The position numbers and the translations under genes were made by a program. From Calditrichaceae bacterium (GTDB taxonomy: Bacteria; Calditrichota; Calditrichia; Calditrichales; JBFXGD01), in NCBI GenBank assembly GCA_050173015.1, contig JBFXLE010000010.1:46841-110840 (forward strand): a DNA stretch of 64,000 nucleotides, written 5' to 3'. This document shows, one piece after another, positions 1 through 64,000 of this stretch. Each line of letters starts with the position of its first letter. Position 1 is the stretch's first letter. The notes beneath the pieces were generated by a model that worked only from the letters and a program-made list of their open reading frames with translations, was not told the origin of the DNA and made no database searches.

Positions 1-320
1 TAGCTTACCAAATTCTCAACGATTTTCTTGTTATCATGATCTTTGATCTTCGCTTTTGCCTTTACAATCTGCTGTTCCATTTTGTCAATCGCCAGGTCAA
101 TGGATTTGAACACGTCCTCTGATCGCTCTTTAACGACAATCACCTTATGATTCAGGCGCAGAATAAATTCCACAACCTGATCAAGTTTTTCATAAGAGAG
201 GATAACCTCAACATCCATGATTGAGTCAGCAAAGCGGTCGAGTCTTTTCATCTTATCCTCGATGTAGGTCTTAAGACGCTCCGGCGCTTTGTACCCTCTG
301 GCGGTGATTGCTATTTTCAT
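1..320 (-). CDS. hpf: ribosome hibernation promoting factor (HPF/RaiA family), N-terminal part; the C-terminus lies outside the window
   Basis: Absent from the ORF track because it is open at the window edge. Reverse-strand translation from ATG (320-318) reads MKIAITARGYKAPERLKTYIEDKMKRLDRFADSIMDVEVILSYEKLDQVVEF..., a typical HPF/YfiA N-terminus. No stop occurs before position 1. Its ATG overlaps the xer stop (TGATG). Confidence 0.75.
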   Translation of the reverse strand, partial: MKIAITARGYKAPERLKTYIEDKMKRLDRFADSIMDVEVILSYEKLDQVVEFILRLNHKVIVVKERSEDVFKSIDLAIDKMEQQIVKAKAKIKDHDNKKIVENLVS

Positions 321-1243
321 CATGACCTCCTTAATTTTTTTGATGATTTATGTGAGGCGCCCGGATGGGCTTGATTGTATATTTCTTTCAAATGCTCGAT
401 CGACATATGCGTGTAAATCTGCGTAGTCGACAAACTTTCATGTCCCAGCAAATCCTTAACAACTCTTATATTGGCTCCAGCGTTTAATAAATGCGTCGCG
501 TAACTGTGCCTGAGCACATGCGGGCTTTTTTGGGGGGAATTGGATACAAAAGCCAGATACTTCTTCACAATCCTTTGGACAGCCATCGGATACATTTTCT
601 TCCCTGAATTAAGTACAAATAGATTATCGACATCCTTCAGCGCAAATTGAGTTCTGAATGTTAAATATTTTTCAAGAATTTTCACCGCGACGCTGCCGAT
701 AGGTACCACTCTTTCCTTATTCCCTTTTCCGATAATCCGGATCAGATTTTCATTCATATATACATCTGTGACCTTTAGATTTATTAACTCCGTCAGACGC
801 ATTCCGGTTCCATAAAAAAACTCCAGTATTGTAAGATCGCGCACGCCTTCAAATGTGGCGCTGTCGGGCTGCTGCATGAGACGGGTGACTTCGTCTTCCG
901 TCATGTATTCAGGTAATTTTTTTTCGAATCTTGGTAATTTAATGGCCTGGGCAGGGTTAATTTTGATGACCTCCTCACGCGCTAAAAACTTAAAAAGTGA
1001 TTTTATGGCCGCAAGTTTTCTTGCGATGCTGCGTTTTGAAATATCATTTTCCTGCAGGAAGACGAGAAAGTAGCGAAGTGTCTTTTTTTCAATCCGGTTC
1101 CATTCAATCTGACCGGTTCTGAAGTAGTCAAGCGCGAAGTTTTCGAACTGTGTTAAGTCTGCCGCGTACGCCTGCGCGGTATTCCCGGAATATCGTTTTT
1201 CCAGGATTAAAAAATCTAAAAACTTACGGATCTGTGAATCCAT
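320..1243 (-). CDS. xerC: site-specific tyrosine recombinase, XerC/XerD family
   Basis: 307 aa. It has an N-terminal core-binding domain and the C-terminal catalytic signature (ARG...LRHSYATHLL...LLGHESLSTTQIYTH) of phage-integrase-type tyrosine recombinases. Confidence 0.85.
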   Translation of the reverse strand: MDSQIRKFLDFLILEKRYSGNTAQAYAADLTQFENFALDYFRTGQIEWNRIEKKTLRYFLVFLQENDISKRSIARKLAAIKSLFKFLAREEVIKINPAQAIKLPRFEKKLPEYMTEDEVTRLMQQPDSATFEGVRDLTILEFFYGTGMRLTELINLKVTDVYMNENLIRIIGKGNKERVVPIGSVAVKILEKYLTFRTQFALKDVDNLFVLNSGKKMYPMAVQRIVKKYLAFVSNSPQKSPHVLRHSYATHLLNAGANIRVVKDLLGHESLSTTQIYTHMSIEHLKEIYNQAHPGASHKSSKKLRRS

Positions 1244-1304
1244 AATATCTATAACATTATAATTGGGTCAATGGTCTCTGTATTACATACTCGGCATTTA
1301 TTAA

Positions 1305-3548
1305 TCAATTTGCAACGTTTTCTTCAATTATTTCAAATTTACATTCCGGGCATCGTAAAAAATGTCCTTTAGACTTGGAAGACTTTTCATTCATGTATTT
1401 ATTCCCGCAATTTGGACATTTTTGATTTACAGGCTTATCCCAGCTTACAAAATCACATGCCGGATAATTTGTACATCCGTAAAAAATCTTACCGCGTTTG
1501 CTTCTCCGCTCAATGATAGTACCGTCGCATGAATCTTTTGGACAGGAAACCCCTGTATTGACGGTGATGGGTTTTGTGTTTTTGCAGTCAGGATAATTGG
1601 AACACGCTAAAAATTTACCGTATTTTCCTCTTTTAACCACCATGGGACTATTGCATTTATCGCAGACTTCATCCGTTGTTTCCTGTTCTTCATCTTCAAG
1701 CGGTTTGGTATTTTTGCATTCCGGGTATCCGCTACAGGCCATAAACCGACCGTTTCTGCCCCACCGGATTATCATCGGGCGGCCACACTTATCACACGAT
1801 TCGCCGGAATCTTCAAGAAGATCAGACTTTATTTCTTCTTTATTTGCTTCAACGGTTTTTATCGCGCGGTCAAAAGGCGTGTAAAATTCATTCATTACAT
1901 CTTCATACGTGGCGTGGTCACCGGCTATTTCATCCAGCTTTTTTTCCATTGAAGCGGTGAAATCCACATTAAAGATATCAGGGAAATTTTTGATCAGAAT
2001 TTTGTTTACCGTTTCCCCAAGTTCCGTGGCGAACAATTTGCGTTCTTTCAGTTCCACGTATTTGCGGTGGAGAATGGTGCTTACAATCTGGGCGTACGTG
2101 CTCGGACGACCGATTCCGAGCCGGTCCATTTCCTTTACAAGTGTACTTTCCGTATATCTTGCCGGCGGTTTTGTAAAATTTTGCTCCGGCAGAATTTTCT
2201 GCAAATAGCAGGCATCACCTTCATTCAGTCCCGGCGGAATATCTTTCACCCCGTTTTCCTCGTCTTCGCCGGCTGTTTCCCGGTAAACTTTTTCATAACC
2301 AGGAAATTTCATCACTTCGCCTTCGGTCGTAAACAAATAATGACCACCAGTGACTGAGATCGTTGTTTTTTCATATATGGCAGGCATCATCTGGCAGGCC
2401 ACAAATCTCTTCCAGATCAGATTATACAATTTGAATTGCTCCGCCGAGAGCACTCCTTTTAGATTCTCCGGAGCAAACTCGTCCGATATATTGGCGGGCC
2501 GGATCGACTCATGGGCGTCCTGAGCTGATTTTTTCGTTTTATATACTCTCGGATTAGCAGGCAGATATTCATCGCCAAACTGATTTTTGATGTAATCCCG
2601 TGAAGCGTGAAGCGCTTCGGAGCTGATTCTGGTGGAATCGGTACGCATGTAAGTAATCAAACCTACTCTGCCCTGTCCGGGTACATCAACACCCTCGTAC
2701 AATGTTTGCGCGATACTCATGATTCTTTTTGTTGACATATGAAGCATTCGGGAGCCGGATTGCTGCAGGGTACTTGTCGTAAAAGGCGGCTGAGGCTGCC
2801 GTTTAAGTTCTTTTTTATTGATCGCTGTGATTTTCAGGGCCGCGTTTTTGATGGCCGCCACATGATTGTCAGCTGATCCCTGATCGGGAATATGCGCTTT
2901 TTTATTGTTGATTTTTGTCAGTTTCAGCTCAAAGGGATCGGAAATATCCGTTTTTACTACTATCTTGATCGTCCAGAATTCTTCTGATTTAAACTCACGG
3001 ATTTCCTCTTCACGCTTACAGATAATATAGAGAGCCACCGATTGCACTCTTCCGGCGCTCAGACCTCGGTAGATCATTCTCCACAACACCGGACTGATTT
3101 TGTAGCCTACTATGCGGTCCAGAACCCTGCGCGCCTGTTGAGAATTTACCATTTTCATGTCAATAGATCTGGGATGACTCATTGCTGACTCAACACCGCT
3201 TCTGGTAATTTCATGAAATTCAACGCGATGGATTTCTTTTTTGGCCGTATTTAAAACAGAAGAAATATGGTATGCGATCGCTTCGCCTTCCCTGTCAGGG
3301 TCAGTCGCGATATAGATATTATCCGCGCCGGCCGCGAGAGCTCTTAATTCCTTGATTATTTTTTCTTTACCGCGAATATTTATATACTGCGGTTTAAATC
3401 CGTCTTCTATATTGACGCCAAACTTGTTTTTGGGCAAATCAATGATATGACCAACCGATGCGGCAACTTTAAAATCAGCCCCGAGGTATTTATTGATGGT
3501 CTTTGCTTTTGCCGGTGATTCTACTATCACTAAAGATTTGTGTGCCAT
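1305..3548 (-). CDS. topA: DNA topoisomerase I (type IA) with C-terminal Zn-ribbon repeats
   Basis: The N-terminus KSLVIVESPAKAKTINKYLG is a Toprim domain; DPDREGEAIA is also present. There are several C-terminal CxxC...CxxC zinc ribbons (CDKCGRPM, CDKCNSPM, CPNCGNKY). The likely start is MAHKS (3548) rather than the first ATG of the ORF (3557). Confidence 0.95.
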   Translation of the reverse strand: MAHKSLVIVESPAKAKTINKYLGADFKVAASVGHIIDLPKNKFGVNIEDGFKPQYINIRGKEKIIKELRALAAGADNIYIATDPDREGEAIAYHISSVLNTAKKEIHRVEFHEITRSGVESAMSHPRSIDMKMVNSQQARRVLDRIVGYKISPVLWRMIYRGLSAGRVQSVALYIICKREEEIREFKSEEFWTIKIVVKTDISDPFELKLTKINNKKAHIPDQGSADNHVAAIKNAALKITAINKKELKRQPQPPFTTSTLQQSGSRMLHMSTKRIMSIAQTLYEGVDVPGQGRVGLITYMRTDSTRISSEALHASRDYIKNQFGDEYLPANPRVYKTKKSAQDAHESIRPANISDEFAPENLKGVLSAEQFKLYNLIWKRFVACQMMPAIYEKTTISVTGGHYLFTTEGEVMKFPGYEKVYRETAGEDEENGVKDIPPGLNEGDACYLQKILPEQNFTKPPARYTESTLVKEMDRLGIGRPSTYAQIVSTILHRKYVELKERKLFATELGETVNKILIKNFPDIFNVDFTASMEKKLDEIAGDHATYEDVMNEFYTPFDRAIKTVEANKEEIKSDLLEDSGESCDKCGRPMIIRWGRNGRFMACSGYPECKNTKPLEDEEQETTDEVCDKCNSPMVVKRGKYGKFLACSNYPDCKNTKPITVNTGVSCPKDSCDGTIIERRSKRGKIFYGCTNYPACDFVSWDKPVNQKCPNCGNKYMNEKSSKSKGHFLRCPECKFEIIEENVAN

Positions 3549-3629
3549 ATATCTCAATAACTTTTGGTTGTGATTTGTTGTTAACGCGGGACGATATCAT
3601 CTAAGTTTCGGATCTCAGTAAAAATCTGG

Positions 3630-4094
3630 CTAATGTATGGTATTGGATCCCAGTTGGTAGAAAAATCCTTCATAAAAATTACCCGGATCAGCGCCCAATA
3701 CCATTGATGCTGTGATACTCTTAATATCATCCAGTGTGATATTGGTTGTCCCCAGCGATAATGATTTCTCGATCGCGGATTCAATCCCCGATTCGTCCAG
3801 AATACCTAACTGCCATAACTGCAGAAGATACCCGTATGCATCAGGTGATACAACCAGTTTTTCAAGTTCGTGTAAAACACGGATCGATTTCCCGCTATAC
3901 TGAAACTCGGCTTTTTGCGGAGCCTGTTCTTTTTGCAAATGATTAAATATCCAGGAAAAAGCTATGTTTATTTCATTTTCGGTATAACCGCGTGATCTTA
4001 GTTCTTCCGATAAATCAACATAATTTTCGTCTGAGTGCTGGTGCTGAAATTCACCCATCAGGTACACTATTATCTCAATAATTCGTTCTTGCAT
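3630..4094 (-). CDS. smg: Smg protein (DUF494 family)
   Basis: 154 aa. The length, acidic composition and pattern (..IIVYLM..; RV..E.E.L....GYLL.L.Q.GIL....E..IE.....LDD.K......L) resemble E. coli Smg. Position next to topA is the classic synteny. Confidence 0.65.
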   Translation of the reverse strand: MQERIIEIIVYLMGEFQHQHSDENYVDLSEELRSRGYTENEINIAFSWIFNHLQKEQAPQKAEFQYSGKSIRVLHELEKLVVSPDAYGYLLQLWQLGILDESGIESAIEKSLSLGTTNITLDDIKSITASMVLGADPGNFYEGFFYQLGSNTIH

Positions 4095-4338
4095 CTGTTT
4101 CCTTATGTATAGTCCAAAAAAAACTACACTTTTGTTAATAAAAAATCAAGTCATTAAACCGTACATTATATAATTAGTTTCATTATAAATATATTGGATG
4201 AAAATATATCCGTTTTGTGACAAATATTCCTTTTTATGTCAGGATACCTGAAAAGACAAAAAATAATGAAGAAAAAAATATCCGGCAAAGTTACCTCTGC
4301 CGGATCAAAAATACAATCATGCCATATCGAAATCAAAT

Positions 4339-5028
4339 TTAATCACTTCCCCATGTGCCCCCTGCAATTTCATTCCCGGAGCTATTATACTTCTTCCACC
4401 ATCCGTTGCCACTTGAATCCCAATGTGATTCAAAGAGAAGATTGCCGTTATTGTAAATAAGGAAACTGCCGCTACCATCGGCGTTTGCTGTCGATTCATG
4501 GCTGAACATTCCAAAATTGAAAGTACAAATCACGTTGCCATCGTCATCCGTTTCACAGGAAGAGACAAAAGCCACCTCTTCAGAGTTCATCTGATAAAAT
4601 GTCCAGGATGATGATTTCCTGTCACCGCTTTGATACCCCTCCATGGCCAGCCAGTTGTCATACATCAATATGCCGATTGACCCATCAAGAATCATTTGCC
4701 AAACAATCGAATCATCATCTCCGACCGTGGCCTTTATGGTTATCGTAAGATCGTTATTCGTGCTTGTCCAAACCCATGTATCACCGTCTCTCACGGCATC
4801 TATGTCGTCAAAAATATTGCCAATCCACAGCATCCACGGTCCGAGCATCACGCCTGTGTACTGAAATTCGGTGTAAACTTCCGGTGGCGCGTCTGTCGGC
4901 GGCGAGGCCAGATTCAGATTTGGCAGTGATGGCGGTGTGTCTTTGTTGGAATTTCCTGAAGTACTATCTGAGCAGGAATAAATGGTGAATGCCGAAAATA
5001 TAAAAGCTAAAATGATTAACTTTTTCAT
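4339..5028 (-). CDS. hypothetical lipoprotein
   Basis: 229 aa. Signal peptide with lipobox (AFTIYS-C-SDS). I recognise no family. Confidence 0.6.
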   Translation of the reverse strand: MKKLIILAFIFSAFTIYSCSDSTSGNSNKDTPPSLPNLNLASPPTDAPPEVYTEFQYTGVMLGPWMLWIGNIFDDIDAVRDGDTWVWTSTNNDLTITIKATVGDDDSIVWQMILDGSIGILMYDNWLAMEGYQSGDRKSSSWTFYQMNSEEVAFVSSCETDDDGNVICTFNFGMFSHESTANADGSGSFLIYNNGNLLFESHWDSSGNGWWKKYNSSGNEIAGGTWGSD

Positions 5029-5094
5029 AAAGATCCCCCCCGGCTTCTTATATGGTAAGATAATTGCTGTTGACTAAAATCAAAATGACATTTG

Positions 5095-6777
5095 TCACAA
5101 TACTTCAACTTTTTTTAAATCTTCAACTGTCAGCTGGAGCCTTTCAGTCCCTCTCCAATTGTTTATATTCACTCTGAAGGCCACATCAATGGTATCTCCG
5201 AACATAATATCATCCTTATAGCATCCTCCGCCCCACCATATACACTCGAACAACTGATTTCCTCTTTGCACGGATAATTTCAGGTGCTTTCCGTTGCTTA
5301 ACAACATCATATCACGAACATAAACACTTTTTAGCAAAAGGATTGGTTCGGCGTTGGTCTCGCCGAAGGGCCCTATTTCCTGAATCACCCTGGCTGTGTT
5401 CAGATTAAGCTGATCAATATCTATCACCGAATCAATCACTACTTCCGGTACCAGCTCTTCATGACTCAGCGCCTCGTTTGCATAATCTATAAATTCTTTT
5501 TTGAACTGACTATAATTTTCCGCGGAAATGGTCAAACCCGCTGCTTTGTGATGGCCTCCGTAGTTCAAAAAATAATGATTAAACTGTGTCAGCGCGTTGG
5601 TCACATGAAAAGCGTCAATACTTCTGGCGGACCCCACATAATTTCCGTTCTCATCCCTGGTAAATACAAAAGCCGGTCGTAAGTATTTTTCTTTCAGCCT
5701 GCCGGAAACCAACCCGATCAAACCGGCTAACCATTCTTCATTTTCAACAAAGATCACTTTTTCTGAAGGAATCGCGTCATCCGCCGGCATTAAATTGAGC
5801 GCGTAATCAAGATAACTGGATTGCAGTGTCTGTCTTTTGCGGTTTAAACTATCAAGATGAGCCGACAGTTCCAGAGCTTCTTCTTTTGATTCGGTTATCA
5901 GCAGTTCAACCGAAATTGTGGCTTCTTCCATCCGTCCGGCAGCATTTAATCTGGGCGCCAAAAAATAGCCAACAGAGATCGGGGTAACAACTTTCTCTTT
6001 CACACCGCTGATTTTTTTTAGCGCCATCAGACCGGGTTTCCGGCTTCCGCTCAGAACCTTCAGCCCGAATTTCACAAGCGCGTAATTTTCATCCCGCAAG
6101 GGCATCACATCCGCGATAGTTCCGATCGCCACTAAATCCAACTGATTCAGCAGAAACTGTTTAAAATCGTCCTCCTGCATCAGTTTTTCACTCAGGGCGT
6201 GCAGCAATTTAAACGCGACCGCTACTCCGCAGATAGTTTTAAATGGATATTCAGAATCGGTCCTGTTTGGGTTAATCACCGCGCAGGCGTCAGGAAGATC
6301 TCCTTCCTGCAAATGGTGATCTGTCACTACAACATCGATACCCAGTGATTTTGCATGATCGATCGCGTCATGGGCCGTTATTCCGTTATCAACGGTAATA
6401 ATGAGCTGCATTCCCATTTCAGCGGCCTGATCAACCGCCGACGGTCGCAACCCATAACCGTCCTTTTCCCTGTGAGGCAGGGCGTATTCCACGGGATATC
6501 CAATTTTTCTAAAAAAATATACCATAATTGCCGTGGAAGTCACTCCGTCCACATCATAATCGCCAAAAATGAATATTTTTTCTCCGTTATCGATCGCCCG
6601 GATGATACGCGTGACGGCTTTTTCCATATCAGGAAGCAGATATGGCGAATGAAGCCGATCTGATAATTTGAACGGTTCCAAATGATTTGGAGGCAGATCT
6701 CTGTTATTAAGTATCACATCAACAATTGAATTTCCAGAGTCGGTATTTAGTATTTTCCATAACTTTTCAGGTAGCAT
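5095..6777 (-). CDS. recJ: single-stranded-DNA-specific exonuclease RecJ
   Basis: 560 aa. DHH-family motifs are present (IFGDYDVDGVTS, ITVDNG, VVVTDHH), followed by DHHA1 (GGHHKAAG). Confidence 0.9.
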   Translation of the reverse strand: MLPEKLWKILNTDSGNSIVDVILNNRDLPPNHLEPFKLSDRLHSPYLLPDMEKAVTRIIRAIDNGEKIFIFGDYDVDGVTSTAIMVYFFRKIGYPVEYALPHREKDGYGLRPSAVDQAAEMGMQLIITVDNGITAHDAIDHAKSLGIDVVVTDHHLQEGDLPDACAVINPNRTDSEYPFKTICGVAVAFKLLHALSEKLMQEDDFKQFLLNQLDLVAIGTIADVMPLRDENYALVKFGLKVLSGSRKPGLMALKKISGVKEKVVTPISVGYFLAPRLNAAGRMEEATISVELLITESKEEALELSAHLDSLNRKRQTLQSSYLDYALNLMPADDAIPSEKVIFVENEEWLAGLIGLVSGRLKEKYLRPAFVFTRDENGNYVGSARSIDAFHVTNALTQFNHYFLNYGGHHKAAGLTISAENYSQFKKEFIDYANEALSHEELVPEVVIDSVIDIDQLNLNTARVIQEIGPFGETNAEPILLLKSVYVRDMMLLSNGKHLKLSVQRGNQLFECIWWGGGCYKDDIMFGDTIDVAFRVNINNWRGTERLQLTVEDLKKVEVL

Positions 6778-6885
6778 ATATTTTTATTTAAACCTCCGGT
6801 CCTGTTCAAAATCATGTTTTTAAATTTAGGTAAAAACATCCGTAATGATAATCTATGAATTTAAAAGTTTATAATCAAAGCTACT

Positions 6886-9882
6886 TTACAATCTTAAAAT
6901 GGGAAGATCAGAGAGGTCACCTGAACTTGTCATTTCCTTTAAAAACGGGGACGACTTCTGCATCTTGCCAAATCGGTTTTTGACTGCTGTCAGGATAACT
7001 TCTTTTCTTGCTCTCGTAATCCCGACATAAAGAAGTCGTTTTTGTTCTTCCAGTTTTTTGGCGACGGGACGGTTATCCTGATCATCTTTTTTATAGGCAA
7101 AAAAGCTGGGCATGGTATCATCTTCCAGCCCCTGAATGATCACATGGTCAAACTCCAGTCCCTTTGCGGAATGATATGTGAGGAGAGAAACGGCATCAAT
7201 ACTTCCAAGACTATCCTGTGGATTTATCAGCAGGATAAACGATAAAAATTCAGCTATTGCCTGATCGACAGGCTGATGTTTGAACTGATCGGCAATTTCA
7301 AGCATTCGTTTGAACGCGTCATCTTTCATGTCATATGCCGTAATGCCCGTCATCACCTGCTCTGCTCTGCTGCGTATTTTTTCCCTTAATTCCGCTTCCG
7401 AATAATTAAATCTAACGGCAAATTTGCTCAATATTTCTGAATAGGGCGAGAGCAATTTACGCGCGCCCGAAGCAAAAAATATCCGGTCTTCAACGGCCAC
7501 CAGTTTGTCTTCCAGTAAATTTCCCAGGGCAACATACTCGGTAAGATTTTCCCCGGCGATCCTCATCTCCCTTTTTATGGCAACCTGGTGCATTTTCTGA
7601 ATAATTTCATGCAGTACGCGCACATCGTCCAGCGCTCTATGTCTGTTCCCGGGATCAAGCTTAAACCGGTCCGCCAGCGCGTCAATCGAATTTTGCTTAG
7701 CTGGATATAAGTGGCGGGCGAAAACAAGTGAATCATAACGTGTGTTCGGAAGCCGGTCATTTAGCAGGCCGCGTGAATACCGGTCGATTATTTTAAAATC
7801 AAAACTGTATCCGTTATGTGCAATCAATAAATCATTTCCGGCAAAATCGATCATTTTTTTAATAGCTGTTTTCATGTCGGGAGCATCTCTGATATCTTCT
7901 TCGGTGATATGGTGTACCGCCTGCGCTTCCGGTTCGATAGGCATGCCGGGATTAACCAGGATTTGAAACTCATCCGTGATTATAGAATCACGTACACGGA
8001 CGGCCGCGATTTCAACAATCGCGCATTTTTCTGGATCTCTTCCGGTTGTTTCCAGGTCAAACACCACATAATCCCTAAAAAATGGCGTGCGGGACTGTTT
8101 CAGGCCTGACTGCATTCTTCGAAAAAGCGTAGAAATCGAACCCTTTCTCTTTTCATCAGTTTTATCGTGCAAAATTTCTACTTCGCAGGACAATTTTTGG
8201 TCATTCATAGGCGACAGCAAAATTACCACATCCATAGGATTGATATTGATAATATTCTCATTTTTTAAAACATGAACGCGGTTTTGGTATAACAGCTGCA
8301 GCATTTGACAGCCGACAAAAGACAATTGCTCGTTCGTGTGATATACCCAAATTTGCGCCTTCGGATTTCTGGCTTTATTGTTTTCCCTGAAAGCAACATC
8401 GGTTATCTTCTCTACATTATGTTCCAGCATGGTTTTTTCCATGTCCTTTGAGCTGCGTAATATTTCCAGCACCAGGCTGTCAAACTTGTAAAATGATTTC
8501 AGATTCACAAGATTCGCGATGTTTCCGATAAATGCATTTGTTCTCCTTCGAATATCAGATCCGATTTCAGCCCGGTTTGAGAAATCGTTCAAAGCCTTCC
8601 TGAAAGTAGATTTCTCTCCTAAATTCTGATAATTCTGAATCTGTTTGTATATGTGATGTCCCAGCTCTATTTCCACCAGCTCTTCAAGGACAAGATTATC
8701 GGCCGGATTTCTGATGAGCTTCAGATACGATAAGAGGCGAACCATTTTTGGCTGATCAAGTAGATTTTTTCCGGATGCCTGTTGATAGGGAATTCTTTCT
8801 TTCAGTAACCTGACGGCAATCTGGTCGCCAAACCGGTGCTGAGGATAGATGATGGCTATCTCGGAGTAATCCGCCTTTTGCGCTGTGTGCCATTCATCTA
8901 TTTTTTTTACTATAAATTCGATCTCTTTCCCCTCTTCTTCAAACAAAGCTACCTGTATCAGATCCTCTTTTTGCGCGTCCGGAATGATAACTTTGTCCGG
9001 CTCAATCCTGTCCGTCGATTTCACGATGGCTTGAGCCGCCCGGGTGATTTTTTCTCCGCTTCTGTAGTTAACTTCGAGAAACACCGGTTCTTCTATTAAA
9101 AAATCATCCATATACTGGCGTATATTTTCCGGATTGGCGCCCCGCCAGGAATAAATTGACTGATCGTCATCAGCCACGACAAAGATATTGCGATGTTTTT
9201 CGGCAAGCATTTTGATAATCTGATACTGAACCAAATCCGTATCCTGAAATTCATCAACGAGAACGGATTGATAGAGAAACCGATACTGATCCAGAATATC
9301 CTTATTTGCCTTTAGAAGAGAAAGCGTTTTGACAAGAATTTGATTATAATCGATAAGGCCGTGTTTTTGGAGATGATTTTCATACTTTTCATAGACCATG
9401 GCCGAAAAAGACGGCAGAGGATTGCCTTTTAACAGGAAATTTGAGAACGCCAGCTGAATGCCTTTGACTACTCTTTCCGGATTTTCCCTAACCTTACCGC
9501 TTATCAGGCTTTTTAGAAGACGATTCTGATAATCATCATCACATATGCTAAAATATTTACTTAATCCCGCGGGTTCATGGTATTTTCTAAGAATATCAAG
9601 ACAAAATGAGTGGATGGTTCCGGTCCTTACTTTCTCCGCCTTCGAATCCAGTATCTTTGTTAATCGCAGTTTTATTTCACCCGCGGCTTTATTGCTGAAT
9701 GTGAGGGCCAGGATGTTTTCAGGGGGGATATTGTAATGATGAACTTCATAAACAATCCGCGCGATCAGAGCCCTGGTTTTTCCGGTTCCGGGTCCCGCTA
9801 TCATCAGCACCGGCTGTCGCGGCGCGGTCACCGCCTTTAGCTGACTTTTGTTTAATTCATCTAAAATTTTCCTGACTGACAT
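6886..9882 (-). CDS. UvrD/PcrA-type SF1 helicase with an internal DnaQ-like DEDDh 3'-5' exonuclease domain
   Basis: Helicase motifs I (AGPGTGKT), Ia, II (VDEFQDTD), III (ADDDQSIYSWRGA), IV (VNYRSG), V (TYHSAKGLEFDHVII) and VI (LLYVGITRARKEV) are all present. Between IV and V lie Exo I (VFDLETTG), Exo II (HNGYSFDF) and Exo III (HRALDDV). The ORF opens with TTG at 9924; ATG at 9882 (MSVRKILDELN) is the likelier start. Confidence 0.85.
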   Translation of the reverse strand: MSVRKILDELNKSQLKAVTAPRQPVLMIAGPGTGKTRALIARIVYEVHHYNIPPENILALTFSNKAAGEIKLRLTKILDSKAEKVRTGTIHSFCLDILRKYHEPAGLSKYFSICDDDYQNRLLKSLISGKVRENPERVVKGIQLAFSNFLLKGNPLPSFSAMVYEKYENHLQKHGLIDYNQILVKTLSLLKANKDILDQYRFLYQSVLVDEFQDTDLVQYQIIKMLAEKHRNIFVVADDDQSIYSWRGANPENIRQYMDDFLIEEPVFLEVNYRSGEKITRAAQAIVKSTDRIEPDKVIIPDAQKEDLIQVALFEEEGKEIEFIVKKIDEWHTAQKADYSEIAIIYPQHRFGDQIAVRLLKERIPYQQASGKNLLDQPKMVRLLSYLKLIRNPADNLVLEELVEIELGHHIYKQIQNYQNLGEKSTFRKALNDFSNRAEIGSDIRRRTNAFIGNIANLVNLKSFYKFDSLVLEILRSSKDMEKTMLEHNVEKITDVAFRENNKARNPKAQIWVYHTNEQLSFVGCQMLQLLYQNRVHVLKNENIININPMDVVILLSPMNDQKLSCEVEILHDKTDEKRKGSISTLFRRMQSGLKQSRTPFFRDYVVFDLETTGRDPEKCAIVEIAAVRVRDSIITDEFQILVNPGMPIEPEAQAVHHITEEDIRDAPDMKTAIKKMIDFAGNDLLIAHNGYSFDFKIIDRYSRGLLNDRLPNTRYDSLVFARHLYPAKQNSIDALADRFKLDPGNRHRALDDVRVLHEIIQKMHQVAIKREMRIAGENLTEYVALGNLLEDKLVAVEDRIFFASGARKLLSPYSEILSKFAVRFNYSEAELREKIRSRAEQVMTGITAYDMKDDAFKRMLEIADQFKHQPVDQAIAEFLSFILLINPQDSLGSIDAVSLLTYHSAKGLEFDHVIIQGLEDDTMPSFFAYKKDDQDNRPVAKKLEEQKRLLYVGITRARKEVILTAVKNRFGKMQKSSPFLKEMTSSGDLSDLPILRL

Positions 9883-10112
9883 CTGCAAATCCCTGTTAGT
9901 ATTTTTAATCCCGGCGGGTTGCAACTTTTGTTTTCGGATCTAAGAATATTTGATGAGAATAACCGGAATTGTGAACGGGCAATTATAAATTTATTGTCTC
10001 GTCGCGGCTGTTGATTCCGAATTATGTTCTGAGATACAACCGGATTTAACGGCCGGATAATTTATGTTCAAAGATATATGAATAATATACAAAAAACGGA
10101 TTAGCGTTGTAA

Positions 10113-10571
10113 CTATTTATTTTGACCGTTTAAAAAGGCTCCTAATTGCATGAAGGACAATTCAAACTCCTCCTTATGCAAGAACGCCGCGTAACGCTTG
10201 CGGCTTGCCACTAATTTTGTATTGTCATAAATTTCAGCGAAATCAACAATATACCGGTACCCCTCAAAGCGGCTGGCTGGCAATGGATCATACAGAACAA
10301 GCGCATCAGTCAATGCCGGAAATGATTCGTTTGATGTTATGATAACCGGATCCTCCGGCGCTACGGATGGATCATTCATTATTGAATGGGGCACAAAACT
10401 ATCCTGTTTCCAATTCCAGAGAAGATTATCGAGATTAAAAGCGCCCTTTTTATCCGCCACATAAACGGTCGCGCGCAATTTTTTATTGAATAATTTTTCG
10501 ACAATATCGCAGACGTATCTTTCTTTGGCGGTAATTTTTAATTCTATAAATGTAACGGATATTTTTGTCAT
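10113..10571 (-). CDS. holC: DNA polymerase III chi subunit-like protein
   Basis: 152 aa. The pattern ...VYV.....A..LD.LLW.....SFVPH... matches the conserved core of HolC (E. coli ...RVLIACEDEKQAYRLDEALWARPAESFVPHNL). The ATG overlaps the upstream OMP stop (TAATG). Confidence 0.55.
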   Translation of the reverse strand: MTKISVTFIELKITAKERYVCDIVEKLFNKKLRATVYVADKKGAFNLDNLLWNWKQDSFVPHSIMNDPSVAPEDPVIITSNESFPALTDALVLYDPLPASRFEGYRYIVDFAEIYDNTKLVASRKRYAAFLHKEEFELSFMQLGAFLNGQNK

Positions 10572-11194
10572 TAGAAACGTTGCCCGACTTCAAGCCGCAG
10601 ATCAAATGTTGACTGGTCCTTTCGCTCGCCGATGGTTTCGGTGAACGGAAAAAATCGATACTGCAATCTGATTCCAAGGAAATTCTTTGAACTGACATTC
10701 GCGTCGATACCCGCGGCGATCAATCCCCCCAGAGTAAGGGAGTACTGGTCTCTTGTTTTTGTCCCGTCCGGTTTTGTATCATACTCCGGAAAATTCATCC
10801 CGTAAACCGGCCCGACGCCAAACTCGAGAAACGGTCTGACATTGTCATCCAAATCATTCGCGAACATTCTTTTTTTTGCTGTAAACATAAAATCGAGGAT
10901 ATAAACATTGTTATCACCATTGACTGTTCTGGGGTAGCCGTAAATATCAATATAGTTAAATTCTTTACTGTCCCTGAGCATAAATCCGTCAAATCCCATT
11001 CCGACATGCCAGTAACTTTTAAGAGGCCATTTGATGAAAGCGCCAATCCCGGCTCCGAGTTCAACCATACTGAATGCTAACCCGCGCTGCCGGTATGTCG
11101 TCGGCTGCGGATCCTGCTGAAGATATTGTTCAAATTGGCTGAATCCGTGAATCGGAATTAAAATTAATAAAAGAATGAATATGTATTTTTTCAA
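10571..11194 (-). CDS. outer-membrane beta-barrel protein (small porin/OmpA-barrel-like)
   Basis: 207 aa. Signal peptide (ILIPIHGFSQ), alternating amphipathic beta-strand pattern, C-terminal ...LEVGQRF ending in Phe. Confidence 0.65.
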   Translation of the reverse strand: MKKYIFILLLILIPIHGFSQFEQYLQQDPQPTTYRQRGLAFSMVELGAGIGAFIKWPLKSYWHVGMGFDGFMLRDSKEFNYIDIYGYPRTVNGDNNVYILDFMFTAKKRMFANDLDDNVRPFLEFGVGPVYGMNFPEYDTKPDGTKTRDQYSLTLGGLIAAGIDANVSSKNFLGIRLQYRFFPFTETIGERKDQSTFDLRLEVGQRF

Positions 11195-11587
11195 ATTATC
11201 CTCCCGTGCTAAAATATAGTCGATCTCTCAAAACCATTCAACTATTTTTCATCGACAGTTCCACCTTAAATATAGAGGCTTCTCACTATGATAAACAAAA
11301 TCCAATTATACCGGTTCCCTGAAAAAGTGATGAGCACTCCTTTCAATATTATATTAGAAGGAAATTCTCATCATTTTTATTCTGACAATCCGTGTATAAA
11401 AATTATAAATGCCGGGTTAACATTTTCATTGATCTATTCTGTCCAATTTTCCCTACAATTAATTAACACTTTTTAAGGACATCCTTTTGATGTTCATCGT
11501 ATCAAGTCTATGGGCTTGATTTAAACACTTTAAATGATCATGCCTTTTGATTTGCAAAAATTCAAATTTAACATTTTACCTTATAAA

Positions 11588-11622
11588 CAAAAAAATCCCT
11601 TTCCACCTGAATGAAAAGGGAT
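11588..11622 (-). terminator. intrinsic terminator downstream of 11644..12045
   Basis: On the minus strand the stem is ATCCCTTT/AAAGGGAT (11595-11602 / 11615-11622), followed by a T-run (plus-strand A-run 11588-11595). Confidence 0.55.
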
Positions 11623-11643
11623 TAATGATATTTGAAAATTATA

Positions 11644-12045
11644 TTATCTGAACATGGCTTTTATCGCGCCCCAGGTTCGAAACACACCTGATATATTCGG
11701 GTGAACGATCATCGAATCCGTTTCTTCGATAAGTGTATCGCTTTCCCCGACCGCCTTTATTTTATAAAAAAGAGCCGTGCCGCTTTTGAACATCACATTC
11801 TCATCGACAAAATCATACGAAGTTCCCGGGCCTTTTGGCTTTACACGTTTTAATTCCGCGAAATCTGTCTGGGATGAGCTTTTTAGTATAATAAAATGCC
11901 TGACTCCCTCTTCAGAAGATGTAACCCATGACACGGTCACCTTATCTGTTGTTGGAACAGCGCTATACTCACTGAATATGATACCCGCAAATAACAACGT
12001 TGCCGGTAAAATAATAACTATTAAAAAGAAGAGTGCTTTACGCAT
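11644..12045 (-). CDS. hypothetical membrane-anchored/secreted protein (Ig/FN3-like beta-rich domain)
   Basis: 133 aa. N-terminal hydrophobic anchor (ALFFLIVIILPATLLFAGI). No recognised family. Confidence 0.55.
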   Translation of the reverse strand: MRKALFFLIVIILPATLLFAGIIFSEYSAVPTTDKVTVSWVTSSEEGVRHFIILKSSSQTDFAELKRVKPKGPGTSYDFVDENVMFKSGTALFYKIKAVGESDTLIEETDSMIVHPNISGVFRTWGAIKAMFR

Positions 12046-12091
12046 GAAGAGTTTTCTGCCTCATACTATTAATTAATGTAAATATATAATG

Positions 12092-12922
12092 TTAATTAGC
12101 TAAATCAAGACTTTTCTGAATAATATGTACCTTTGAACTATGCGGAAGCGGGGGAGAAATTAATGACAAGGTGTCCGCGGTTCCGATCTTCAGAATTTCC
12201 AGAGTTTCTCCTCCATCCCCTGTTGAAAGCAGTTTGCCGGAAGCATCAAAATATCTGCTTTCTATGTACTCTCCCTTGATTTTTCCGACGTCAATCATGC
12301 CTTTTACACGTGTCTCTTCCCCCATGCCGGCTTCAATATTATTTATTAAAATCGTGATCAGTCCCTGTGAATTATCGACCCGATTAACAATACCTTGAAC
12401 TTTAACTGAATCTGTTTTTAATTCTGCGCGTTGCCCTTTGTATATATAGCGGGCCTGTTCATAGCTTAACGGTACTTTCAGAATCTGATAGTCATTGTTT
12501 CTGATCTCAAATAGCGGGGTCCCTGGACCGATGTTATCACCAACTTTAATAAATACTTTTGTGATTTCACCCGTCATTGGCGACCGGATGTCAATGGGTG
12601 TATATTCTTTTTGTTTTGAAAGGCTCCATAAACCGGCCAGAAAGTCGTTCTGATTTACTTTCTTGCCTTGTTCCACAAGCAGCGCTATCACATTCGAGCT
12701 ATCCGCGGAGTATATAATTCTATGTTCAAAAGCTTCTGTCATCCCTTCAAACGGAATATATACCTGCCGGTATTCATGATGGATATCCACAGAATCAGCA
12801 ATCAGATTCATATCCTGAACTATGAGTTTTTGGTCCGGATTCTGATTCGCCTGACTCCCGCACCCACTAAGAGACAATTGAATCAAAATGCAAATGCCAG
12901 TAAAACTAATACCTGTACTCAT
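12092..12922 (-). CDS. HlyD/membrane-fusion-protein-like lipoprotein (biotin-lipoyl-like hairpin)
   Basis: 276 aa. Lipobox (LSLSG-C-GS). SPMTGEITKVFIKVGDNIGPGTPLFEI is the typical barrel-sandwich hybrid motif of periplasmic adaptor proteins. Confidence 0.45.
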   Translation of the reverse strand: MSTGISFTGICILIQLSLSGCGSQANQNPDQKLIVQDMNLIADSVDIHHEYRQVYIPFEGMTEAFEHRIIYSADSSNVIALLVEQGKKVNQNDFLAGLWSLSKQKEYTPIDIRSPMTGEITKVFIKVGDNIGPGTPLFEIRNNDYQILKVPLSYEQARYIYKGQRAELKTDSVKVQGIVNRVDNSQGLITILINNIEAGMGEETRVKGMIDVGKIKGEYIESRYFDASGKLLSTGDGGETLEILKIGTADTLSLISPPLPHSSKVHIIQKSLDLAN

Positions 12923-13156
12923 TAAGATTATTCCTGATATCTATTAACTCGATTATCGTCTTAATCCGTTGAATTGACTGATAACGCGGTCCAAAATCAA
13001 TTTATCCTAAAAAATGATCCATTAATAATCTGGAATAATCGAATCTGTACTCCGGTTAGATGAGTACAAAATATTCATTTATCGATGTTAAATTTAAAGT
13101 AAATCACTTTTACCGGAAAATAAACAATTTTTATCACAATTAAGGGGGATTTTTTT

Positions 13157-13693
13157 ATGAGCAAGGAATTTAAGAACCATCATTCAAATAAATTAGCGGG
13201 ATTTACAAAAGGCTCCATTCTTCTGAGCGCTATTGCCGGATTAACGGTTGGTCAGGCGCCGGAGAATGTCTTTGCCTATTCACCGCTGGGATCGGGAAGC
13301 GAAGTGAGAGAAGCGCTTTCATCTCTGAATAACGCGCCTAAAGCGCCGGCAGAACTCAAATGCGCGGGAGAGACTAAGAAATCCGCGGAGAAAAAAGCCG
13401 ATGCCAAACATGAGGCAAAGGAGATGAAGGATGCAAAAGCGGCCGAGGCAAAATGCGGTGAAGGGAAATGCGGCGAATCTAAAGCCGATATGAAAAAAGC
13501 CGGCGCGATAAAGGACAGCGCGTCAGTAGAATCGAAGGCGGCCGAAGCTAAGTGTGGTGAGGGTAAATGCGGAGAGGGAAAGTGCGGTGAGGGTAAAGCT
13601 TCCGATAAAAAGGCTGTAGATAAAAAAGCCGATGCGGTTAATGATTCAAAGGCAGCGGAAGCCAAGTGTGGCGAAGGTAAATGCGGACAATAA
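13157..13693 (+). CDS. secreted Cys-repeat (EGKCG) precursor protein, HvfA-like putative RiPP metallophore substrate
   Basis: 178 aa. Sec-type signal (GSILLSAIAGLTVG...VFA|YS). The mature part is Lys/Ala/Glu-rich with 8 Cys (aa 69, 100, 105, 133, 138, 143, 171, 176); seven sit in AEAKCGEGKCG(EGKCG) blocks. Synonymous codon variation between the blocks argues for selection on the peptide. It lies directly upstream of the DUF692 and DUF2063 genes. Confidence 0.8.
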   Translation: MSKEFKNHHSNKLAGFTKGSILLSAIAGLTVGQAPENVFAYSPLGSGSEVREALSSLNNAPKAPAELKCAGETKKSAEKKADAKHEAKEMKDAKAAEAKCGEGKCGESKADMKKAGAIKDSASVESKAAEAKCGEGKCGEGKCGEGKASDKKAVDKKADAVNDSKAAEAKCGEGKCGQ

Positions 13694-13702
13694 TTATTCT
13701 TT

Positions 13703-13743
13703 GGGCAGGCATTTCTATCCGCCTGCCCGATTTTTATTTTTTT
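13703..13743 (+). terminator. intrinsic terminator/attenuator between the precursor and maturase genes
   Basis: Stem GGGCAGGC (13703-13710) / GCCTGCCC (13721-13728), 10-nt loop, then the T-rich tract GATTTTTATTTTTTT. AGGAG and the next ATG follow immediately. Confidence 0.6.
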
Positions 13744-13760
13744 AAGGAGTGAGGCCTATA

Positions 13761-14594
13761 ATGATCAAGGGAGCCGGTTTGGGATTCAGGCGGCACCTTG
13801 CCGACGATCTGATTGGCGCGGAGAAAAACAAACCGCAGTTTGTGGAATTCGCGCCTGAAAACTGGATGGGCATGGGCGGCTACTGGGGTAAAAAATTAAA
13901 AGCCGTAGTCGAAAAATATCCGATTATCAACCACGGGTTATCACTTTCCATCGGAAGCCCCGAACCGCTGGACTGGGATTTCCTGAAAGATCTAAAGAAA
14001 TTTTTTAATGAATTCCCTGTACAGATTTATTCAGAGCATTTGAGTTACAGTAAATGCAACAATGCTCATTTATATGACCTTTTGCCTATCCCCTTCCGCG
14101 AAGATGCTGTACGCCATATCGTTGACCGTATCAGACAAATCCAGGATTTTCTTGAACGGCCCATCGCTATCGAAAATGTTTCTTATTATACACCGGTCGC
14201 GGCGGAAATGGATGAAATTACTTTTATTAATACAATTGTTAATGAATCCGGCTGCAACCTTCTTCTCGACGTTAACAATGTTTATGTCAACGCCTTCAAT
14301 CATCAATATGACGCCAAGGAGTTCATAAGCGGAATTCCTCTTGATAAAGTCGTTTATATCCACATGGCGGGTCATGAACAGGTCAGTCCGGACCTGATTA
14401 TAGATACACACGGCCAGCCCATTATAGATCCCGTATTTGATTTATTTGAATGGACAATCGAAAGAGTTAAACCGGTTCCGGTACTTCTGGAACGTGATTT
14501 TAATATTCCTGAATTTGACGAACTGCAGGTTGAGTTAGGCCGTCTGCAGTCATTAATGGAATTGAAATGGGAAGCTCAAAATGTTGTTGCGTGA
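13761..14594 (+). CDS. DUF692/UPF0276 family multinuclear non-heme iron oxidase (MNIO; MbnB/HvfB/BufB-like peptide maturase)
   Basis: TIM-barrel-type family motifs are present: GLGFRR, YSEHLSY, AIENVSYY, LLLDVNNVYVNA, YIHMAGH, VLLERDFN. The track ORF starts at GTG 13749; ATG 13761, preceded by AGGAG (13745-13749), is the likelier start. Confidence 0.85.
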   Translation: MIKGAGLGFRRHLADDLIGAEKNKPQFVEFAPENWMGMGGYWGKKLKAVVEKYPIINHGLSLSIGSPEPLDWDFLKDLKKFFNEFPVQIYSEHLSYSKCNNAHLYDLLPIPFREDAVRHIVDRIRQIQDFLERPIAIENVSYYTPVAAEMDEITFINTIVNESGCNLLLDVNNVYVNAFNHQYDAKEFISGIPLDKVVYIHMAGHEQVSPDLIIDTHGQPIIDPVFDLFEWTIERVKPVPVLLERDFNIPEFDELQVELGRLQSLMELKWEAQNVVA

Positions 14595-15333
14595 AGAAAC
14601 CCGTCAAATACAAAATGAGCTTGCGGACTACTGCCGCAGCGGTGTACCCCGTCCAATCAAAGGGGCTAAAGCGGATCGTTTGCACCACTACCGGAGACTG
14701 GTCTTCAATGTCATCAACGGTACCCTCGAAACCGCCTATCCGGTAACTCGTCAGATATTACCCGAGGAAGACTGGACTCAGATGGTGAATGACTTTTTTA
14801 TCAACCATAATCCTCAGTCTCCGCAGGTCTGGAAGATGCCTTATGAATTCTATATTTTCTGTTCAGAAAACAAATATTCTGAAAAATTTCACCGCCCTTA
14901 TCTGACTGATTTGCTGTATTTTGAATGGATCGAGATTGAAGTACACACGATGGAGGACCTGATCATTCCGCCGTTTCAATCCGAAGGTGATTTACTTGAG
15001 AGCCCGCTCATCATCAATCCTGAGTTCCGGCTGATCCGATTAACTTATCCCGTACACAAATTCTCTTCTGATGAACTTTCCGCGAATGCCGGTGATTACT
15101 TTATCCTCTGTTACCGGGAACAAAAAAATCTGTCTGTAAGATTTTTTGAGTTTTCCTCGTTTTTCGCGGTGGTGTTTGAGAAACTAATTAATAATCGTAT
15201 TTCAGGAAAAGAAGCGTTAGCCGAAGCGGGAATGCTTTTCGACATTCATGACGAACAGGTATTGCTTCAAAACGGACTGCCATTTTTTAACGATTTGTTT
15301 ACTCAGGGTATCATTCTTGGTTTTGCCCCCTAG
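14581..15333 (+). CDS. DUF2063 family protein (MbnC/HvfC/BufC-like MNIO partner)
   Basis: 250 aa. The N-terminal pattern ...LQ.ELA.Y.R......I.G....RL..YRRLVFN.I.G.LE.AYPV.R..L is typical of DUF2063. It overlaps the MNIO gene by 14 nt, suggesting translational coupling. Confidence 0.75.
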   Translation: MLLREETRQIQNELADYCRSGVPRPIKGAKADRLHHYRRLVFNVINGTLETAYPVTRQILPEEDWTQMVNDFFINHNPQSPQVWKMPYEFYIFCSENKYSEKFHRPYLTDLLYFEWIEIEVHTMEDLIIPPFQSEGDLLESPLIINPEFRLIRLTYPVHKFSSDELSANAGDYFILCYREQKNLSVRFFEFSSFFAVVFEKLINNRISGKEALAEAGMLFDIHDEQVLLQNGLPFFNDLFTQGIILGFAP

Positions 15334-15443
15334 AAAACCTCTTTTATCTGTTCTTTTTCTCCTTTTTAAAGATTATGTTTTAAATATCCCTTATTATTTT
15401 TAACTTGGCAGTTAAAAAATGGTATAAAGACCGGTAAGGGATA

Positions 15444-16937
15444 ATGAGCGATTATATCTATTTCTGGATTGGTTTTCTGGCATACAGCATCATAGTCATC
15501 TGGATCGGATTCTATATCTGGAAGAAAGAAAAGGCATCGGGCAGGCACTGCGACAACTCAGCATACTGGTCGGCAAGCGGTAATCTATCCGGCTTATCCA
15601 GCGGACTCTCCATTTCCGCCAGCATGATGTCCATAAGCTGGTCATGTGTGTATGGAGTACAGCTCTTTTACTGGTACGGACCGGGTGGCGCGTGGCTTCT
15701 TATTATCCCCTGGCTTATAACGATGGCCGGTTTTTTTATATTTGCCTCCCGTTTCCGGAAGTTTAAGACCTTTTCACAGCCGGAACTTCTCGAAAAACGC
15801 TTTGGATCAAAGGCAAGACAGCTGCTTGCTCCGGCGCTGATTGTAGTATTTATTACATGGACGGGGGCGGAAATATATGCCGCCGGAAATATCATCGCGC
15901 CGTTTCTCGGTATATCGCTCAATCAGGCGCTGCTCATCATCACGATTGTTGTTTCTGTGTACACATTTACCGGCGGATTCGAAGCAGTTGTTTCCACTGA
16001 TAAGATTCAGTTTCTATTGGTCGCGGTTTTCATAACCAGCCTGGCTGTCATCGGCTGGAACGCTTTGCCCGCCGGCGCTTCCATCTGGGATATCCCTCCG
16101 CCGCCAAAATTAAATCACCATTCAAATTTATTCGCGCCCGGTATCGCGCTTATCGCAGTCACTTTTTTTGCCTATCTTCCGGGCTGGCTGATTGAAACCG
16201 ATGTCTGGATCAGACTGCAGGCCGCAAAATCAAACGGAGCCGCGAGAAGAGGCATTTTGATTGCAGGCATCAATTCCTTCGTTTTCGTTGGTGTCATGCC
16301 TCTGCTTATCGGCATGTCGGCATTAATACTTTTTCCTCCCGTTAACGGAATCATCCCGGGGCAGCTCAAGGACGGGACAGTAATACTAACCGTGCTTATG
16401 CAGAATTACGCGCCGGTCTGGTTAAATGTATTTTTGTCCATCGGTCTTATAGCCGCTGCCATGTCCACCATCGACACCTGTGGCAATGTGGTTGCTCTCT
16501 CCTTCTCTTTCGACCTGGTCGAACCACATGTTCAAAACAAATGGTCCGCCGCCCGCTTAAACAATTTCGCCCGGATCTCCTCGGTGGGGGCAGTATTTAT
16601 ATCCTATATTTACGCTATTTTTACAGAAAGTTTGTGGGATATTTTTTATCTTTCTTCCGGAATATTAACCACGACTGTTTTTATCCCGGTTATCAGCAGT
16701 TTTTTTAAATCGACCCAAAAAAGTCAAGTTCATTTTTCAATCGTTTTTGGCTTTTTATCCACATTGATATTTTATTTTCTTGAATCACGCGGGAATATGG
16801 GATTTTTTGAACCATCGTTTTTATCCGGGACCGGGCTTAGTTATATCCTGTGGGGATTTATTTTTTCCATTATCGGATTCTTTACCGGAAAATTGTTTTC
16901 CGGTTCCGGCGCAATGGACGAAAGAGCAGACATCTGA
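15444..16937 (+). CDS. sodium:solute symporter (SSS) family transporter
   Basis: 497 aa with about 13 hydrophobic segments. GGFEAVVSTDKIQF resembles the conserved SSS motif (GG..A...TD..Q). Confidence 0.7.
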   Translation: MSDYIYFWIGFLAYSIIVIWIGFYIWKKEKASGRHCDNSAYWSASGNLSGLSSGLSISASMMSISWSCVYGVQLFYWYGPGGAWLLIIPWLITMAGFFIFASRFRKFKTFSQPELLEKRFGSKARQLLAPALIVVFITWTGAEIYAAGNIIAPFLGISLNQALLIITIVVSVYTFTGGFEAVVSTDKIQFLLVAVFITSLAVIGWNALPAGASIWDIPPPPKLNHHSNLFAPGIALIAVTFFAYLPGWLIETDVWIRLQAAKSNGAARRGILIAGINSFVFVGVMPLLIGMSALILFPPVNGIIPGQLKDGTVILTVLMQNYAPVWLNVFLSIGLIAAAMSTIDTCGNVVALSFSFDLVEPHVQNKWSAARLNNFARISSVGAVFISYIYAIFTESLWDIFYLSSGILTTTVFIPVISSFFKSTQKSQVHFSIVFGFLSTLIFYFLESRGNMGFFEPSFLSGTGLSYILWGFIFSIIGFFTGKLFSGSGAMDERADI

Positions 16938-17144
16938 ACGCCGTTTTTTAAATACAAGCGTTTTAATATCAGCAAAATTATCCTCATTACATTCCGGTAA
17001 AATGTGCCATAAATCACAGCCATTTATTTTATTAATCGATAAAATCAACAAGGTCAATTATATGAACGGAAATAGATATTTAAATGCAAGCGTTTAATTT
17101 GGGGTCGTGTTGTTCAAAATTTAATTCAATCTAAGGAGAATTTC

Positions 17145-17681
17145 ATGAAGAAGTTATTACTAGTCGCACTTGTTATTTTCACACTGGGCTCATTTGGCTT
17201 TGCACAGGGTATTGGTTTCCACGGTGTTGCTCCTCAGGTAGCGCTGCTTGTACCCGGTGAGGATGGTCTCACCACAGGCTTTGCATTTGGCGCAAAAGTT
17301 AATTTGGGTGAAGTGGCTCCGGGAATCTCTATTTATCCGTTAGCGTTTTATCATATGCCCGGAACCGATTACGACGATTTGACATTCAGCGATATTCAGA
17401 TCGGCGCGGATGTACATTATAATCTTCCAAGCGTTGCCGGTGTTTACGTTGGGGGTGGACTTACATTTAACATCCTTACAATTGAGTTAGATTATACAAA
17501 TCCATTCACCGGTCAAACCGATACGTATGATGAGTCAGAAAATCGGATAGGCTTTTCACTGTTGGGCGGCTATAAATTCCCAATAGGCGGTATGGATGCA
17601 ATGGCGGAAGCAAAATACGGAATCGTTTCCGATTACAGCCATTTGATGATTGGACTCGCTGTAATGTTCGGCGCAAAATAA
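17145..17681 (+). CDS. small outer-membrane beta-barrel protein
   Basis: 178 aa. Signal peptide (TLGSFGFAQG) and alternating beta-strand pattern with aromatic girdle residues. Confidence 0.6.
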   Translation: MKKLLLVALVIFTLGSFGFAQGIGFHGVAPQVALLVPGEDGLTTGFAFGAKVNLGEVAPGISIYPLAFYHMPGTDYDDLTFSDIQIGADVHYNLPSVAGVYVGGGLTFNILTIELDYTNPFTGQTDTYDESENRIGFSLLGGYKFPIGGMDAMAEAKYGIVSDYSHLMIGLAVMFGAK

Positions 17682-17704
17682 TTTTTTTTGAAAATATGTA
17701 TAAA

Positions 17705-17740
17705 AGGCTGTCTTTGGAAAAGGGCAGCCTTTTTTATTTT
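17705..17740. terminator. bidirectional intrinsic terminator between convergent genes
   Basis: Stem AGGCTGTC / GGCAGCCT (one mismatch), flanked by an A-run upstream and TTTTTTATTTT downstream. It overlaps the stop of the MATE gene. Confidence 0.6.
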
Positions 17741-19083
17741 ATTTCACCAATTTTCTTTTTCCATAATCCCATTGCGAATAGAATGGTATTGAGCAGTCCT
17801 TTTAAAAAGGTTGTGAGCGCGATGGCCCACCATATCCCCTTTGTTCCCCAATCCAGATTAATGGCAAAAAACCAGGCAAGAGGAATACGGCTGAGGGTGA
17901 CAGGAACAGAAACAAGCATTACCGGAAGCGTATATCCCGCGCCGCTGAAGGCCCCTTCCATTATGACTTCAAGTCCCAAAAAAATTTCAAATACCGCGAT
18001 AATACGCAGGTATTCCACGCCTATTTTTTGTACGCTCACATCTGTAGTGAAGACGCTCATCAACCATTCCGGCCAGAAAAAAAAGACAACCGAAACCAGA
18101 AAGAGTGTCATCACTCCATAAATATTGACCCACCAGGCCGCCTTTTGCGCCGAAGCAATGGAGCGCGCGCCGACATTCTGGCCCACGAGTGTTGAAGCGG
18201 CAGCAGAGTATCCTACACAGGCAAACCAGGCGATCCCTTCTATTCTGTGACATACACCAATTGCCGCGATCGCTTCTGTTCCAAACCGGGCGATAATACC
18301 GGTCAGCGCGACATAGATCAGGCTGAAAAAGAATCCTCCAAAGGCAATGGGACTGCCAATACTGAGAATTCTCCAGATGATTATTTTGTCAATCCGCACC
18401 CGGAAATCAGGAAGAAATTTTTTCTTTCGCAGAATGTAAACACAAAGTCCCGCCGCGACTATTTCGGACAATATGGTCGCGAAGGCCGCGCCCGCCACAC
18501 CCATTTCAGGAAAACCGAACCAACCAAAGATAAAGACAGGATCAAGAACAGCATTTAATAAAAGGGCAATTGCTAAAATGATCATCGGCGTTTTGGTATC
18601 ACCGATGCCTCTGAAGACTCCTTCCATCCCGACAAACCAAAATGAAAAAATCAGTCCTGATAAAACGATACTCAGATAGGTCCGAGCCTCATTAAAAACT
18701 ATTTCATCGAATCCCATCACACGGAACAGCATATTTTGCGTCACAAACACAACGATAGCGATCACCACCGCGCTTATGGTATTGATGAGCATTCCCTGAC
18801 CGGCGGCATATCTTCCCTTTTCTTCATCTCCGGCTCCGACACTTTGCGCGACAAGCGTCGTTATTCCGTTTACGCTTAAAGCCGAAAGAGAAAATATCGC
18901 CCACATAATAAATGAACTTCCACCGATCGCCGCCAGCGCTGAAGCGCCAAGCTTCCCCACCCAATAAGCGTCTATCAGCTGATATAGTGTTTGCAGAACC
19001 GAAGAAATCATCCCCGGAAATGATAATTCATAGATTGATTTATGAAGATTTTGATTTATCAACGAGTAGTTTTGTTTTTTCAT
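17734..19083 (-). CDS. MATE family efflux transporter
   Basis: 449 aa with 12 TM segments. N-terminal ...PGMISSVLQTLYQLIDAYWVGKLG and an internal-duplication pattern typical of NorM/DinF-type MATE proteins. Confidence 0.85.
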   Translation of the reverse strand: MKKQNYSLINQNLHKSIYELSFPGMISSVLQTLYQLIDAYWVGKLGASALAAIGGSSFIMWAIFSLSALSVNGITTLVAQSVGAGDEEKGRYAAGQGMLINTISAVVIAIVVFVTQNMLFRVMGFDEIVFNEARTYLSIVLSGLIFSFWFVGMEGVFRGIGDTKTPMIILAIALLLNAVLDPVFIFGWFGFPEMGVAGAAFATILSEIVAAGLCVYILRKKKFLPDFRVRIDKIIIWRILSIGSPIAFGGFFFSLIYVALTGIIARFGTEAIAAIGVCHRIEGIAWFACVGYSAAASTLVGQNVGARSIASAQKAAWWVNIYGVMTLFLVSVVFFFWPEWLMSVFTTDVSVQKIGVEYLRIIAVFEIFLGLEVIMEGAFSGAGYTLPVMLVSVPVTLSRIPLAWFFAINLDWGTKGIWWAIALTTFLKGLLNTILFAMGLWKKKIGEIK

Positions 19084-19279
19084 CTAAACTGTTTCAATTT
19101 GGTTTATAACTGATCCGCTTCCAATCACATACCGGGTAGATGCGGATTTCAAATCCGGGCGAAACTTAACACCTGACTCTTATATTTCTAAATTTGTATC
19201 TTTATCGCGCAATTAAAAGATAGATTTAAAAAGTATTTCATGGCATTGTACGAGAGGGTCAAATGGATTTTATTTGTCT

Positions 19280-19915
19280 TTAATATGCCAAGGCTTCAAT
19301 ATTGCCCGCGCCTTCGCGTAAAATCTGGGGATCCTCAGTTGTAAAATCGACAATTGTGGATGGTTGATTAAAGCTTATCCCCGCGTCCAGAATCAAATCT
19401 ATTTCATTTGCATAGCGCTGAGCAATTTCATCCGGGTCCGTGTAATATCCGTCATCACCAAGCGGCACACTTGTGCTTAAAATGGGTCTGCCTAGTTCCT
19501 TCGCCAGAGCGATAGCGACCGGTGAATCCGGGATCCTGATCCCCACTGTTTTTCTCTTTTGAAGAAGTATCTTTGGGACCTGTCTTGATGCTCTCAAAAT
19601 AAATGTGTAGGAACCGGGTGTCACGCGGCGCATAATCTTATACGCGTAATCCGGAACCTGAGCCCAATTGGATATATCCTTCAAATCCGGACAGATAAAG
19701 CTTAAAAGTTTATGATTTGAAGATTTCTTAATCCGGAATATCCGTTCCATGGCCTGTTTATGAAATAAATCGGCCCCAAGACCGTAAATAGTGTCTGTCG
19801 GGTAAACTACCACGCCACCATTTTTAAGCACTTCCGCAGCCTGTTTAATTAACCTGGGTTGCGGATTTTCCAAATAGACTTTTTGAACAGTAACCGCCAT
19901 ATAAAATCCATTCAT
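19280..19915 (-). CDS. tsaC: L-threonylcarbamoyladenylate synthase (TsaC/YrdC/Sua5 family)
   Basis: 211 aa. GGVVVYPTDTIYGLGAD and ...PSTIVD are the YrdC-domain signatures. The start may be MAVTV (19900). Confidence 0.85.
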   Translation of the reverse strand: MNGFYMAVTVQKVYLENPQPRLIKQAAEVLKNGGVVVYPTDTIYGLGADLFHKQAMERIFRIKKSSNHKLLSFICPDLKDISNWAQVPDYAYKIMRRVTPGSYTFILRASRQVPKILLQKRKTVGIRIPDSPVAIALAKELGRPILSTSVPLGDDGYYTDPDEIAQRYANEIDLILDAGISFNQPSTIVDFTTEDPQILREGAGNIEALAY

Positions 19916-20272
19916 TTTTTACGAAGAGTTAAATACAAAGAATTTCGACATCAGTCAAGCTAAATTATTATTCACTTGTTTTTTCAATTGTCTTTTTTAC
20001 TATATTTTTTCTAAAATGCGCATCATTTTTTGCGTGAGTTCTTCACTCTCTTTAAATTTGTTATGTCGAAAATTTATTTGGGCATCAGATTTAAATTTTA
20101 GACGGATGGTGTTTCCCTAATTTTTACTTACAATTTTTAAAGGAGTATCAAACTGAAAGGCATACAAAATCCACTGAAGAATCTGCATCAGATTGATCTT
20201 GATCAGCCTCTCAGAGGATATTATAAATTCATAAACTGCTGGCTTTACAGGGAGAATGATGTAACCATTATT

Positions 20273-21073
20273 GTGGATCACGGCCCCCGTTCATCATTTA
20301 CCTTTCTTAAAAAGGCCCTGAAATCGTTGGGGGTGGACCGAATTGATTATATACTACTCACACACATCCATATAGATCACGCGGGATGCTCGGGTCTTCT
20401 TGTCAAATCATATCCTACCGCAAAAGTAATCTGTCACCCAATAGGCATCCCCCACATGATTAATCCCTCTGATTTGTGGAAAGGTTCATTAAATATTCTG
20501 GGGAAACTGGCAGAAGTTTACGGAGAAATAGCTCCGGTCAAAGCCGATAAAATTTCATTTCTGCCGCAAATCAATGAACGGGGGGTCACAGTCGATGTGT
20601 ATGAAACACCCGGACACGCTTCGCACCATCTATGCTACCGTATAGGTGATATTCTTTTTGCCGGAGAAGCAGCGGGGGTAAATGTACCCTCTGAAAATAT
20701 GGAATATCTTAGGATTGCCACTCCGCCGGTATTTAAACATGATATTTATCATGCCTCCCTGGAAAAAGCGGCCTTGATACCGGCAAAATACGTATGTTTT
20801 GGTCATTACGGAATCAGTGAGAATCCGGATTCGGTTTTTGAGCGGGCGCGATTTCAGCTGTTTCTATGGATAAAAATTGTAGAAAGACATTTTCAGAGGG
20901 CATCCAATGACTTTTATGAAACTGTATTCAATGAATTACTGATATCGGATCCATCCATTTCTGCCTTTTCTTCTCTTCCGGAAGATATTCGGGAACGAGA
21001 AAAATATTTTGCTTTTAACAGCATAAAAGGAATGTATGAATATATTGCCGGGCTGCAGCAATCTGATCCGTAA
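20273..21073 (+). CDS. MBL-fold metallo-hydrolase
   Basis: HIHIDHAG (the HxHxDH motif), then TPGHASHH and FGHYG. The frame is open and family-like back to 20141; see the finding on a possible CTG start at 20153. Confidence 0.8.
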   Translation: MDHGPRSSFTFLKKALKSLGVDRIDYILLTHIHIDHAGCSGLLVKSYPTAKVICHPIGIPHMINPSDLWKGSLNILGKLAEVYGEIAPVKADKISFLPQINERGVTVDVYETPGHASHHLCYRIGDILFAGEAAGVNVPSENMEYLRIATPPVFKHDIYHASLEKAALIPAKYVCFGHYGISENPDSVFERARFQLFLWIKIVERHFQRASNDFYETVFNELLISDPSISAFSSLPEDIREREKYFAFNSIKGMYEYIAGLQQSDP

Positions 21074-21106
21074 ATTTGGTTTTTAACAGATGACAGGAGC
21101 AACTCC

Positions 21107-23284
21107 ATGAGACAATTTTTTCATACAATACTTTTGACCGTTATTCTTACGGTTAATCTCTTTGCATCAGGGAAAGAGCTCACCGTGGAAGATATTTATA
21201 GTTCCGGGCAATTTTACGGCCGCTCGCCGGCCGGATTAAACTGGGTACCCGGAGAAAACGCCTATTCTTTTATAAAATATGAGGGTGTAAGCCGCCTGCC
21301 GGTGTTATACAAATTTGATCTTAAAAGTCAAAAAGAAATCGCTCTTCTTGACAGCGCCATCCTTAAATCCCCTGATGATCAAAAGCCTCTCCGCTGGTCC
21401 TCTTGTAAATGGTCCGACAGCGGCTCAAAAATCCTGCTGACCTCTCATATGGAGTATATCTGGAGACATTCGAGACAAGCTATTTATTATATTTATGACT
21501 TCAAGTCAAAAACGTTGCGGAAAATTTCCAGGGATGGCAAGGCCTTATCGAATGTTAAATTTTCTCCTGATGAATCCATGGTCGGATATGTTTTAGAGAA
21601 CAATCTTTATATGATGAATTTGCTTTCCGGAGATGTCACTCAATTGACATCTGACGGATCCGACACCATCATCAACGGTCAATTTGACTGGGTTTATGAG
21701 GAAGAATTCGCCATTTCAGACGGCTGGGAGTGGTCACCGGACGGGAAGAAAATTGCCTTCTGGAGACTTGATCAATCACCGGAGCCGAAGTTCAGCTGGA
21801 TTGATTTCGATCCTGTAAACGGTTCTGTTGAAACCATCCGGTATCCGAAAGCGGGTGATCCGAACGCATTGGTGAAAATCGGAGTCTTCGATCTCATTTC
21901 CGGCCAAACGACCTGGATGGATACAGGGAATGAGCCGGACATCTATATTCCACGGATAAAATGGACACAAAACCCGGATATTTTGTCTATTCAAAGGTTG
22001 AACCGGCTTCAGAACAAGCTCGAACTAATGTTGGCGGATGCCAAATCGGGAAAGACAAAAACAATTCTGACCGAAACAGATCCCTGCTGGATTGATGTTG
22101 CCGACGATCTTGTTTTTTTGAAAAACAAGCGGGAATTTGTGTGGACTTCCGAGAGGGATGGTTATAAGCATATCTATCTTTATAATATGGATGGTAAATT
22201 AATTCGTCAGTTGACCGGGGGATCATGGGAAGTAAAAAACGTCAGCGGTTTTGACGGGAATTTGCTGTTTTTTGATGCCAACAAAGACAACATGAATGAA
22301 AACCATTTCTTCAGCATCGATTTGAAGGGCCGCAATCTTAAAAAGATCACACATATTCCCGGATGGCACCGGGCGACATTCTCTTCAGATTATAAATATT
22401 TTTTCCATTCTTATTCCAATGTTAAAACTCCCACAAAATATTTGATTTCCGGGATAAACGGCAAAGCAATCCAGCCAATCGAAGAAAATAATATTGAAGC
22501 GTTAAACGAGTATGAACTCTCCTATCCCGAATTTTTTATGTTCAGGACCGAAGACGGTGAAATGCTGAACGCGATGATGATTAAACCGGTTGATTTCGAC
22601 GCGAAAAAGAAGTATCCCGTTTTAATTTACGGATACAGCGGGCCCGAGTCTCAAACTGTACGTAACAGCTGGGGCAGGACGACATTCCTGTGGCACAATC
22701 TTCTCGCCCAGAAGGGTTATATTATTTTTACGCTTGACAACCGCGGGACCGGCGGACGCGGTAAAGCCTTCAAAAACTTAGCCTACGGTGATATGGGCAA
22801 ATGGGCGGTGCATGACCATATTCAGGGCGCGAAATATCTCGCCGGAATGCCTTATGTTGACAAAGACAGAATCGGTATCTGGGGATGGAGCGGCGGTGGA
22901 TGGCTGACATTGATGTCGATGACAAAAGCATCCGACTATTTTAAGGCCGGTGTTGCCGTGGCTCCTGTCAGCGATTTTCGCTTGTATGATACCATTTATA
23001 CCGAAAGGTACCTGGGTTTGCCATCGATGAACGAAGCCGGGTATGATTCATCATCCGCCCTGAGTTTTACGGATCGTTACAAGGGTGGACTACTTATCGT
23101 TCACGGGTCCGCGGACGACAATGTGCATTATCAGAATAGCATGCAGTTTATCAAAAAGCTTCAATTGCGTGGCAAACAATTTGATTTGATGATCTATCCC
23201 GGATTGAATCACGGGATTCACGCCCGGAACAGTTATCTGCACCTTTTTACAATGATCACCAATTTTATATTGACAAATTTATAA
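21107..23284 (+). CDS. S9B family dipeptidyl-peptidase IV-like serine peptidase
   Basis: 725 aa. Signal peptide, N-terminal DPP-IV beta-propeller (WSPDGKKIAF), and the catalytic triad context GIWGWSGGG (Ser), VHGSADDNVH (Asp), YPGLNHGI (His). Confidence 0.9.
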   Translation: MRQFFHTILLTVILTVNLFASGKELTVEDIYSSGQFYGRSPAGLNWVPGENAYSFIKYEGVSRLPVLYKFDLKSQKEIALLDSAILKSPDDQKPLRWSSCKWSDSGSKILLTSHMEYIWRHSRQAIYYIYDFKSKTLRKISRDGKALSNVKFSPDESMVGYVLENNLYMMNLLSGDVTQLTSDGSDTIINGQFDWVYEEEFAISDGWEWSPDGKKIAFWRLDQSPEPKFSWIDFDPVNGSVETIRYPKAGDPNALVKIGVFDLISGQTTWMDTGNEPDIYIPRIKWTQNPDILSIQRLNRLQNKLELMLADAKSGKTKTILTETDPCWIDVADDLVFLKNKREFVWTSERDGYKHIYLYNMDGKLIRQLTGGSWEVKNVSGFDGNLLFFDANKDNMNENHFFSIDLKGRNLKKITHIPGWHRATFSSDYKYFFHSYSNVKTPTKYLISGINGKAIQPIEENNIEALNEYELSYPEFFMFRTEDGEMLNAMMIKPVDFDAKKKYPVLIYGYSGPESQTVRNSWGRTTFLWHNLLAQKGYIIFTLDNRGTGGRGKAFKNLAYGDMGKWAVHDHIQGAKYLAGMPYVDKDRIGIWGWSGGGWLTLMSMTKASDYFKAGVAVAPVSDFRLYDTIYTERYLGLPSMNEAGYDSSSALSFTDRYKGGLLIVHGSADDNVHYQNSMQFIKKLQLRGKQFDLMIYPGLNHGIHARNSYLHLFTMITNFILTNL

Positions 23285-23832
23285 TTACATCAAAGATACC
23301 CTCGCTGACAGGTGAGGGATATCTTTTCCAGTTGAAGTTTATACAAATTCCCACATAATATTCCATTATCTTTCAAACTCGTATCGCATTTAAGATGCCT
23401 TTTACCGGTTGACATTGATATTTTTTTTATTGAGGGAAAAACATATTGAAGCATGTTAAAGGGAAAAACTCAAAACTATCTAAATATCATGACGGCGATT
23501 TTAAAAAGGCGTGATATTTTATAATCTGAAAAGTAAGACCCGAATTTTTGGAAAGTAAAGCCCGGGATTCAGAATTTATCAGGTTATTATTTTCCTAATC
23601 ATCATAAGAGTGTAAATTAGTAAAAATTTGTTTGCTGATATAATTATGAAATCTTATATTCTCTTTTAATAATATTTTGTTAAATTTGGGAATTACGCGC
23701 AAAAAGGATATTCACCTTACGGAAAGGTCATTGAAATATATTTTATTGTGAAAGATTTACTGAACCCCCCGGTTCTGATTAATTTTTTAAGTTCACAAAA
23801 ACAAAAACCGTCTAACTAGCGGAGCTTGTACC

Positions 23833-24525
23833 ATGATTCGATTTTCAACATCTTCTTTATCCTCTGTCGGCAAGAAGATCTTCATGGGCCTGACGGGGCT
23901 GCTTCTCAGCGGCTTCATCGTAGTCCATCTTCTGGGAAATCTTGCTCTATTGAGTCCGGACAAAGATCCTTTTAACAAGTATGCTCATTTTCTGCAGAGC
24001 CTTGGAACTTCAATTTACATTGCGGAAATCATACTTGCTTCAATCTTCCTGATTCATTTTTTTGATGCTATTCTCATTACCTGGGGTAACTGGAAGGCGC
24101 GTCCTACCGGCTACAAAGTAGTGACAAACGCGAAAGGCGCGAGCAGAAAATCTATCGCCTCAACGACGATGATATATACCGGCCTGATTATCATTACATT
24201 TACGGTTCTCCACCTTTTTCATTTCAAATACGGCGCGATTGTCGAATACACAACCGCCGATGGGCAGAACATTCGCGACCTCTATGTTATCGTGTATGAA
24301 TTCTTTGCCAGCATTCTTAATGTTGTTTTTTATGTAGCCGTAATGGTTTTGCTGGGCTTTCATTTGAGCCATGGTTTTTGGAGCGCTTTTCAGTCGCTTG
24401 GTCTTAGCGGCAAAAGATTCACCGTTTTTATTCAGGGCTTTGCCTACCTGTTTGCCGTTATCATGGCTATTGGCTTTGTTTTTATACCTATCTGGATTTA
24501 TTTTAGAGCAGGAGGGGCACTATGA
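23833..24525 (+). CDS. sdhC: succinate dehydrogenase/fumarate reductase cytochrome b subunit (b558-type, 5 TM)
   Basis: 230 aa with five hydrophobic helices carrying conserved His residues. It lies directly upstream of the flavoprotein gene and overlaps it by 4 nt (ATGA). Confidence 0.8.
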
Positions 24526-26435
24526 AACTAGATTCAAAAATTCCGAGCGGTCCCCTGGCCGAGAAATGGGATAAACATAAATTTGATATAAAAGTTGTCA
24601 ATCCCAAAAACAAGAGAAAATTTACGGTAATTGTGGTGGGTACCGGCCTGGCCGGCGCATCCGCCGCGGCTTCGCTTGGTGAACTTGGATATAATGTACT
24701 TAATTTCTGCATTCAGGATTCTCCCCGTCGCGCGCACAGTATCGCTGCCCAGGGCGGAATCAATGCCGCCAAAAATTATCAGAATGACGGCGACAGCGTA
24801 TGGCGCTTATTTCATGACACCATAAAGGGCGGCGATTACCGCGCCCGTGAAGCCAATGTGTACCGTCTTGCTCAGGTGAGCAACAATATCATTGATCAGG
24901 CTGTCGCTCAGGGTGTTCCTTTTGCAAGGGAATACGGCGGCTTGTTTGCTAACCGATCTTTTGGCGGCGCGCTCGTATCCCGAACGTTTTACGCCCGGGG
25001 ACAGACGGGACAACAGCTGCTGCTGGGAGCCTACAGTTCTCTGATGGCGCAGGTGGAAGCAGGAACCGTTAAATTGTACACCAGACGCGAAATGCTTGAA
25101 CTTGTCGTTATCGACGGTAAAGCGCGGGGCATTGTTACACGCAACTTGATCACCGGTGAAACTGAACGATTCGCGGCCGACGCCGTTGTTCTGGGTACCG
25201 GGGGATACGCCACCGCATATTATCTTTCCACATTAGCAGTCAATTCAAACGCGACCGCCATATGGCGCGCGCATAAAAAAGGCGCTTTATTCGGAAATCC
25301 GTGCTTCGTTCAAATCCACCCGACATGTATTCCGAGATCCGGCGACTATCAGTCAAAACTTACTCTGATGAGTGAAAGCCTCCGTAACGACGGCCGGGTG
25401 TGGGTGCCTAAGAAAAAAGGTGACAAACGCCCACCAAATGAAATTCCCGAAAACGAACGGGATTATTATCTTGAAAGAAAATATCCGACCTTTGGAAACA
25501 TGGTTCCCCGCGATGTGGCCTCGAGAAACGCGAAGGACATGTGTGATGAAGGAAAAGGAGTCGGTGAAACGGGTCTGGCGGTGTATCTTGATTTTAAAGA
25601 CGCCATCAATCATTTCGGTCGGGAAACGATTGAGGAACGTTACGGCAACCTGTTTGAAATGTACAAAGAAATTACTAATGAAGACGCATATGAAGTCCCA
25701 ATGCGTATTTATCCCGCTCCGCATTATACCATGGGTGGTCTTTGGGTTGATTACAACCTGATGAGTAACATTCCGGGTCTGCACGTGATCGGTGAAGCCA
25801 ACTTCTCTGATCACGGCGCTAACCGCCTCGGCGCCAGCGCTTTAATGCAGGGTCTTTCAGACGGTTACTTTGTACTTCCTTATACAATTGGTCATTATCT
25901 CGGCGGAACCAAGCTCGAGAAAGTAACGACTGATCATGAGGCTTTCAAGGAAGCTGAAGCTGAAGCCAACGAAAGATTCGATAAGCTCCTGGCTGTAAAA
26001 GGAAACAAAACGGTCAAGGAGTTCCATACTGAACTTGGTAATATCTTATGGAATTATGTCGGTATGGGCAGGACTGAAGAAGGTCTGAAAAAAGCCCTTG
26101 AACTGATCCCGAAACTGCGTGAAGAATTCTGGAAAAACGTTAAGGTGGTCGGTACTAAGGATTCGCTAAACAAAAACCTTGAATTCGCGGGCCGTGTTGC
26201 CGATTACATGGAACTTGCCGAACTGATGGCACAGGACGCGCTACATAGAGTTGAATCCTGCGGTGGTCACTTCCGGGAAGAAAGTCAGACCGAAGAGGGC
26301 GAAGCCTTACGCGACGATGAAAATTTTAGCTATGTTGCCGCCTGGGAATATAAAGGCCTGGGCAATAGGTGGGAATTGCATAAAGAACCACTTGAATTTG
26401 AAAATGTAACCCCAACCCAGCGTAGCTATAAGTAA
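24522..26435 (+). CDS. sdhA: succinate dehydrogenase/fumarate reductase flavoprotein subunit
   Basis: 637 aa. FAD fold [46 protein letters not shown]. Confidence 0.95.
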
Positions 26436-26446
26436 GGAGGCGGAAA

Positions 26447-27205
26447 ATGCAAGAGAAAAAAAATCTGACAATATATGTAAAAGCATGGCGTCAGGCCGAT
26501 GCTAAATCTAAAGGTAAATTCGTTAAATACACGGTTAATGATGTTAATCCTGACATGTCCTTTCTTGAAATGCTGGACGTTCTGAACGAAGATCTCATCA
26601 AGAAAGACGAAATACCCGTTGAATTCGATAATGACTGCCGCGAAGGTATCTGCGGTATGTGTGGACTTGTGATCAACGGTACCGCTCATGGACCAAAAAG
26701 CGGGACCACGACCTGTGAAGTCCGCATGCGTCAGTTCAAAAGCGGGGATACCATTCACGTAGAACCATGGAGGGCGAAAGCTTTTCCATTGATCAAAGAT
26801 CTTGTTGTTGACCGTACAGCGATAGACCGGATCATGGCGAAGGGCGGTTATATCAGTGTTCGTACAGGCGGCGCTCCGGAAGCCAGCGCGATTCTGGTGC
26901 CAAAAGAAGAATCCGATATTGCAATGGATATGGCCGCGTGCATCGGCTGCGGCGCTTGTGTGGCTGCATGTCCTAACGCCTCGGCGGCATTGGTCGTCAG
27001 CGCGAAGATTTCACAATTTGCCTTACTGCCGCAAGGACAGCCCGAGGCAAAGCGGCGCGTTGAAAAAATGGTGGCGCAGATGGATGAAGAACAATTCGGC
27101 GCGTGTTCCAATCATGGTGAATGCGAAGCTGTCTGTCCGAAGAATATTTCTATCTCGGCGATTGCCCGCATGAGACGTGAGTACCTCAAAGCCGCTGTGA
27201 GCTGA
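26447..27205 (+). CDS. sdhB: succinate dehydrogenase/fumarate reductase iron-sulfur subunit
   Basis: 252 aa with three Cys clusters: [10 protein letters not shown] (2Fe-2S), [12 protein letters not shown] (4Fe-4S), [12 protein letters not shown] (3Fe-4S). Confidence 0.95.
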
Positions 27206-27224
27206 GCAAATTGTTTTATAATTG

Positions 27225-27263
27225 AAAAAGGCATGACGCGATTTGCGTCATGCCTTTTTTTTT
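27225..27263. terminator. bidirectional intrinsic terminator after sdhB and after the convergent OMP gene
   Basis: Perfect 10-bp stem GGCATGACGC (27230-27239) / GCGTCATGCC (27245-27254), with an A-run before and a T9 run after. Confidence 0.8.
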
Positions 27264-27284
27264 GGAGGAGTGCCGGATGTTAAT

Positions 27285-28655
27285 TTAGAAACTAAACTTC
27301 AGACCAACTAAAACTTTTGTTGTCGTAATATCTTCTGTGGTTAAGGCAGTGCTTGTGTAAAGATAAGCCGATTGATTTTCCCATGTTCCTCGTGTATAAC
27401 TCACATCAAGAGTAGTGCTTTTATCAATTTTATACCCGATGCCGCCGCTATAATATACCTTGTCAAAACCACCGTCACCCTCTTTTAACGGTGTCGGTAC
27501 CCTCCGGTAACCGGCCCGAAGAAACATACCCGAATCCATGACATTGAATTCTCCGCCCAGACTGTATGAAAGAACCGCTCTGTAATCATCTCTGATCACC
27601 GCGTTTTCATCAAGCAAATCCCTGTAATCTGACGCGGAACGGTCTGAAGGAACCGCATACTCTACCTGTGACCAGTCACGATAATCCATCGACGCGCTCA
27701 ATAAAAAATATCTTTGCTGAAAAGAAATTCCGGCGCCGAATTTAAACGGGACCTTGATATCATAATCAAATTCACCGGATCCTAGATCGAGCGCTTCATA
27801 GCTGAGATCATCATATCCAATTTCATCATTTTCCGACCAGGATTCATCTACCGTCAGGGTCATCGGGAATGTAATTGTCGCTCCCAGCCTCACCTGCTCA
27901 GATATACGGAACAGTCCGCCCAGCTTCAGTTCAAGACCTGAATAATCGCTTACTATTTTTTGCTGATACAGATAATAATCGAAGTCAATCGGATTCGTAT
28001 CGAATCTGTAAATATTGTCTATGTCTTCCTGCAGATAGTCGGAAGTATATGTACTGCTTCCACCATAAAAATTGATGGTCAGACCCGCTGAGAAATTTGG
28101 AGAAAGATCCATTGCCGCGCCGAATGACCATTGACTCAGATTACCGTCATTATAAACTGTCTGCGTGCGTTGGACCCCGCTGTCAAAATACACTTCACCG
28201 ATCTGATCGCCGTAATCAAAGTATAATCCGTTGCTGTTACTGTCATAACCCGAGAAATTCAGAAAACTGTCTAAATCCTTTATACGCTGATATCCAAAGG
28301 CGAAAACCAGGCTGCCTCTCAGAACCGGAAACGGATACGCGATCCCGATGCTTTGCAATTTTGTAAAAGTCCGGTTATCCGACAAATCTGATCCGTAATA
28401 TCTGGCGCTGTTATCAAAATTGAGATTGTACAAGTCTCCCCAGACCTGACCCTGGCGCATCTGAGCGAGTCCCGCGGGATTAAAGTAAATTGCTGAATAA
28501 TCATCCGCGACTCCTGTGTAGGCGTTTCCCATCGCCGCGGCCCGCGCTCCGATTCCACCTTCATTTTCAAGCAGTTCAATGGCTTCATCCGCGCTCTGGG
28601 CGATTAGCTGATTTATAAATATAAGTGTAAACATTATTAACAGTAAGTTTCGCAT
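27285..28655 (-). CDS. outer-membrane beta-barrel protein, FadL/PorV-like family
   Basis: 456 aa. Signal peptide. The N-terminal motif GARAAAMGNAYTGVADDYSAIYFNPAGLA is characteristic of FadL/TodX and PorV/PorQ-type barrels. It ends ...VGLKFSF. Confidence 0.6.
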   Translation of the reverse strand: MRNLLLIMFTLIFINQLIAQSADEAIELLENEGGIGARAAAMGNAYTGVADDYSAIYFNPAGLAQMRQGQVWGDLYNLNFDNSARYYGSDLSDNRTFTKLQSIGIAYPFPVLRGSLVFAFGYQRIKDLDSFLNFSGYDSNSNGLYFDYGDQIGEVYFDSGVQRTQTVYNDGNLSQWSFGAAMDLSPNFSAGLTINFYGGSSTYTSDYLQEDIDNIYRFDTNPIDFDYYLYQQKIVSDYSGLELKLGGLFRISEQVRLGATITFPMTLTVDESWSENDEIGYDDLSYEALDLGSGEFDYDIKVPFKFGAGISFQQRYFLLSASMDYRDWSQVEYAVPSDRSASDYRDLLDENAVIRDDYRAVLSYSLGGEFNVMDSGMFLRAGYRRVPTPLKEGDGGFDKVYYSGGIGYKIDKSTTLDVSYTRGTWENQSAYLYTSTALTTEDITTTKVLVGLKFSF

Positions 28656-28678
28656 GGTTCCTTCCTTTCTCAGAATGA

Positions 28679-29809
28679 TTATCTGCGCGACCGAGTGCTG
28701 CTTTTACCTGATGAACCAGAACTTGATGATTTGCTGCTGCTTCCCGATGATTTCGCCGGCGTCGATCTGACTGTTGATGTTGAACGTGACGGCGGACTAT
28801 AACTGCTCTTACTTCCGGATGATTTTGTTGACCCGGATCTGGAAACCGATGAACTGCTTCTCGGCTTACTCACCGTTGATTTTTTATCCGAACCCGAATC
28901 ACTGCTCTTTTTCGCGTCAGTCCCTCGTTTTTTGGTACTTGAAGTTGTCGTGCGGTAATACTTGCGAACCGGTGTGTTTTTGCTTCGCTCAACAGCCTTA
29001 TCCTGCGCGCCTGAATTCTGCCCGTCCCTGACGGTATTTGTTTCTGAATTATCTTGAGTACGCTTTACTCTTGTCGTTTTGTCTGTACGACCGGATTTTG
29101 TGTCTGTTCTGCCGGAAGATTTTGAATCACCCTGATTCACCGTTCTTACAGGTCTGCTGCTGACTTCCGTGCTCCGGGTTTTACCTTCGGAGCTTTCACC
29201 CGGGCTGCCTGAAACAGCGCCGGCGCCGGGAGCCTGCCGCACCGGGACAAACGTTTGCTGATCATTGTTTCTGGAACTCACCTCGCTGCTTGTCCTCGCT
29301 GAGCGGACAACACCGGACGCGGATGACTGGCGTTTGTTGAAAGAGCGCTTTTCATAATTTTTCCACGAATAATAATTGTTGTCGTAATGATGATAGTATG
29401 GATAACCATAGTAATAGTCATGATAATACGGACCATAGCCAAAAGTATAGATCGGATACCAGCGGTCATAAGGCCAATACCATCTGTCATAATGATGCGC
29501 CCATGGATAGGCGGAGATTACAATATAGGGTCCGGAATAATAATATGAATCATACCATGGATCCCAGGGATCATAAACTGAATAACGGTAACTGTAAACG
29601 GCAGGATAATCATAAATATAATACCGGGATATATAGGTGTTCCCCTGTTCATCCTCATAATAGACTTCTTCATCATAATATGGTTCTTCCTGCTCGGTGT
29701 ACACTGCATCATCCCGATGCGCAAGGGCAAGCTGAGTATAACATGAAGTTGTTATAAGACTCATCACTGCCGTTAGGATCAGGATCTTGATTAAACTTAT
29801 CCTGTTCAT
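28679..29809 (-). CDS. hypothetical lipoprotein: Tyr/Trp/Pro/Asp-rich N-domain plus a long basic Ser/Thr-rich disordered tail
   Basis: Lipobox LITTS-C-YTQ. About 120 aa are extremely aromatic (YDRWYWPYDRWYPIYTFGYGPYYHDYYYGYPYYHHYDNNYY), followed by about 220 aa rich in S/T/K/R/G. The track ORF starts at TTG 29824; ATG 29809 (MNRISLIK) is preceded by GAGGAG. Confidence 0.7.
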   Translation of the reverse strand: MNRISLIKILILTAVMSLITTSCYTQLALAHRDDAVYTEQEEPYYDEEVYYEDEQGNTYISRYYIYDYPAVYSYRYSVYDPWDPWYDSYYYSGPYIVISAYPWAHHYDRWYWPYDRWYPIYTFGYGPYYHDYYYGYPYYHHYDNNYYSWKNYEKRSFNKRQSSASGVVRSARTSSEVSSRNNDQQTFVPVRQAPGAGAVSGSPGESSEGKTRSTEVSSRPVRTVNQGDSKSSGRTDTKSGRTDKTTRVKRTQDNSETNTVRDGQNSGAQDKAVERSKNTPVRKYYRTTTSSTKKRGTDAKKSSDSGSDKKSTVSKPRSSSSVSRSGSTKSSGSKSSYSPPSRSTSTVRSTPAKSSGSSSKSSSSGSSGKSSTRSRR

Positions 29810-29846
29810 TTTATCACTCCTCAAAGTTAATCACTCAATATAATAT

Positions 29847-29865
29847 ATGTCAAATATCATGCCAG
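29847..29865 (-). promoter_or_regulatory. sigma-54-like -24/-12 element upstream of the Tyr-rich lipoprotein gene
   Basis: The minus strand reads CTGGCATGATATTTGACAT, i.e. TGGCAT-N5-TTGA versus the consensus TGGCAC-N5-TTGC(A/T). The -12 GC is GA here. It lies about 39 nt upstream of ATG 29809. Confidence 0.4.
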
Positions 29866-29926
29866 ACTTTTTCCGGCTGTCAGCCCTTATTTGACGGGCG
29901 CCAATTAAAAATGAAGAAAAATATCG

Positions 29927-29963
29927 TGTAAACTCAGTTTACATGTAATCGGGTTGTGTAAAC
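29927..29963. promoter_or_regulatory. candidate enhancer (UAS): TGTAAAC-N3-GTTTACA palindrome plus a third TGTAAAC half-site
   Basis: TGTAAAC (29927-29933), TCA, GTTTACA (29937-29943), and TGTAAAC again at 29957-29963. These lie about 65-115 bp upstream of the sigma-54-like element and just downstream of the operon encoding a sigma-54 EBP. Confidence 0.4.
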
Positions 29964-30003
29964 ATCGGTTACGCTGATTGGCTGTTCAATTCGCCATGGA
30001 TCA

Positions 30004-30474
30004 TTAATCTCTCAGTGTCGCGACCAGGCGATCAGGGTTGAGCAGCAGCTCAAAAGCCGAGCTAATATCTTTAACGACGATATCCGCGGAATAGATCGAT
30101 TCCACACAAATCCCTTCACCCTCTATAACCGCGATGCCAAGAAGAGAATTTTTCAGCATCAACCGGTCATTTCTTCCGTTCCCTATAGAAACAACATGAG
30201 AAATGCCCAATTGTTCCGTATATTTCAGCTTCCCGTCGGACTGGTTTTCCGAAGAAATGATGTGTATCCGGCAGGGATATCCTTTGAGTTCACGCTGCAC
30301 ACTGCCAAAGGTATCCGCTGTAAGGACATGCAGATCGAGCTGTTCTGACAGTTTTTCAAAATATCCCTTAACCTCCCCAAACACCTTTCCGTCAAGGGCA
30401 AGCGTACCGTTATAATCCATCACCAGATGTTTTATCCGCAACAAACCCGATCCCGGTATATTGATTTCTATCAT
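30004..30474 (-). CDS. HAD-superfamily protein (soluble P-type-ATPase-like, COG4087-type)
   Basis: 156 aa. DYNGT (HAD motif I-like) and GNGRND (motif IV, GDGxND-like). It starts 2 nt after the response-regulator stop. Confidence 0.6.
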   Translation of the reverse strand: MIEINIPGSGLLRIKHLVMDYNGTLALDGKVFGEVKGYFEKLSEQLDLHVLTADTFGSVQRELKGYPCRIHIISSENQSDGKLKYTEQLGISHVVSIGNGRNDRLMLKNSLLGIAVIEGEGICVESIYSADIVVKDISSAFELLLNPDRLVATLRD

Positions 30475-30476
30475 CC

Positions 30477-31934
30477 TTATGATTTCTCCGGGTTGTTTTT
30501 AAACGGACCGGCTTCAATACCATATCTTTTGAGCATCTTATGAAGCCCCACCCGACTAATACCAAGAACCATCGCGGATTGTTGTATATTCCCGTTCATC
30601 TCACGCAGAGTATTTGTAATCATCGTTCGCTCCAGATCCGCGACAGCTTCCTTTAGATTATGATTTTTTTGAAGACTAAATCCGGTTGAAATTTCCGTGT
30701 TTTGAAATCTCACGGATAACATATCCGCCGAGATGACTCCATGCTGATCTGCCAGGGTAACCAGACGCTCTATTTCGTTTTCAAGCTCCCTGATGTTGCC
30801 CGGATAATCGGCATTTGTCAGGATTTGAATCACCTCTTCATCCATCCGCTCTATTTCTTTTCCGATTCGACGCGTATATTTTTGCAAAAAATGACTGATC
30901 AGCTCCGGGATATCCTGCTTTCTTTCGCTCAGCGGCGGTAAAATCAGCGGGAAAACACTTAATCGATAAAAAAGATCTTCACGGAAACGGCCATCCTGAA
31001 CGTCTTTCCGGAGGTCTCTGTTTGTCGCGGCCACAATTCTTACATCAACTTTTTTAGTCTTTGAAGCGCCGACCGGTTTTATCTCGCCCTCCTGGAGCAC
31101 CCTGAGCAACCCCAACTGCAAAGCCGGAGTAGTGTCGCCTATTTCATCCAGAAAAACAGTCCCTTTATCCGCGGTTTCAAACAGCCCCTTTTTATCCTGT
31201 ATGGCGCCGGTGAACGCTCCTTTTACATGTCCGAACAGTTCGCTTTGCAGAAGCGTATCCGGAATAGCCCCGCAATTTTGCGCGACAAATATATTGTCTT
31301 TACGGTTGCTGTTATAATGAATCATCTTTGCCAGCAGCTCTTTCCCCGTCCCGGTTTCTCCCAGGATGAGCACGGTCGTCGGGGTCTCAACCACCTTCCG
31401 GACCAATTTGAATATCTTGAGCATCTTAGGACTGTGCCCGATAAAATTCCCCAGATCGAGTTGTTTTTCCACCTGTTTCTGAAGTTCGACATTTTCGCTG
31501 GCAAGCTGCCGGTTCGCCCGAAGAAGCTGTTCCTGCAGCTGAGTATTCCGCGCGGAAAGCCGGAATCTTTCGACGGCGCGGCGCACCGCCAGTTTGAGTT
31601 CATCCGGCTCGAATGGTTTTGAGATATACTGGTAAATCTGCGCCTGATTCACCGCGTTTATAGATGCTTCAATATCCGCGTAACCGGTGATCATGATCCT
31701 CACCGCTTCCGGCTGAATCTTTATGGCTTCGCTTAAAAAGGTCACTCCGTCCATTACGGGCATACGCTGATCGGCCAGAATAACCGCCACATCGCGCTCT
31801 TTCAGGTGTTCGAGGGCTTCTCTGCCGCTTTCGGCAGTAAGCACGTCATAGTCACGGCGAAATATATGTTTCATTGTGTTCAATATTTCCGGCTGATCAT
31901 CCACAATCAGGATGGAGTCTTTTTTCTCAGTCAT
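30477..31934 (-). CDS. sigma-54-dependent response regulator (NtrC family enhancer-binding protein)
   Basis: 485 aa. REC domain (ILIVDDQP...DQRMP), AAA+ domain (GETGTGKE, ELFGHVKGAFTGA, the GAFTGA loop), and a C-terminal Fis-type HTH. Confidence 0.9.
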   Translation of the reverse strand: MTEKKDSILIVDDQPEILNTMKHIFRRDYDVLTAESGREALEHLKERDVAVILADQRMPVMDGVTFLSEAIKIQPEAVRIMITGYADIEASINAVNQAQIYQYISKPFEPDELKLAVRRAVERFRLSARNTQLQEQLLRANRQLASENVELQKQVEKQLDLGNFIGHSPKMLKIFKLVRKVVETPTTVLILGETGTGKELLAKMIHYNSNRKDNIFVAQNCGAIPDTLLQSELFGHVKGAFTGAIQDKKGLFETADKGTVFLDEIGDTTPALQLGLLRVLQEGEIKPVGASKTKKVDVRIVAATNRDLRKDVQDGRFREDLFYRLSVFPLILPPLSERKQDIPELISHFLQKYTRRIGKEIERMDEEVIQILTNADYPGNIRELENEIERLVTLADQHGVISADMLSVRFQNTEISTGFSLQKNHNLKEAVADLERTMITNTLREMNGNIQQSAMVLGISRVGLHKMLKRYGIEAGPFKNNPEKS

Positions 31935-34900
31935 TTTTCTCTCCGGCGGCGCCTGACAATGGCAGCCTTATGATAAATTTAGTACCCTTTCCGATCTGAC
32001 TTTCCACTTCAATCGTCCCCTTATGATGCTGAATTATCGAATATGAAATACTGAGTCCGAGCCCCGTGCCCTTATTGACATCCTTTGTAGTAAAAAACGG
32101 ATCAAAAATTTTCGGAATGACTTTAGCGGGGATACCCGACCCGCTGTCTTCAATCTCCACCGTCATAAATTTATCGTCAGAATAGGTTCGCAGGCATATT
32201 GATCCTTTGCCCTTAATGGATTGCAGGGCGTTGGAAATTAAATTGACAAACACCTGATTCAACTGGCCGGGATTACATAAAAACCTGGGATCATCACGAA
32301 AATCTTTTATGATCTCTATAGATTCCGGGATTTGATGCCGTAAAATTTTTAAACTGCTTTCCAGTCCTGAAACCACACTTGCCTCTTTCCATTCCGCCTG
32401 ATCCAGCCTGGAAAAATTTTTCAGATTCTGTACCAGTTCTTTTACTGTTCTGCTGCCGTTCTGACTGTCATTGATGATATTCCTCAAATCATCCAGGATC
32501 GCGGGGAACTGAGTAAAAACCGCGTGCTCCGGCGGGAGATCCAGTCCGGTCAGAATTTTATTGAGTTCATCCATATATCCGTTAAGAATATTCATATTCG
32601 CGTAAATAAAACTGACCGGATTATTTAATTCATGCGAAATTCCCGCCACCAGTTGTCCGAGGGATGCCATTTTTTCTGAATGGATTAGCTGCGCTTCCTT
32701 CTGTTGCAATTCCCGGAACAGTTTCTGAAGTTCATTGTTTTTCTCATCCAGCTCGTTATTCGTCCTTTCAAGCTCGGTGACATATTGTTCTTTTAACCGG
32801 GCCGTGGTCAGTTTTTTTACCAGTTCGGCGGTTTCTTCTATATAATTATTATTCTCGATCGTGATGGCGGCCTGATTGGATATAGTGGAAATTAACTGGA
32901 GATCCTGCTGATTCAACGGAGACTCTGAATGATTCATCTCAAGCGCGATCAGTCCATAAAGCAGTTGGTTTCGCTTCACCGGAATGAGCACATTAAGGTT
33001 CGTCTTTCCGGGTGTCAAATCCAATGCGGTCCGGCCGCGGTTTATAATTTTCTCATGGATCAGCTGTTCTCTTTCTTTATCATCAAAACGCAGCGTGGCG
33101 TTTTCTGAAAGATCTAAATTTGGCGGCACATAACCGGGTTTCATCTCACCCTGACCGTTGCAAAAGAAGGCGGCTTTCTCAATTTCATTATGCTGAATAA
33201 CAGTATCGACCAGTTTTTTGTACAAATCTTCATTACTGTGAATCTCTATCATCTGATCGCTTAATTCCTGAAGCAGCAATCTGAATCTCCCCCGCCGGCG
33301 TCTGATTTTAATCAGATGTTCAGAATACATAACCGAAACAATTCCGGCGAATAGCGTCAGCCCGTTCAGCGTAACCAACGCGTCGGTCATTACTCTCTGA
33401 CTAAAAACAATAAAAACGATCAGCGATACAATAAACCAGACCGTGAGCTGCATGGAAATGCTGAATGCTGTCCACTGATACCGTCTCAGACCCAGAGTAA
33501 CATAACCGTAAAGCAGCGCGGAAAGCAGTATAAACAGCATAAGACTAAACCAGAATGCAGATTGCCCGGCCCGATACTTGAATCCGTACCACCCGAAATA
33601 CAGCCCGCCGATAAGCGTCCCATACTCCGAAACCAAATAGGATTTTCCCGGCGTCAAACCGGTCAGCGTGATTCGCTTGCCGGAAGGAAAAAGTATTTCG
33701 GCGTTAAACCCGGCATATTGCCCCGCGCCAAAATGAATAACCGGATCCGATGAAGACAGATACCCCTTATTTGCCGAAACTTCCCTGAATCCGATTAGTT
33801 TTTTCAGAGAATCGTTTCCCGTATAAAAATAGACCTTCGCGCCGATGGCATCTCTGTTGGAACGAACGCCCGTCAACCGCAGACTGATGAAGTTTTTATT
33901 GTTGGTGGGATTTAAATAAATCTGGCTGAATTCATCCTTATTAGACACAAAAATATCCAGGTCACCGTCCCCGTCGAGATCCGCGGCGGCGCTCCCCGTG
34001 CTGTAGGTGTGACGGGTATCCGCGTCGTACCCGGGAAGAAATCCGCCCTGCCCGTCACCGAGATATAGCCGGTTGATCCCTTTAATTGTCAGAAAACTGT
34101 CCAGCCAGCCGTCATGATTAAAATCTTCGAACAATAGCCCGTAAACACTTTGGCCGATACGATAAAACGGATGCGACGTGACATTGACAAACCTGATTTT
34201 GCCCGGAAGTGATTCATTTCTGTAATAAAAAACAAACCCCTCCCTGGTGGCTACAAAAACATCCAAATCTCCATCGTTATCGATATCCGCGAAGGCCGCG
34301 CTGTTTGAAGAAATTGGCTGGGTAAGTGTCTGAAGATCCATTCGCAAAGGCGTGAAAATACCGGCGCCGTCATTTATCAGCAGATAGTCCGGGCTAAACC
34401 AATTGGCCACATATATATCCGGATCACCGTCCCCGTCAAGATCACCCGCGCATACACCCTGACTAACCGCCGAATCGATGAATGATTCCGTCCAGATTTG
34501 TTCCCTGAATTTACCGTTACCCTGATTTATCAGCAGACGGTTGCTAAAATGTTCATCGCTGATGTAGAGATCCAGATAACCATCCATATTTACATCGGTC
34601 CACAAGCCCTGATTTGCATCAACCGGCCCGGGCGCGTTCAGATTCCCGGTGGCGTCATCAAAGAGCACACCGCCGTTATTATGAAACAGCGTGATCGTTT
34701 TTCCCCATCCGGCCAGAAAAATATCCGGCAGGCCGTCATTATCATAGTCGGCAGCGGATGAACCCAGTTCGAGATTCGTCTGACCGCGCGGCATGAGATA
34801 TCCGCCAAGACCTGAATAAATCGTCCGGTCGATAAACGGGATAATCCCCCCGTTATTGATCAGCAGGCGGTTCAGATTTCTAAAACACACCAGATAAATA

Positions 34901-35094
34901 TCGGGGTAGCCATCATTGTTAAAATCCCTGAAGGCGACACCGTATCCATCATCAATATCGGGAATCAGACCGGTAATCAAGTTCGATTTCAGCATTTGGA
35001 AATCAGCATCACTTTCAGAAGACGCGGCGGCCGAAAAAAAAGAAATTACCAGGATGAAAAAGGCAAATACGATCGTTTTGTAATATTTATGCAT
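31927..35094 (-). CDS. sensor histidine kinase with periplasmic FG-GAP/VCBS beta-propeller (ASPIC/UnbV-like), multi-TM, GAF and HisKA-HATPase domains
   Basis: 1055 aa. There are six or more Ca-binding-type repeats ([54 protein letters not shown]). These are followed by hydrophobic helices, a coiled coil, the H-box GISHELNNP, and N/G boxes (NLISNA, DSGSGI, GTGLGL). It overlaps the regulator gene by 8 nt. Confidence 0.85.
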
Positions 35095-35344
35095 AACTCA
35101 CCCAATAGTGTTAACTCAATTTACACTATTCACCGGCATCTGGCAACAACGGGAGGAGAAATTGTAACGCTAACAAAAAAGACTCATCTTGAGCAACCTC
35201 ACAGACATTATAAATACAGAGATTATATTAATCATATTATACAGGCGTACGAAGATAAGATTTATGTCTATAAACAGCGAGCCTGATTTGTGAGTGAAAC
35301 ATTGTCCGGATGACTCCACGCGTTTAATAAGAAGGAAATTTAGA

Positions 35345-35668
35345 ATGAAACAATTAATTTTACTGTCTTTTTTGACTTTGTTTTTCATGTCCTGCGGATC
35401 CGGAACAAAAAAGCAAATTCAGTCCGCGCCCGTGATTGATCCGTTTGTGATGAACTGGTTTAAGGATAAGGTCAGCAAGAGTGAGGACACTCTTCCCGTG
35501 CTTGTATCGTGTCGTTCAGAAATTCAGGACATCTCTTTTCTAAAAATGAGCTCGGAAAATTATTATACGGGTCACATTACCCGTTCCCAGCTCGAGGAGT
35601 TAATGAAAGACGCGCGAATCATTAAAATTTCATCCGTAAAAAAGATCCCAATGTCTCCCAATAAATAA
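35345..35668 (+). CDS. small hypothetical lipoprotein upstream of the subtilase
   Basis: MKQLILLSFLTLFFMS-C-GSG lipobox, with GAAGGA upstream of ATG 35345. The track ORF begins earlier, at GTG 35294. Confidence 0.55.
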   Translation: MKQLILLSFLTLFFMSCGSGTKKQIQSAPVIDPFVMNWFKDKVSKSEDTLPVLVSCRSEIQDISFLKMSSENYYTGHITRSQLEELMKDARIIKISSVKKIPMSPNK

Positions 35669-35678
35669 AGAGGTCGAA

Positions 35679-37811
35679 ATGAAAAAGTTTTTAATCCTTA
35701 TTCTTCTGTTGAGCGGTTTTGTTTACAGTCAGACGGTTGATCCGTTTCTTCATCAATATCAGGCTCGGTTGGCAAAAAAGGCCGGTGCTGAGAAAATTAG
35801 TTTGATTGTCAGCGGCGATGATCATCTGACCGACTATTTACTTCAGAACGGTTTCAGATATCAGACAAAGACCGGCAATATCGCGACGGTCACCATCCTC
35901 GCCTCAGACCTGCCAAAACTCATGAACGTAAAGGGGATACAAAAAATCACGCTTGGCCCTAAAAAGAAACCGATGAATGCCAGAGCGGTAGATTATCAGA
36001 ATGTGGATGTTTCCTACAACGCGGGATACACGGGAGACGGCGTCATTGTGGGGGTGATTGACACCGGTATCGATTTCTATCATCCGATGTTCAAAAAACA
36101 GGACGGCGCCACACGCCTGATGTATCTTTGGGATCAGACCGATGACTCCACTCAGGGAACACCTCCCGCGAATTATCAGATCGGCATTGAATACAGCGCG
36201 TCTCAGATTGATATGGATTTTATGTCGGGCAGCCCTTATTCCATTGTTAAACAGAAAGACACCGACGGGCACGGGACGCACGTGACGGGATCAGCCGCCG
36301 GTTTTAATTACACGATTTCACCGGATACGCTTCACGGCGGCGCCAGAGACGCCAACATTATTTTTGTAAAAACCACGTTCTCATCAGCGGATATCATTGA
36401 TGGGATCAGTTACATTTTTGATAAGGCGGAAGCCGCGGGCAAACCGTGTGTGATCAATCTCAGCCTGGGCAGTCAGTTCGGGCCCCATGACGGCAGCGAC
36501 GATGAAGCGAAGGCTATCGACGCGCTCACCGGACCGGGAAAGGTGATTGTGCGGTCCGCCGGAAATAATGGCGGTGACTATGTGCACAGCTATAAAGAAA
36601 ATGTTGTGGCAACCGACACTGTCAGGTTTGAATATGTTGATTACATGAATCTATGGATCGAGGCCGGTGACAACCTGCAGAGCGTTTCTCTCAAATACAG
36701 CGGCGGCTCCATTCTTAATGTCACTAAAAACAACGTAAAATCCGCAAACGGGATCGATGTTTATTTCTTCGCTGCAGATCCGAACAACAACCAGTTGTCC
36801 GTTTTTGTACTCATGGATAACGAGTCACTTGATGGTCAGACTTTTGACCTGATTTTGACCAGTTTAAGCGATGCCAATTCTTCCGGTACAATAAAAAGAC
36901 ACGCCTGGTCCGGTTCGGGGGCCATGTTGAATCCTTACGGCGGATTCTCACAGGGTACCAGTTACGGATCCTATCTGCACTATCCATATACCCTGGGAAA
37001 TGAAGCCTGCGGCAAAAAAGTGGTTGCTGTCGGCGCGTTCAAATCACTTAAATCATGGCCCTCTGTCGATGGCAAGAACTATGAATTTCTGATATCCGGA
37101 GAAGAGGGCGGGATCGCTGATTTCAGCGCCATCGGGCCAACGGTTGACGGTAGGAATAAACCCGACATCATCGCCGGAGGAACCATCATTCTCTCCGCCA
37201 GAAGTAATGACGCCTCGTATGATGATCCATTCTTACCACCGGCGCCCTATACCGATCATTACGCCTATATGCAGGGTACCTCCATGTCGTCTCCCGTAGC
37301 CGCGGGAGCCATTGCCCTTTTACTGGAAAAAAATTCCTCCTGGAGTTACACGGAGGCGCTTGATTATCTTTCTCATCACGCGCAAGGCACTTCATCAACT
37401 TATTCAACGAGTGAGGTTATCGTTAAAAGCAATCCCAATGTATGGGACCGGGTATTTGGCTACGGAGCCATCGATTTGACCGATGCTTTCACACCAACGG
37501 CGATCACGGATGACGAGCCGTTTGTCGCGCGGGAATACAGCCTGGAACAGAATTATCCGAATCCGTTTAATCCATCGACCACCATCGCGTTTGATCTGAA
37601 AAATGAAACCAATATTCAGTTAAAAATCTATGACGTTTTAGGAAAAGAAGTCAGGAGTCTGGCCGACGGGAAATTTACAGCCGGTAAACATCAGATATCC
37701 TGGGACGGAAAAAACAGCCACGGCAGTTTGTTGAGTTCGGGTGTTTATTTTTATGAGCTCAGCGCCGCGGACGGATTCAAAACCCGCCGAAAGATGATTT
37801 TGATGAAATAG
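35679..37811 (+). CDS. S8 family (subtilisin-like) serine peptidase with T9SS C-terminal sorting domain
   Basis: 710 aa. Catalytic Asp (VGVIDTGID), His (DGHGTHVTG) and Ser (GTSMSSPVAAG). The C-terminal ~80 aa (NYPNPFNPSTTIAFDL...SGVYFYEL...KMILMK) match the Por/T9SS CTD pattern. Confidence 0.9.
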   Translation: MKKFLILILLLSGFVYSQTVDPFLHQYQARLAKKAGAEKISLIVSGDDHLTDYLLQNGFRYQTKTGNIATVTILASDLPKLMNVKGIQKITLGPKKKPMNARAVDYQNVDVSYNAGYTGDGVIVGVIDTGIDFYHPMFKKQDGATRLMYLWDQTDDSTQGTPPANYQIGIEYSASQIDMDFMSGSPYSIVKQKDTDGHGTHVTGSAAGFNYTISPDTLHGGARDANIIFVKTTFSSADIIDGISYIFDKAEAAGKPCVINLSLGSQFGPHDGSDDEAKAIDALTGPGKVIVRSAGNNGGDYVHSYKENVVATDTVRFEYVDYMNLWIEAGDNLQSVSLKYSGGSILNVTKNNVKSANGIDVYFFAADPNNNQLSVFVLMDNESLDGQTFDLILTSLSDANSSGTIKRHAWSGSGAMLNPYGGFSQGTSYGSYLHYPYTLGNEACGKKVVAVGAFKSLKSWPSVDGKNYEFLISGEEGGIADFSAIGPTVDGRNKPDIIAGGTIILSARSNDASYDDPFLPPAPYTDHYAYMQGTSMSSPVAAGAIALLLEKNSSWSYTEALDYLSHHAQGTSSTYSTSEVIVKSNPNVWDRVFGYGAIDLTDAFTPTAITDDEPFVAREYSLEQNYPNPFNPSTTIAFDLKNETNIQLKIYDVLGKEVRSLADGKFTAGKHQISWDGKNSHGSLLSSGVYFYELSAADGFKTRRKMILMK

Positions 37812-37824
37812 TTACGATGATCAT

Positions 37825-37867
37825 GCTATGATTGGGAACCCGATTTCCCGATCATAGCTTTTTTTTG
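37825..37867 (+). terminator. intrinsic terminator after the subtilase gene
   Basis: 13-bp stem GCTATGATTGGGA / TCCCGATCATAGC (one G-U pair), 8-nt loop, T8 run. Confidence 0.8.
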
Positions 37868-38268
37868 ATCTGATTTCCCCGCCCAAAAAATCAACCGGCT
37901 TCCATCAAAGAAAATTGTAAAAATCTAAAGCCGGGATCAATCTGAAAATCTTCATTGACAATCATGTGCAATTTATTACCGATTGCGTTGGAATGTAATA
38001 ATGAACCTTAAAATTGTCGAGGGTAACCCTTAGCGGAGAAAAGTAGGCAACCCGATTAACCTTATATTCATAGTTTTTAACCTGAGTAGCAAAATAACTC
38101 CACACCATTCATTTACGTTTCGGAATTGATGGTTGCCAGGCAATAGCACCGTACACATAATGGGTGTATCGTTTGTCAGACTAATTCCAAAGTCAATAAA
38201 GTAATAAGGTTTTGTGTTTTTGCTGATTTTATGCCACTAAGGTCAACAAGCAAAAATAAGGTCTATGA

Positions 38269-38544
38269 GTTTTGCATATCCGCGTGACAGATGAAATGGG
38301 TTATCTGCCTTTAGACCGTAATGTCACCAATCTCTTTTTTCAGTTGGAATCCCTCGTTACGAAAGGATCTATTATCCACACCGGCAATAAAAGTTACCTG
38401 GATTGGGGAATGCTGTTTCCGGACGAAGGGATTGTTGCGGCTATTTTAGATCAATTGTTTCATTATTCCAAAACGGTAAAAATCACCGGTCAATCATACC
38501 GCCTGGCGATGAAAAAGAAGGTGGGACTTTTTGAAAATAAGTAA
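38269..38544 (+). pseudogene. istB: IS21-family IstB (ATP-binding helper) C-terminal remnant
   Basis: The translation ...DEMGYLPLDRNVTNLFFQL...KGSIIHTGNKSYLDWGMLFPDEGIVAAILDQLFHYSKTVKITGQSYRL matches the C-terminal ~90 aa of IstB (..DE.GY.PLD...ANLFFQL...YE.GS.I.TSN..F..W...F.D......A.LDRL.HH......G.SYRL). The Walker A/N-terminal part, istA and inverted repeats are all absent. Confidence 0.7.
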
Positions 38545-38613
38545 AAATTTTTAACCAAAAGCGGGGAGTTTTAAATTCCGTTTTTTGGGGAAATGTAAAT
38601 TCCTCTTGACAAG

Positions 38614-38684
38614 GGATGAAATCTATGTAGAAAAACAGACACCACACCATTCCGCGGCCCCATAGGGGTCGAACAATTACAGCC
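38614..38684 (-). repeat. REP-like repeat copy A (TTCTACA module plus GC hairpin)
   Basis: GGATGAAATCTATGTAGAAAAA...CCGCGGCCCCATAGGGGTCGAACAATTACAGCC. It is homologous to copy B (38799-38869) and to 45427-45478 in the opposite orientation. Confidence 0.6.
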
Positions 38685-38798
38685 AAATCCCCATTTATAC
38701 AAAGATGTGACGCCTCGGGCGTCAGGTGTTTATCATATAACCAATATTTATACATCAACCCCGGGATTTAAACGCAACCGTCATTCCCAATCCCGGAT

Positions 38799-38869
38799 GG
38801 ATGAAATTTTTGTAGAATGATTAACACCAGACGAGTCCGCGACCCCGCAGGGGTCGTACAATTACCGCC
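38799..38869 (-). repeat. REP-like repeat copy B (TTCTACA module plus GC hairpin)
   Basis: GGATGAAATTTTTGTAGAATGA...CCGCGACCCCGCAGGGGTCGTACAATTACCGCC, with a perfect 6-bp hairpin GACCCC-GCA-GGGGTC. Confidence 0.6.
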
Positions 38870-38893
38870 TGACAGTTTGTACTCAACTCATGT

Positions 38894-39265
38894 TCAGACG
38901 TGCTGATCAATCAAAATCGGGTTTCCATCAGGATCCGTTACCATGAAGCTCGCGGGTCCTTTGCCACTCTCATCGGATTCATTCTCAATACGCAAACCTT
39001 GCCTTTTGAGCTCCCGCTGAAGGTCGCGTACGTCTGTGAATGAATCAAGCGTATTAGCGTTTTGGTCCCAACCAGGATTGAAAGTCAAAATATTTTTTTC
39101 AAACATGCCCTGAAATAAACCAATAATGTGATCTTCATTCTTCATTATCAGCCAATTTTGCGCCGCGTCTCCACCGAAAACATGGAATCCTAATTTCATG
39201 TAAAAGGACTTTGAAGTTTCGAGATCTTTGACATTTAGACTTACAGAAAATGCGCCTAATTTCAT
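38894..39265 (-). CDS. VOC family protein (glyoxalase/bleomycin-resistance fold)
   Basis: 123 aa. The N-terminal beta-alpha-beta-beta-beta module pattern (..[20 protein letters not shown]) is repeated in the C-terminal half (...[15 protein letters not shown]). Confidence 0.7.
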
Positions 39266-39500
39266 ACGACTCTCCAGTTATTTTATGATTTTTGGGTCCG
39301 AGGAATATAAACGACGATTACAAATTAATAATTTCATTGCTGCACTATCCGGGCCAATATCTAACGGATGGCGAATAATGGGCGCCAAACCACGCGCCCG
39401 GCGACTTGATTTTTGCATAACCCATTCACGGTTTACTAAAAAAACACTCAACCGGTTTGCGTTTGGACTCCGGTTGACGCGCCGGTTATACGGAATTTTC

Positions 39501-40121
39501 TTAACCATGCACTAAAATGCTTATTCCAACCCATAATTGATATATTCCAAAACCGAACAATACAATCGATGACAGTCCAACCAGGGTCCTGCTCACTTTT
39601 GAACCAAATTTTTGAGCGAATCCAAACAGAATAATTATTCCCGCTAAAGTCAATATCATCGTGAAATAAAAACCAAAAATCAAGGCCAGCCCATTTATGG
39701 GAGCCCCATTCCATCCTTCAAGAAAAAGCGGTCCCATAATTAAACTCCATCCTAAATACGGAGCCGGATTTAATAGATTTACAAATATCGCGTTAAATAG
39801 GGTTTGCTTTGCCGATTCATTCGTGATCGCATGGCTTACATCGAATACTTTCCAGGATTTAAAAGCCATAAATCCGAGATAAAAAAGGAATAACCCGCCG
39901 CCAATTCTTAACAGGATTATAAAACTTTCCGGCATCGTGCTGAGCAAGTATAAGACCACTATAAGAATTGGAATATCGCTGATTAAAGGCGCAAACGCGG
40001 TAGGTAAGGTTGAACGCCATCCATTTTTGAGAGTTTGAGATATTATATATGTTAGAAGAGGGCCCGGCTGAACTGCCGCCGCGAACGCGTAGGTTATTCC
40101 AAAGATTAAATAACTTATCAT
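39501..40121 (-). CDS. LysE/RhtB family amino-acid exporter
   Basis: 206 aa with 5-6 TM segments. The N-terminal AAAVQPGP motif is typical of the LysE superfamily. Confidence 0.75.
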   Translation of the reverse strand: MISYLIFGITYAFAAAVQPGPLLTYIISQTLKNGWRSTLPTAFAPLISDIPILIVVLYLLSTMPESFIILLRIGGGLFLFYLGFMAFKSWKVFDVSHAITNESAKQTLFNAIFVNLLNPAPYLGWSLIMGPLFLEGWNGAPINGLALIFGFYFTMILTLAGIIILFGFAQKFGSKVSRTLVGLSSIVLFGFGIYQLWVGISILVHG

Positions 40122-40232
40122 TTTAACTTAAATATTCCGGTATTTTCATAGCATGGGCCCTAATAACATAATATTACCCCGCGACTAAAGGTACCGTTCA
40201 AGGCAGATACCGACTAGAATGACCGTGATTTA

Positions 40233-40985
40233 TTATAGTTTATTTTTATGAATCAATGATATTTCTTCATAAGAAATTGAACCGGCAAAAATTTCATACC
40301 CTTTTTCATTTAATTTTTTTATTATTTCTTTGGATTTATAATTATTTAAATCAAAGAGCCTGTCATGAAACTCAACGAGTATTTGATCAATGGTGACTGT
40401 AGAATCCAGTATTTTTTCCAGCACGGTGTATTCGGAACCTTCAATATCCATTTTTAGAACATCGATATGCTGATGCCCTAATTCACCGGTAATTTCATCA
40501 AACAATTTCATTTTAACTTTTATCGAATTCTTTGGATTTACACCATTTATTTTAATTAGACTGCCGGATATCCCTTTGGGATTGGCGGGTAAGTAGAAAT
40601 CCACAAGGCCCGATTTTAAATCACTTATACCCCAATCAAAAAAAGTGAACAAATCAGACAGTTTTTTGTTTTTGATATAGTTTATTGATAGTGGGGTTGG
40701 ATCAAACGCAAAAATCTTACAGTTGTGCTTTTTTATACAGGTCAGGTCAAATGAGATATCTTTTCCAATTCCAAATGAATAGATAATAGAATCAGATGAA
40801 AGCAATTTAGGATTGACATAGAAACCTCCATAGCTGCTCCCATACCATTCATAATCACAATTTACCGTGTTCACTAAATGGGCTACTTTTTTCTTATCTA
40901 TTTGCTCAGAGAGAAGTTTTTTTCTTTTTTTAGACGCGTAATTTAATCTGGCTGAATTGATTATATTTTTAATTTTTTCTATCAT
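40233..40985 (-). CDS. FkbM family methyltransferase
   Basis: 250 aa. IDVLKMDIEGSEYTVL is the hallmark FkbM motif (lK.D.EG.E..vL). The gene is visibly AT-rich. Confidence 0.75.
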   Translation of the reverse strand: MIEKIKNIINSARLNYASKKRKKLLSEQIDKKKVAHLVNTVNCDYEWYGSSYGGFYVNPKLLSSDSIIYSFGIGKDISFDLTCIKKHNCKIFAFDPTPLSINYIKNKKLSDLFTFFDWGISDLKSGLVDFYLPANPKGISGSLIKINGVNPKNSIKVKMKLFDEITGELGHQHIDVLKMDIEGSEYTVLEKILDSTVTIDQILVEFHDRLFDLNNYKSKEIIKKLNEKGYEIFAGSISYEEISLIHKNKL

Positions 40986-41006
40986 ATAAATAAATTTACT
41001 ATTGGT

Positions 41007-41918
41007 TTAATCAAATACATTGTATTTTCTCTTAACATATTTTGCGCCCCAAAATGAAGTAAGATAATATGCCAAAGTTTTTAAATTTAGCTGAGACCGC
41101 AGGAAAAAAAATCTCGCTGTCTGCATATTATTCATCAGGTAATAATAACGCGCTATTGTTCCATGAATTTTTTTATACGAAGTTTTTACTTCTTTAGGAT
41201 AAACATTCATAAAGCCTTCAATAAACATAAGTGAGAAATAAAAATCTTTTCTGCGATAATCTTCATTCAGAGATAAATTAGTATCCGTCACATATCGATT
41301 ATATAATGAATCACATATCTCAATGGATGCTTTTTCATGAAACAGTCTCAAAATCCAATCGAAATCAACTATCCCAAAAACTTCTTCAAAAAGAATATCT
41401 TTCAGTTCTTTCCTATATATGATACCGCTTAAATACGTGTTTTGACCGGCTAATGATTTCGTTAATCTGTTTAAAAAGGTTGTGTTTGATTCAAAATATA
41501 AAAAATCAACTTTCGATTTGTTTATTTTATCGATTTTTCTATTCTCTTTTTCATTGATGACAGAATGCCCGGATGTGACGATAGGAACTTTCTCTAAATA
41601 GGGTAATTGTGAAAGTAATCTGTTTTCTTTCCATTCATCATCGTGATCAACGATACAGATATAGTCTCCGGAAGATTTTTTTATACCCATGTTTCGTCCT
41701 TTATTAGGGCCGCCGGAGTTTTTATCATTAGTTAATAAAAGTAGATCATAATTTTTAACTATCTCAACCGTTTTATCGGTCGAGCAATCATCAACTACAA
41801 TCAATTCGATATCAAATTCTTTTCGAAGACCTTTTTGATTTAAAATAGAATCCAGGGTTCTTTGAATGGTTTTTTCCGAATTGTATGTTGTAATTATTAC
41901 AGAAACTAATTTTTTCAT
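41007..41918 (-). CDS. family 2 glycosyltransferase
   Basis: 303 aa. VSVIITTYNSEKTI...LIVVDDCSTD...DHDDEW are GT-A fold GT2 motifs (DxD-type). Visibly AT-rich. Confidence 0.85.
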   Translation of the reverse strand: MKKLVSVIITTYNSEKTIQRTLDSILNQKGLRKEFDIELIVVDDCSTDKTVEIVKNYDLLLLTNDKNSGGPNKGRNMGIKKSSGDYICIVDHDDEWKENRLLSQLPYLEKVPIVTSGHSVINEKENRKIDKINKSKVDFLYFESNTTFLNRLTKSLAGQNTYLSGIIYRKELKDILFEEVFGIVDFDWILRLFHEKASIEICDSLYNRYVTDTNLSLNEDYRRKDFYFSLMFIEGFMNVYPKEVKTSYKKIHGTIARYYYLMNNMQTARFFFLRSQLNLKTLAYYLTSFWGAKYVKRKYNVFD

Positions 41919-42320
41919 CTTGTTTTTATCATACTTTATTAGCTGGATGCATTCAACGGGTTAAACTGACTATACTATTTATTTTATTTTAATAAAAATC
42001 ATCAATGGAATTCTATATTGTTTGCAGTACCTTTTTCGATATTTATATATAAATCTCTCTAAATTTCGAATCGGATTCTCCAAATACCATTGAATATATC
42101 TCAATTCCGTTTCTTGTTCAAGCAGTGAGTAAAACCCATGTCTTAGCTGACGCTATTTTTCAATTTTCCGGTCACCAATGTTCATGGTGTTTTATTATAA
42201 GCTGCAGTTTCTTCATTGTCTGAACTATGACCTGTCCGACTGTTATTTACTCTTTTTCTTTTTTCGTTTATCTTTTTTCTTAAGCTTCTCACGTCCTGCT
42301 TAGGCACGAACATCGTGCTC

Positions 42321-43680
42321 CTGCTCTTAACTCTTACACTCTATTCTCTTAACGCTCTTTAATTCTCACTTCCTACTTTTCTTCTTCTTCCTACTTCTTA
42401 CTTATATTCTTCCCGAGAAAGCAGAAGATCCTTCCAGGATGACTTTTCGGGAAGGCTGGATAAGGCATCTACTCTTAACTCTTACACTCTTTTCTCTTAA
42501 CGCTCTTTAATTCTCACTTCCTACTTCTTACTTCTTACTTTTCTTCTTCTTCCTACTTCTGACTTTTATTCTTCCCGAGTAAGCAGAAGATCCTTCCAGG
42601 ATGACATTTCGGGAAGGCTGGATAAGGCATCTACTCTTAACTCTTACACTCTATTCTCTTAACGCTCTTTAATTCTCACTTCCTACTTCTCACTTCCTAC
42701 TTTTCTTCTTCTCCCTACTTTTTGAATGGCCAAAAAGTAGCAAAAAGCCCTGGCGAATTTTAACTCGTTTAAATTTTTCCGTTTTTCTCATTCATCCACT
42801 CAGACAGAAAATTCGCCCCGAAGAATCATTTTTTCTACATCCTTCCAAGGTAGCCAAAGATGCCTTCGGCATGACATTTCGGGAAGGCTGGATAAGGCAT
42901 CTACTCTTAACTCTTACACTCTTTTCTCTTAACGCTCTTTAATTCTCACTTCCTACTTCCTACTTCTTACTTTTCTTCTTCTTCCTACTTTTTGAATGGC
43001 CAAAAAGTAGCAAAAAGCCCTGGCGAATTTTAACTCGTGTAAAAATTAACCGTTTTTCAATTTACTCCACTCAGACAGAAAATTCGCCTCGAAGAATCTT
43101 TTTTTCTACATCCTTCCAAGGTAGCCAAAGATGCCTTCGGCATGACATACGGATAGATTAACCGGTTTCACCGCGGTTGACTATGACATCGCCTGCCCGG
43201 ATTCAGACACCCCCACTCTTAACTCTTTTCTCTTAACGCTCTTTAATTCTCACTTCCTACTTCTTACTTCTTACTTTTCTTCTTCCTACTTCTAACTTTT
43301 ATTTTTCCCGAGTAAGCAGAAGATCCTTCCAGGATGACATTTCGGGAAGGCTGGATAAGGCCCCTACTCTTAACTCTTACACTCTTTTCTCTTAACGCTC
43401 TTTAATTCTCACTTCCTACTTCCTACTTCTTACTTTTCTTCCTCCCTACTTTTTGAATGGCCAAAAAGTAGCAAAAAGCCCTGGCGAATTTTAACTCGTG
43501 TAAAATTTAACCGTTTTTCAATTTACTCCACTCAGACAGAAAATTCGCCCCGAAGAATCATTTTTTCTACATCCTTCCAAGGTAGCCAAAGATGCCTTCG
43601 GCATGACATTTCGGGAAGGCTGGATAAGGCCCCTACTCTTAACTCTTACACTCATTTCTCTTAACGCTCTTTACTTTTCA
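42321..43680 (+). repeat. mosaic non-coding tandem array: 7 copies of a ~90-nt pyrimidine-rich core alternating with two linker types
   Basis: Cores (CTACTCTTAACTCTTACACTCT.TTCTCTTAACGCTCTTTAATTCTCACTTCCTACTTC...) start at 42321, 42469, 42631, 42901, 43214 (partial), 43364 and 43634 (partial). The short linker S1 (~65 nt; hairpin CTTCCCGA...TCGGGAAG) follows cores 1, 2 and 5. The long linker S2 (~180 nt; 9-bp and 10-bp inverted repeats) follows cores 3, 4 and 6. A unique insert lies at 43142-43213. The track shows no ORF of 60 aa or more in any frame across 41919-43683. Confidence 0.9.
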
Positions 43681-43683
43681 TTC

Positions 43684-44532
43684 TTATACTTCAATAAATC
43701 TCATAAATAGAAATATCAACAGGCCAAGGGTTGCTCCCAGATATATCCGGCGGATATATTTTCTTCCCTCTTCATTGGTGGATTTCACCAATCGCATAGA
43801 GGGATAAGCAATCGCGATATCCATTATTAAAATTGGTATCAAATAAACCATTGGAAACCAAGCCAATATAAATGGAACCATGGTTAGAAAAACAACAAAA
43901 AAGAAAATGGAGCTGCTTATTTGTAGCGCTGTTTGTTTTCCATATTTAATCGCCAGCGAATTTGAATCAATCAGAAGATCTCCCTGCATATCCATAGAAT
44001 CGGCTGCGATTTCTTCTCCTAAATCTATTAAGGCGGCGATGACGCCAAAAAACCAGACCATTTTATTAAAGGGTAAACCAACGGATACACCACCAAAAAT
44101 AAATGTCATCCCCACAGAAAAACTTACCATTAAATTTCCCGGTAACCCGCTTTTTTTAAATTTTCGGTTATAAAGAAATCCAATAATTGACAGTATAATT
44201 ATACAAATTAACGCTGTTAAACCAAGCAAATATCCAAGAATTATGCCGAGCGATAAAAGAATTATAGATAGTAATAGCGCTTCCTTCAGGGTAACAAGGC
44301 CTGAAGGTATGGGCCGGCCGGGTGAATTTATTTTATCCGTTTCAACATCGAAATAGTCATTTAATACCAGTATGGAGGCGGAAATAAAAAAGACCGCAAA
44401 AAAGGCGAATATTGTTTCAGAAGGGGATGCAAATCTTCCCAGGGCCAGCAACTGCCCCATAACAACACAGACACCTGCGGAAAATGGAAGTTCAAAACGC
44501 ATTAAACCGAATAGCCCTTTAATATTCTTCAT
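43684..44532 (-). CDS. UbiA-superfamily aromatic/polyprenyl prenyltransferase (DGGGP-synthase-like)
   Basis: 282 aa with about 8-9 TM segments. First Asp-rich motif LNDYFDVETDKINSPGRPIPSG, second acidic motif ...DLGEEIAADSMDMQGD. Confidence 0.8.
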   Translation of the reverse strand: MKNIKGLFGLMRFELPFSAGVCVVMGQLLALGRFASPSETIFAFFAVFFISASILVLNDYFDVETDKINSPGRPIPSGLVTLKEALLLSIILLSLGIILGYLLGLTALICIIILSIIGFLYNRKFKKSGLPGNLMVSFSVGMTFIFGGVSVGLPFNKMVWFFGVIAALIDLGEEIAADSMDMQGDLLIDSNSLAIKYGKQTALQISSSIFFFVVFLTMVPFILAWFPMVYLIPILIMDIAIAYPSMRLVKSTNEEGRKYIRRIYLGATLGLLIFLFMRFIEV

Positions 44533-44947
44533 AACCCTTCCACAAATTTGTTTGCAATGGTTTTTGTATGTGAGGCGGAATTTAGAATTCCCCGCTTGCT
44601 AAAGAAAGATTAAATTTCCTCCGTACCTGATCAATAACAGCAATATAGATGATTTAGGATAAGCCGGAGGAATATATGGAAATTTTTAAGCTAAAGGAAC
44701 AGGTTTTGATAATTTTCCTTATCAGCGGAAAAGATTCACCGGATCGCGAAAGTTGGACCAACACAGAGAACACCGAAAACAATGCCGGCGCCGAAAAAGC
44801 AGCATCGGAAAATATGATGTACATTACACCACTCCGGGTTTCCCCGAAGAACATATATCGCCCCTGTCAAAAAGAAATTCCGGGAAGAGAGGGTATCATT
44901 TTCCCGGAAAGTTTTAACCAAATACACCGATAGGAATTGACAGACCT

Positions 44948-45180
44948 ATTCCGGAGGGGAGCCTGAAACCGCGGAGGGAAGGGTCACATTCCGGAGGGAA
45001 GGTTCAAACTTCGGAGGGAAAGGGTACAATACCGGAGGGGAGCGGTCAAACTTCGGAGGGAAGGCGAAAAACTCTGGAGGGGAGGGGTATATTCCCGGAG
45101 GGAAGGGTAAAACTGTGGAGGGGACGCCTAAAATACCGGAGGGGAAGGTCAAAACAGGAAGGGAAGGGTAAAAATCGATG
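44948..45180 (+). repeat. eleven tandem ~20-22-bp repeats with a GGAGGG(R)A(R)GG core
   Basis: Units start near 44951, 44970, 44989, 45011, 45031, 45051, 45074, 45094, 45115, 45136 and 45157. The consensus is roughly YCGGAGGGRARGGKYMAAAMY. Confidence 0.9.
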
Positions 45181-45202
45181 CGCCGGGGGAAAATAATCAT
45201 AG

Positions 45203-45363
45203 CCCCGATCTTTAGATCGGGGATAAGGAGAAACCAAATAATGATGGGCTTCAGCTCAAATTTGGCTAAATCCATTTATATACGGAAATAAAATAATCCA
45301 CGAGCTGAAGCTCGTGGCAATGAGATTAAATTCCTGATCATTGCCACTATCTTTAGATAATGG
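45203..45363 (+). repeat. three covarying 8-bp-stem tetraloop hairpins (CCNNNNNC-loop-GNNNNNGG)
   Basis: CCCCGATC-TTTA-GATCGGGG (45203-45222), CCACGAGC-TGAA-GCTCGTGG (45298-45317), and CCACTATC-TTTA-GATAATGG (45344-45363, one mismatch). A degenerate fourth copy lies at 45399-45418. Confidence 0.7.
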
Positions 45364-45426
45364 ACCGGAAGCCCGGGATGGCTGGAGTATTTTGGATTCC
45401 ACGGGCTAAAACTCACGGCACAGGAT

Positions 45427-45478
45427 CGCGTGGGGTCTGTTTTTCTACAATGATCATCCCTTTGGAATTGGGAAACGG
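45427..45478 (+). repeat. REP-like repeat copy C (TTCTACA module)
   Basis: CGCGTGGGGTCTGTTTTTCTACAATGATCATCCCTTTGGAATTGGGAAACGG aligns with the reverse complement of copy B (..GGGGTCGCGG...TTCTACAAAAATTTCATCCATCCGGGATTGGGAATGACGG). Confidence 0.55.
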
Positions 45479-45644
45479 ATTGATGCGTTTTGTTAACTAC
45501 CTGGTTATCATAAACCTCTTGAAATTTTCATGCCGGTTGTTTATAATGGTAACGATTCTTGTATAGGATATTATTTTTTTTAACATTAGAGTAAAACGAT
45601 AATTAACAGGGACGTCTAATCAATATGTTAGTGGCTTCAATTTT

Positions 45645-45740
45645 GTCTCAGATGGCTGAAATGGCAAGGCATAACTGGAAACCAAGCCTGTTAAGCTTGG
45701 TGATAAGGTTACATTGCAGGTTCGAATCCTGCCTGGGGCA
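45645..45740 (+). ncRNA. tRNA-like element (non-canonical; Asn-type anticodon loop, canonical T-arm, oversized D and variable regions)
   Basis: T-arm GCAGG-TTCGAAT-CCTGC. A 7-bp acceptor-like helix GTCTCAG/CTGGGGC (2 G-U pairs) is extendable by TTTTGT/ACAAAA. Stem-loop CAAGC-CTGTTAA-GCTTG (anticodon GTT). The 5' region is about 11 nt too long, the variable region is 16 nt, and position 8 is A rather than U. Confidence 0.4.
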
Positions 45741-45780
45741 CAAAATGTAATATTTAAGAGGGAATGAATTTAATTTTTCT

Positions 45781-45948
45781 ATGAATATTTTTTTTCTACC
45801 ACTAGGTGACGGTGATGAAATTGGCACCAGCAGTTATTATTTACAAATTGGTAATACAAAATTATTATTAGATGCCGGAATAAGGCTAAAGGCATCGTCT
45901 GTTTTTCCAAAATATAACTATTTATATAGTAAGCCTCCCTACTCTTAG
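45781..45948 (+). pseudogene. truncated N-terminal fragment of an MBL-fold/beta-CASP-type hydrolase gene
   Basis: A 55-codon ORF (below the track cutoff) reads MNIFFLPLGDGDEIGTSSYYLQIGNTKLLLDAGIRL..., which fits the beta-CASP/MBL N-terminus (..LG...EIG.S.Y.L.....LLLD.G). It ends before any HxHxDH motif, exactly where the core-like repeat (CCTCCCTACTCTTAGC) begins. Confidence 0.55.
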
Positions 45949-45954
45949 CTTTTT

Positions 45955-46010
45955 TACTTCCTACTTCTTACTTCTTACTTCCTACTTCTTACTTCCTACT
46001 TCTTACTTTT
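45955..46010 (+). repeat. heptanucleotide microsatellite (TACTTCY)x8
   Basis: TACTTCC TACTTCT TACTTCT TACTTCC TACTTCT TACTTCC TACTTCT TACTTTT. The same heptamer tract is embedded in every core of the 42.3-43.7 kb array. Confidence 0.9.
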
Positions 46011-46018
46011 TCTCCTCC

Positions 46019-46047
46019 TTGACATCCCATCATAAAACGGGTAAATT
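46019..46047 (+). promoter_or_regulatory. candidate sigma-70 promoter of yigZ
   Basis: TTGACA (46019-46024), 17-nt spacer, TAAATT (46042-46047). It lies 45 nt upstream of ATG 46092 and immediately downstream of the heptamer tract. Confidence 0.4.
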
Positions 46048-46091
46048 TTTTTCTAATTTGCCAGACGTTCTTATAACATAGATCCGGAATT

Positions 46092-46709
46092 ATGAACACA
46101 GAAAACCTATCGGCCGATGAATATCTTGTACCGGCAATGACGGCCAACGCTGAAATCAAAGTCAAGGGTTCCCGATTTATTGCCGCCATTTTTCACGCGG
46201 AGACAAAGGAATCCGCCGAAGAACAGGTTCTGATTTTAAAAAAGACAAATTATAACGCGACTCATAACTGTTTTGCTTACAGGATCGATGGCAATCTCTT
46301 CCGGTATTCAGATGACGGCGAACCCTCAGGGACCGCCGGGAAGCCCATTTTACAAACAATTGACGGTCAGAATATATATGAAGTATTGTGTGTGGTGACT
46401 CGATACTTCGGCGGCACAAAACTGGGAACGGGCGGCCTGATACGGGCTTACTCGGAGGCGGCGGCAGAGGCTTTAAAACAATTGCGGTTAAAAGTGAAGG
46501 TCCGATCTGAACTAATCCGTCTGGGGCTGCATTATGAGCAGGAGAACATCATCCGGAATCTGTTGAATGAATTTAACGGGAAAATTGTGGACAGTGACTA
46601 TACCGATCAGATTAAAATGGATGTCTCTATCCCGGAAAGCCTGCGCCGGAATTTTGTAGAACGACTCACCGAAATCACACATTCAACCGTCACTGTGAAA
46701 TCCCTTTAA
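46092..46709 (+). CDS. yigZ: YigZ family protein (IMPACT/UPF0029)
   Basis: 205 aa. ...IKVKGSRFIA..., ATHNCFAYRI and DDGEPSGTAGKPIL are the conserved IMPACT-N motifs. Confidence 0.85.
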   Translation: MNTENLSADEYLVPAMTANAEIKVKGSRFIAAIFHAETKESAEEQVLILKKTNYNATHNCFAYRIDGNLFRYSDDGEPSGTAGKPILQTIDGQNIYEVLCVVTRYFGGTKLGTGGLIRAYSEAAAEALKQLRLKVKVRSELIRLGLHYEQENIIRNLLNEFNGKIVDSDYTDQIKMDVSIPESLRRNFVERLTEITHSTVTVKSL

Positions 46710-46728
46710 TTAAAAACAAGAGAGTCCC

Positions 46729-47640
46729 ATGGAAGAACGGATTTTAGAAGTCAGCAACGTTAAGAAGTCTTTTTCCGGTAATCTTGTCATTGATAATTTG
46801 TCTTTTAAAGTCAGCGGCGGAGAAACTTTCGGGCTTCTCGGGCCGAATGGCGCCGGTAAAACCACCATGATGCGCATGATAATGAATATGATCATGCCGG
46901 ATGAGGGTGAAATTCTTTATAACGGAAAGCAGCGACGCAAACTCAAATCGCTTCACTTTGGTTATCTTCCTGAAGAACGCGGTTTGTATCCCCGCGCGAC
47001 GGTCCTCGAAATGCTGGTTTATTTCGGAACGCTCAACAATCTTTCCACCCGAAAAGCGGAAGTGGAGGCGATTCGGTATCTTGACAGGCTTAGTATCGTT
47101 GAATTTACGGACACGCGCGTGAATCAGCTCTCGAAAGGTATGCAACAGAAAATCCAGTTTATCGCCGCGTTTTTGCATAACCCGGATGTTCTCATTCTTG
47201 ATGAACCATTCGCCGGGCTTGATCCGATCAATCAAATTGTGCTCAGGGATATACTTAATGAATACAAAAATGACAACAAGATTCTGATTTTATCCACACA
47301 CCAGATGGATCATGTGGAAAAACTATGCGACCATATCTGTCTGATGAATCAGGGTCAGGTTATTCTTGACGGCAGCATGGGGAACATAAAAAAATATTAC
47401 CGAGAAAACGCCTATTCAGTTGAGGCCGATACATCGCTGGCGTTTCTGCATGATTTAAATGAAATAAGCATATTGGAAGAAAACAGCAACGCTTATAAGT
47501 TTAAAATGAAACCGTCAAATGGTTCTGTCAGTCAGTTAATCACAAAGATCAGCCAGAAAGCCCGAATCAAAAAATTTGAAGTGGTCGAGCCTTCCCTGCA
47601 CGATATTTTTCTCAAACTTATTCAGGAAAAAAACAAATAA
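46729..47640 (+). CDS. ABC transporter ATP-binding protein (ABC-2/NatA-like)
   Basis: Walker A GLLGPNGAGKTT, signature LSKGMQQK, Walker B ILILDEPFAGLD, H-loop STHQM. Confidence 0.9.
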   Translation: MEERILEVSNVKKSFSGNLVIDNLSFKVSGGETFGLLGPNGAGKTTMMRMIMNMIMPDEGEILYNGKQRRKLKSLHFGYLPEERGLYPRATVLEMLVYFGTLNNLSTRKAEVEAIRYLDRLSIVEFTDTRVNQLSKGMQQKIQFIAAFLHNPDVLILDEPFAGLDPINQIVLRDILNEYKNDNKILILSTHQMDHVEKLCDHICLMNQGQVILDGSMGNIKKYYRENAYSVEADTSLAFLHDLNEISILEENSNAYKFKMKPSNGSVSQLITKISQKARIKKFEVVEPSLHDIFLKLIQEKNK

Positions 47641-47658
47641 CGGCAAAAGAGGATACCG

Positions 47659-49161
47659 ATGAAAAATTTATTCCGGATCGCCCGCTGGGAATTCAAGACC
47701 CGTTTTCGCTCCCGGTCATATATTTTCAATACATTCATCACTCCGTTTCTTTTTGTGATCCTGCTTACACTGCCCATATATTTTTTCCATTATCAGCCGG
47801 AGGTTTCCACCAAGCTGGTCGGTGTCATCGACCTGACCGGTGAAAAAATCGCCGATGATCTTCAGCAGGAGCTCAATCGTTATTACCGGCTAAAAAACCA
47901 ATCACCGGAATATATGATCCTCAATGTCTCTGTCAACAATTCAAAGTCTTATATGCAAAAGCAGAATGAATTCAATGAAATTCTGGCGCGGCAGGATTCT
48001 TTGAACGCGCTGTATAATCAGATTAAGGATGAACGAACGGACTATTATAAGAACACAAAAACCAGGAATCGCGCGTTCATGCTGAAATCATCCTATGAAA
48101 GACTTCAGGAAACCCGTGAAGAAAAAGAGCTTGTCGATATAGAAGCTACTCGGTTTAAAGCCACGGTGGACTCTGTATATGAGCGTGAAGCTCGTGTGAT
48201 GGCTGATTCACTCCTGATCTCCAATGTGTTGAACGCCTATCTGGTATTCTCCGGAAATTTTACAAAAACAGGAAACATGGAGCACCATTCACAGAATCCC
48301 GGCGATTTTCTGGATACCGAACGCCTGGATAAGATCCTCCAAAATATTATCATAAAGAAACGCATCACCGATGATAATATTGACAATACAACCGTCGCCA
48401 AATGGCTGAAACCGGTGCATATCAGAAAGTATCAGCTCTTTGCCAAAGGGCAGAAAGAATGGAATTTTTATGTTCAGTTTTACGGGCCCATCATTGGTGT
48501 TTTTCTTTTGTTTATCGCGATTTTTACCACCGGCGGCTATCTGTTTAGCGGGGTTCTATCCGAAAAGTCAAATAAAGTCATGGAAGTGCTTCTCTCCTTT
48601 GCCAGCAGCAGACAAATAATGGCGGGTAAAATTCTCGGATTGGGCCTCCTCGGGCTGCTTCAAATCTTTATCTGGTTCGGAATGACCGCGCTGATCATTT
48701 CATCCGGAGTGCTTCCGAACCAGGATATCAGTTACCTTAACGCGGAACACGCGCTTTATTTTCTGCTTTATTTCAGCCTTGGTTTTTTATTTTATGGATC
48801 TATTTTTGTCACCGTGGGATCCTTTTTCACGAGCGAATACGATGCCCAGCAGGTAAACCAGTTTTTGCGCGCGATTGCCGTTTTCCCGATATTTTTATCG
48901 CTGCTTGTTCTGGCGGAACCGAATTCGCTTCTTATCCGCGCTCTTAGCTATATTCCAATTTTCACGCCTTCGTTCATGATATTAAGAATACCGCTAAGCA
49001 GTACGCCCATTACGACTGATATCTATATCACAACAGTGATTTTGGTTATTTCCATAGTATTTATCCTTTTTATCGCTGGTCGGATATTCAGGATGGCTAC
49101 GCTAATGCAGGGGAAAAAACCATCATGGAATGAAATTTTCAGGTGGATACGATTTTCCTGA
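47659..49161 (+). CDS. ABC-2 type transporter permease (NatB-like, large extracytoplasmic loop)
   Basis: 500 aa: one N-terminal TM, a ~230-aa soluble loop, then five C-terminal TM segments. It follows the ATPase gene after an 18-nt gap. Confidence 0.75.
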   Translation: MKNLFRIARWEFKTRFRSRSYIFNTFITPFLFVILLTLPIYFFHYQPEVSTKLVGVIDLTGEKIADDLQQELNRYYRLKNQSPEYMILNVSVNNSKSYMQKQNEFNEILARQDSLNALYNQIKDERTDYYKNTKTRNRAFMLKSSYERLQETREEKELVDIEATRFKATVDSVYEREARVMADSLLISNVLNAYLVFSGNFTKTGNMEHHSQNPGDFLDTERLDKILQNIIIKKRITDDNIDNTTVAKWLKPVHIRKYQLFAKGQKEWNFYVQFYGPIIGVFLLFIAIFTTGGYLFSGVLSEKSNKVMEVLLSFASSRQIMAGKILGLGLLGLLQIFIWFGMTALIISSGVLPNQDISYLNAEHALYFLLYFSLGFLFYGSIFVTVGSFFTSEYDAQQVNQFLRAIAVFPIFLSLLVLAEPNSLLIRALSYIPIFTPSFMILRIPLSSTPITTDIYITTVILVISIVFILFIAGRIFRMATLMQGKKPSWNEIFRWIRFS

Positions 49162-49263
49162 TTCCGGCTTCTTTTTTGATTATATTTCCGGTCAAATATG
49201 AATCCGGGTTTCGTTAAAAGCGGATAAAGATTGGCATTTATTAGTCAATGCTTGGAATAAAAC

Positions 49264-50097
49264 ATGATAAATAAATCGCTGTCACTGACCATATTTTCCG
49301 TTTTTAACCTGCTTTCTTGTTCTACCGAAAACCCGGACGGGATTCACTATGTAACAATAATTCCGCACAATTCCAGTCTGCAGGGTATGGCTATTGAAAA
49401 AACCGGCCCCGACTCCTTAATTTTTTATATCGGTTTTGATGATGATACCGCCGGTACTATTAAAACTTATTTATTTAACCAATTGACCCTTACTGAAATC
49501 AACAGCTTCCCGCTTCCCTTTTCGCTAAAACACCCAAATGATATTAAAATTAGCGGGGACAATCTGATTCTGACCGGCTGGAACAACTCCAAATTCAGCC
49601 ATGTAGGTTGGATTAACAAATATACCGGTGAAATTCTGAAGATTGAATGTGATACGCTTGATACCGGCTGGAATCTGCAATTTACATTCATACATGATGA
49701 TGAGGTTCATTACGGCCTGACTTCCGGAACGCAGATTATAATAACGCGCCATTCCCGGGGTGATAAACTGCAGCAGGTGACGCATTTACAGCCCTCTATA
49801 AGTCCTTCTGAATACAGCCATATCCAGGGATCAGATATTATCGGCGACCGGTTCCTGGCCGTTCTGTATTCCTTCCCGACCCGGATTGATATTCATGATA
49901 TTTCACAAAATTACCAGCTTGTAAAGTCGCTAAAAGGCGATCCGCATGGAGAAGCGGAAGGACTGGCAGCCGTCAAAGGAGGATTTTTGCATAGATTATA
50001 TTACGGAATGACATTACCAAACAGGATTCATTACCAAACGGTCGAATTACCCGGCGAAGATGACCGGGATGCATCCCTGACAAATCCGCGTTATTGA
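49264..50097 (+). CDS. hypothetical lipoprotein
   Basis: 277 aa. Lipobox FNLLS-C-STEN. Beta-rich; no recognised family. Confidence 0.55.
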   Translation: MINKSLSLTIFSVFNLLSCSTENPDGIHYVTIIPHNSSLQGMAIEKTGPDSLIFYIGFDDDTAGTIKTYLFNQLTLTEINSFPLPFSLKHPNDIKISGDNLILTGWNNSKFSHVGWINKYTGEILKIECDTLDTGWNLQFTFIHDDEVHYGLTSGTQIIITRHSRGDKLQQVTHLQPSISPSEYSHIQGSDIIGDRFLAVLYSFPTRIDIHDISQNYQLVKSLKGDPHGEAEGLAAVKGGFLHRLYYGMTLPNRIHYQTVELPGEDDRDASLTNPRY

Positions 50098-50140
50098 GTT
50101 TCTGCCACCCGTCTGTTCCTCCAGTCAATCGATGAAAAAT

Positions 50141-52075
50141 TCATAATTTCAGCTGCATCTGAAACCGGATGTCCCTGGAAAGTGTTGATTCTGTCATCTG
50201 CCACCCGTTTGATAAAACATTGATGTCTTCCATATATCTGTAACGTAGTTTCAACCATACACTCACGTTTTCAATCATAGTTTTTCGTATCATAATGTAC
50301 CATTTATGACCTTTTCCATAAACCGGAATATTAGCAAAACTGCCCGGAATATCGGATTCATATTCATATATCCTTGTATCCCATGATTCTGTCTCAAAAA
50401 AACTAATCCTGCCGCTGATTGTCGTATTGCCTGAAGTGGCAAATGATATATCCTGAAACAGATTGGTTCCTTCTTCCGAACCCGGCTGTAACCGCGTAAA
50501 CTCCCATCTTGTCCGAAGCCGTAACTTTCCGGACGGCCGGTATTCGAACTGAAGACGCAAATAAGTCTGATCGCTAGTAAATCGATACTGTCGTTCATCC
50601 GTGTCGTATGTAAATTCTTCTGATTGTTTTTGCCGCAAACGAGCGGTGATCACACCTCTTTCGATCTTATAATCGGTCTGCAGCAGCCATTCATCTGACT
50701 TTACCGGCATTGGTTCAAAATATTCACGCCAAAGACTTTTTTTCAGCAGTTTATATCCGTTTACGGTTAATTTATCGGCGGGATCAATGGTGATTCCCAG
50801 ATAAATCCCTTCTTCAGCGCGGGGGAACGGATCGGAATCATCGAACACCCTTCCATAGGGTGATTGAAAATTCCGTGTCAGATACCAGTATTTCACACCG
50901 ATTTTCGACTTATCATTCTTAAGATAAATGGATTGGATATACCCCGGAGAGCCTTCATCTGAGAAGGACGCTTCGCCACTCAGGCTCAGTTGCCTGAAAC
51001 CGGTCTGATAATAAATTCCCTGTTCGTTCAGACCATCACCGGAGAAATTGTAATATTGCCGCCGCGCTTCGGACTCGCCCGCGGTTTCAATATTAAAAGA
51101 AAGACCGGGATCCCAGGAGACGCCCGACCAGATCAGACCAACATGCGTGGAGGGTATCAAATTAGTCGTAAGGGCAACCCCCCGCATATTTTCATTAATC
51201 AGATCTTTACCGTCTTCTTCGTGTTCTGTCCGGTGATATCCGTCATAATCAATCCCTATTATCACCCCATCCTGATTCAGCCTGGCATCCCGCTGATTCC
51301 TGCCGTAGAAAACATGCAGTTTACTTTCATAAGCAAGATTTGTACTCAAATAGACGCCTGTCTGTCCGCTGTTTTCGAGCGTACTCAGATAATAACTTCC
51401 ACCCTCGTATCCTGTCCTAAACGGCATAGTCGCCATTGAGCTTTTTTGCGAACTGAATGGATTTGAAAAGAGAAGCCCTTCCCCAAACTGCAGATAATAA
51501 CTGCCCGCGATTACACGCCAGTTCTCTTTTTTATATTCAACAGAAATCCGCCAAAGATCCAGATAGCTGTTTTCCCCCACATCCTTATTTGCCAGAAAAC
51601 CCGCTTTGAGTGAATTGCCGTACTGATACTGCATTTTTGTATAGCTGTAATATTCATCTCCAGTATAAACATTATTTTTAATCTCTTCCGGCTCTTCCAC
51701 CGACCTGTAATTTTTTTGCGTGAAAGTCGTTTTATGAGGGGATGGCCGTGACAGAATCACAAAATCTTTTATCTTTGAATAGAGCTTTCTGCCTACGATA
51801 CTACTCAATTCCCTTTTGCTTGCAAAACGGCCTTTTCTGTCTTTTACGGATAGGATTGAGTCTGCCATTTCCGGAGTGATAAATGGAATGGACAGCCATT
51901 CTTCTCTGTCCGCGTCATTCATACTGACGGGATTTGAGGACAGATTTTCAAGTATCTCAGTAATTTCTGTTCCTTCTTCTGATAATTCAGCCCATTCGAT
52001 TTGCAGGCTGTCCGTTTGAGCGTATAAAGTAATCGGAGAAAGAAGCACAAAAAAAGCAATAAAAAATTTTTGCAT
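50141..52075 (-). CDS. helix-hairpin-helix (ComEA-like) domain protein fused to a putative outer-membrane beta-barrel
   Basis: 644 aa. Signal peptide (SPITLYAQ). The N-terminal ...EWLSIPFITPEMADSILSVKDRKGRFASKRELSSIVG is HhH-like. The remaining ~500 aa show an alternating aromatic/beta pattern. Confidence 0.55.
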   Translation of the reverse strand: MQKFFIAFFVLLSPITLYAQTDSLQIEWAELSEEGTEITEILENLSSNPVSMNDADREEWLSIPFITPEMADSILSVKDRKGRFASKRELSSIVGRKLYSKIKDFVILSRPSPHKTTFTQKNYRSVEEPEEIKNNVYTGDEYYSYTKMQYQYGNSLKAGFLANKDVGENSYLDLWRISVEYKKENWRVIAGSYYLQFGEGLLFSNPFSSQKSSMATMPFRTGYEGGSYYLSTLENSGQTGVYLSTNLAYESKLHVFYGRNQRDARLNQDGVIIGIDYDGYHRTEHEEDGKDLINENMRGVALTTNLIPSTHVGLIWSGVSWDPGLSFNIETAGESEARRQYYNFSGDGLNEQGIYYQTGFRQLSLSGEASFSDEGSPGYIQSIYLKNDKSKIGVKYWYLTRNFQSPYGRVFDDSDPFPRAEEGIYLGITIDPADKLTVNGYKLLKKSLWREYFEPMPVKSDEWLLQTDYKIERGVITARLRQKQSEEFTYDTDERQYRFTSDQTYLRLQFEYRPSGKLRLRTRWEFTRLQPGSEEGTNLFQDISFATSGNTTISGRISFFETESWDTRIYEYESDIPGSFANIPVYGKGHKWYIMIRKTMIENVSVWLKLRYRYMEDINVLSNGWQMTESTLSRDIRFQMQLKL

Positions 52076-52131
52076 GGAAGTTCATCCTGTTAATGAAACA
52101 TCCCGTTTTCTTCCTATGACTCAAGATATTT

Positions 52132-52872
52132 TTAAGAAATCAGATGACTGCTGAAAAAAGATTTTACTTCAGGTATATCACTTTTAAGAGCGTCTTCAAG
52201 TTTGCCAAGAAATAATACACGGCCTTCATGCAGATATAGGATCCGGTCTGCAATCCGGCGGATACTGGCGATTTCATGTGTGACAATAACCAGGGTCATT
52301 CCGAGTTGTTCTTTTAATGACAGGAGTAATCGGTCTAACGATTCCGCGGTCACCGGATCCAGTCCGGCCCCCGGTTCGTCCGCGAACAGCAGTTTGGGAT
52401 CAAGAACAATCGCCCGCGCCAGGGAGGCGCGTTTTCTCATTCCCCCCGATAGTTCGGAAGGTAGATAGTGAAACACATGACCAAGACCGACAAGTTCCAG
52501 CTTTAACCTGACAATCTGTTCGATCAGCTCGGGTGACAGATTAGTATGCTGCTCAAGCGGAATTGAAATGTTTTCTCCGACCGTAATTGAATTTAGCAAC
52601 GCGCCGTTCTGAAAAAGGACTCCAACCCGCTTCAGGAGTTGATTGAAATCTTCATCATCCATATTCACAATGTTTTTGCCAAACACTTCAATAATACCTT
52701 CACGCGGCTGCAGCAATCCTATCAAATGTTTCAGAAGGGTTGTTTTCCCGCAACCGCTGGTACCTAAAATCACCAGAATTTCACCCTGAAACGCTTCAAG
52801 GGAAATATCGTTTAAAATAAGCCGGTCATTATAACCGCTGCTCAAATTTTCTATATTAATTATAGTTTTCAT
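52132..52872 (-). CDS. mlaF: ABC transporter ATP-binding protein, MlaF-like
   Basis: Walker A GTSGCGKTT, signature LSGGMRKR, Walker B LLFADEPGAGLD. The track ORF extends to 52920; ATG 52872 (MKTIINIENL) avoids a 44-nt overlap with mlaE. Confidence 0.85.
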   Translation of the reverse strand: MKTIINIENLSSGYNDRLILNDISLEAFQGEILVILGTSGCGKTTLLKHLIGLLQPREGIIEVFGKNIVNMDDEDFNQLLKRVGVLFQNGALLNSITVGENISIPLEQHTNLSPELIEQIVRLKLELVGLGHVFHYLPSELSGGMRKRASLARAIVLDPKLLFADEPGAGLDPVTAESLDRLLLSLKEQLGMTLVIVTHEIASIRRIADRILYLHEGRVLFLGKLEDALKSDIPEVKSFFSSHLIS

Positions 52873-52876
52873 GTGA

Positions 52877-53959
52877 TCATTCAAAATAAAATAATAATCC
52901 AAGAATGCTGTCCGCGACAATTACTAAAAATATGGACATCACCACCGAGGCGGTTGTTGACCTCCCGACGCCTTCGGAACCGCCTTTCACCTCCAACCCG
53001 AAATGTGTGCCGGTAATAACGATGATCAGGGCAAATATGATGCTTTTAACAAGAGAAGTCATGATTTCCTTATATCTTAACACGGTCAAAACCTCGTTAT
53101 AGAAAGGAATCAAATCAATATCGAGATAGGTCATGCCGATAACGGCGCCTCCGAAAATTCCGATAAAATTGGCAAACATGGTCAGCATCGGAAGCGTGAG
53201 TGTAATCGCGATTACTTTTGGAACGATCAGATACGGTATCGGATCAATACCCATTGCCTTGAGAGCGTCAATTTCTTCCGTAACCTGCATGGTCGCGATT
53301 TCAGCGGCGATGGCCGAGCCCGAACGCCCCGCCACCATGATCGCGGTGATCAGTGGGCCCATTTCGCTGACCATGGCGATCGCCACAAGATCGGCCACAA
53401 AGATATTGGCGCCGAACTGTCTGAGCTGCGCCGCGGATTGTAACGCCGTAATAAATCCGATTAAAAACGCGATCAGGGAGATGATAGGAAGAGCGTTTAC
53501 CCCAATCGAAATGCTTTGACGTATCACTTCGCCTTTGCGCCGCAATTTGGTTCTGAAAAGACTGACTAATCCCCAATATGTGATATTTGCCAGCAGCAGG
53601 ATAAAATCTTTTGATGTTTTTAACAGATCATATACAAAGCCGCCCGTTGATTCAAACATACCTTTTCGCGGCGGATCGGGAGGTTCTTCAGAATGTTTTC
53701 TTCTAAAGAGAATGAGAGATTGATTTATTTCATCCGGGACATTTATGAGTTCTACTTTTTTGTGGTCTTTTTCGGCCATCGTCGAAATACGGTCGATGGC
53801 AATCCCACCGGCGCTGTCTATCCTCGTCACCGATGAAAAGTCGATGCTCAGCGAATCCGCTGCCTTTTTACCGGTAAGCATTTCTTTTGCTTTCCGGAAT
53901 ATTTGCTCGGCATTATCAAAGGTTAAATATTCCGGAAGAATAAGACTCTCTTGATTCAT
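52877..53959 (-). CDS. mlaE: MlaE-family ABC permease with N-terminal STAS (MlaB-like) domain
   Basis: 360 aa. The first ~95 aa look like an anti-sigma-antagonist/STAS fold (...LSIDFSSVTRIDSAGGIAI...). The C-terminal ~250 aa carry the MlaE pattern (...MGPLITAIMVAGRSGSAIAAEIATMQVTEEIDAL...). Confidence 0.8.
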   Translation of the reverse strand: MNQESLILPEYLTFDNAEQIFRKAKEMLTGKKAADSLSIDFSSVTRIDSAGGIAIDRISTMAEKDHKKVELINVPDEINQSLILFRRKHSEEPPDPPRKGMFESTGGFVYDLLKTSKDFILLLANITYWGLVSLFRTKLRRKGEVIRQSISIGVNALPIISLIAFLIGFITALQSAAQLRQFGANIFVADLVAIAMVSEMGPLITAIMVAGRSGSAIAAEIATMQVTEEIDALKAMGIDPIPYLIVPKVIAITLTLPMLTMFANFIGIFGGAVIGMTYLDIDLIPFYNEVLTVLRYKEIMTSLVKSIIFALIIVITGTHFGLEVKGGSEGVGRSTTASVVMSIFLVIVADSILGLLFYFE

Positions 53960-53978
53960 CCTAAAAATATTGTCCAGT

Positions 53979-54590
53979 TTAATTTTTAAGTGTGGTATAA
54001 ATTCGGTTAATAAAAGAATTTACTTCATTGGTTAGAATCTGACTTACGTTCCTGGCAAAAACATTCATTCCTGCCGAACCTTTCATCGGAACAAATGTAT
54101 CAAATGAATGTCTTAGAATCAGTTCTCCGGATTTGGCGTCAGTCAAATCCATGGTCATTTTTAAATGTGCCGAAGAGTTCTTTTTCATATCGATACGCTC
54201 GATTTGTTCCACCAGGCCGTTTATCTGATAGCGCGGCTCGTGATCAAACAATCGAATTTCACATATCTTAAAAAGACCCGAATCATGAATTCGCTTCCAT
54301 GTAAAAAATGTAACGGCTGACCCGGGCAGATCGGCCCAATGGTGAAAGTAAAAGTAGTTGAGTTCATTGCTGTTTGTTCTTAGCGCGATCCTGCTCTGGT
54401 TATAGGCTTTGGCAACAATGAAAGGACGGATTTCAACGATATAGGGCAGTGTTGTTATCTCAAGACTGTCCGCCTGACTATCATCATCCGAAATACTATA
54501 ATTTTCAAGTATATAATATCTGGTCACTACCTGTTTCGAAGAACAGGATAATAAAATGAATATTGAAAACAGGATTATTAGATATTTCAT
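53979..54590 (-). CDS. ABC-type transport auxiliary lipoprotein (DUF330/PqiC-like)
   Basis: 203 aa. Lipobox FILLS-C-SSK. Its size and its position between the MCE and permease genes fit. Confidence 0.55.
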   Translation of the reverse strand: MKYLIILFSIFILLSCSSKQVVTRYYILENYSISDDDSQADSLEITTLPYIVEIRPFIVAKAYNQSRIALRTNSNELNYFYFHHWADLPGSAVTFFTWKRIHDSGLFKICEIRLFDHEPRYQINGLVEQIERIDMKKNSSAHLKMTMDLTDAKSGELILRHSFDTFVPMKGSAGMNVFARNVSQILTNEVNSFINRIYTTLKN

Positions 54591-55574
54591 TTAGTCATCC
54601 AATTTATCATCAGGCGGGTTATCAGGTTTGGTGCCGCCGATCAGAATCGATGGATTTTCATCGATCATTCTCGCGGCATGATTTAGATAGGTGACCGTTT
54701 CACTTAAATCATTGATCGTCTGGACCAGTTTACCCCTGTTCTGCGAATATAATATCTGTGTTTGACCCAACATTTTATTTAGGGTGGTCACGGTCGTATT
54801 CAGTTCTTTTATCAGATTGTAGATATCGGCTTCGCGTAATTTACGCGAAATTCCCGAGATATTCTCAATAGTCGCTTTGAATGTATCCGATTCAACGATT
54901 GACGCGATCGTCTCTGTTGTTCTTCTCGTCGATTTACCCGCGTAAACAAGATCCTGCATCATGGTATCAATATTAGTCATCGTGCGGGCCATACTTTCTT
55001 TGTTCTGCTTTAGCATTTTGTTGATTTGTTCAACGGTAATGGTTGTGTTATCAACAAGATCATAAATTTTCTTTTGGTTCTCGCCGGATGTCAATTCAAT
55101 CAGATTGTTCAAAGTCAGTTCGATTTTCTCCGCGATAATTTCCGCTTTTCCGGTAATATCTTCCGTCACGGATTTACCCGCCTGGATATATTTACCGGGC
55201 TTTAACAATTTTGCTTCATTGCTGCCGCCTCGCAATTCTATTAATTTCAGACCCGTGATACCAACGGTGGAAATCTCCGCCTTAACATCATCTTTTATGG
55301 GTGTCCCCGCATCCAGCGCGACTGTAACAATAACCCGGTTCACATCGTTGGGATCAATTTTTATGTCCCTGATCGTACCGACCCGGATTCCCAGATATTT
55401 TACGGAGCTGCCCGGTTCCAGACCGCTCACCGATACATCCTGATAGGCAATATGATAGACGTCTTTTTCTTCAAAAAAACGATTGACGGATAAGGCAAGT
55501 ACAGCCAGTATCAGGATTGCGAAGGCGAAGACGATAAAAATTCCGAGCCGGATCTTTTGCGATTTTGTTATCAT
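54591..55574 (-). CDS. mlaD: MlaD/MCE family protein
   Basis: 327 aa. N-terminal TM segment, MCE domain (..VSGLEPGSSVKYLGIRVGTIRDIKI...), and a C-terminal helical extension. Confidence 0.85.
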   Translation of the reverse strand: MITKSQKIRLGIFIVFAFAILILAVLALSVNRFFEEKDVYHIAYQDVSVSGLEPGSSVKYLGIRVGTIRDIKIDPNDVNRVIVTVALDAGTPIKDDVKAEISTVGITGLKLIELRGGSNEAKLLKPGKYIQAGKSVTEDITGKAEIIAEKIELTLNNLIELTSGENQKKIYDLVDNTTITVEQINKMLKQNKESMARTMTNIDTMMQDLVYAGKSTRRTTETIASIVESDTFKATIENISGISRKLREADIYNLIKELNTTVTTLNKMLGQTQILYSQNRGKLVQTINDLSETVTYLNHAARMIDENPSILIGGTKPDNPPDDKLDD

Positions 55575-55887
55575 ATAATTTCAGAAGTTAAGAGAGAGAT
55601 GAGTTAATATTTGTTGTTCATAGATTAAGTTAAATGCTGGATATCTAAATTGCAATCAGATTTATAAATATCAGCTTTACGAACAAAGCGTCTATTTTAT
55701 TTCCAGTGCGAATTATTTGTTTTTTTTATTTTATTCCTTTATATTAGCGCTCTGTTTTCGACCGGTATATGGTAGTCGAAATTCAGAATTATGTTGGTTT
55801 CACAAAGTCGGTATGATGATTGAGTCGCCGTTTAAAAGCTAAATTGAAAATTAAAATTAAGATCAAGCCCTTCAGGAGAGAGATCTC

Positions 55888-56118
55888 ATGGCAAAATCAA
55901 CCAGAGAGCAGACCAAATTCCAGGGAATTTCTTTCGGAAAAAGAAATTTATATTTACTCTCAATCGGCTTGATTACAATTGTAATCGGTTATATATTAAT
56001 GGCTCAGCCGCCGGTGAACGGATTTTTATCCCGAACGCTGGCTCCTGTTGTTCTGGTCATCGCGTATTTGGTAATCATCCCAATCGCGATTTTTATCAGG
56101 GACAAGAAAAAAGAATAG
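55888..56118 (+). CDS. small two-TM membrane protein (DUF3098-like)
   Basis: 76 aa. FGKRNLYLLSIGLITIVIGYILMA plus a second TM. RBS AGGAGAGAGA lies upstream. Confidence 0.5.
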   Translation: MAKSTREQTKFQGISFGKRNLYLLSIGLITIVIGYILMAQPPVNGFLSRTLAPVVLVIAYLVIIPIAIFIRDKKKE

Positions 56119-56133
56119 ACAGCCATTTTATTC

Positions 56134-56208
56134 GGGCGGTTAGCTCAGCTGGTTTAGAGCACCTGCCTTACAAGCAGGGGGTCATAGGTTCGAATCCTAT
56201 ACCGCCCA
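56134..56208 (+). tRNA. tRNA-Val: tRNA-Val (anticodon TAC)
   Basis: Hand-folded 75-nt cloverleaf: acceptor GGGCGGT/ACCGCCC, D-arm GCTC...GAGC, anticodon arm CCTGC-CTTACAA-GCAGG, V-loop GGGTC, T-arm ATAGG-TTCGAAT-CCTAT, discriminator A. CCA is not encoded. Confidence 0.95.
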
Positions 56209-56212
56209 CAAA

Positions 56213-56252
56213 AACCCACTTAAGTTATTGTTTTTACTTGAGTGGGTTTTTT
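56213..56252 (+). terminator. intrinsic terminator after tRNA-Val
   Basis: Stem AACCCACTTAAGT / ACTTGAGTGGGTT (one G-U pair), followed by TTTTTT. Confidence 0.75.
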
Positions 56253-56575
56253 GGTTTAGGGCTAAAAGTCGCAATATAGTATCGTTTTAATATGTTCACG
56301 AACCGCTTAATTATTTTTTTACTTGCTCCATCTTTACAGATCCAAAATTAATATCATTTTTATGCGCGGATCTTTAAATATTTCTGTCGAAATCTCGGAC
56401 ATTAATCATCATTCAACCGTAAAATGTTAATCAAAAGTTTTCGTAATATTTTAATCTGGGACACAACTCTATAATTTACACCATTTATCTTATTATATCA
56501 GAACCGACTCCCCGATTCCCATTCTCAGTTTGTCATCGGTTCATATGTTTCAATTTTTATGTTTAACAGGGTTGG

Positions 56576-58429
56576 TTGATATCGATACGGAGATCTAAAA
56601 TGAATGACCGTGAACGTACAAATGATTTGTATGAGATTATTCCCGGTTATCCAAAGCCTCCATTAATTCCGCTGCCCGATTCTGCCAGGATGAATAATCC
56701 CGAAGGACTTGGATTAAAAAATCATTTCATTCCAAGACTGGTTCTTTCACTAACAAAAAAAATTCTTGGATTTGACGCTTTTTATAAGGAATTTTCCGCG
56801 GATCCTGAACCGGTCCTTCGGCGAAGCGATCTTCGTGAGCCGGGACTCTTTACTCCGGTGATTTCAGCGACATTGGCGTTAAAAGACGAACCGGGCGTCA
56901 ATGATCCGTTTGCGCGAGCCGCAAAACTGATACTTGGAGCGCGCACCCTCTATCATGATATCATCACAGCAAGGCTAAAACCCGATATACACCGCGACCA
57001 AATACTTGAAATGGGGCAATATCCCAATTTATTTTCGACATGTCAGGTTGTGGACGGACGTACGGCAAGAATATTTAAGAGTACTGAAAATTCACAGATT
57101 ACGGTATTTGCAAACGGGCAGATTTACATTTTGAAAGTATGGCCCGCAAATGAACATCCTTCTGTAAACCGGCTTCGCGTTGCCCTTGAACACATTTCTT
57201 TAGATGCTCAAAATTTAACCGGGTATTCTCCCGGAATACTGACAGCCGCCTCCAACAAAACACAGTTCCGCGCGTTTAAAAAGCTGCGAAAAGCGGCAAC
57301 CAACCGCGATTCACTTGAGATTATCAAGCACAGTTTCCTGACGATCTGCATCGATCTGAACGAGCAACCGGTTGACTATGCCGAGGCGGCCCGCATGATT
57401 CACAGCGGAAATTATACCAACCGCTGGTTTCATTCAAGCCTGCAAATTGTTGTATTCAGAAACGCAAAAGCGGGTATTATCTGCAATTTCAGTACATACC
57501 TGGACGGTAACACCATGGTTCGAGCCGCAGCCGAAATCTACTGTCGTTCGACGGAAATATATCCGGAAAATGAGAAAACAGTGAACTCTGAAAATCTGCC
57601 CCCTGCCGTTCGGTTAAATTGGGATTTTGATCCATCAATCCTTGAACCGGCAAAAAAAGATCTTCAATTCATCAACGACGATCAGCGCGCGACCTTTGAA
57701 ATATCCGGTATCGGGAAGGAGTTTTTTCAAAAACATCGTCTTGATCCGGTATCTTCATTTATCGTAGCATTGCAAACAGCTCTAAATTCACTGACCGGTA
57801 AAAAGGTGCGGATTGAACAATTTCTCGCCATGTCAAAGTTTCGCTGTATGTCCTTGGAAACCGCAATGGTCTCAACGCCCGAAGTTCTCAGAATGGCTGA
57901 ACTTCTTTCGAAGAACTGCGACGGCGACGCGACAGAGATAACGATCCTGCAAGAAGCATTGACTTCCCAACGTCTTGTCTGCGGAAAAGCCCGGGAACAT
58001 CTTTCGAGTCATATCATAATGGCGCTTTTTATCCGTTCAAAAAAGGGATTCAAACTTTTTGTGACCATGGTGATCGCTTCAATTTCGATCCTTCTGCTCA
58101 GAATGCTTGGAATGTTTGATCTGCTGAACAGAGATGTGATTGTTTCTCATCCGCAGAATTTTTCGGAAGTTCCGATCGTCGGAAGACCGGGAATTCGATT
58201 GCCGTATATAAAATATTTAGGTTTGCATTATCATCTACTTGAGGACAGGATTCGTATAACCCTGATGCCTTCAGTCAGTTTTAAAATTCCGAATGAAAAA
58301 ATAATCGAAACATTAAATCATAATTTGAAAAATTTAGTACGTTTTGTGGAAAGAAGAAATACCGCGGATACGATAAATGAAAAAGGCCCTGATCTTTACC
58401 GTCAGGGCCCAAAAAAAACTAAAACTTAA
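56576..58429 (+). CDS. choline/carnitine O-acyltransferase family homolog lacking the catalytic histidine
   Basis: 617 aa. MGQYPNLFSTC resembles the family motif M.QY..LFSS.R. NRWFHSSLQIVVFRNAKAGIICNFSTYLDG aligns with NRW(F/Y)DKSLQL(I/V)V..DG..G...EHS..DG of CrAT/ChAT/CPT, with NFS replacing EHS. TTG starts the track ORF; ATG 56599 is an alternative start. Confidence 0.65.
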   Translation: MISIRRSKMNDRERTNDLYEIIPGYPKPPLIPLPDSARMNNPEGLGLKNHFIPRLVLSLTKKILGFDAFYKEFSADPEPVLRRSDLREPGLFTPVISATLALKDEPGVNDPFARAAKLILGARTLYHDIITARLKPDIHRDQILEMGQYPNLFSTCQVVDGRTARIFKSTENSQITVFANGQIYILKVWPANEHPSVNRLRVALEHISLDAQNLTGYSPGILTAASNKTQFRAFKKLRKAATNRDSLEIIKHSFLTICIDLNEQPVDYAEAARMIHSGNYTNRWFHSSLQIVVFRNAKAGIICNFSTYLDGNTMVRAAAEIYCRSTEIYPENEKTVNSENLPPAVRLNWDFDPSILEPAKKDLQFINDDQRATFEISGIGKEFFQKHRLDPVSSFIVALQTALNSLTGKKVRIEQFLAMSKFRCMSLETAMVSTPEVLRMAELLSKNCDGDATEITILQEALTSQRLVCGKAREHLSSHIIMALFIRSKKGFKLFVTMVIASISILLLRMLGMFDLLNRDVIVSHPQNFSEVPIVGRPGIRLPYIKYLGLHYHLLEDRIRITLMPSVSFKIPNEKIIETLNHNLKNLVRFVERRNTADTINEKGPDLYRQGPKKTKT

Positions 58430-60495
58430 AGCGCCTTTTTCCCTTCCAGTTCATCCGCCAGATCGGACGCGTCATATAATTTTCTCAATGCTTCAATCAT
58501 ATAAGATGAGTGCACGGCAACAGACCGGTTATTGGATTCATAGTAAATATATCTTCCGACGAGACTTTCGATATTTCCGTCAAAAATCAGGCCCACAAGC
58601 TCTGCTTTCTGATTGATCACCGGAGAACCCGAGTTCCCGCCGATTATATCGCAGCTGTTTACAAAATTCGCAGGTGTGCTCAGATCCAGCTTGTCTTTTC
58701 TTTCAATGAACCGTTTTGGCAGATTAAACGGCGGCTGGAAATCAAAGCTGTTCGCGCGATCATACAATCCGTACAACGTTGTTTTTGATGGCGCCATTGT
58801 TCCGTTCATTTCGTATCCTTCTACCTTACCGTATGAGAGTCGAAGGGTAAAATTAGCATCAGGATTGACAGATTTCCCATACACGGCAAATCGCGCCCGG
58901 CCAAGTTTTTGTTCCGCGGCCGCTTCAACACTTTCAACTTTATCCTCTTTTTCCTTGTCCATAGCTCTGCTCATCGGATCAAGTTTTTTCGCCAGAGCAA
59001 TCATCGGGTCGTCTGAGTTTTCTACTGCCTTTATGCCACCGTCAATCAGGGATTTGCGGAAAGCGGGATCCGCTATTTGCGTTCTGTCTATCAGGTCAGC
59101 GGCGACTTCTTCCGGGGATTTACCATTTAATACGATTTTTATAAACGGATCTTCTTCACCAAGATTTTCAAGTGACTGCAGTAATCCGTCTGCGAGCATT
59201 ATTTTTTCTAACTCCGGATATGACGGAGCGGGCGATAGCAGATAAAAAAGAGAGGTTTCAAGCTGAGAATCATGAAATCCTTCCAGACGTTCACCATCCG
59301 GCTTATTTATCTCCGCGACATATTTTACAATGGTCTCAGCCATGCCAAACATTCTCGACCCGCTTACGGAACGGTATCGCAATGATTTGAGCATTTCAAC
59401 CATCGCATCTTCAGCGGCGGAAATTTCGTCCCACGCCTCTGCATATTCCTTTTTCCATTCGGGTTTACTGTTGACCAGCGCTTTAAATTCCGCTTCATCT
59501 TTTTTCTTCTTTTCCATTAAGGATTCATCAAGCAGCCCTTTGTACTCTCCGGACCATGCCTTAATCGCGTTACTTAGTCCAAAGATCTGTCCATTGGCCT
59601 GACGCGCCTGTTCCGGTCCCCGTTCGGAATATTTTTTTAACACTTCAATACGGCGATTAATCATACGCAACCGGTAAGGGTAAGAAAAATCACGCTGACG
59701 TTCCAGTTGGGCTACTGTTTGCAAACGATTGGTCGATCCCGGATTTCCCGGAACAAAGACCAGTTCTCCTTCACCGGCGCCGCCCGTATTCCATTTCAGA
59801 TAATTTTTCGAATTAACGGGTTTACCGTTCTCATATACACGGACGATAGCCATATCCAAATCATACCTTGGATAGGTGAAATTATCGAAATCCCCGCCGT
59901 AATACGCGGCCTGCATTTCCGGAGCGAACACAATCCGGACATCCGTGTATTTTTTATACCGGTAAAGCCAGTATTCTCCGCCCTGATACAAGGTGATCAC
60001 ATCCGACCGAAGTCCTGTTTTTTTCAGACTTTCCTTTTCAATTTTAGCCATTTCAGCCTTACGGGCCTCAAGCGCTTCCTGATCAGTCATATTTTTTTTA
60101 ACTGATTTATTGATACGGGCAGTGACATCTTCCATAGACACAAGAACATTCAGTTCGAGGTCTGTCGCCTTCAGTTCCTGGTCCATCGATCTCGCGTAAT
60201 ACCCGTCAACCACAAAATTTGCTTCAGCTGATGATAATTTCTGGAGCTGGCCGCGCGCGACATGATGGTTTGTCAAAACCAGGCCATTTGGACTTACAAA
60301 TGAACCCGAACCACCATCGTTAAACCTGACACTGGACAACCTTACATGATCGAGCCACTCCTGTGTCGGCACAAAACCATACCGTTCCTTTAGTTGTTTC
60401 ATGGGTGGGTTATCAAAAGTCCACATCCCCTCATCGGCCTTAGCGGCAAAACTAAAAATCAATAATATCAATAAACTGAGCGCTGCATTTTTCAT
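58426..60495 (-). CDS. S46 family dipeptidyl-peptidase (DPP7/DPP11-like)
   Basis: Signal peptide then ADEGMW (a hallmark of the S46 N-terminus), catalytic His (TNHHVA) and Ser (GGNSGSPV). The likely start is MKNAALSLL (60495); the track ORF extends to 60582. Confidence 0.85.
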   Translation of the reverse strand: MKNAALSLLILLIFSFAAKADEGMWTFDNPPMKQLKERYGFVPTQEWLDHVRLSSVRFNDGGSGSFVSPNGLVLTNHHVARGQLQKLSSAEANFVVDGYYARSMDQELKATDLELNVLVSMEDVTARINKSVKKNMTDQEALEARKAEMAKIEKESLKKTGLRSDVITLYQGGEYWLYRYKKYTDVRIVFAPEMQAAYYGGDFDNFTYPRYDLDMAIVRVYENGKPVNSKNYLKWNTGGAGEGELVFVPGNPGSTNRLQTVAQLERQRDFSYPYRLRMINRRIEVLKKYSERGPEQARQANGQIFGLSNAIKAWSGEYKGLLDESLMEKKKKDEAEFKALVNSKPEWKKEYAEAWDEISAAEDAMVEMLKSLRYRSVSGSRMFGMAETIVKYVAEINKPDGERLEGFHDSQLETSLFYLLSPAPSYPELEKIMLADGLLQSLENLGEEDPFIKIVLNGKSPEEVAADLIDRTQIADPAFRKSLIDGGIKAVENSDDPMIALAKKLDPMSRAMDKEKEDKVESVEAAAEQKLGRARFAVYGKSVNPDANFTLRLSYGKVEGYEMNGTMAPSKTTLYGLYDRANSFDFQPPFNLPKRFIERKDKLDLSTPANFVNSCDIIGGNSGSPVINQKAELVGLIFDGNIESLVGRYIYYESNNRSVAVHSSYMIEALRKLYDASDLADELEGKKAL

Positions 60496-60633
60496 TACAT
60501 CCCCTTGAAAACAATGACTGGTTCCATGCAGAATTCCTGAAAAATCGCATGATAATTTGAAAGTCTGCACATACATTATCAAATCTTGTACTTACGTTTT
60601 ATTAACCAGAAAGTTGCGCGAAACACATCTTTC

Positions 60634-61803
60634 CTACCGGGTTGTATTCATTTTTTTCATCATTTCCGCTACCGCGTCTTTGTGAACCATAAAGCTAAGC
60701 ATCTTCAGTTTGATAAAATCATCCCTGAAAAAATAATACCCTTTATGGTCTCCGTTATACGCGCTGGAACCCGAATCTTTTATGAGAAACCAGTCATGAC
60801 CAAATTTACTTGTATATCCGACCAGATGTATTCCATGATCATCCGTTGACGTTTTATTATAAAACCGGTATTCCCGTGAATTTTGATTTATATCTTTTTG
60901 TGAAAGATCCCAGGGTACAATTAGAGCAATATCATTCTCGCCGCTTTTGCCGGCTTCACTGACATCGCCGCCAATCGCAATCGTATATCCGTTTTTGACG
61001 GCATTTTTTATGCGGCTGTAAAACTCATCGAGCGGAATATTATAATAATTTTGACAATGCCACCAGTTATCCGGCACTTCATATTCACCAGCGGTATAAA
61101 ACGGGATCTTGAGCGTGGACATAAAATCCACATAATCGTCCGGATTAATTCTTACCACTTTTTGCATAAATGTCATCGGATTGTAACTCTGTTCCTCATA
61201 CACAAATTCTGTCGGAGGTTCGCCGATATATTTGTTTAGAATCTGCCTGATGGTACTCAAAACAACGGTCTCATCCCAGTATTCGTTCTTTTTTACAAAT
61301 GTCAGATAATCGTTCATTTCTTTGAACATTGGTTCGTGATTGTGCTTTTGCAATCCATTGATAAGCCCTGTATAAACATCCGAGGGCACGCATCCGTACT
61401 GTTTCATGCGCAGCAGGGTGGCGTTCTGTTCCGACCCTTCGCCAAATTCGGAATCCCCTTTTTCCCGGACAAATCGGCGCGCCTTTTCAATATATTCCCA
61501 GTAGGCGATATACATTTCGGATAGTTTAACTTTGCCGTATCCCTGTCTTGCCATTTCTGACTCAATAAATGAAATGCTTGAAAAAGCCCAGCATGTTCCG
61601 GTGGTGTCCTGCCTTATGGGGTCAAAGTGAAATATTTTTTTAAAATCATTCAGGGAAGGCTTTTTTACATCTTTAAAATCGGTAGTAAGAATCGTCTTCT
61701 CTTTGCCCCAGACAACTTTTTTTCTGTACTCAGCGTTTCCCTGGGCTGACAGAGATGAAGTTAACATTAGTACTAAGATTAAAACAGATATAGTACGCAT
61801 CAT
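60634..61803 (-). CDS. C1 family (papain-like; aminopeptidase C/bleomycin-hydrolase-like) cysteine peptidase, secreted
   Basis: 389 aa. Signal peptide (TSSLSAQG), catalytic Cys in QDTTGTCWAFSS, and later DDHGIHLVG (His) and a ...KDSG... (Asn/Asp) region. Confidence 0.75.
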   Translation of the reverse strand: MMRTISVLILVLMLTSSLSAQGNAEYRKKVVWGKEKTILTTDFKDVKKPSLNDFKKIFHFDPIRQDTTGTCWAFSSISFIESEMARQGYGKVKLSEMYIAYWEYIEKARRFVREKGDSEFGEGSEQNATLLRMKQYGCVPSDVYTGLINGLQKHNHEPMFKEMNDYLTFVKKNEYWDETVVLSTIRQILNKYIGEPPTEFVYEEQSYNPMTFMQKVVRINPDDYVDFMSTLKIPFYTAGEYEVPDNWWHCQNYYNIPLDEFYSRIKNAVKNGYTIAIGGDVSEAGKSGENDIALIVPWDLSQKDINQNSREYRFYNKTSTDDHGIHLVGYTSKFGHDWFLIKDSGSSAYNGDHKGYYFFRDDFIKLKMLSFMVHKDAVAEMMKKMNTTR

Positions 61804-62001
61804 GGACCTCCCGTTTTTTTTAATGCGGTCATTTTTTAATCAACATAAAATATAGTCTTTAATCTATTTCAATTCAAAATTTCCGGGATTTTCCGGAAAA
61901 TATAAGGCAACCTGATAATTACATCACTATATTTAGAAAAATGTTCTGTAAAATAGAGTCATCAAGATAATCCTTGCCATAATTTTAAGTACGGTTTATA
62001 T

Positions 62002-62580
62002 TTGAAAACAACCTTAAAAACGGCCCCGGAGGCACTTATGCAAGAAGACACTTATTGGTCTAACATCTTCAAAAAAGAGAAAAAACAGGCTGACAACATC
62101 TACACTGTTTTGAAAGAAATTCCAATATTTCATGAGCTTGACAAAAAAGAATTACGAGCCGTAGAACGCATTTTACATCGACGGACGTACAAAATTGATG
62201 AAATAATTTTTAATGAAACCGAGCCCGGAGTGGGTATGTTTATCATTCAGTCGGGGAAGGTCAATGTTACTCTTGGAAAAGAAAAAAAGCTACTGGCCAC
62301 TCTCGGCAAAGGCGATTTTTTTGGTGAAATGGCTCTTCTGCTTGAAGGTCCCAGAACGGCAAGCGTAACAGCGATTGAGCCGGCTGTAATGCTTGGGTTT
62401 TTCCAGCCCGATCTTTTTAATTTATTGGAGACGAGTCCTCATACCGGTAACAAAATTCTTCAGAAACTCGCCCAGATGATCGCGGAACGTCTGCGCGTCA
62501 CCACCATCGAAAACCGTCAACTGAAATTAAAATTAAACGAATATGAGCAGCAAATTGAAGAACTGAAAAAGGAAAACTAA
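62002..62580 (+). CDS. cyclic-nucleotide-binding domain protein (no DNA-binding domain; C-terminal coiled coil)
   Basis: CNB motifs GDFFGEMALL and PRTASVTA. The C-terminus is NRQLKLKLNEYEQQIEELKKEN. TTG starts the track ORF; ATG 62038 is an alternative start. Confidence 0.8.
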   Translation: MKTTLKTAPEALMQEDTYWSNIFKKEKKQADNIYTVLKEIPIFHELDKKELRAVERILHRRTYKIDEIIFNETEPGVGMFIIQSGKVNVTLGKEKKLLATLGKGDFFGEMALLLEGPRTASVTAIEPAVMLGFFQPDLFNLLETSPHTGNKILQKLAQMIAERLRVTTIENRQLKLKLNEYEQQIEELKKEN

Positions 62581-63618
62581 ATGGATTATACAGTCGGACG
62601 ATTTATCAAATTCATCGTCATAATTATGTTTCTGGCGGCGATCGGATGGCTTCTTTTGACTTTAAGATCCACTATTACCATACTTCTGGTATCAGGTCTG
62701 CTCGCCTATATTCTTGATCCCATTGCCAGTTATTTTGAATTAAAGGGTATGTCCCGTACACAGGCGACAATCGTCATTTTCCTGATAATTGTCATATTTT
62801 TTGCAACAATGGGTTATTTTTTAGTGCCCCGACTGATTGTTGAACTCAGCAATATTCAGAAAGGCATTCAGTCGGATCTGGTCGCGTCGTTTATTTTGAA
62901 AATCGAAGAAATGATTCAGGAAAACATCCCTATACTCGCCGGACAGGAATTGGGGCTTGAGGACAGTATAAATTCAATGTTATCCTCTTTTTCCGGAACA
63001 TTTTTTTCCCATATTCTGGATATGGTTTCGCTTGTCACTACCCTGGTAATTATTCCGTTTGCGGTGTTTTTTTTGTTAAAAGACGGCCGGAGTATGAAAA
63101 AGGCTTTTGTCAACATTATACCAAACAGATATTTCGAAATGATTCTGAACATGATTTATAAAACAGATCTTCAGCTTGGAGGCTATCTGCGCGGTCAATT
63201 TTTTGACGCGATGATTATTGGCGCTTTATCTATTATTGCTCTCTGGACACTTAATGTAAATTACTTCATCCTTATCGGCGTGTTTGCGGGGCTTGCCAAC
63301 ATGATCCCGTATGTCGGTCCTTTAGTGGGGGCAGTGGCCGCTATTGTGGTGGTAATGATGAATGGCGGTGACGGGCAGAGTATTTTAATGGTAGGCGCCG
63401 CGTTCGCCATCATTCAGCTCATCGATAATGTTGTAATTCAACCGCTTGTTGTCGCAAAAAGTGTGGACATGCATCCGCTGCTTGTTATTTTTGCAGTTGT
63501 GATCGGGGGACAGTTTTTTGGCATAATCGGGATGCTTCTGGCTGTACCGGCAACCGGTATTACCAAAGTTGTCCTTCAGGAACTTTATAAGAGTATCCGC
63601 AAATATAATCTTATATAA
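62581..63618 (+). CDS. AI-2E family transporter (PerM/YhhT, UPF0118)
   Basis: 345 aa with about 8 TM segments. ...IPYVGPLVG..., ...QLIDNVVIQPLVV... and ...GIIGMLLAVP... are typical of UPF0118. Its ATG directly abuts the preceding TAA. Confidence 0.85.
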   Translation: MDYTVGRFIKFIVIIMFLAAIGWLLLTLRSTITILLVSGLLAYILDPIASYFELKGMSRTQATIVIFLIIVIFFATMGYFLVPRLIVELSNIQKGIQSDLVASFILKIEEMIQENIPILAGQELGLEDSINSMLSSFSGTFFSHILDMVSLVTTLVIIPFAVFFLLKDGRSMKKAFVNIIPNRYFEMILNMIYKTDLQLGGYLRGQFFDAMIIGALSIIALWTLNVNYFILIGVFAGLANMIPYVGPLVGAVAAIVVVMMNGGDGQSILMVGAAFAIIQLIDNVVIQPLVVAKSVDMHPLLVIFAVVIGGQFFGIIGMLLAVPATGITKVVLQELYKSIRKYNLI

Positions 63619-63681
63619 GGATTATTTCCCGGCCACTCGTTTTGCAATTAATTGATTCATGTCCATCAATGGAGTTTAGAT

Positions 63682-64000
63682 ATGCATTGGACAGAAGATT
63701 TTTTTGATGAATATTATTTAAAGTCAATTGACAGGATCACCGGAAAGGAACAAACCGATTCGGAAGTCAACTTTCTCATCGAGCATTCGGAAATAGATAG
63801 GGACGGTCTTATCCTGGATCTTGCCTGCGGTCACGGAAGACATGCTATTGAACTCGCCGGACGAGGCTTTACTCATGTCACCGGAATGGATCTTGCCATT
63901 CAATTTTTAAATATGGCAAAAGAAAATGCCGCCGCGTTGTCAAATCCTCCTCAATTTATTCATAAAAATATGAACGATTTTGAAGAAACGGATAAGTATG
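63682..64000 (+). CDS. class I SAM-dependent methyltransferase, N-terminal part (runs off the window)
   Basis: My translation from ATG 63682 reads MHWTEDFFDEYYLKSIDRITGKEQ...LILDLACGHGRHAIELAGRGFTHVTGMDL... It carries motif I (DLACG.G) and the acidic post-I residue (MD). It is open to the window end. Confidence 0.75.
   Translation, partial: MHWTEDFFDEYYLKSIDRITGKEQTDSEVNFLIEHSEIDRDGLILDLACGHGRHAIELAGRGFTHVTGMDLAIQFLNMAKENAAALSNPPQFIHKNMNDFEETDKY

Follow-up and report, generated by a model that had tools for sequence, protein, structure and literature searches.

An hvfABC-type gene cluster for a probable Lys-Cys captophorin in an uncultured Calditrichaceae bacterium

Precursor proteins of the EGKCG type have been characterized in at least five systems of the Pseudomonadota (HvfA, FonA, NgoA, NedA, and MmrA), and the class is named captophorins in the current literature (PMC13097082). 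FonA receives seven 5-thiooxazoles (PMC13097082). Copper binding, and for some members also induction by copper, has been demonstrated for HvfA, FonA, NgoA, and MmrA (PMC11252979, PMC13097082, PMC12538549). Sec signal peptides are known for HvfA and the bufferins (PMC11252979, PMC12452194), and the Buf_EGKCG family has been reported mostly from Pseudomonadota (PMC12452194). Among the modifying enzymes, an Arg-Arg pair and a Phe after the catalytic Asp mark the Lys-Cys-specific MNIOs (PMC13097082; bioRxiv 10.64898/2026.07.17.739211), and the site-3 ligands of Haemophilus HvfB are N175, D242, and H244 (bioRxiv 10.64898/2026.07.17.739211).

This literature amends the initial annotation of the locus described here in three respects. 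EGKCG substrates were said to be characterized for Haemophilus HvfA only, but FonA, NgoA, NedA, and MmrA have been characterized as well (PMC13097082, PMC13056109, PMC12538549). For HvfA, the modification once assigned as oxazolone/thioamide is now identified as 5-thiooxazole (PMC13097082; bioRxiv 10.64898/2026.07.17.739211). The lineage was called unstudied, which is correct as far as experiments go; it is not undiscovered, however, as loci have been surveyed (173 in Bacteroidota, 2 in Ignavibacteriota, and 1 in Calditrichota; PMC13097082 Table S3) and two homologues named by NCBI. The novelty was overstated; curated NCBIfam models name the proteins directly. The class, its chemistry, the enzyme determinants, and the wide distribution across taxa are in print already and contained in NCBI annotation models.

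The DNA analyzed is a 64-kb stretch (the window) from an uncultured Calditrichaceae bacterium, and it contains an hvfABC-type cluster of three genes, hvfA, hvfB, and hvfC. What was observed directly is the anatomy of its genes, the families they belong to, and the conservation of synteny and of catalytic and specificity residues. ORF calling re-derived the co-directional, tightly packed trio at 13157-15333 on the + strand: a precursor gene (13157..13693; 178 amino acids, 8 Cys), an MNIO/DUF692 (multinuclear non-heme iron oxidative enzyme) gene (13761..14594, ATG start), and a DUF2063 partner gene (14581..15333) that overlaps the MNIO gene by 14 nt. The initial assignment to an FCB-type genome also agrees with our comparison, which has a Calditrichaceae MAG as the nearest reference; the corresponding locus of that MAG (L002) has an HvfB 97% identical to that of the window and a DNA identity of 85% across 11.3 kb. 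A 129-residue antisense ORF opposite the precursor (13276-13665) was rejected as a by-product of periodic GC-rich codons because homology and synteny back only the + strand reading. The family assignments to MNIO, DUF2063, and EGKCG precursor are borne out by the curated HvfB, HvfC, and HvfA-domain models, all of which score above cut-off. Very probably, the cluster makes a secreted Cys-derived copper-binding protein of the oxazolin/captophorin class.

The hvfA product is placed in the Lys-Cys (EGKCG) captophorin/oxazolin family by its ORF, its homologues, its synteny, and the HvfA-family KCGExKCG_twice domain model NCBIfam NF050137 (39.3 bits against a cut-off of 19.5, E = 3.6e-10). It lies below the HvfA equivalog model NF050188 (43.2 bits, cut-off 95) and is therefore not an H. 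influenzae-type HvfA orthologue. In control searches with this model H. influenzae HvfA scored 128 bits, and the validated FonA also fell short at 49.1 bits, so that the window precursor has the same status as a proven member of the class. Two of its 821 homologues carry the NCBI name "HvfA family," which NCBI applies to the Caldithrix abyssi and Calditrichota LG25 homologues. A Pfam scan of the precursor gave no match and hence no DUF2282 domain, and in a sequence search of the PDB the sole match, to ribosomal protein L6, was a chance one in low-complexity sequence.

A Sec-type signal peptide is predicted at the N terminus of the precursor (13157..13276, +). By a rule-based check, the n-region has a net charge of +3 and the hydrophobic core spans residues 21-32 with a mean hydropathy of 2.16, a signal peptide-like layout common to 90 homologues. 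The protein is not a lipoprotein, as the first 35 residues contain no Cys that could serve a lipobox. Judged from the sequence, cleavage after residue 40, between VFA and YS, is plausible and would make the signal peptide residues 1-40. The alternative is cleavage after residue 32, between TVG and QAP (signal peptide residues 1-32), by which the conserved F.Y residues would stay with the mature protein, as they do in the majority of homologues.

Beyond the predicted signal peptide lies a conserved N-terminal module (residues 38-70, VFAYSPLGSGSEVREALSSLNN...AELKCA, including Cys-69; 13268..13366, +) with the family consensus LF.Y..LGSG.EVR...ELKCG. In a 90-sequence alignment (A4), Gly-45 and Arg-51 are invariant, Gly-47 and Cys-69 are 99% conserved, and the module as a whole is conserved on par with the core. 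Its VF..S.LG.G part is also found in the characterized FonA. An AlphaFold2 model of the precursor built on the 90-sequence alignment has a mean pLDDT of 52 and no β-structure; its sole confident element is a helix at residues 47-59 (pLDDT 74-80), and a model of such low confidence cannot exclude order arising upon modification or metal binding. The module is leader-like and probably the docking site for the RRE domain of HvfC. MmrA has a comparably conserved leader, which has been modeled onto its RRE (PMC12538549).

The eight Cys residues of the precursor are Cys-69, in the sequence AELKCAG, and seven residues in three AAEAKCGEGKCG-type blocks, positioned as first described. Block 1 (AAEAKCGEGKCGE, Cys-100 and Cys-105) is at 13439..13477; block 2 (AAEAKCGEGKCGEGKCGEGK, Cys-133, Cys-138, and Cys-143) is at 13538..13597; and the C-terminal block 3 (AAEAKCGEGKCGQ, Cys-171 and Cys-176), also supported by the alignment, is at 13652..13690, all on the + strand. 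The blocks are 33-38 residues apart and the columns of block 2 are the best conserved of the family (93-99% in the 90-sequence alignment). The 5-mer with a Lys-Cys-Gly core is thus repeated at seven KCG sites (three EAKCG and four EGKCG), with ELKCA in addition. Codon comparison agrees with the earlier claim that peptide motif rather than DNA is conserved among the blocks, since the three 36-nt segments encoding the same peptide differ at 5-9 nucleotides, all of them synonymous. Cys-69 is a possible eighth modification site. In vitro, FonBC left single repeats unprocessed (PMC13097082), and the N-terminal Cys residues of H. influenzae HvfA remain unmodified (PMC11252979).

The hvfB product (13761..14594, +) belongs to the HvfB family of the MNIOs and to its Lys-Cys group. 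The initial annotation had made this assignment subject to profile scores and metal ligands; the protein passes the profiles and every ligand is conserved. It scores 385 bits with NCBIfam NF003818 (cut-off 360) and 337 bits with Pfam PF05114 (cut-off 25), and matches PDB 3BWW with E = 8.5e-72 and aligned ligand motifs. It lies below the equivalog models of other MNIOs (BufB NF050167, 281 bits versus 310; MbnB TIGR04159, 48 versus 325). The motifs SEHLS, IENVS, LLDVNN, IHMAGH, and LLERD were all found as listed in the initial annotation; HvfB also has a DTHG motif that was absent from that list. Identity is 50% to FonB and 44% to HvfB and NgoB. In an alignment with these three enzymes Arg-10, Arg-11, His-58, His-93, Glu-138, Asp-170, Asn-172, Asn-173, His-201, His-205, Asp-215, His-217, Glu-244, Asp-246, and Phe-247 are invariant, a set that keeps the catalytic Asp and all iron ligands of sites 1-3 (Asp-246 corresponds to the catalytic base Asp-249 of FonB). 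The Lys-Cys determinants are present as Arg-10 and Arg-11 (in GLGFRRH; FonB Arg-15 and Arg-16) and Phe-247 (in LLERDF; FonB Phe-250).

The hvfC product (14581..15333, +) is the PME1 partner, with a DUF2063 domain and an NGO1945_C/RRE-type domain. It exceeds the cut-offs of NCBIfam NF050145 (148.7 bits, cut-off 142), PF09836 (66.3 bits, cut-off 27.2), and PF22106 (36.3 bits, cut-off 27), and matches PDB 3DEE with E = 3.4e-7; identity to characterized partners is only 19-26%. The 14-nt overlap would couple translation of hvfC to that of hvfB, and an overlapping hvfB/hvfC arrangement is found in 71-72 of 80 related loci.

A Shine-Dalgarno-like sequence, AAGGGGGA (13142..13149, +), precedes the hvfA ATG by 7 nt. 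For hvfB the Shine-Dalgarno sequence AAGGAG is at 13744..13749 (+), and its position favors ATG 13761 as the start over GTG 13749, which sits within the Shine-Dalgarno region. Between hvfA and hvfB is an intrinsic terminator-like hairpin followed by a T-run (13701..13743, +), with a 10-bp stem and 10-nt loop at 13701-13730 and the T-run at 13731-13743. A pattern-based terminator scan, limited to loops of up to 8 nt, passed over it, and it was assessed by direct folding and a family-wide shuffle control. The fold has an energy of -18.9 kcal/mol (z = -5.5), and none of 200 shuffled sequences folded as well. Comparable hairpins follow the precursor stop codon in 61 related loci, with a mean minimum free energy of -18.1 versus -9.0 for shuffles and a median z of -4.15. 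The element is probably an attenuator that gives precursor transcripts in excess over enzyme transcripts. A sigma-70 scan around the cluster, which perhaps does not cover Calditrichota promoter types, found no + strand promoter upstream of hvfA. An operator-like inverted repeat, TGTACTC-N9-GAGTACA (13046-13068), was dropped, its left arm being lost in the 85%-identical L002.

Across 80 related FCB loci (HvfB identity 57-97%) the precursor-MNIO-partner triad is almost always present. In at least 62 of them the MNIO gene is preceded by a precursor ORF, in keeping with the expected conservation of the precursor beside DUF692 genes in relatives. About half of the loci also encode DoxX together with an ECF sigma factor and its ZAS-type anti-sigma factor, and the presence of the sigma/anti-sigma genes suggests stress-inducible expression. 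A DoxX gene occurs in 39 of the 80 loci, and also in loci L003 and L004; the MAG of the nearest relative holds two clusters, the ABC-only L002 and the ABC-DoxX L003. The window itself gave no match in tblastn searches with the 39 DoxX proteins from related loci and no ECF sigma or ZAS anti-sigma homologue in a homologue search, and our searches likewise agree with the initial annotation that no DoxX or TonB-type gene accompanies the cluster. Pfam scans of ~38 larger ORFs revealed no CopA/CusABC/CueO/CsoR-type gene in the window. The neighbors are as previously described, an SSS transporter downstream and a weakly HlyD-like lipoprotein upstream, and they were left out of the system because they recur only in the near-identical L002.

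The likely explanation of these data is an hvfABC-type Lys-Cys RiPP cluster (oxazolin/captophorin) in a Calditrichaceae chromosome, working as follows. Its chemistry, export, and copper binding are suggested by characterized relatives, as is its role in physiology. The 178-residue precursor would be translated in the cytoplasm, with the hairpin/terminator 3' of hvfA keeping its mRNA more abundant than that of hvfBC. The RRE-type domain of HvfC would bind the conserved N-terminal module just past the signal peptide, and HvfC would form a heterodimer with the iron enzyme HvfB. Using O2 and a mixed-valent diiron centre, HvfB would convert Cys residues of the (E/A)(G/A)KCG motifs to 5-thiooxazoles with a change of -4 Da per site, at seven likely sites and possibly at Cys-69 in ELKCA as an eighth. 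The modified, largely disordered protein would then be exported by Sec and lose its signal peptide, and in the periplasm pairs of thiooxazoles would bind Cu(I), at roughly 3-4 copper ions per molecule. The role would most likely be sequestration of excess copper. Some observations tell against this reading: scans of the window gave no copper-handling gene, regulator, or DoxX gene; the precursor stays below the strict HvfA equivalog cut-off, as does the validated FonA; HvfC shows low identity to its characterized partners; and MNIOs need O2, whereas the cultured Calditrichota are known as anaerobes.

That an HvfB-type enzyme itself needs O2 lends some weight to a main role that is not specific to copper, with the same chemistry: the protein would act in the periplasm as a thiol/thiooxazole buffer that protects from oxidants or from other soft metals (Au, Hg, Ag, Zn) and would be made when an organism that is otherwise anaerobic encounters oxygen. 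MNIO-PME1 clusters have been tied to oxidative stress and gold besides copper (PMC13097082; PMC11252979), MerC-bufferin fusions hint at other metals (PMC12452194), and in related FCB loci the cluster is accompanied by a gene for a soluble, RsrA-like ZAS anti-sigma factor, of a type that is known to sense thiol redox state. Nevertheless, the window lacks a ZAS/sigma pair, all members tested so far bind Cu(I), and no redox role has been demonstrated for the class, so that we consider such a buffer unlikely. Slightly less probable still is a methanobactin-like chalkophore that scavenges scarce copper for cuproenzymes, a possibility raised for oxazolin by Manley et al. (PMC11252979) and compatible with the absence of a stress regulator beside the cluster in the window. 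No gene for a TonB-dependent receptor, for MbnE/MbnT-like uptake, or for an exporter occurs in the window or in the 80 related loci; at ~14 kDa and with predicted Sec export, the product would be a protein rather than a small secreted peptide; the enzyme does not reach the MbnB-type models (48 bits versus 325); and related systems respond to excess copper or oxidative stress, not to starvation (PMC13097082; PMC12538549). Finally, the absence of DoxX, sigma, and anti-sigma genes from the window and the presence of L002 together with L003 in the nearest relative's MAG could mean that the window cluster is a decaying or silent paralogue of a functional, DoxX-containing second cluster, but this is very improbable given three intact ORFs that have good ribosome-binding sites and keep the catalytic residues, Cys blocks constant as peptide despite synonymous drift, an arrangement kept between two species at 85% DNA and 97% HvfB identity, which indicates purifying selection, and a functional fon cluster that is likewise ABC-only (PMC13097082 Table S4).

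The FCB-lineage precursors may tentatively be seen as a distinct, undescribed EGKCG captophorin subfamily with a dedicated module, ZAS/ECF wiring, and two specialized paralogues, although we regard this combination as doubtful. Its mark is the extended module LF.Y..LGSG.EVR..LL...ELKCG with the invariant Arg, the helix, and the 99%-conserved extra Cys. The module would be a docking/priming site for HvfC and its Cys either the first site of modification or metal binding or a special one; an RsrA-like ZAS/ECF sigma switch would control the FCB clusters; and paralogues with and without DoxX would be kept in the lineage for different roles.

The cluster is a real but ordinary find, of a class that existing models already recognize, and it opens no new question. 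What is added here is the N-terminal module with its predicted helix, the hairpin/terminator between precursor and enzyme genes, and the DoxX-containing paralogous cluster in the nearest relative. If confirmed, the system would carry experimentally grounded knowledge of 5-thiooxazole copper-binding proteins beyond Pseudomonadota, into Calditrichota and the FCB group at large, and would offer a natural ABC-only substrate of 7-8 sites with a clearly delimited leader-like module for studies of recognition by the partner protein.

Of the known systems, methanobactin (MbnABC) resembles the window cluster in that an MNIO and a partner oxidize Cys residues of a ribosomal peptide to copper-binding heterocycles. 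It differs in its oxazolone/thioamide chemistry, its small peptide cut from a leader, and its dedicated TonB uptake, none of which is seen in the window. The bufferins (BufABC; DUF2282/Buf1 and Buf2, of Caulobacter and others) are, like the predicted window product, Sec-exported, MNIO- and PME1-modified periplasmic copper binders carrying 5-thiooxazoles. Their enzymes are closely related to that of the window, which scores 281 bits with the BufB model, under the equivalog cut-off of 310. The Cys context of bufferins is Cys-Lys, whereas the window precursor has Lys-Cys and no DUF2282 domain.

The Buf_EGKCG/oxazolin family of Leprevost et al. (PMC12452194) shares with the window EGKCG repeats, a Sec signal peptide (a predicted one in the window precursor), and a precursor-MNIO-DUF2063 core in which DoxX is optional. 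Type 1 members have repeats of 17 residues, every one of which carries two EGKCG motifs, and a β-helix (PMC12452194), whereas the blocks of the window precursor are 33-38 residues apart and its low-confidence AlphaFold2 model is disordered save for one N-terminal helix, without the type 1 β-helix. Sigma/anti-sigma genes accompany only Buf1 clusters in that study (PMC12452194) but about half of the FCB EGKCG loci here. In non-typeable Haemophilus influenzae (hvfXABC/oxazolin; PMC11252979; bioRxiv 10.64898/2026.07.17.739211) the precursor is likewise an 8-Cys protein with most Cys in AE(G/A)KCGEGKCG blocks and has a signal peptide, as predicted for that of the window, and the maturases are likewise an HvfB-family MNIO and an HvfC-family PME1, with the NCBIfam models for B and C matched above cut-off. 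Unlike the window, H. influenzae has a DoxX gene (hvfX), a precursor of 95 residues with no LGSG module and with two N-terminal Cys in a disulfide, and an HvfB in which 23 residues, missing from the window enzyme, are inserted behind the AGH motif.

The fonABC/fontiphorin system of Fontimonas thermophila (PMC13097082) is, like that of the window, an A-B-C trio without DoxX; as DoxX is absent from fon (PMC13097082 Table S4), it does not define the class. The hosts belong to Pseudomonadota and Calditrichota, respectively, and the partner proteins are only 26% identical. Relative to FonA, the window precursor is 70 residues longer, has much longer Lys/Ala/Glu spacers (~22-27 residues), and contains an additional conserved stretch, E(V)R..L..N...ELKC, with the eighth Cys in it. 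Both precursors have an N terminus of Sec type, as predicted for that of the window, followed by VF..S.LG.G and Cys blocks of 2+3+2 in (E/A)xKCGEGKCG repeats. FonB and the window MNIO share 50% identity and agree in the Arg-Arg pair, the Asp that serves as catalytic base, and the Phe determinant.

ORF calling reproduced, at exactly the same positions, the three co-directional genes placed in the initial annotation. All lie on the + strand: the hvfA-type precursor gene (13157-13693, 178 aa), hvfB, encoding the MNIO (DUF692) enzyme (13761-14594), and hvfC, encoding its DUF2063 partner (14581-15333), which overlaps hvfB by 14 nt. The ATG at 13761 is the likely hvfB start, because the alternative GTG at 13749 falls within the AAGGAG ribosome-binding site and HvfB homologues begin MI.GAGLG. 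The precursor has the eight Cys residues counted previously, C69 being located in AELKCAG and the others distributed 2+3+2 across three AAEAKCGEGKCG-type blocks. The first 36 nt of these blocks encode an identical peptide and differ at 5-9 nt, every difference being synonymous, showing that selection acts on the peptide and not the DNA, as had been proposed. A rule-based check of the precursor N terminus found Sec-like features (n-region net charge of +3, hydrophobic core at aa 21-32), small-x-small sites after aa 32 and after aa 40 as two candidate cleavage points, and no lipobox Cys. A 129-aa, SPH/LPSPH-rich ORF antisense to the precursor (13276-13665, - strand) is a mirror artefact of the periodic GC-rich Lys/Ala/Glu/Gly codons, not a gene; a similar antisense ORF lies opposite the precursor of L003, an hvf-type locus in a related Calditrichaceae MAG.

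Family membership was established with Pfam and with curated NCBIfam models made for exactly this type of system. The enzyme scored 385 bits against the HvfB family MNIO-type RiPP maturase model (cut-off 360), the partner 148.7 bits against the HvfC family RiPP maturation protein model (cut-off 142) and the precursor 39.3 bits against the HvfA-family KCGExKCG domain model (cut-off 19.5). The precursor scored 43 bits on the HvfA equivalog model, below the cut-off of 95. This is no warning sign, because the biochemically validated FonA, precursor of the Fontimonas thermophila fon cluster, likewise passes the domain model and misses the equivalog (49 bits), the cut-off of which was reached only by H. 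influenzae HvfA itself (128 bits). Pfam matched the enzyme to MbnB_TglH_ChrH (337 bits) and the partner to DUF2063 and NGO1945_C, so that both original assignments stand. Structural matches were the DUF692 crystal structure 3BWW for the enzyme (E = 8.5e-72) and the NGO1945 structure 3DEE for the partner (E = 3.4e-7). The enzyme is 50% identical to FonB and 44% identical to each of HvfB and NgoB; alignment with these proteins showed that all iron ligands are kept, as is the catalytic Asp (D246, corresponding to FonB D249). Also present are an Arg-Arg pair (R10/R11) and a Phe (F247) that, according to Gadgil et al., determine the Lys-Cys substrate group (PMC13097082).

After its signal peptide and ahead of the Cys blocks, the precursor contains a module overlooked in the initial annotation, with the consensus LF.Y..LGSG.EVR..LL...ELKCG. 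Its conservation across 90 sequences equals that of the core, with G45 and R51 invariant and G47 and C69 at 99%. An AlphaFold2 model of the precursor is disordered (mean pLDDT 52) save for a helix at aa 47-59 within this module. FonA has the first half of the module (VF..S.LG.G), like the window precursor, whereas HvfA and NgoA do not. These features, together with the precedent of the conserved MmrA leader, which has been modelled onto its RRE (PMC12538549), suggest that the module is probably an HvfC docking element.

Also overlooked was a hairpin with a 10-bp GC-rich stem and a T-run between hvfA and hvfB (13701-13743, + strand), for which RNA folding gave -18.9 kcal/mol and z = -5.5. A comparable hairpin of unrelated sequence follows the precursor stop codon in most related loci; over 61 loci the mean MFE was -18.1 versus -9.0 for shuffles, with a median z of -4.15. 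Its simplest interpretation is a partial terminator or stabiliser that yields surplus precursor transcript, an arrangement known from many RiPP operons. A perfect 7-bp inverted repeat about 90 nt 5' of hvfA (TGTACTC-N9-GAGTACA, 13046-13068) is probably no operator, its left arm not being retained in the 85%-identical relative.

The window sequence, from the phylum Calditrichota, is also found on a Logan contig from run ERR1358766. Among reference genomes, the nearest is a Calditrichaceae MAG, collinear across 11.3 kb at 85% DNA identity and with an HvfB 97% identical to that of the window. Precursor homologues numbered 821 (the best 55% identical), those named coming from Calditrichia, Ignavibacteria, Chlorobi-group, Melioribacter, Bacteroidales and Salibacteraceae; two of them, from Caldithrix abyssi and Calditrichota LG25, already bear the NCBI name "HvfA family". 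Synteny was analysed in 80 genome loci chosen for the nearest relatives of HvfB (57-97% identity), most of them from Chitinophaga, Bacteroidales, Marinilabiliaceae, Flavobacteriales, Ignavibacteria and Calditrichaceae. In at least 62 of them, hvfB directly follows a gene for a KCG-repeat precursor with a signal peptide, confirming that the precursor is kept beside the DUF692 gene, and an HvfC gene overlaps the hvfB 3' end in 71-72, the other cases being mostly contig ends. The related MAG has, on a second contig, a paralogous hvfA-B-C-DoxX locus (L003:644-3302; HvfB 82% identical, precursor of 158 aa with 7 Cys), and the same order occurs in a Caldithrix MAG. The lineage therefore keeps two clusters, with and without DoxX, of which the window cluster is the DoxX-less paralogue.

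About half of the 80 loci add an ECF sigma factor, a small soluble ZAS-type protein and DoxX directly 3' of hvfC; all three are absent from the window. The sigma factor and the soluble protein (80-103 aa, no Pfam match) precede about half of the FCB hvf-type clusters, including L008, L009, L018, L024, L049, L081 and about 35 other loci outside the window. The soluble protein carries the C...HxxxCxxC signature of RsrA-like ZAS anti-sigma factors in every case (33/33 family members). The published survey reports sigma/anti-sigma genes for Buf1 clusters only (PMC12452194), so their association with EGKCG clusters may be new to the literature.

The window is otherwise ordinary chromosome, encoding topoisomerase I, RecJ, succinate dehydrogenase, a T9SS-sorted subtilase and many peptidases; Pfam scans of about 38 of its larger ORFs detected no copper-handling gene. 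Divergent from the cluster is a 276-aa lipoprotein gene (12092-12922, - strand) with a weak HlyD_3/CusB-type barrel-sandwich domain; the product is much shorter than normal membrane-fusion proteins, no pump gene is adjacent, and the gene is not conserved beside hvf clusters in other lineages. An RNase_T/DEDD 3'-5' exonuclease domain (aa 619-773) interrupts the UvrD_C region of a 1,012-aa UvrD-type helicase (6886-9924, - strand). Some 15 kb from the cluster, and with no link to it, lies a 1,055-aa histidine kinase with an unusual FG-GAP/ASPIC-UnbV repeat sensor region, followed by a sigma-54-dependent response regulator (30477-35094, - strand). A 617-aa ORF (56576-58429, + strand) matches the choline/carnitine O-acyltransferase family (PF00755, 160 bits), which is mainly eukaryotic and unusual on a bacterial chromosome. 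A 97-nt ARAGORN "tRNA-???" with a four-base anticodon (acca) at 45645-45741 is probably a false positive, because the sole Rfam match at the gathering threshold was tRNA-Val (56134-56208).

The sequence data demonstrate gene anatomy, family membership and conservation; chemistry, export and function are extrapolated from characterised Pseudomonadota relatives. HvfC would dock the leader-like module of the precursor, and the HvfBC heterodimer with O2 would turn the Cys of every KCG into a 5-thiooxazole, with seven modified sites likely. C69 stands alone and may stay unmodified; its ELKCA context falls within the sequence space tolerated by FonBC, which accepts Ala after Cys. The modified protein would be exported via Sec and would bind roughly one Cu(I) per thiooxazole pair in the periplasm. 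Copper sequestration is the most likely role, since related systems are induced by copper or oxidative stress. Less likely is a wider function in redox or soft-metal handling, which would agree with the ZAS genes paired to clusters in relatives and with the enzyme's need for O2 in a lineage whose cultured representatives are known as anaerobes. Copper acquisition, also less likely, is opposed by the absence of uptake genes. That the cluster is a silent paralogue is less likely, being contradicted by intact genes under purifying selection. The original interpretation as an MNIO-type secreted metal-chelating cluster was correct in kind, as judged by family models, conserved ligands and synteny.

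The HvfA/HvfBC system ("oxazolin") was reported in 2024, with HvfA as a 95-aa signal-peptide precursor containing three AEGKCGEGKCG motifs, the six Cys of which undergo modification and bind Cu(I) (PMC11252979). Later work reassigned the modification as 5-thiooxazole and the active cofactor as a diiron centre in the mixed-valent state, formed only with HvfC (bioRxiv 10.64898/2026.07.17.739211; PMC13097082). The earlier statement that EGKCG substrates are characterised only for HvfA is outdated, as FonA (with its seven thiooxazoles), NgoA, MmrA and the lipoprotein NedA have joined it (PMC13097082, PMC13056109, PMC12538549) in a class now named captophorins. Surveys list about 2,000 Buf_EGKCG/oxazolin precursors (PMC12452194) and >24,000 MNIO-PME1 loci (PMC13097082). 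The lineage had been called unstudied: no FCB member has been tested experimentally, but it is already catalogued, with 173 Bacteroidota, 2 Ignavibacteriota and 1 Calditrichota entries (Table S3 of PMC13097082). The window cluster is a new, experimentally untested representative of a known, auto-annotatable class, of modest interest mainly as an FCB-lineage example with a well-defined leader-like module. ABC-only clusters of this kind are functional elsewhere, as in the fon cluster (PMC13097082).

Follow-up and report, generated by a model that had tools for sequence, protein, structure and literature searches.

A mosaic array of co-oriented pyrimidine heptad tracts and exchangeable hairpin modules in a Calditrichaceae genome

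We analyzed a 64,000-nt stretch of a Calditrichaceae bacterium assembly (GCA_050173015.1 JBFXLE010000010.1:46841-110840), hereafter the window. Upstream of yigZ, it carries a gene-free array of ~1.5 kb in which, as assembled, seven co-oriented cores of ~85 nt alternate with two kinds of linker, S1 and S2, an arrangement with a chance expectation of zero. An eighth core lies outside the main array, at 45938-46018. A first-pass annotation, drawn from the sequence alone, had placed the cores, stems and a hairpin at coordinates that all check out, and module mapping returned the order it gave, which as assembled is core-S1-core-S1-core-S2-core-S2*-X-core-S1-core-S2-core. Its boundaries of 41919-43683 were less exact: repeat-derived DNA begins only at ~42219, the preceding 41919-42218 being ordinary unique sequence that is 80% identical in the ortholog L004, and on the right the array extends to the eighth core. 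The segment X, listed as unique at 43142-43213, is a conserved module, J2, with copies 94-96% identical in the related sequences L001 (5676-5717), L002 (6614-6668) and L004 (3271-3335). The parts are as follows.

42219-42248, + strand: what an internal deletion has left of a ~95-nt TIR element (GTCTGAACTATGA...GGTTCAGAC family), with the start of a nested mini-hairpin insert
42249-42320, + strand: T module, made of T-rich heptads (TCTTTTT/TCTTTTA), a short TACTTCY-like tract and a hairpin
42321-42393, + strand: core A, with a degenerate 5' end
42394-42468, + strand: first copy of linker S1, with junction J1 at its end
42469-42555, + strand: core B, made of (ACTCTTA)-type heptads, CTCTTAACGCTCTTTAATTCTC, (TACTTCY)3 and CTTTTCTTCTTCTTCC; MFE 0.0 on both strands
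42556-42630, + strand: linker S1 copy 2
42631-42714, + strand: core C
42715-42900, + strand: linker S2 copy 1, made of S2a (42715-42800), P (42801-42877) and J1 (42873-42898)
42901-42984, + strand: core D
42985-43148, + strand: linker S2*, made of S2a and P, without J1
43149-43213, + strand: module J2, a conserved alternative junction with copies in relatives
43214-43288, + strand: core E, with a 9-nt deletion
43289-43363, + strand: linker S1 copy 3
43364-43445, + strand: core F
43446-43633, + strand: linker S2 copy 3 (S2a, P and J1)
43634-43696, + strand: core G, with a variant 3' half; left edge of the block missing from L004
43684-44532, - strand: UbiA-family prenyltransferase gene (Pfam PF01040, E = 8e-38), within the variable block
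45781-45948, + strand: ORF of 55 aa, probably what remains of a beta-CASP metallo-beta-lactamase nuclease at its N-terminus
45938-46018, + strand: core R at the right end, in which seven TACTTCY heptads come after CTACTCTTAGC

A 28-nt core signature occurs exactly six times against 0.00 in shuffles, the junction GACATTTCGGGAAGGCTGGATAAGGC five times against 0.00 expected, and TACTTCY heptads give 17 matches against 0.1 expected; TRF reports a period-162 unit plus many period-7 arrays within the region. We considered whether the tandem structure could be an assembly artefact, produced by wrongly joined contigs or by expanding dispersed repeats that had been collapsed. Logan short-read contigs of identical sequence end at 42282 and 43624, and these repeats frequently terminate related contigs (L001, L006, L007, L008, L012, L013, L014 and L022). 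An artefact is nevertheless highly improbable, since the independent assemblies L004 and L022 show arrays at the same locus, the independent contig L012 confirms the UbiA-core junction and L013 the first core, every unit has private variants, and the longest exact internal repeat, common to S2 copies 1 and 3, is 104 nt.

The array is also non-coding by several measures. As first annotated, 41919-43683 is free of ORFs of at least 60 aa; the largest start-to-stop ORF there reaches 45 aa. A hidden protein gene was rejected: each frame has 15-50 stops, and the long open stretches, stop-free over 96 and 89 codons, occur only on the stop-poor pyrimidine strand and are not kept in L004 or L022. A mini-ORF in module P (MSCRRHLWLPWKDVEK...) was considered too, two substitutions in L002 being synonymous; its stop is not kept, and it runs into different modules. 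CRISPR arrays have direct repeats of ~21-48 nt and unique spacers of similar length. The dismissal of such an array held up, with repeats of 73-87 nt, "spacers" S1 and S2 that recur three times each and also at other loci, and no cas genes adjoining the array, whose neighbors are GT2, FkbM methyltransferase, LysE, glyoxalase, UbiA, YigZ and ABC transporter genes. An integron cassette array, which would have an intI gene and imperfectly palindromic attC sites with RYYYAAC/GTTRRRY cores, was set aside, the cores here being non-palindromic and the neighbors scanned containing no integrase, as was a parS site or an origin or terminus of replication, for which the region holds no supporting features.

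The cores measure 73-87 nt and contain 83-85% pyrimidine, 1-2 G and 12-14 A each, with a C/G ratio of 12-30 and an MFE of 0.0; they are pyrimidine-rich as described at first pass, at somewhat below the near-purity and ~90-nt length given there. Three pyrimidine heptad types, (ACTCTTA)n, (TACTTCY)n and (TCTTTTT)n, account for the tracts, which a fixed 22-nt signature joins. Ranked by C>G skew over 78 nt, the eight cores take the first eight places in the 64 kb: their C/(G+1) on the + strand is 11.5-14.5, against 4.6 for the next best window and 3.0 at the 99th percentile. Such an extreme skew does not look neutral. TACTTCY heptads number 1-3 per internal core and seven in core R, compared with two in the orthologous right-end core of L004 (3488-3555) and L015 (428-490); the right-end core is also present in the sister species L022, and L006 carries ten copies of the ACTCTTA heptad. 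The tracts thus consist of head-to-tail 7-nt units that are intergenic and polymorphic in copy number, as in heptameric SSRs.

This variation in heptad number (7 versus 2) bears out one half of an early proposal, a triplex scaffold with contraction-prone heptamers. The other half, a polypurine-polypyrimidine scaffold acting through non-B DNA, would agree with the strong purine/pyrimidine strand asymmetry, with short mirror repeats in the cores (e.g., CTCTTTTCTC and TCTTCTTCT) and with a rearrangement-prone locus, triplex motifs being associated with genomic instability (PMC4666352). However, A breaks the pyrimidine strand about every 7 nt, and the array contains no long perfect mirror repeat of the uninterrupted kind that marks H-DNA-forming tracts; its longest pure pyrimidine run is 17 nt, and ordinary sequence outside it, within the 64 kb, has such runs of 18-19 nt. 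Because the pure runs are no longer than elsewhere in the window, H-DNA is not specifically indicated, and we find this explanation hardly credible.

Linker S1 contains the stem CTTCCCGA/TCGGGAAG (42571-78/42609-16). S2, a composite of S2a, P and J1, contains the inverted repeats CTACTTTTT/AAAAAGTAG (42715-23/42732-40) and GGCGAATTTT/AAAATTCGCC (42752-61/42808-17) and the hairpin ATGCC-TTC-GGCAT (42860-72). The right arm AAAATTCGCC is part of module P, which is found without S2a, in an "empty" form, in L004 (3194), L001 and L002, and the variable stretch of S2 copy 1 is the interior of the 10-bp inverted repeat. Across five copies the S2a stems are invariant and the loop between them diverges, a pattern that would fit a constrained hairpin or recognition site and sits uneasily with a neutral reading. 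The T module ends in a hairpin of its own (GGCACGA-ACA-TCGTGCT, 42303-42319) and is found in L001 (four tandem copies), L004 (two copies), L006, L009, L010 and L022. Other sites also use a G-rich palindrome, the ~95-nt TIR element, complete in L001, L007, L009 and L003 and differently deleted at the same position in L004, and a ~25-nt mini-hairpin, which L004 and L022 carry within S1 and L009 and L006 within the TIR element.

The first-pass suggestion of nested MITE-like insertions survives in spirit. It is favored by the interchangeable linkers at many loci, the nested mini-hairpin, the truncated TIR element at 42219-42248 and the beta-CASP fragment that ends in a core copy. Against it, neither of the S2 inverted repeats (42715-40 and 42752-817) is terminal, both lying inside the linker, and the module junctions showed no target-site duplication. 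No TIR was found bounding the composite array, and the 64 kb together with ~100 kb from relatives yielded no transposase, RAYT or target-site duplication demonstrating mobility. An IS3 inserted in the L013 array, at 42285-87, was rejected as mobilizer of the TIR element, its ends (TGTGGACAC) being unrelated to GTCTGAAC.

We further investigated whether the array could be a tandem family of structured small RNAs, as proposed at first pass, each core plus linker being either the gene for one sRNA or a piece processed from a long non-coding RNA. Perfect 8-10-bp stems do recur, those of S2a with the constancy noted above, and the array lies downstream of UbiA, with which it could be co-transcribed. 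Whole units, though, are not more stably folded than shuffled sequence (z = -1.3 to -1.9 on the + strand, +1.1 to -0.2 on the - strand), the T module being the only one with a notable fold z-score (-3.3/-2.2). Rfam gave no relevant match in 41800-46200, at gathering level or at E <= 10, and its only gathering-level match in the 64-kb window is a tRNA-Val. Promoter-like sites, scored against a sigma-70 consensus only, number 14 versus 10.5±2.9 in shuffles, and terminator-like sites 5 versus 4.3±2.3; none of either recurs per unit. No compensatory changes were seen in the stems, which vary little and, where they do vary, are lost or broken, in L007, L010 and L022: the 3' half of the S1 outer stem is missing in L022, S1 is broken in L010, and L007 carries an uncompensated G->A. 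Unit composition, moreover, is not conserved between strains. The minus strand had been described as bearing many GGA/AGGA motifs; we counted 37 GGA against 40.7±5 from base composition, hence no enrichment, and a CsrB-like reading of the main array was dropped on this ground. Altogether, a small RNA family is very improbable.

The same modules, 90-100% identical, are dispersed at ~15 other intergenic sites in related Calditrichaceae assemblies, counted in the ~100 kb of related sequence examined. These copies lie between housekeeping genes (uvrB-purD, IMPDH, ABC transporter, adenylate cyclase and others). Their order varies from site to site and they run in either direction along the contig, the modules of one array being co-oriented. 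Scanning 185,579 species genomes with a 20-mer from the core gave a match in one Calditrichaceae MAG only. Turnover at the locus itself is extensive. In L004, where the flanks are 96% identical and the UbiA block is lacking, the array reads T-core-S2a-Q-T-core-P-J2-core-S1(+mini-hairpin)-core; the sister species L022 (88.7% nucleotide identity) has an array of other composite units, ~297 nt each, that covers at least 1.03 kb; and a distant relative, L023, has an 80-nt intergenic region and no array. L013, from another sample, carries the IS3 insertion. An array thus persists upstream of yigZ in two species, with the same polarity and wholly remodeled units. Such persistence could reflect selection for a property such as composition or polarity, as opposed to simple regeneration of the repeats.

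Gene content changes along with the repeats. The variable block at 43634-45937 (2.3 kb) holds UbiA, a tRNA-like sequence and the truncated nuclease; it is absent at the orthologous L004 locus, and the array of the window is therefore interrupted by the block. In L015, a near-identical strain whose right flank is 99.85% identical, there is a different UbiA allele, 83% identical, next to a different spacer. Core R is the true right end of the array and abuts the -35 of the YigZ promoter-like site (46019-46047). The last core had been thought to be cut off 3 nt from the UbiA stop; instead, the stop codon sits within this core variant, core G providing the last codons and the TAA stop of the minus-strand gene. 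Similarly, the 55-aa ORF ends (TAG) inside core R. This ORF has no Pfam match, and its residues 3-53 align with residues 4-56 of the CPSF73/IntS11 N-terminus at E = 0.015-1, which is weak but consistent.

A stop codon lies within the repeat at 6/6 gene 3' ends, five of the genes being Pfam-confirmed. In the purine-rich sense each heptad carries TAG, TAA or TGA, so that a stop occurs in any frame within ~21 nt. The rut-like strand is antisense at these 6/6 gene 3' ends and at 5/5 co-directional gene pairs. With so small an n and a stop-codon explanation at hand, we do not count the bias at gene 3' ends as proof of function.

We asked what a transcript of the pyrimidine strand would look like to Rho. 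On the + strand only, an unstructured 78-nt C>G window has a linker hairpin within the next 150 nt, the pairing of rut site and downstream pause hairpin that the RhoTermPredict heuristic looks for (PMC6407284). Each unit, in the array and in the dispersed copies, could act as a polar transcription barrier, a Rho-loading site plus pause hairpin that would block antisense transcription or upstream read-in in the pyrimidine direction and let transcription pass in the purine-rich sense. In favor of this, core RNA would be ~80 nt long, C-rich, nearly G-free and unfolded, the eight cores outrank every other C>G window, the hairpins contain GC, the rut-like strand is antisense wherever listed above, and array polarity upstream of yigZ is the same in two species. 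Yet the match is purely compositional, and stops in all frames of the purine strand account just as well for the orientation bias (n = 6). In L004 the promoters on either side of the array are divergent and no + strand transcription obviously enters it, and polarity is opposite in L001b and L010c. We regard the barrier as rather unlikely. A bolder version, also unlikely, would make the repeats domesticated one-way transcription valves, Rho-loading and pausing on one strand and Rho-resistant on the other. Across the genome they might then keep antisense and read-in transcription away from promoters and gene 3' ends, serve as three-frame stop pads and supply homology arms for cassette exchange, and the seven-fold array might insulate the glycosyltransferase operon from the yigZ-ABC operon as a "super-insulator".

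The heptads might alternatively be protein-binding arrays, the 7-bp repeats forming cooperative sites with a regulatory or nucleoid-organizing role beside promoters. Ribbon-helix-helix omega-type regulators and centromere-binding proteins bind heptads, and in four genomes ~10 bp separate the end of a heptad tract from the yigZ -35 downstream. In addition, a heptad 20-mer, (TACTTCY)5-7, matches five IMG/VR viral contigs, where the heptads have as neighbors iteron-like repeats, an AT-rich tract and the promoter of a small RHH-like gene, a context unrelated to that of the array. These matches, being to a low-complexity 20-mer, may be coincidental and are probably convergent; linkers found no match by BLAST in plasmid and phage collections, nor did the core, T and P modules in the viral contigs scanned. 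The analysis turned up no candidate for such a protein, the heptads vary freely in both sequence and number, and many tracts lie at gene 3' ends rather than promoters. By analogy with these regulators, protein binding is conceivable and quite improbable.

We consider it reasonably probable (roughly 60%) that the region is a large, fast-evolving cluster of Calditrichaceae-specific modular interspersed repeats, non-coding and not an sRNA gene array. The family would be BOX/BIME/heptamer-SSR-like, combining pyrimidine heptad tracts with small hairpin modules in a recombination hot spot, and this locus is its biggest local pile-up among the sites examined. Heptad tracts would expand and contract through replication slippage. 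Co-oriented cores, offering 50-100 nt of near-identity, would promote unequal crossover, gene conversion and segmental duplication and so give rise to tandem core-linker units, while small palindromic modules would insert into, or substitute for, one another. Core homology may further allow the exchange of whole DNA blocks, here the 2.3-kb UbiA/tRNA-like/truncated-nuclease block, and IS insertion would be tolerated. Arrays would expand up to functional sequence, and would for that reason come to adjoin promoters and, with the purine-rich strand as sense, merge with the 3' ends of genes. We infer that the repeats have no dedicated cellular function.

Such repeats would add to the bacterial interspersed repeats a previously undescribed modular family, from the little-studied phylum Calditrichota, and one of unusual architecture, in which co-oriented, nearly G-free pyrimidine heptad tracts alternate with exchangeable hairpin modules. 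They have practical consequences, as they fragment short-read assemblies of the lineage and create spurious ORFs on the stop-free strand. They also mark hypervariable sites, where gene blocks such as UbiA come and go between near-identical strains, and rewrite the last codons of housekeeping genes, e.g., uvrB. Were the rut-like composition functional, they would constitute a natural, orientation-specific form of transcription insulation spread by repeats.

Several known systems resemble the array in part. The NsiR1 locus of Nostoc/Anabaena consists of tandem sRNA genes, each unit with its own promoter, intrinsic terminator and conserved fold; the array shares the head-to-tail intergenic repeats of ~100-300 nt and lacks a per-unit promoter, terminator and conserved fold. 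In MITEs and very small nested repeats, such as the cyanobacterial small dispersed repeats, hairpin or TIR modules are inserted in other repeats. The array is alike in the presence/absence polymorphism of its modules (S2a before P; the mini-hairpin in S1), but no autonomous partner, target-site duplication or defined termini have been demonstrated for S1 or S2, and the ends of the L013 IS3 do not match those of its TIR element. E. coli BIMEs, made of REP units and linker motifs (PMC2817692), are likewise intergenic, species- or genus-specific mosaics of a unit and few linkers. Their REPs are GC-rich palindromes of 20-40 nt in alternating orientation, linked to RAYT transposases (PMC2817692), whereas the cores are non-palindromic, ~85 nt long, in direct orientation and of MFE 0.

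BOX elements of Streptococcus pneumoniae and S. suis (boxA-(boxB)n-boxC; PMC3049150) have no sequence relationship to the array and are close to it in organization: both are intergenic composites that permute few module types, amplify internal modules in tandem and differ greatly in length between strains, module permutation and strain variation being seen here across ~15 sites and in L004, L015 and L022. BOX elements vary via slipped-strand mispairing and unequal crossover, cluster, nest into each other and may modify gene ends (PMC3049150), and the array would change by like processes. They differ in having terminal inverted repeats, target-site duplications and a whole-element fold, the array showing neither a bounding TIR nor a target-site duplication; in size, at a reported 67-637 bp (PMC3049150) against ~1.5 kb; and in that the dominant module of the array is an unstructured pyrimidine heptad tract and all its modules are co-oriented. 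Heptameric SSRs, finally, are over-represented in the intergenic DNA of some bacteria (PMC4692102). The cyanobacterial STRR heptanucleotides and the Xanthomonas/Nostoc GGGAATC/GGGGAYT repeats (PMC4692102) are, like the array, tandem, strand-asymmetric intergenic 7-nt units that vary in length and sequence between close relatives and often lie near an ORF end. Those repeats are simple, G-rich and G4-forming (PMC4692102), whereas the array sets three pyrimidine heptads in fixed order within a composite core and interleaves them with hairpin modules.

The array between the GT2 gene and yigZ is most likely part of a lineage-specific, modular interspersed repeat family that is dispersed and clade-wide. 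Its recurrent core is real, with a 28-nt signature, CTCTTAACGCTCTTTAATTCTCACTTCC, present in six exact copies against 0.00 expected from 100 dinucleotide shuffles, as is the junction common to the linkers, GACATTTCGGGAAGGCTGGATAAGGC (five copies, 0.00 expected). Dimers of the TACTTCY heptad match 17 times against 0.1 expected, all within 42.39-43.44 kb and 45.96-46.01 kb. TRF returned a 162-nt period and numerous period-7 arrays, and MAFFT alignment of the seven units upheld the order core-S1, core-S1, core-S2, core-S2*+X, core-S1, core-S2, partial core that the first-pass annotation had proposed, whose coordinates were all reproduced on reading 41500-44200. Units C/F and B/E are near-identical, and the longest exact repeat is 104 nt. 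Three modules make up the S2 linker. The largest start-to-stop ORF within 41919-43683 has 45 aa, in keeping with the stretch having been called ORF-free; the pyrimidine strand is intrinsically stop-poor, with stop-to-stop stretches of 96 and 89 codons.

Several details needed revision. The cores (73-87 nt) had been described as almost pure pyrimidine but are ~84% pyrimidine, each with 12-14 A and only 1-2 G. The array had been started at 41919, but 41919-42218 is ordinary unique upstream DNA. The supposedly unique 43142-43213 is a repeat module, J2, with 94-96% identical copies in three of the loci compared with the window (L001, L002 and L004), and the UbiA stop codon, placed 3 nt from the last core, lies inside it.

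Landmarks of the array
42219-42248: internally deleted copy of the TIR element
42249-42320: T module, T-rich heptads and hairpin
43149-43213: module J2 (also X)
43634-45937: extra gene-containing block
45938-46018: core R, the right end

Logan contigs of identical sequence end at both array edges, and the unit order is given as assembled; independent assemblies confirm that arrays exist at the GT2-yigZ locus. In L004 (JACDJC010000460), where both flanks are 96% identical to the window, the same two genes enclose a 1.1-kb array of different construction, T-core-S2a-Q-T-core-P-J2-core-S1(nested mini-hairpin)-core. Because this locus lacks UbiA, window 43634-45937 reads as an extra block inside the array, bounded on both sides by CTACTCTTA(A/G)C. 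Within it lie core G and UbiA, the 21-nt tandem repeats, structured non-coding DNA, a tRNA-like sequence and a gene stub of 55 aa. Core R is then the real right end, orthologous to the last core of L004 and sharing its TTAGC variant. L015, whose right flank matches the window at 99.85% identity, has a UbiA allele (83% identical) left of the last core; the 365-nt spacer between them (L015 63-427) matches neither the window nor the other loci compared. L013 (Logan SRR36359525), from another sample of the same species and with a 99.35% identical flank, carries an IS3-family insertion (90-1348; ORFs HTH_Tnp_1 and rve, ends TGTGGACAC) at the equivalent of window 42285-42287, inside the T module. 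In the sister species L022 (yigZ 92% aa, flank 88.7% nt), an array of at least 1.03 kb reaches the contig end upstream of yigZ; its 3-4 composite units of ~297 nt read core - CCCCCTTTGAAAGGGGG hairpin - T - heptads - S1 - new junction, its polarity is that of the window, and its last tract likewise abuts the -35. In the more distant Calditrichaceae locus L023 (yigZ 60% aa), the intergenic region is AT-rich, spans 80 nt and lacks an array. Altogether, these comparisons show an array confined to the clade and long maintained at this site, whose structure is remodelled on a strain time-scale.

Further features were seen in the block and elsewhere in the window.

Other features of the window
13375-13690 (+): 45-47-nt direct repeats in coding region, inside ORF 13157-13693
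38611-38870 (-): P2, a related hairpin repeat, in two copies; the surrounding gap 37812-38893 is ORF-poor
44950-45173 (+): tandem array of ~10 units, each 20-22 nt with consensus (A)CTTCGGAGGGAAGGGTCAAA, in the block absent from L004
45180-45430: non-coding stretch, strongly structured (z = -3.7 on the + strand, -4.0 on the - strand)
45645-45741 (+): tRNA-like sequence, ARAGORN 'tRNA-???' with a 4-nt anticodon

The first of these encodes ...AEAKCGEGKCG... motifs of a Cys/Gly-rich repeat protein. The P2 repeat (...GTTCGACCCC-N4-GGGGTCGCGG...GTTTTTCTACA...CATCCC...) adjoins cores in L006, L007 and L009. The units at 44950-45173 can each form a 4-bp stem (CUUC/GAAG or UUCC/GGAA) with GGAG(G) in the loop, an architecture like that of the CsrB/RsmZ sponges; this array has no Rfam hit and a whole-array fold z of -0.6, and its opposite strand is CCUCC-rich. 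The stretch at 45180-45430, with perfect hairpins CCCCGATCTTTAGATCGGGG and GTGGCAATGA...TCATTGCCAC and a terminator-like site at 45317-45298 (- strand), may be an unannotated ncRNA. By eye, the T-arm of the tRNA-like sequence is perfect, its acceptor stem has 7 bp including two G-U pairs, and a CCAAGC/CUGUUAA/GCUUGG stem-loop presents an anticodon loop of the Asn-GUU type. With an oversized D region, a long variable arm and a score below threshold for the Rfam tRNA model, it is possibly a pseudogene or integration-site remnant.

We further investigated whether the modules occur beyond this locus, and within the 64-kb window found no copy outside 41.9-46.1 kb. With each species represented by one genome (185,579 species), a core 20-mer matched a single MAG, Calditrichaceae bacterium (JBFXGD01), at two loci, both unrelated to that of the window; a metagenome scan added nine stretches and a viral-contig scan none. 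Ten consensus modules were mapped on all loci: core, (TACTTCY)n, S1, S2a, P, J2, T-rich (including the hairpin GGCACGA-NCA-TCGTGCC), the G-rich palindrome 'GG', 'Q', and as control the neighbouring 21-nt repeat, which matched the window alone. The modules occupy ~15 independent intergenic sites in differing order, with ordinary genes on either side, namely uvrB/purD, IMPDH, a CHASE2 adenylate cyclase, ABC-transporter components and a GFO/IDH/MocA oxidoreductase (Pfam). The 'repeatome' also includes the ~95-nt TIR element (GTCTGAACTATGA...GGTTCAGAC), pure (ACTCTTA)10 tracts, and a ~25-nt mini-hairpin (CCCGCC-N4-GGCGGG) nested within both S1 and the TIR element. The 'GG' palindrome (GCCCTTCCCCTCCCTTATGCATAAGGGAGGGGATAGAGGGGAGGGG) has four G-runs, giving G-quadruplex potential on one strand.

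Copies of the 'GG' module
L001 5514-5602
L001 5807-5895
L002 6452-6536
L022 804-876

A protein could conceivably bind the heptads, an idea prompted by five viral contigs in which (TACTTCY)n adjoins an RHH gene and iteron-like repeats, a match that may be coincidental. In these IMG/VR contigs (L017-L021), tracts of (TACTTCY)5-7 (e.g., L020 7680-7730) lie in a conserved non-coding region ordered as GC-rich hairpin, TATATA, heptads, iteron-like (GGATAACCTACC)n, AT-rich tract and TTGACA...TATATT promoter, followed by a small RHH-like gene (MADRVLISVPADTNDKVEKLAEK...) and then a protein of 200-330 aa, also conserved. The region has the look of an origin or a partition/regulatory region from a phage or plasmid.

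At six gene 3' ends, all in the same orientation, the stop codon lies within the purine-rich repeat strand, as in ...GAAGTA[TAA]GAATG, ...GGAAG[TGA]GAAGTAGG and ...ACGAAG[TAG]GAAGTAGG.

Genes with their stop codon in the repeat
Window: UbiA
L002: uvrB
L006: adenylate cyclase; ABC permease
L010: two ORFs

The repeat contributes 0 to ~8 terminal codons. Five of the six genes are Pfam-confirmed, and the UVR motif of uvrB stops three residues short of the repeat-encoded tail. Because 7 = 1 mod 3, successive RGAAGTR or TAAGAGT heptads give TAG, TAA or TGA in all three frames, so only in that orientation is fusion to a gene end harmless; stop codons are entirely missing from the (TACTTCY)n strand. 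This is the simplest explanation for the one-way orientation. The 55-aa ORF (45781-45948), without a Pfam hit, also terminates in core R; its residues 3-53 match residues 4-56 at the extreme N-termini of beta-CASP MBL nucleases, weakly but consistently (E = 0.015-1). Together these suggest a gene cut short at a breakpoint mediated by the repeat.

The consistent orientation at gene ends would also fit cores acting as a polar transcription barrier, as would the conserved array polarity upstream of yigZ. All eight cores are the top C>G 78-nt windows in 64 kb (C/(G+1) 11.5-14.5, next best 4.6); they are structure-free and followed by hairpins, and only the + strand fits a Rho-dependent terminator heuristic (PMC6407284). 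We consider such a role rather unlikely.

A family of structured small RNAs, as first suggested, is not supported. Rfam searches, at gathering thresholds as well as at E <= 10, had no relevant match, and sites resembling sigma-70-type promoters or intrinsic terminators are about as frequent as in shuffles, none recurring per unit. Fold z was -1.3 and -1.9 (+ strand) and +1.1 and -0.2 (- strand) for whole units and -1.0 to -1.6 for linkers alone, cores having an MFE of 0.0 on either strand; the one notable fold is the T-hairpin (z = -3.3 and -2.2). Across five copies S2a keeps identical stems around a diverging loop, which shows constraint or recent common origin, but no covariation. Stem variants, where present, disrupt the pairing: an uncompensated G->A affects S1 in L007, S1 lacks its 3' half in L010 and both L022 copies, and the inner hairpin is weakened in L022. 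The GGA motifs pointed out for a minus-strand transcript number 37, no more than the 40.7±5 expected from composition. Nor is H-DNA, the proposed triplex reading, specifically indicated, because pure pyrimidine runs reach at most 17 nt and do not exceed those elsewhere in the window.

The earlier reading of nested, contraction-prone repeats was essentially right, but understated a dispersed, modular, clade-wide family and an array split by a gene block. Under the repeat-family reading, arrays would be generated and remodelled in part by heptad slippage (7 versus 2 heptads at the orthologous right-end core), and recombination between co-oriented cores, through unequal crossover and gene conversion, could produce the near-identical units and long exact repeat. 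Small hairpin modules would nest within, or replace, each other, and array homology may also predispose the site to exchange of blocks and to IS insertion, as a hot spot for both.

Modular interspersed repeats are a known kind of element, none previously described in this phylum; the Caldithrix abyssi genome paper reports an 18-nt REP-like palindrome only, and nothing resembling a modular heptad family (PMC5317091). The mosaic build is common to E. coli BIMEs, whose defining alternating-orientation palindromic REPs are, however, absent here (PMC2817692), and the heptad component is paralleled by intergenic heptameric SSRs of Nostoc, Calothrix and Xanthomonas (PMC4692102). The family behaves like the BOX elements of pneumococcus and S. 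suis, which show permuted modules, nesting and size variation via slipped-strand mispairing and unequal crossover (PMC3049150).

Follow-up and report, generated by a model that had tools for sequence, protein, structure and literature searches.

An array of 11 head-to-tail direct repeats, 19-21 bp each (mean ~20.4 bp), occupies positions 44948..45180 (+) of the window, that is, of the whole 64,000-nucleotide stretch of DNA analyzed here. The array is non-coding and stands far above chance expectation, and we tentatively read it as a phased, iteron-like or centromere-like row of putative protein-binding sites on DNA, embedded in a strain-variable non-coding cassette. This is the reading that we prefer, and we hold it to be quite possibly, rather than probably, correct. 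We infer a protein as the ligand, DNA rather than RNA as the acting form of the array, and titration, pairing, partition or silencing as its downstream role. New here are the confirmation of the array by an independent assembly, a polymorphism in the number of units, a strain without the segment, a homologue in a second genomic context, and a statistical signature of selection on the core and the spacing.

The plus strand of the array is purine-rich. A sequence-only reading of this DNA had described eleven units of about 21 bp with a GGAGGG(R)A(R)GG core, and this description stands, with unit lengths of 19-21 bp, a core of GGAGGG(R)A(R)G, and GGAGGGRA confined to the array. The cores of the units start as follows:
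44953, 44973, 44993, 45013, 45034, 45055, 45076, 45097, 45117, 45138 and 45157/8 (+)
Most units span 20-21 bp, the successive spacings being 20, 20, 20, 21, 21, 21, 21, 20, 21 and 19-20 bp, and the last unit (45157/8) is degenerate, with GGAAGGG. The consensus of the unit reads (Y)(C)GGAGGG-R-A-R-G, then 3-4 variable nucleotides, then an A-rich patch, T[C/A]AAA[C/T], such that the AAA patch follows ~10 nt after the G-rich core; the cores are G-rich while the surrounding region of the genome has 35-40% GC. The octamer GGAGGGRA occurs 10 times in the 64-kb window, in all 10 cases within the array, and the longer GGAGGGRARGG, with at most one mismatch allowed, is matched 10 times against 2.9 expected, again within the array in every case. 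A pattern search for three phased GGAGGGRA cores returned 8 matches, compared with 0.00 in 100 shuffles. Tandem Repeats Finder reports the array at period 21 (8.4-8.5 copies, 66% matches) and, with better matches (74-80%), also at periods 41-42 and 62.

In agreement with the taxon names of the nearest UbiA and YigZ homologues, the window belongs to the ordinary chromosome of an uncultured member of the Calditrichaceae; it encodes an XerD-like recombinase, topoisomerase I (TopA), RecJ, a UvrD-exonuclease fusion, HolC, an Mla transporter, ABC transporters, and T9SS-tailed peptidases. About half of the genes in the window are preceded by Shine-Dalgarno (SD)-like sequences, which indicates that the organism uses SD. 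A non-coding gap of 1.56 kb, bounded by the genes for a UbiA-family prenyltransferase and YigZ, contains the array, and the features of this gap and of its surroundings are the following:
38272-38544: IstB fragment, elsewhere in the window
38612-38726 and 38788-38868: copies of the multicopy element 'D', which is found also at the end of the L123 sequence of a relative and after the array in the metagenome contig L168
41918-43684: pyrimidine-rich composite repeats, 1.77 kb, on the other side of UbiA
43684-44532 (-): UbiA-family prenyltransferase gene
44546..45959: strain-variable non-coding segment of 1.4 kb that holds the array, REP-like hairpins, a D copy, the tRNA-like remnant and a short ORF
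44575-44595 (+): hairpin motif 'U', GCGGAATTTAGAATTCCCCGC, with related copies at 38561-38581 (-) and beside the L168 array
44676..44933 (+): 85-aa ORF with GGAGG as its Shine-Dalgarno sequence; its end lies 15 bp short of the array
44946..45275 (-): 109-aa ORF over the array on its C-rich strand, spurious and not a gene
45204..45223: REP-like hairpin, CCCCGATCT-tta-GATCGGGG, 25 bp past the last unit
45298..45317 (-): hairpin CCACGAGCT-tcag-CTCGTGG with a T-rich tail on the minus strand, resembling an intrinsic terminator
45338-45364: REP-like hairpin
45419..45480 (+): copy of the D element (...GTTTTTCTACAAnGAtnTCATCCCT...)
45519-45547: strong sigma-70-like promoter, followed by the tRNA-like sequence
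45645-45741: tRNA-like sequence or remnant, 97 nt
after the tRNA-like sequence (+): 55-aa ORF without a Pfam match
45938-46008: TTACTTC heptamer block
46092-46709 (+): YigZ gene

The array is 416-648 nt away from the start codon of UbiA, on the upstream side of that gene, and the ribosome-binding site of UbiA, GGAAGGG, is complementary to the unit sequence. The hairpin repeats, the tRNA-like element and UbiA itself had been described correctly as neighbours of the array. In the fold of the array region, the hairpin at 45204..45223 is the sole stable helix; on the minus strand, two terminator-like hairpins lie directly upstream of the array, and the putative terminator at 45298..45317 would halt minus-strand transcripts ahead of it. 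Although gene callers predict the 85-aa ORF at 44676..44933 in two Logan contigs, it is probably no conserved gene: it matches no Pfam family in a Pfam scan, and its frame is interrupted after ~25 codons in L123, a relative with 83% identity. An IS21 istB remnant, which would have made the array a piece of an IS21 end, was considered for 44616-44930 (-) and for the flank of the L168 array and was rejected, given that tblastn with the IstB fragment from 38272-38544 yielded nothing at E = 10 in either place and Pfam nothing at all.

That the array is not explained by a gene, that two minus-strand ORFs run across it, and that the repeat drifts relative to any reading frame had all been claimed from the sequence, and all these claims hold. 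The conserved core is read in frames 2, 0, 1, 2, 2, 2, 2, 2, 0, 0 and 1 of the 109-aa ORF, that is, in all three frames, because 20-nt and 21-nt units alternate. There are 0 homologues of this ORF among 5.8 billion proteins and 0 among 1.84 billion cluster representatives (full phmmer); it belongs to no Pfam family, gene callers pass it over in the independent Logan contigs, and an open frame on the minus strand appears in 44-57% of composition-preserving shuffles. The existence of a proline-rich heptad-repeat protein encoded on the minus strand seems, to us, next to inconceivable: a 109-aa ORF over the window array and a 133-aa ORF over the L168 array, on the same strand, would be in line with such a protein, but the core passes through three frames, the length of the unit is not a constant multiple of 3, and the same searches, shuffles and gene calls speak against it. 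A conserved protein with a PP-x-F repeat, the finding that had been named as decisive against a non-coding array, is likewise missing, with 0 homologues in the two protein searches.

Relatives of the locus were sought through look-ups of UbiA and YigZ homologues and through one metagenome pattern scan. A Logan contig from an independent assembly (SRR27751817) is 100% identical to the window over 43624-45301, so that the array is genuine and did not arise as an error of assembly. Another Logan contig, ERR1358766 (L214), is 98.7% identical over positions 43644-45983 of the window and has 10 units against 11. Unit 2 (44972..44991, +) is cleanly missing from it, and between 44039 and 45983 this loss and a single nucleotide polymorphism at 45165 (A>C) are the sole differences; the absence of precisely one unit implies that copy number changes by whole units. 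The metagenome-assembled genome (MAG) GCA_041629375.1 (L122) goes further, aligning at 97-99% to positions 43589-44545 and 45960-47007 only and carrying 340 bp of unrelated sequence in place of 44546-45959; its UbiA is 97% identical, yet the array is not there. Judging by these alignments, strains can do without the array, and the segment varies between them; the accessory nature proposed for the array is thereby borne out by near-identical strains, which differ in having 10 or 11 units or in lacking the segment. In the Calditrichaceae MAG GCA_050178385.1 (~83% nucleotide identity), the region upstream of UbiA is common with the window up to 44892; the UbiA-side contig stops 56 bp ahead of the expected array, and the YigZ-side contig ends in composite repeats. 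The array and the neighbouring repeat families break metagenome assemblies at this locus again and again, and fragmented contigs are to be expected when it is annotated. At more distant UbiA loci (~78% amino-acid identity), no such array was found.

The metagenome scan, run with a specific two-unit pattern, gave 83 single matches, about the number expected by chance, among which one is a true homologue. This is L168, the metagenome contig JACDJA010007938.1 (35% GC). Its array of ~12 units agrees with that in the window in core, in period (19-21 bp) and even in the degenerate last unit, CAGGAAGGG. The gene context in L168 is different, with an ImmA/IrrE-like peptidase and a Multiubiquitin/ThiF operon and no adjoining UbiA. 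The D element is common to L168 and the window at 85% identity, and so is the U motif; L168 therefore comes from a related organism. The order of elements, U, then the array, then D, is the same in both, and in a BLAST comparison of the two sequences around the array, only the array and the D element match. The same subtypes of unit recur in both arrays, namely, core followed by GGGTAAAA, core followed by GGTCAAA, and core followed by GAGCC or ACGCC and then TGAAA, in a different order; a unit-by-unit orthology between the two arrays was considered and rejected, the best unit matches not being collinear. The 'GCC-type' units occupy every fourth position in both arrays, and ungapped autocorrelation favours 41/82/123 in the L168 array and reveals no clear period preference in the window array; a higher-order repeat structure is possible. 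A lack of the array in every related genome had been put forward as the sign of a neutral minisatellite, and the homologous array in L168 argues against this. Plasmid and phage collections contained no match to the array, and nothing similar was seen in viral contigs, to which the specific pattern was applied as well. Protein databases, searched with the translated array, revealed no further arrays. A scan of a genome collection with a permissive three-core pattern yielded at least 120 loci, nearly all of them, among the matches listed, unrelated GC-rich or coding repeats. The array is very rare in the public collections searched and, among the lineages found, is carried by two only.

The comparison of the two arrays is informative with regard to constraint. 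In an alignment of the 22-23 units from the window and L168 arrays pooled together, the information content per position (22 units) is 2.0 bits at GGG, 1.3-1.7 at GGA, ~1.5 at A11, ~1.4-1.5 at G13 and 0.85-1.7 at AAA, with 0.1-0.4 in the flanks. The GGG is invariant across the units, and the GGA is changed to AGA in two L168 units. The 6-nt GGAGGG block accumulates just 6 mismatches, compared with 9-14 per position at the most variable flank sites; the mismatches are distributed non-uniformly (chi-square 70.9, 18 df), and 0 of 100,000 simulations under a uniform model produced a 6-nt block so clean. Divergence per site outside the core is 0.49 and 0.56 within the two arrays and 0.53 between them. 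This equality implies that the units have not been homogenised by concerted evolution and that the array is old. A unit length of 19-21 bp, a unit number of 10-12, and a distance of ~10 nt from the G-rich core to the A patch are kept in both arrays. The core and the spacing appear, therefore, to be under selection, an argument that draws on 22 units from two lineages. The 20-21-bp period is in part inherited through tandem duplication and, by itself, is no proof of helical phasing.

This pattern of conservation has to be weighed against the possibility that the repeat has no function for its host, being a passenger of an intergenic mosaic rich in REP, MITE and IS sequences that is moved by recombination and keeps its core through its mode of propagation. 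Such an origin is far from fanciful, although, on the whole, we find it doubtful. The region and the window abound in material of the appropriate kind, namely, REP-like hairpins, D elements, heptamer composite repeats, the tRNA-like remnant, and the IstB fragment, and the variable copy number, the near-identical strain without the segment, the rarity of the array, and the breaking of assemblies at the locus all fit a passenger. A neutral minisatellite, however, should either diverge evenly or homogenise, whereas here the core is near-invariant and the flanks differ at about half of the sites; moreover, 10-12 units of 19-21 bp have been kept in two contexts, and the G-rich cores persist on an AT-rich background.

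A function at the level of RNA is another alternative, in which a purine-rich transcript of the plus strand, with its 11 GGAGG(G) motifs, would act as a decoy that titrates either a CsrA/Rsm-type protein or the anti-Shine-Dalgarno sequence of the 30S subunit. CsrA dimers can bridge sites at a spacing close to 20 nt, and in keeping with a decoy, a perfect or near-perfect SD-like GGAGG is present in each unit, all the cores are on one strand, and the organism is one that employs SD sequences (in about half of the window genes). The plus-strand RNA is predicted to be largely unstructured (z = -1.7, few centroid pairs), which would leave the motifs accessible. Folded against shuffled sequence, the minus strand has z = +0.8 and the L168 array z = -0.7, and for neither strand is the fold of the array superior to those of the shuffles. 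We nevertheless deem the decoy unlikely, and the corresponding proposal of the sequence-only reading, a plus-strand sponge of GGA or SD-like motifs, finds no support in structure, in a conserved promoter or terminator, or in Rfam. Specifically, no Rfam 15 family reached its gathering score anywhere in the window, and a relaxed search of 42000-46200 (E up to 5) brought up no meaningful match; a consensus promoter scan found no convincing plus-strand signal upstream of the array, and no promoter or terminator around the array is common to the window and L168. The folds of the array contain no recurring hairpins, and the motifs are not displayed in conserved hairpin loops. It is the GGG that is invariant and not the GGA (AGA in two L168 units), unlike in CsrA sites, and no CsrA signature is detectable in the six-frame translation of the window, whose 64 kb make up only part of the genome. 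A search of the literature on Caldithrix and CsrA, and on GGAGGG direct repeats, turned up nothing useful. To our knowledge, strictly kept spacing is no requirement of a sponge, and because constrained helical phasing is to be expected of DNA ligands and not of sponges, a DNA ligand is favoured over the RNA sponge.

The opposite strand has its own potential RNA, a minus-strand regulatory transcript or long 5' leader of UbiA, in which 11 CCCUCC anti-SD-like motifs would pair with SD sequences, such as the GGAAGGG of UbiA. The array is in the same orientation as UbiA and 416-648 nt from its start, and the complementarity of the UbiA GGAAGGG to the unit is as such a leader would have it, but the two terminator-like hairpins stand directly upstream on the minus strand, a strain with a 97%-identical UbiA has no array, the L168 array is not beside UbiA, and the fold of the minus strand (z = +0.8) offers nothing in its favour. 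The proposal of a minus-strand anti-SD RNA is accordingly weak, and we see very little chance that it is correct. Also weak is the suggestion that the array is prone to form G-quadruplexes: a scan found 0 G3 motifs with loops up to 7 nt and 1 with loops up to 12 nt, the maximum G4Hunter-type score was 1.4, and conservation across the units is poor at the second G-tract (positions 12-14), so that quadruplex formation is not the conserved property of the array.

Among the four roles originally suggested for the array, it is the iteron-like one that fits best, by virtue of the core with its A patch, the units of two helical turns and the constrained spacing; what does not carry over is the rest of an iteron system, namely, a Rep or Par gene, a DnaA box, and an AT-rich unwinding region. 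As a multi-site platform on DNA, the array would present 10-12 phased sites on double-stranded DNA to a sequence-specific, probably oligomerising protein. Each unit of 20-21 bp would consist of a 10-nt purine core, GGAGGGRARG, and an A-rich patch located one helical turn further on, and, with the units two turns apart, the sites would lie on roughly one face of the helix, subject to a slow drift (mean ~20.4 vs 21 bp). Whole units would be gained and lost through recombination between cores. The purpose of such a platform might be titration of an initiator, pairing, partition of an element since lost, or silencing, and its setting would be a REP/MITE-rich, non-coding cassette in the chromosomes of Calditrichaceae. 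The strong contrast in conservation, the retention of the unit length and of the distance between the G-rich core and the A patch, the homologue in L168, and the change of copy number by one unit are all consistent with this scenario. So are the similar architecture of a real iteron origin in Acinetobacter bereziniae, described below, and the lack of a signal for coding, for an Rfam family or for RNA structure.

The search for the partners of a DNA platform gave the following results. Pfam scans of most of the window ORFs of at least 120 aa revealed no Rep, ParA/ParB/ParR, plasmid or phage gene among those scanned, and no gene for ParM/TubZ or an RHH protein was found by Pfam in the window or in L168; nor do the ORFs in the 5.3 kb of L168 include a Rep family or another candidate binder. 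The DnaA box TTATCCACA, with at most one mismatch allowed, does not occur in 44400-46150, and no sharp AT-rich block adjoins the array, the AT content there being 0.48-0.69. Because there is no Rep or Par gene nearby, the array is not a member of a known iteron or par system. A KOPS/SRS-like, FtsK-orienting motif, GGGNAGGG, was also considered; it matches some units but is found elsewhere in the window only 1 time on the plus strand and 2 times on the minus strand, with no sign of a genome-wide skew, and was rejected.

A bolder proposition, which we would regard as a long shot, is that the array represents a new kind of multi-site platform, chromosomal and with no replicon of its own, in Calditrichota. 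It would then be either an orphan decoy, by which invading plasmids or phages have their initiator or partition protein titrated, or else the first CsrB-like sponge RNA of this phylum, built from the SD-like GGAGGG. The idea of an orphan decoy stems from the contexts of the array, which are strain-variable and defence-island-like. If the RNA sponge were real, that regulatory principle would reach Calditrichota. If, instead, the array is a platform for a DNA-binding protein, it would represent an iteron-like or centromere-like element detached from any replicon and residing in a chromosome from a little-known and largely uncultured phylum. Such an element would provide a handle on the protein that reads it and could expose titration, pairing or silencing by, or against, mobile elements in these bacteria.

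Comparison with known systems helps place the array. A neutral minisatellite (VNTR) shares with it the variable copy number (10 vs 11), but the units here are neither homogenised nor evenly diverged. The antitoxin RNAs of type III toxin-antitoxin systems (ToxI, for one, is made of 5.5 x 36 nt) are similar in being tandem, short, non-coding repeats in accessory or defence-type regions, such as L168 with its Multiubiquitin/ThiF and ImmA-like peptidase genes, and dissimilar in that their units are longer and near-identical and a toxin gene is directly downstream; directly downstream of the array, there is no endoribonuclease toxin gene, only hairpins, the D element, the tRNA-like remnant, and the 55-aa ORF without a Pfam match. 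Sponge RNAs of the CsrB/RsmZ type likewise contain many GGA motifs on one strand at intervals of ~17-21 nt (CsrB has ~18-22 sites in ~360 nt), whereas the array lacks an Rfam match, hairpin display and a defined promoter or terminator and differs also in its invariant GGG and rigid spacing. Closer in geometry are the sites of LytTR response regulators, 9-bp direct repeats 12-13 bp apart, with a period of ~21-22 bp; the ~10-bp conserved core, the A/T-rich spacer of ~11 bp, the direct orientation, and the 21-bp period of the array all have counterparts there, but LytTR sites normally come in 2-3 copies at promoters, compared with 11 in the array, and none of the genes seen in the window is for a LytTR protein.

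The iterons of Rep_3-type plasmids, for example, the seven 22-bp repeats of the R6K gamma ori and the four 22-bp repeats of pPS10, resemble the array in being contiguous repeats in the same direction, about two helical turns long, with a G-rich core followed by an A/T-rich part. The resemblance extends to sequence in a genuine iteron origin that surfaced in the genome-collection scan, that of Acinetobacter bereziniae (L062), where five 22-bp repeats, GGAGGGGAAAGGTATCTATAAT, are separated by 32 bp from a Rep_3 gene and, on the other side, by ~300 bp from a gene for a ParA-type ATPase, and where a GGAGGG(G)AA(A)GG core is common to the iterons and the array. Unlike these iterons, the array is accompanied by neither an initiator gene nor a DnaA box nor an AT-rich unwinding element and sits in a housekeeping context of the chromosome; its 11 units are above the usual number, and conservation in them is limited to the core and the A patch, whereas plasmid iterons are usually near-identical throughout. 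The location of the array is chromosomal, with no match in plasmid or phage collections; strains differ in the 1.4-kb segment, and the copy in L168 has a defence-island-like context. With the centromeres of partition systems, exemplified by the parC of pSK41 (4 x 20 bp), the parC of R1 (10 x 11 bp) and the sopC of F (12 x 43 bp), the differences are that the array has no adjacent gene for ParA, ParM, TubZ or an adaptor and that no plasmid or prophage is recognisable around it. Such centromeres are believed to organise proteins into a co-operative filament or superhelix, and the array is like them in comprising many tandem direct repeats, in having a period that is a multiple of the helical repeat, and in tolerating changes in copy number.

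The gap between the UbiA and YigZ genes carries, besides the array, the following features.

45519-45547, plus strand: predicted, near-consensus sigma-70-type promoter (TTGAAA-17-TATAAT, 11/12 matches)
45645-45741, plus strand: tRNA-like sequence of 97 nt (ARAGORN: tRNA-???, 4-base anticodon)
45781-45948, plus strand: 55-aa ORF (MNIFFLPLGDGDEIGTSSYYLQIGNTKLLLDAGI...)

The predicted promoter is located about 100 nt upstream of the tRNA-like sequence, which combines a perfect T-arm (GCAGGTTCGAATCCTGC) with a long extra arm and an acceptor stem of 8 bp, two of them G-U pairs. This sequence did not reach E = 5 against the Rfam tRNA model and is missing from the near-identical strain (L122, MAG GCA_041629375.1); it probably represents either a tRNA relic or a tRNA-like element. 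The 55-aa ORF, which ends at heptamer repeats, had no match in a Pfam search, and its likeness, judged by eye, to the N-terminus of metallo-beta-lactamase-fold hydrolases, which would make it a truncated gene, is an unsupported impression.

Two repeat families recur around this locus, and one of them adjoins an insertion sequence fragment.

Window 42250-43680 and 45938-46010; L216 (a further locus) 1-1020; L122 990-1060: pyrimidine-rich composite repeats
Window 38612-38726, 38788-38868 and 45419-45480; L123 (the UbiA-side contig of the 83%-identical MAG GCA_050178385.1) 2640-2770; L168 (metagenome contig JACDJA010007938.1, with a homologous array) 1-124: multicopy element D, ~115 bp
Window 38272-38544, plus strand: C-terminal fragment of an IstB ATPase of the IS21 family (PF01695, E = 2.7e-20)

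The composite repeats, with a unit size of ~160-450 bp, consist of runs of ACTCTTA and CTTCCTA/CTTCTTA heptamers plus a hairpin with a 30-nt loop (CTTCCCGAG...TTCGGGAAGG); an Rfam search with them yielded no match. In the window, YigZ is preceded by a short block and UbiA is followed by about five copies; in the 83%-identical MAG, four copies of ~295 bp fill the stretch that precedes YigZ. These repeats are also a recurrent end point of metagenome contigs. Element D is built from two hairpins, GACGCC...GGCGTC and CGACCCCTnnGGGGTCG, together with GTTTTTCTACAAAGATTTCATCCCTCCGGGATTGGGAA. Its copies are 80-86% identical from genome to genome, and the element has the appearance of a REP/MITE-like repeat specific to the lineage. 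The IstB fragment, which covers profile positions 155-237 of 238, is intergenic, between an S8 peptidase gene and a glyoxalase gene, and is directly followed by a hairpin resembling motif U and two D copies; it is an IS remnant.

Two further arrays have the GGAGGG core in common with the window array, yet are unrelated to it.

L234 (viral contig IMGVR_UViG_3300011008_002784) 6820-6920: four 22-bp GGAGGGAACnnnnnnTTCCCAC repeats
L011 (Clostridia MAG JAFYMA010000183.1) ~1400-1490: five 21-bp GGAGGGGAGACCCTTTTATCG repeats

The viral repeats come right after a DnaA box (TTATCCACA), and this arrangement suggests an origin. The clostridial repeats overlap a long ORF at its 5' end, and this ORF gives a weak IS200-like (Y1_Tnp) match.

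Gene content elsewhere includes the following.

L168 2835-5080, plus strand: ubiquitin-like gene set (Multiubiquitin-domain protein, 116-aa protein, 472-aa ThiF/E1-like protein)
L168 924-1697, minus strand: ImmA/IrrE-family M78 peptidase gene
Window 13157-15333, plus strand: HvfA-type RiPP metallophore cluster

The ubiquitin-like set looks like a bacterial ubiquitin-like conjugation operon of the defence type. In the metallophore cluster, a 178-aa ORF with a below-cutoff HvfA/KCGExKCG match (NF050188) and an internal 15-nt repeat (13550-13598) is followed by an MbnB/TglH/ChrH-family gene (PF05114, E = 8e-101) and a DUF2063 gene.

43684-44532, minus strand: UbiA-family gene (NCBIfam prenyltransferase equivalog NF009523, 289 bits, cutoff 269)

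In the 83%-identical MAG, a LysE gene directly follows UbiA (L123 1212-1406), whereas in the window (40233-43684) the two are separated by 1.77 kb of composite repeats and by genes for a methyltransferase of the FkbM type and a GT2 glycosyltransferase, a difference that is a second indel at this locus. Homologues of the UbiA protein with 70-78% identity are found in Calditrichia, Ignavibacteria and Zixibacteria MAGs and, at the same level, in Methanosarcinales archaea (Methanococcoides, Methanomethylovorans, Methanolobus), which suggests recent transfer of the gene between the two domains. The window protein itself resembles the archaeal DGGGP synthases.
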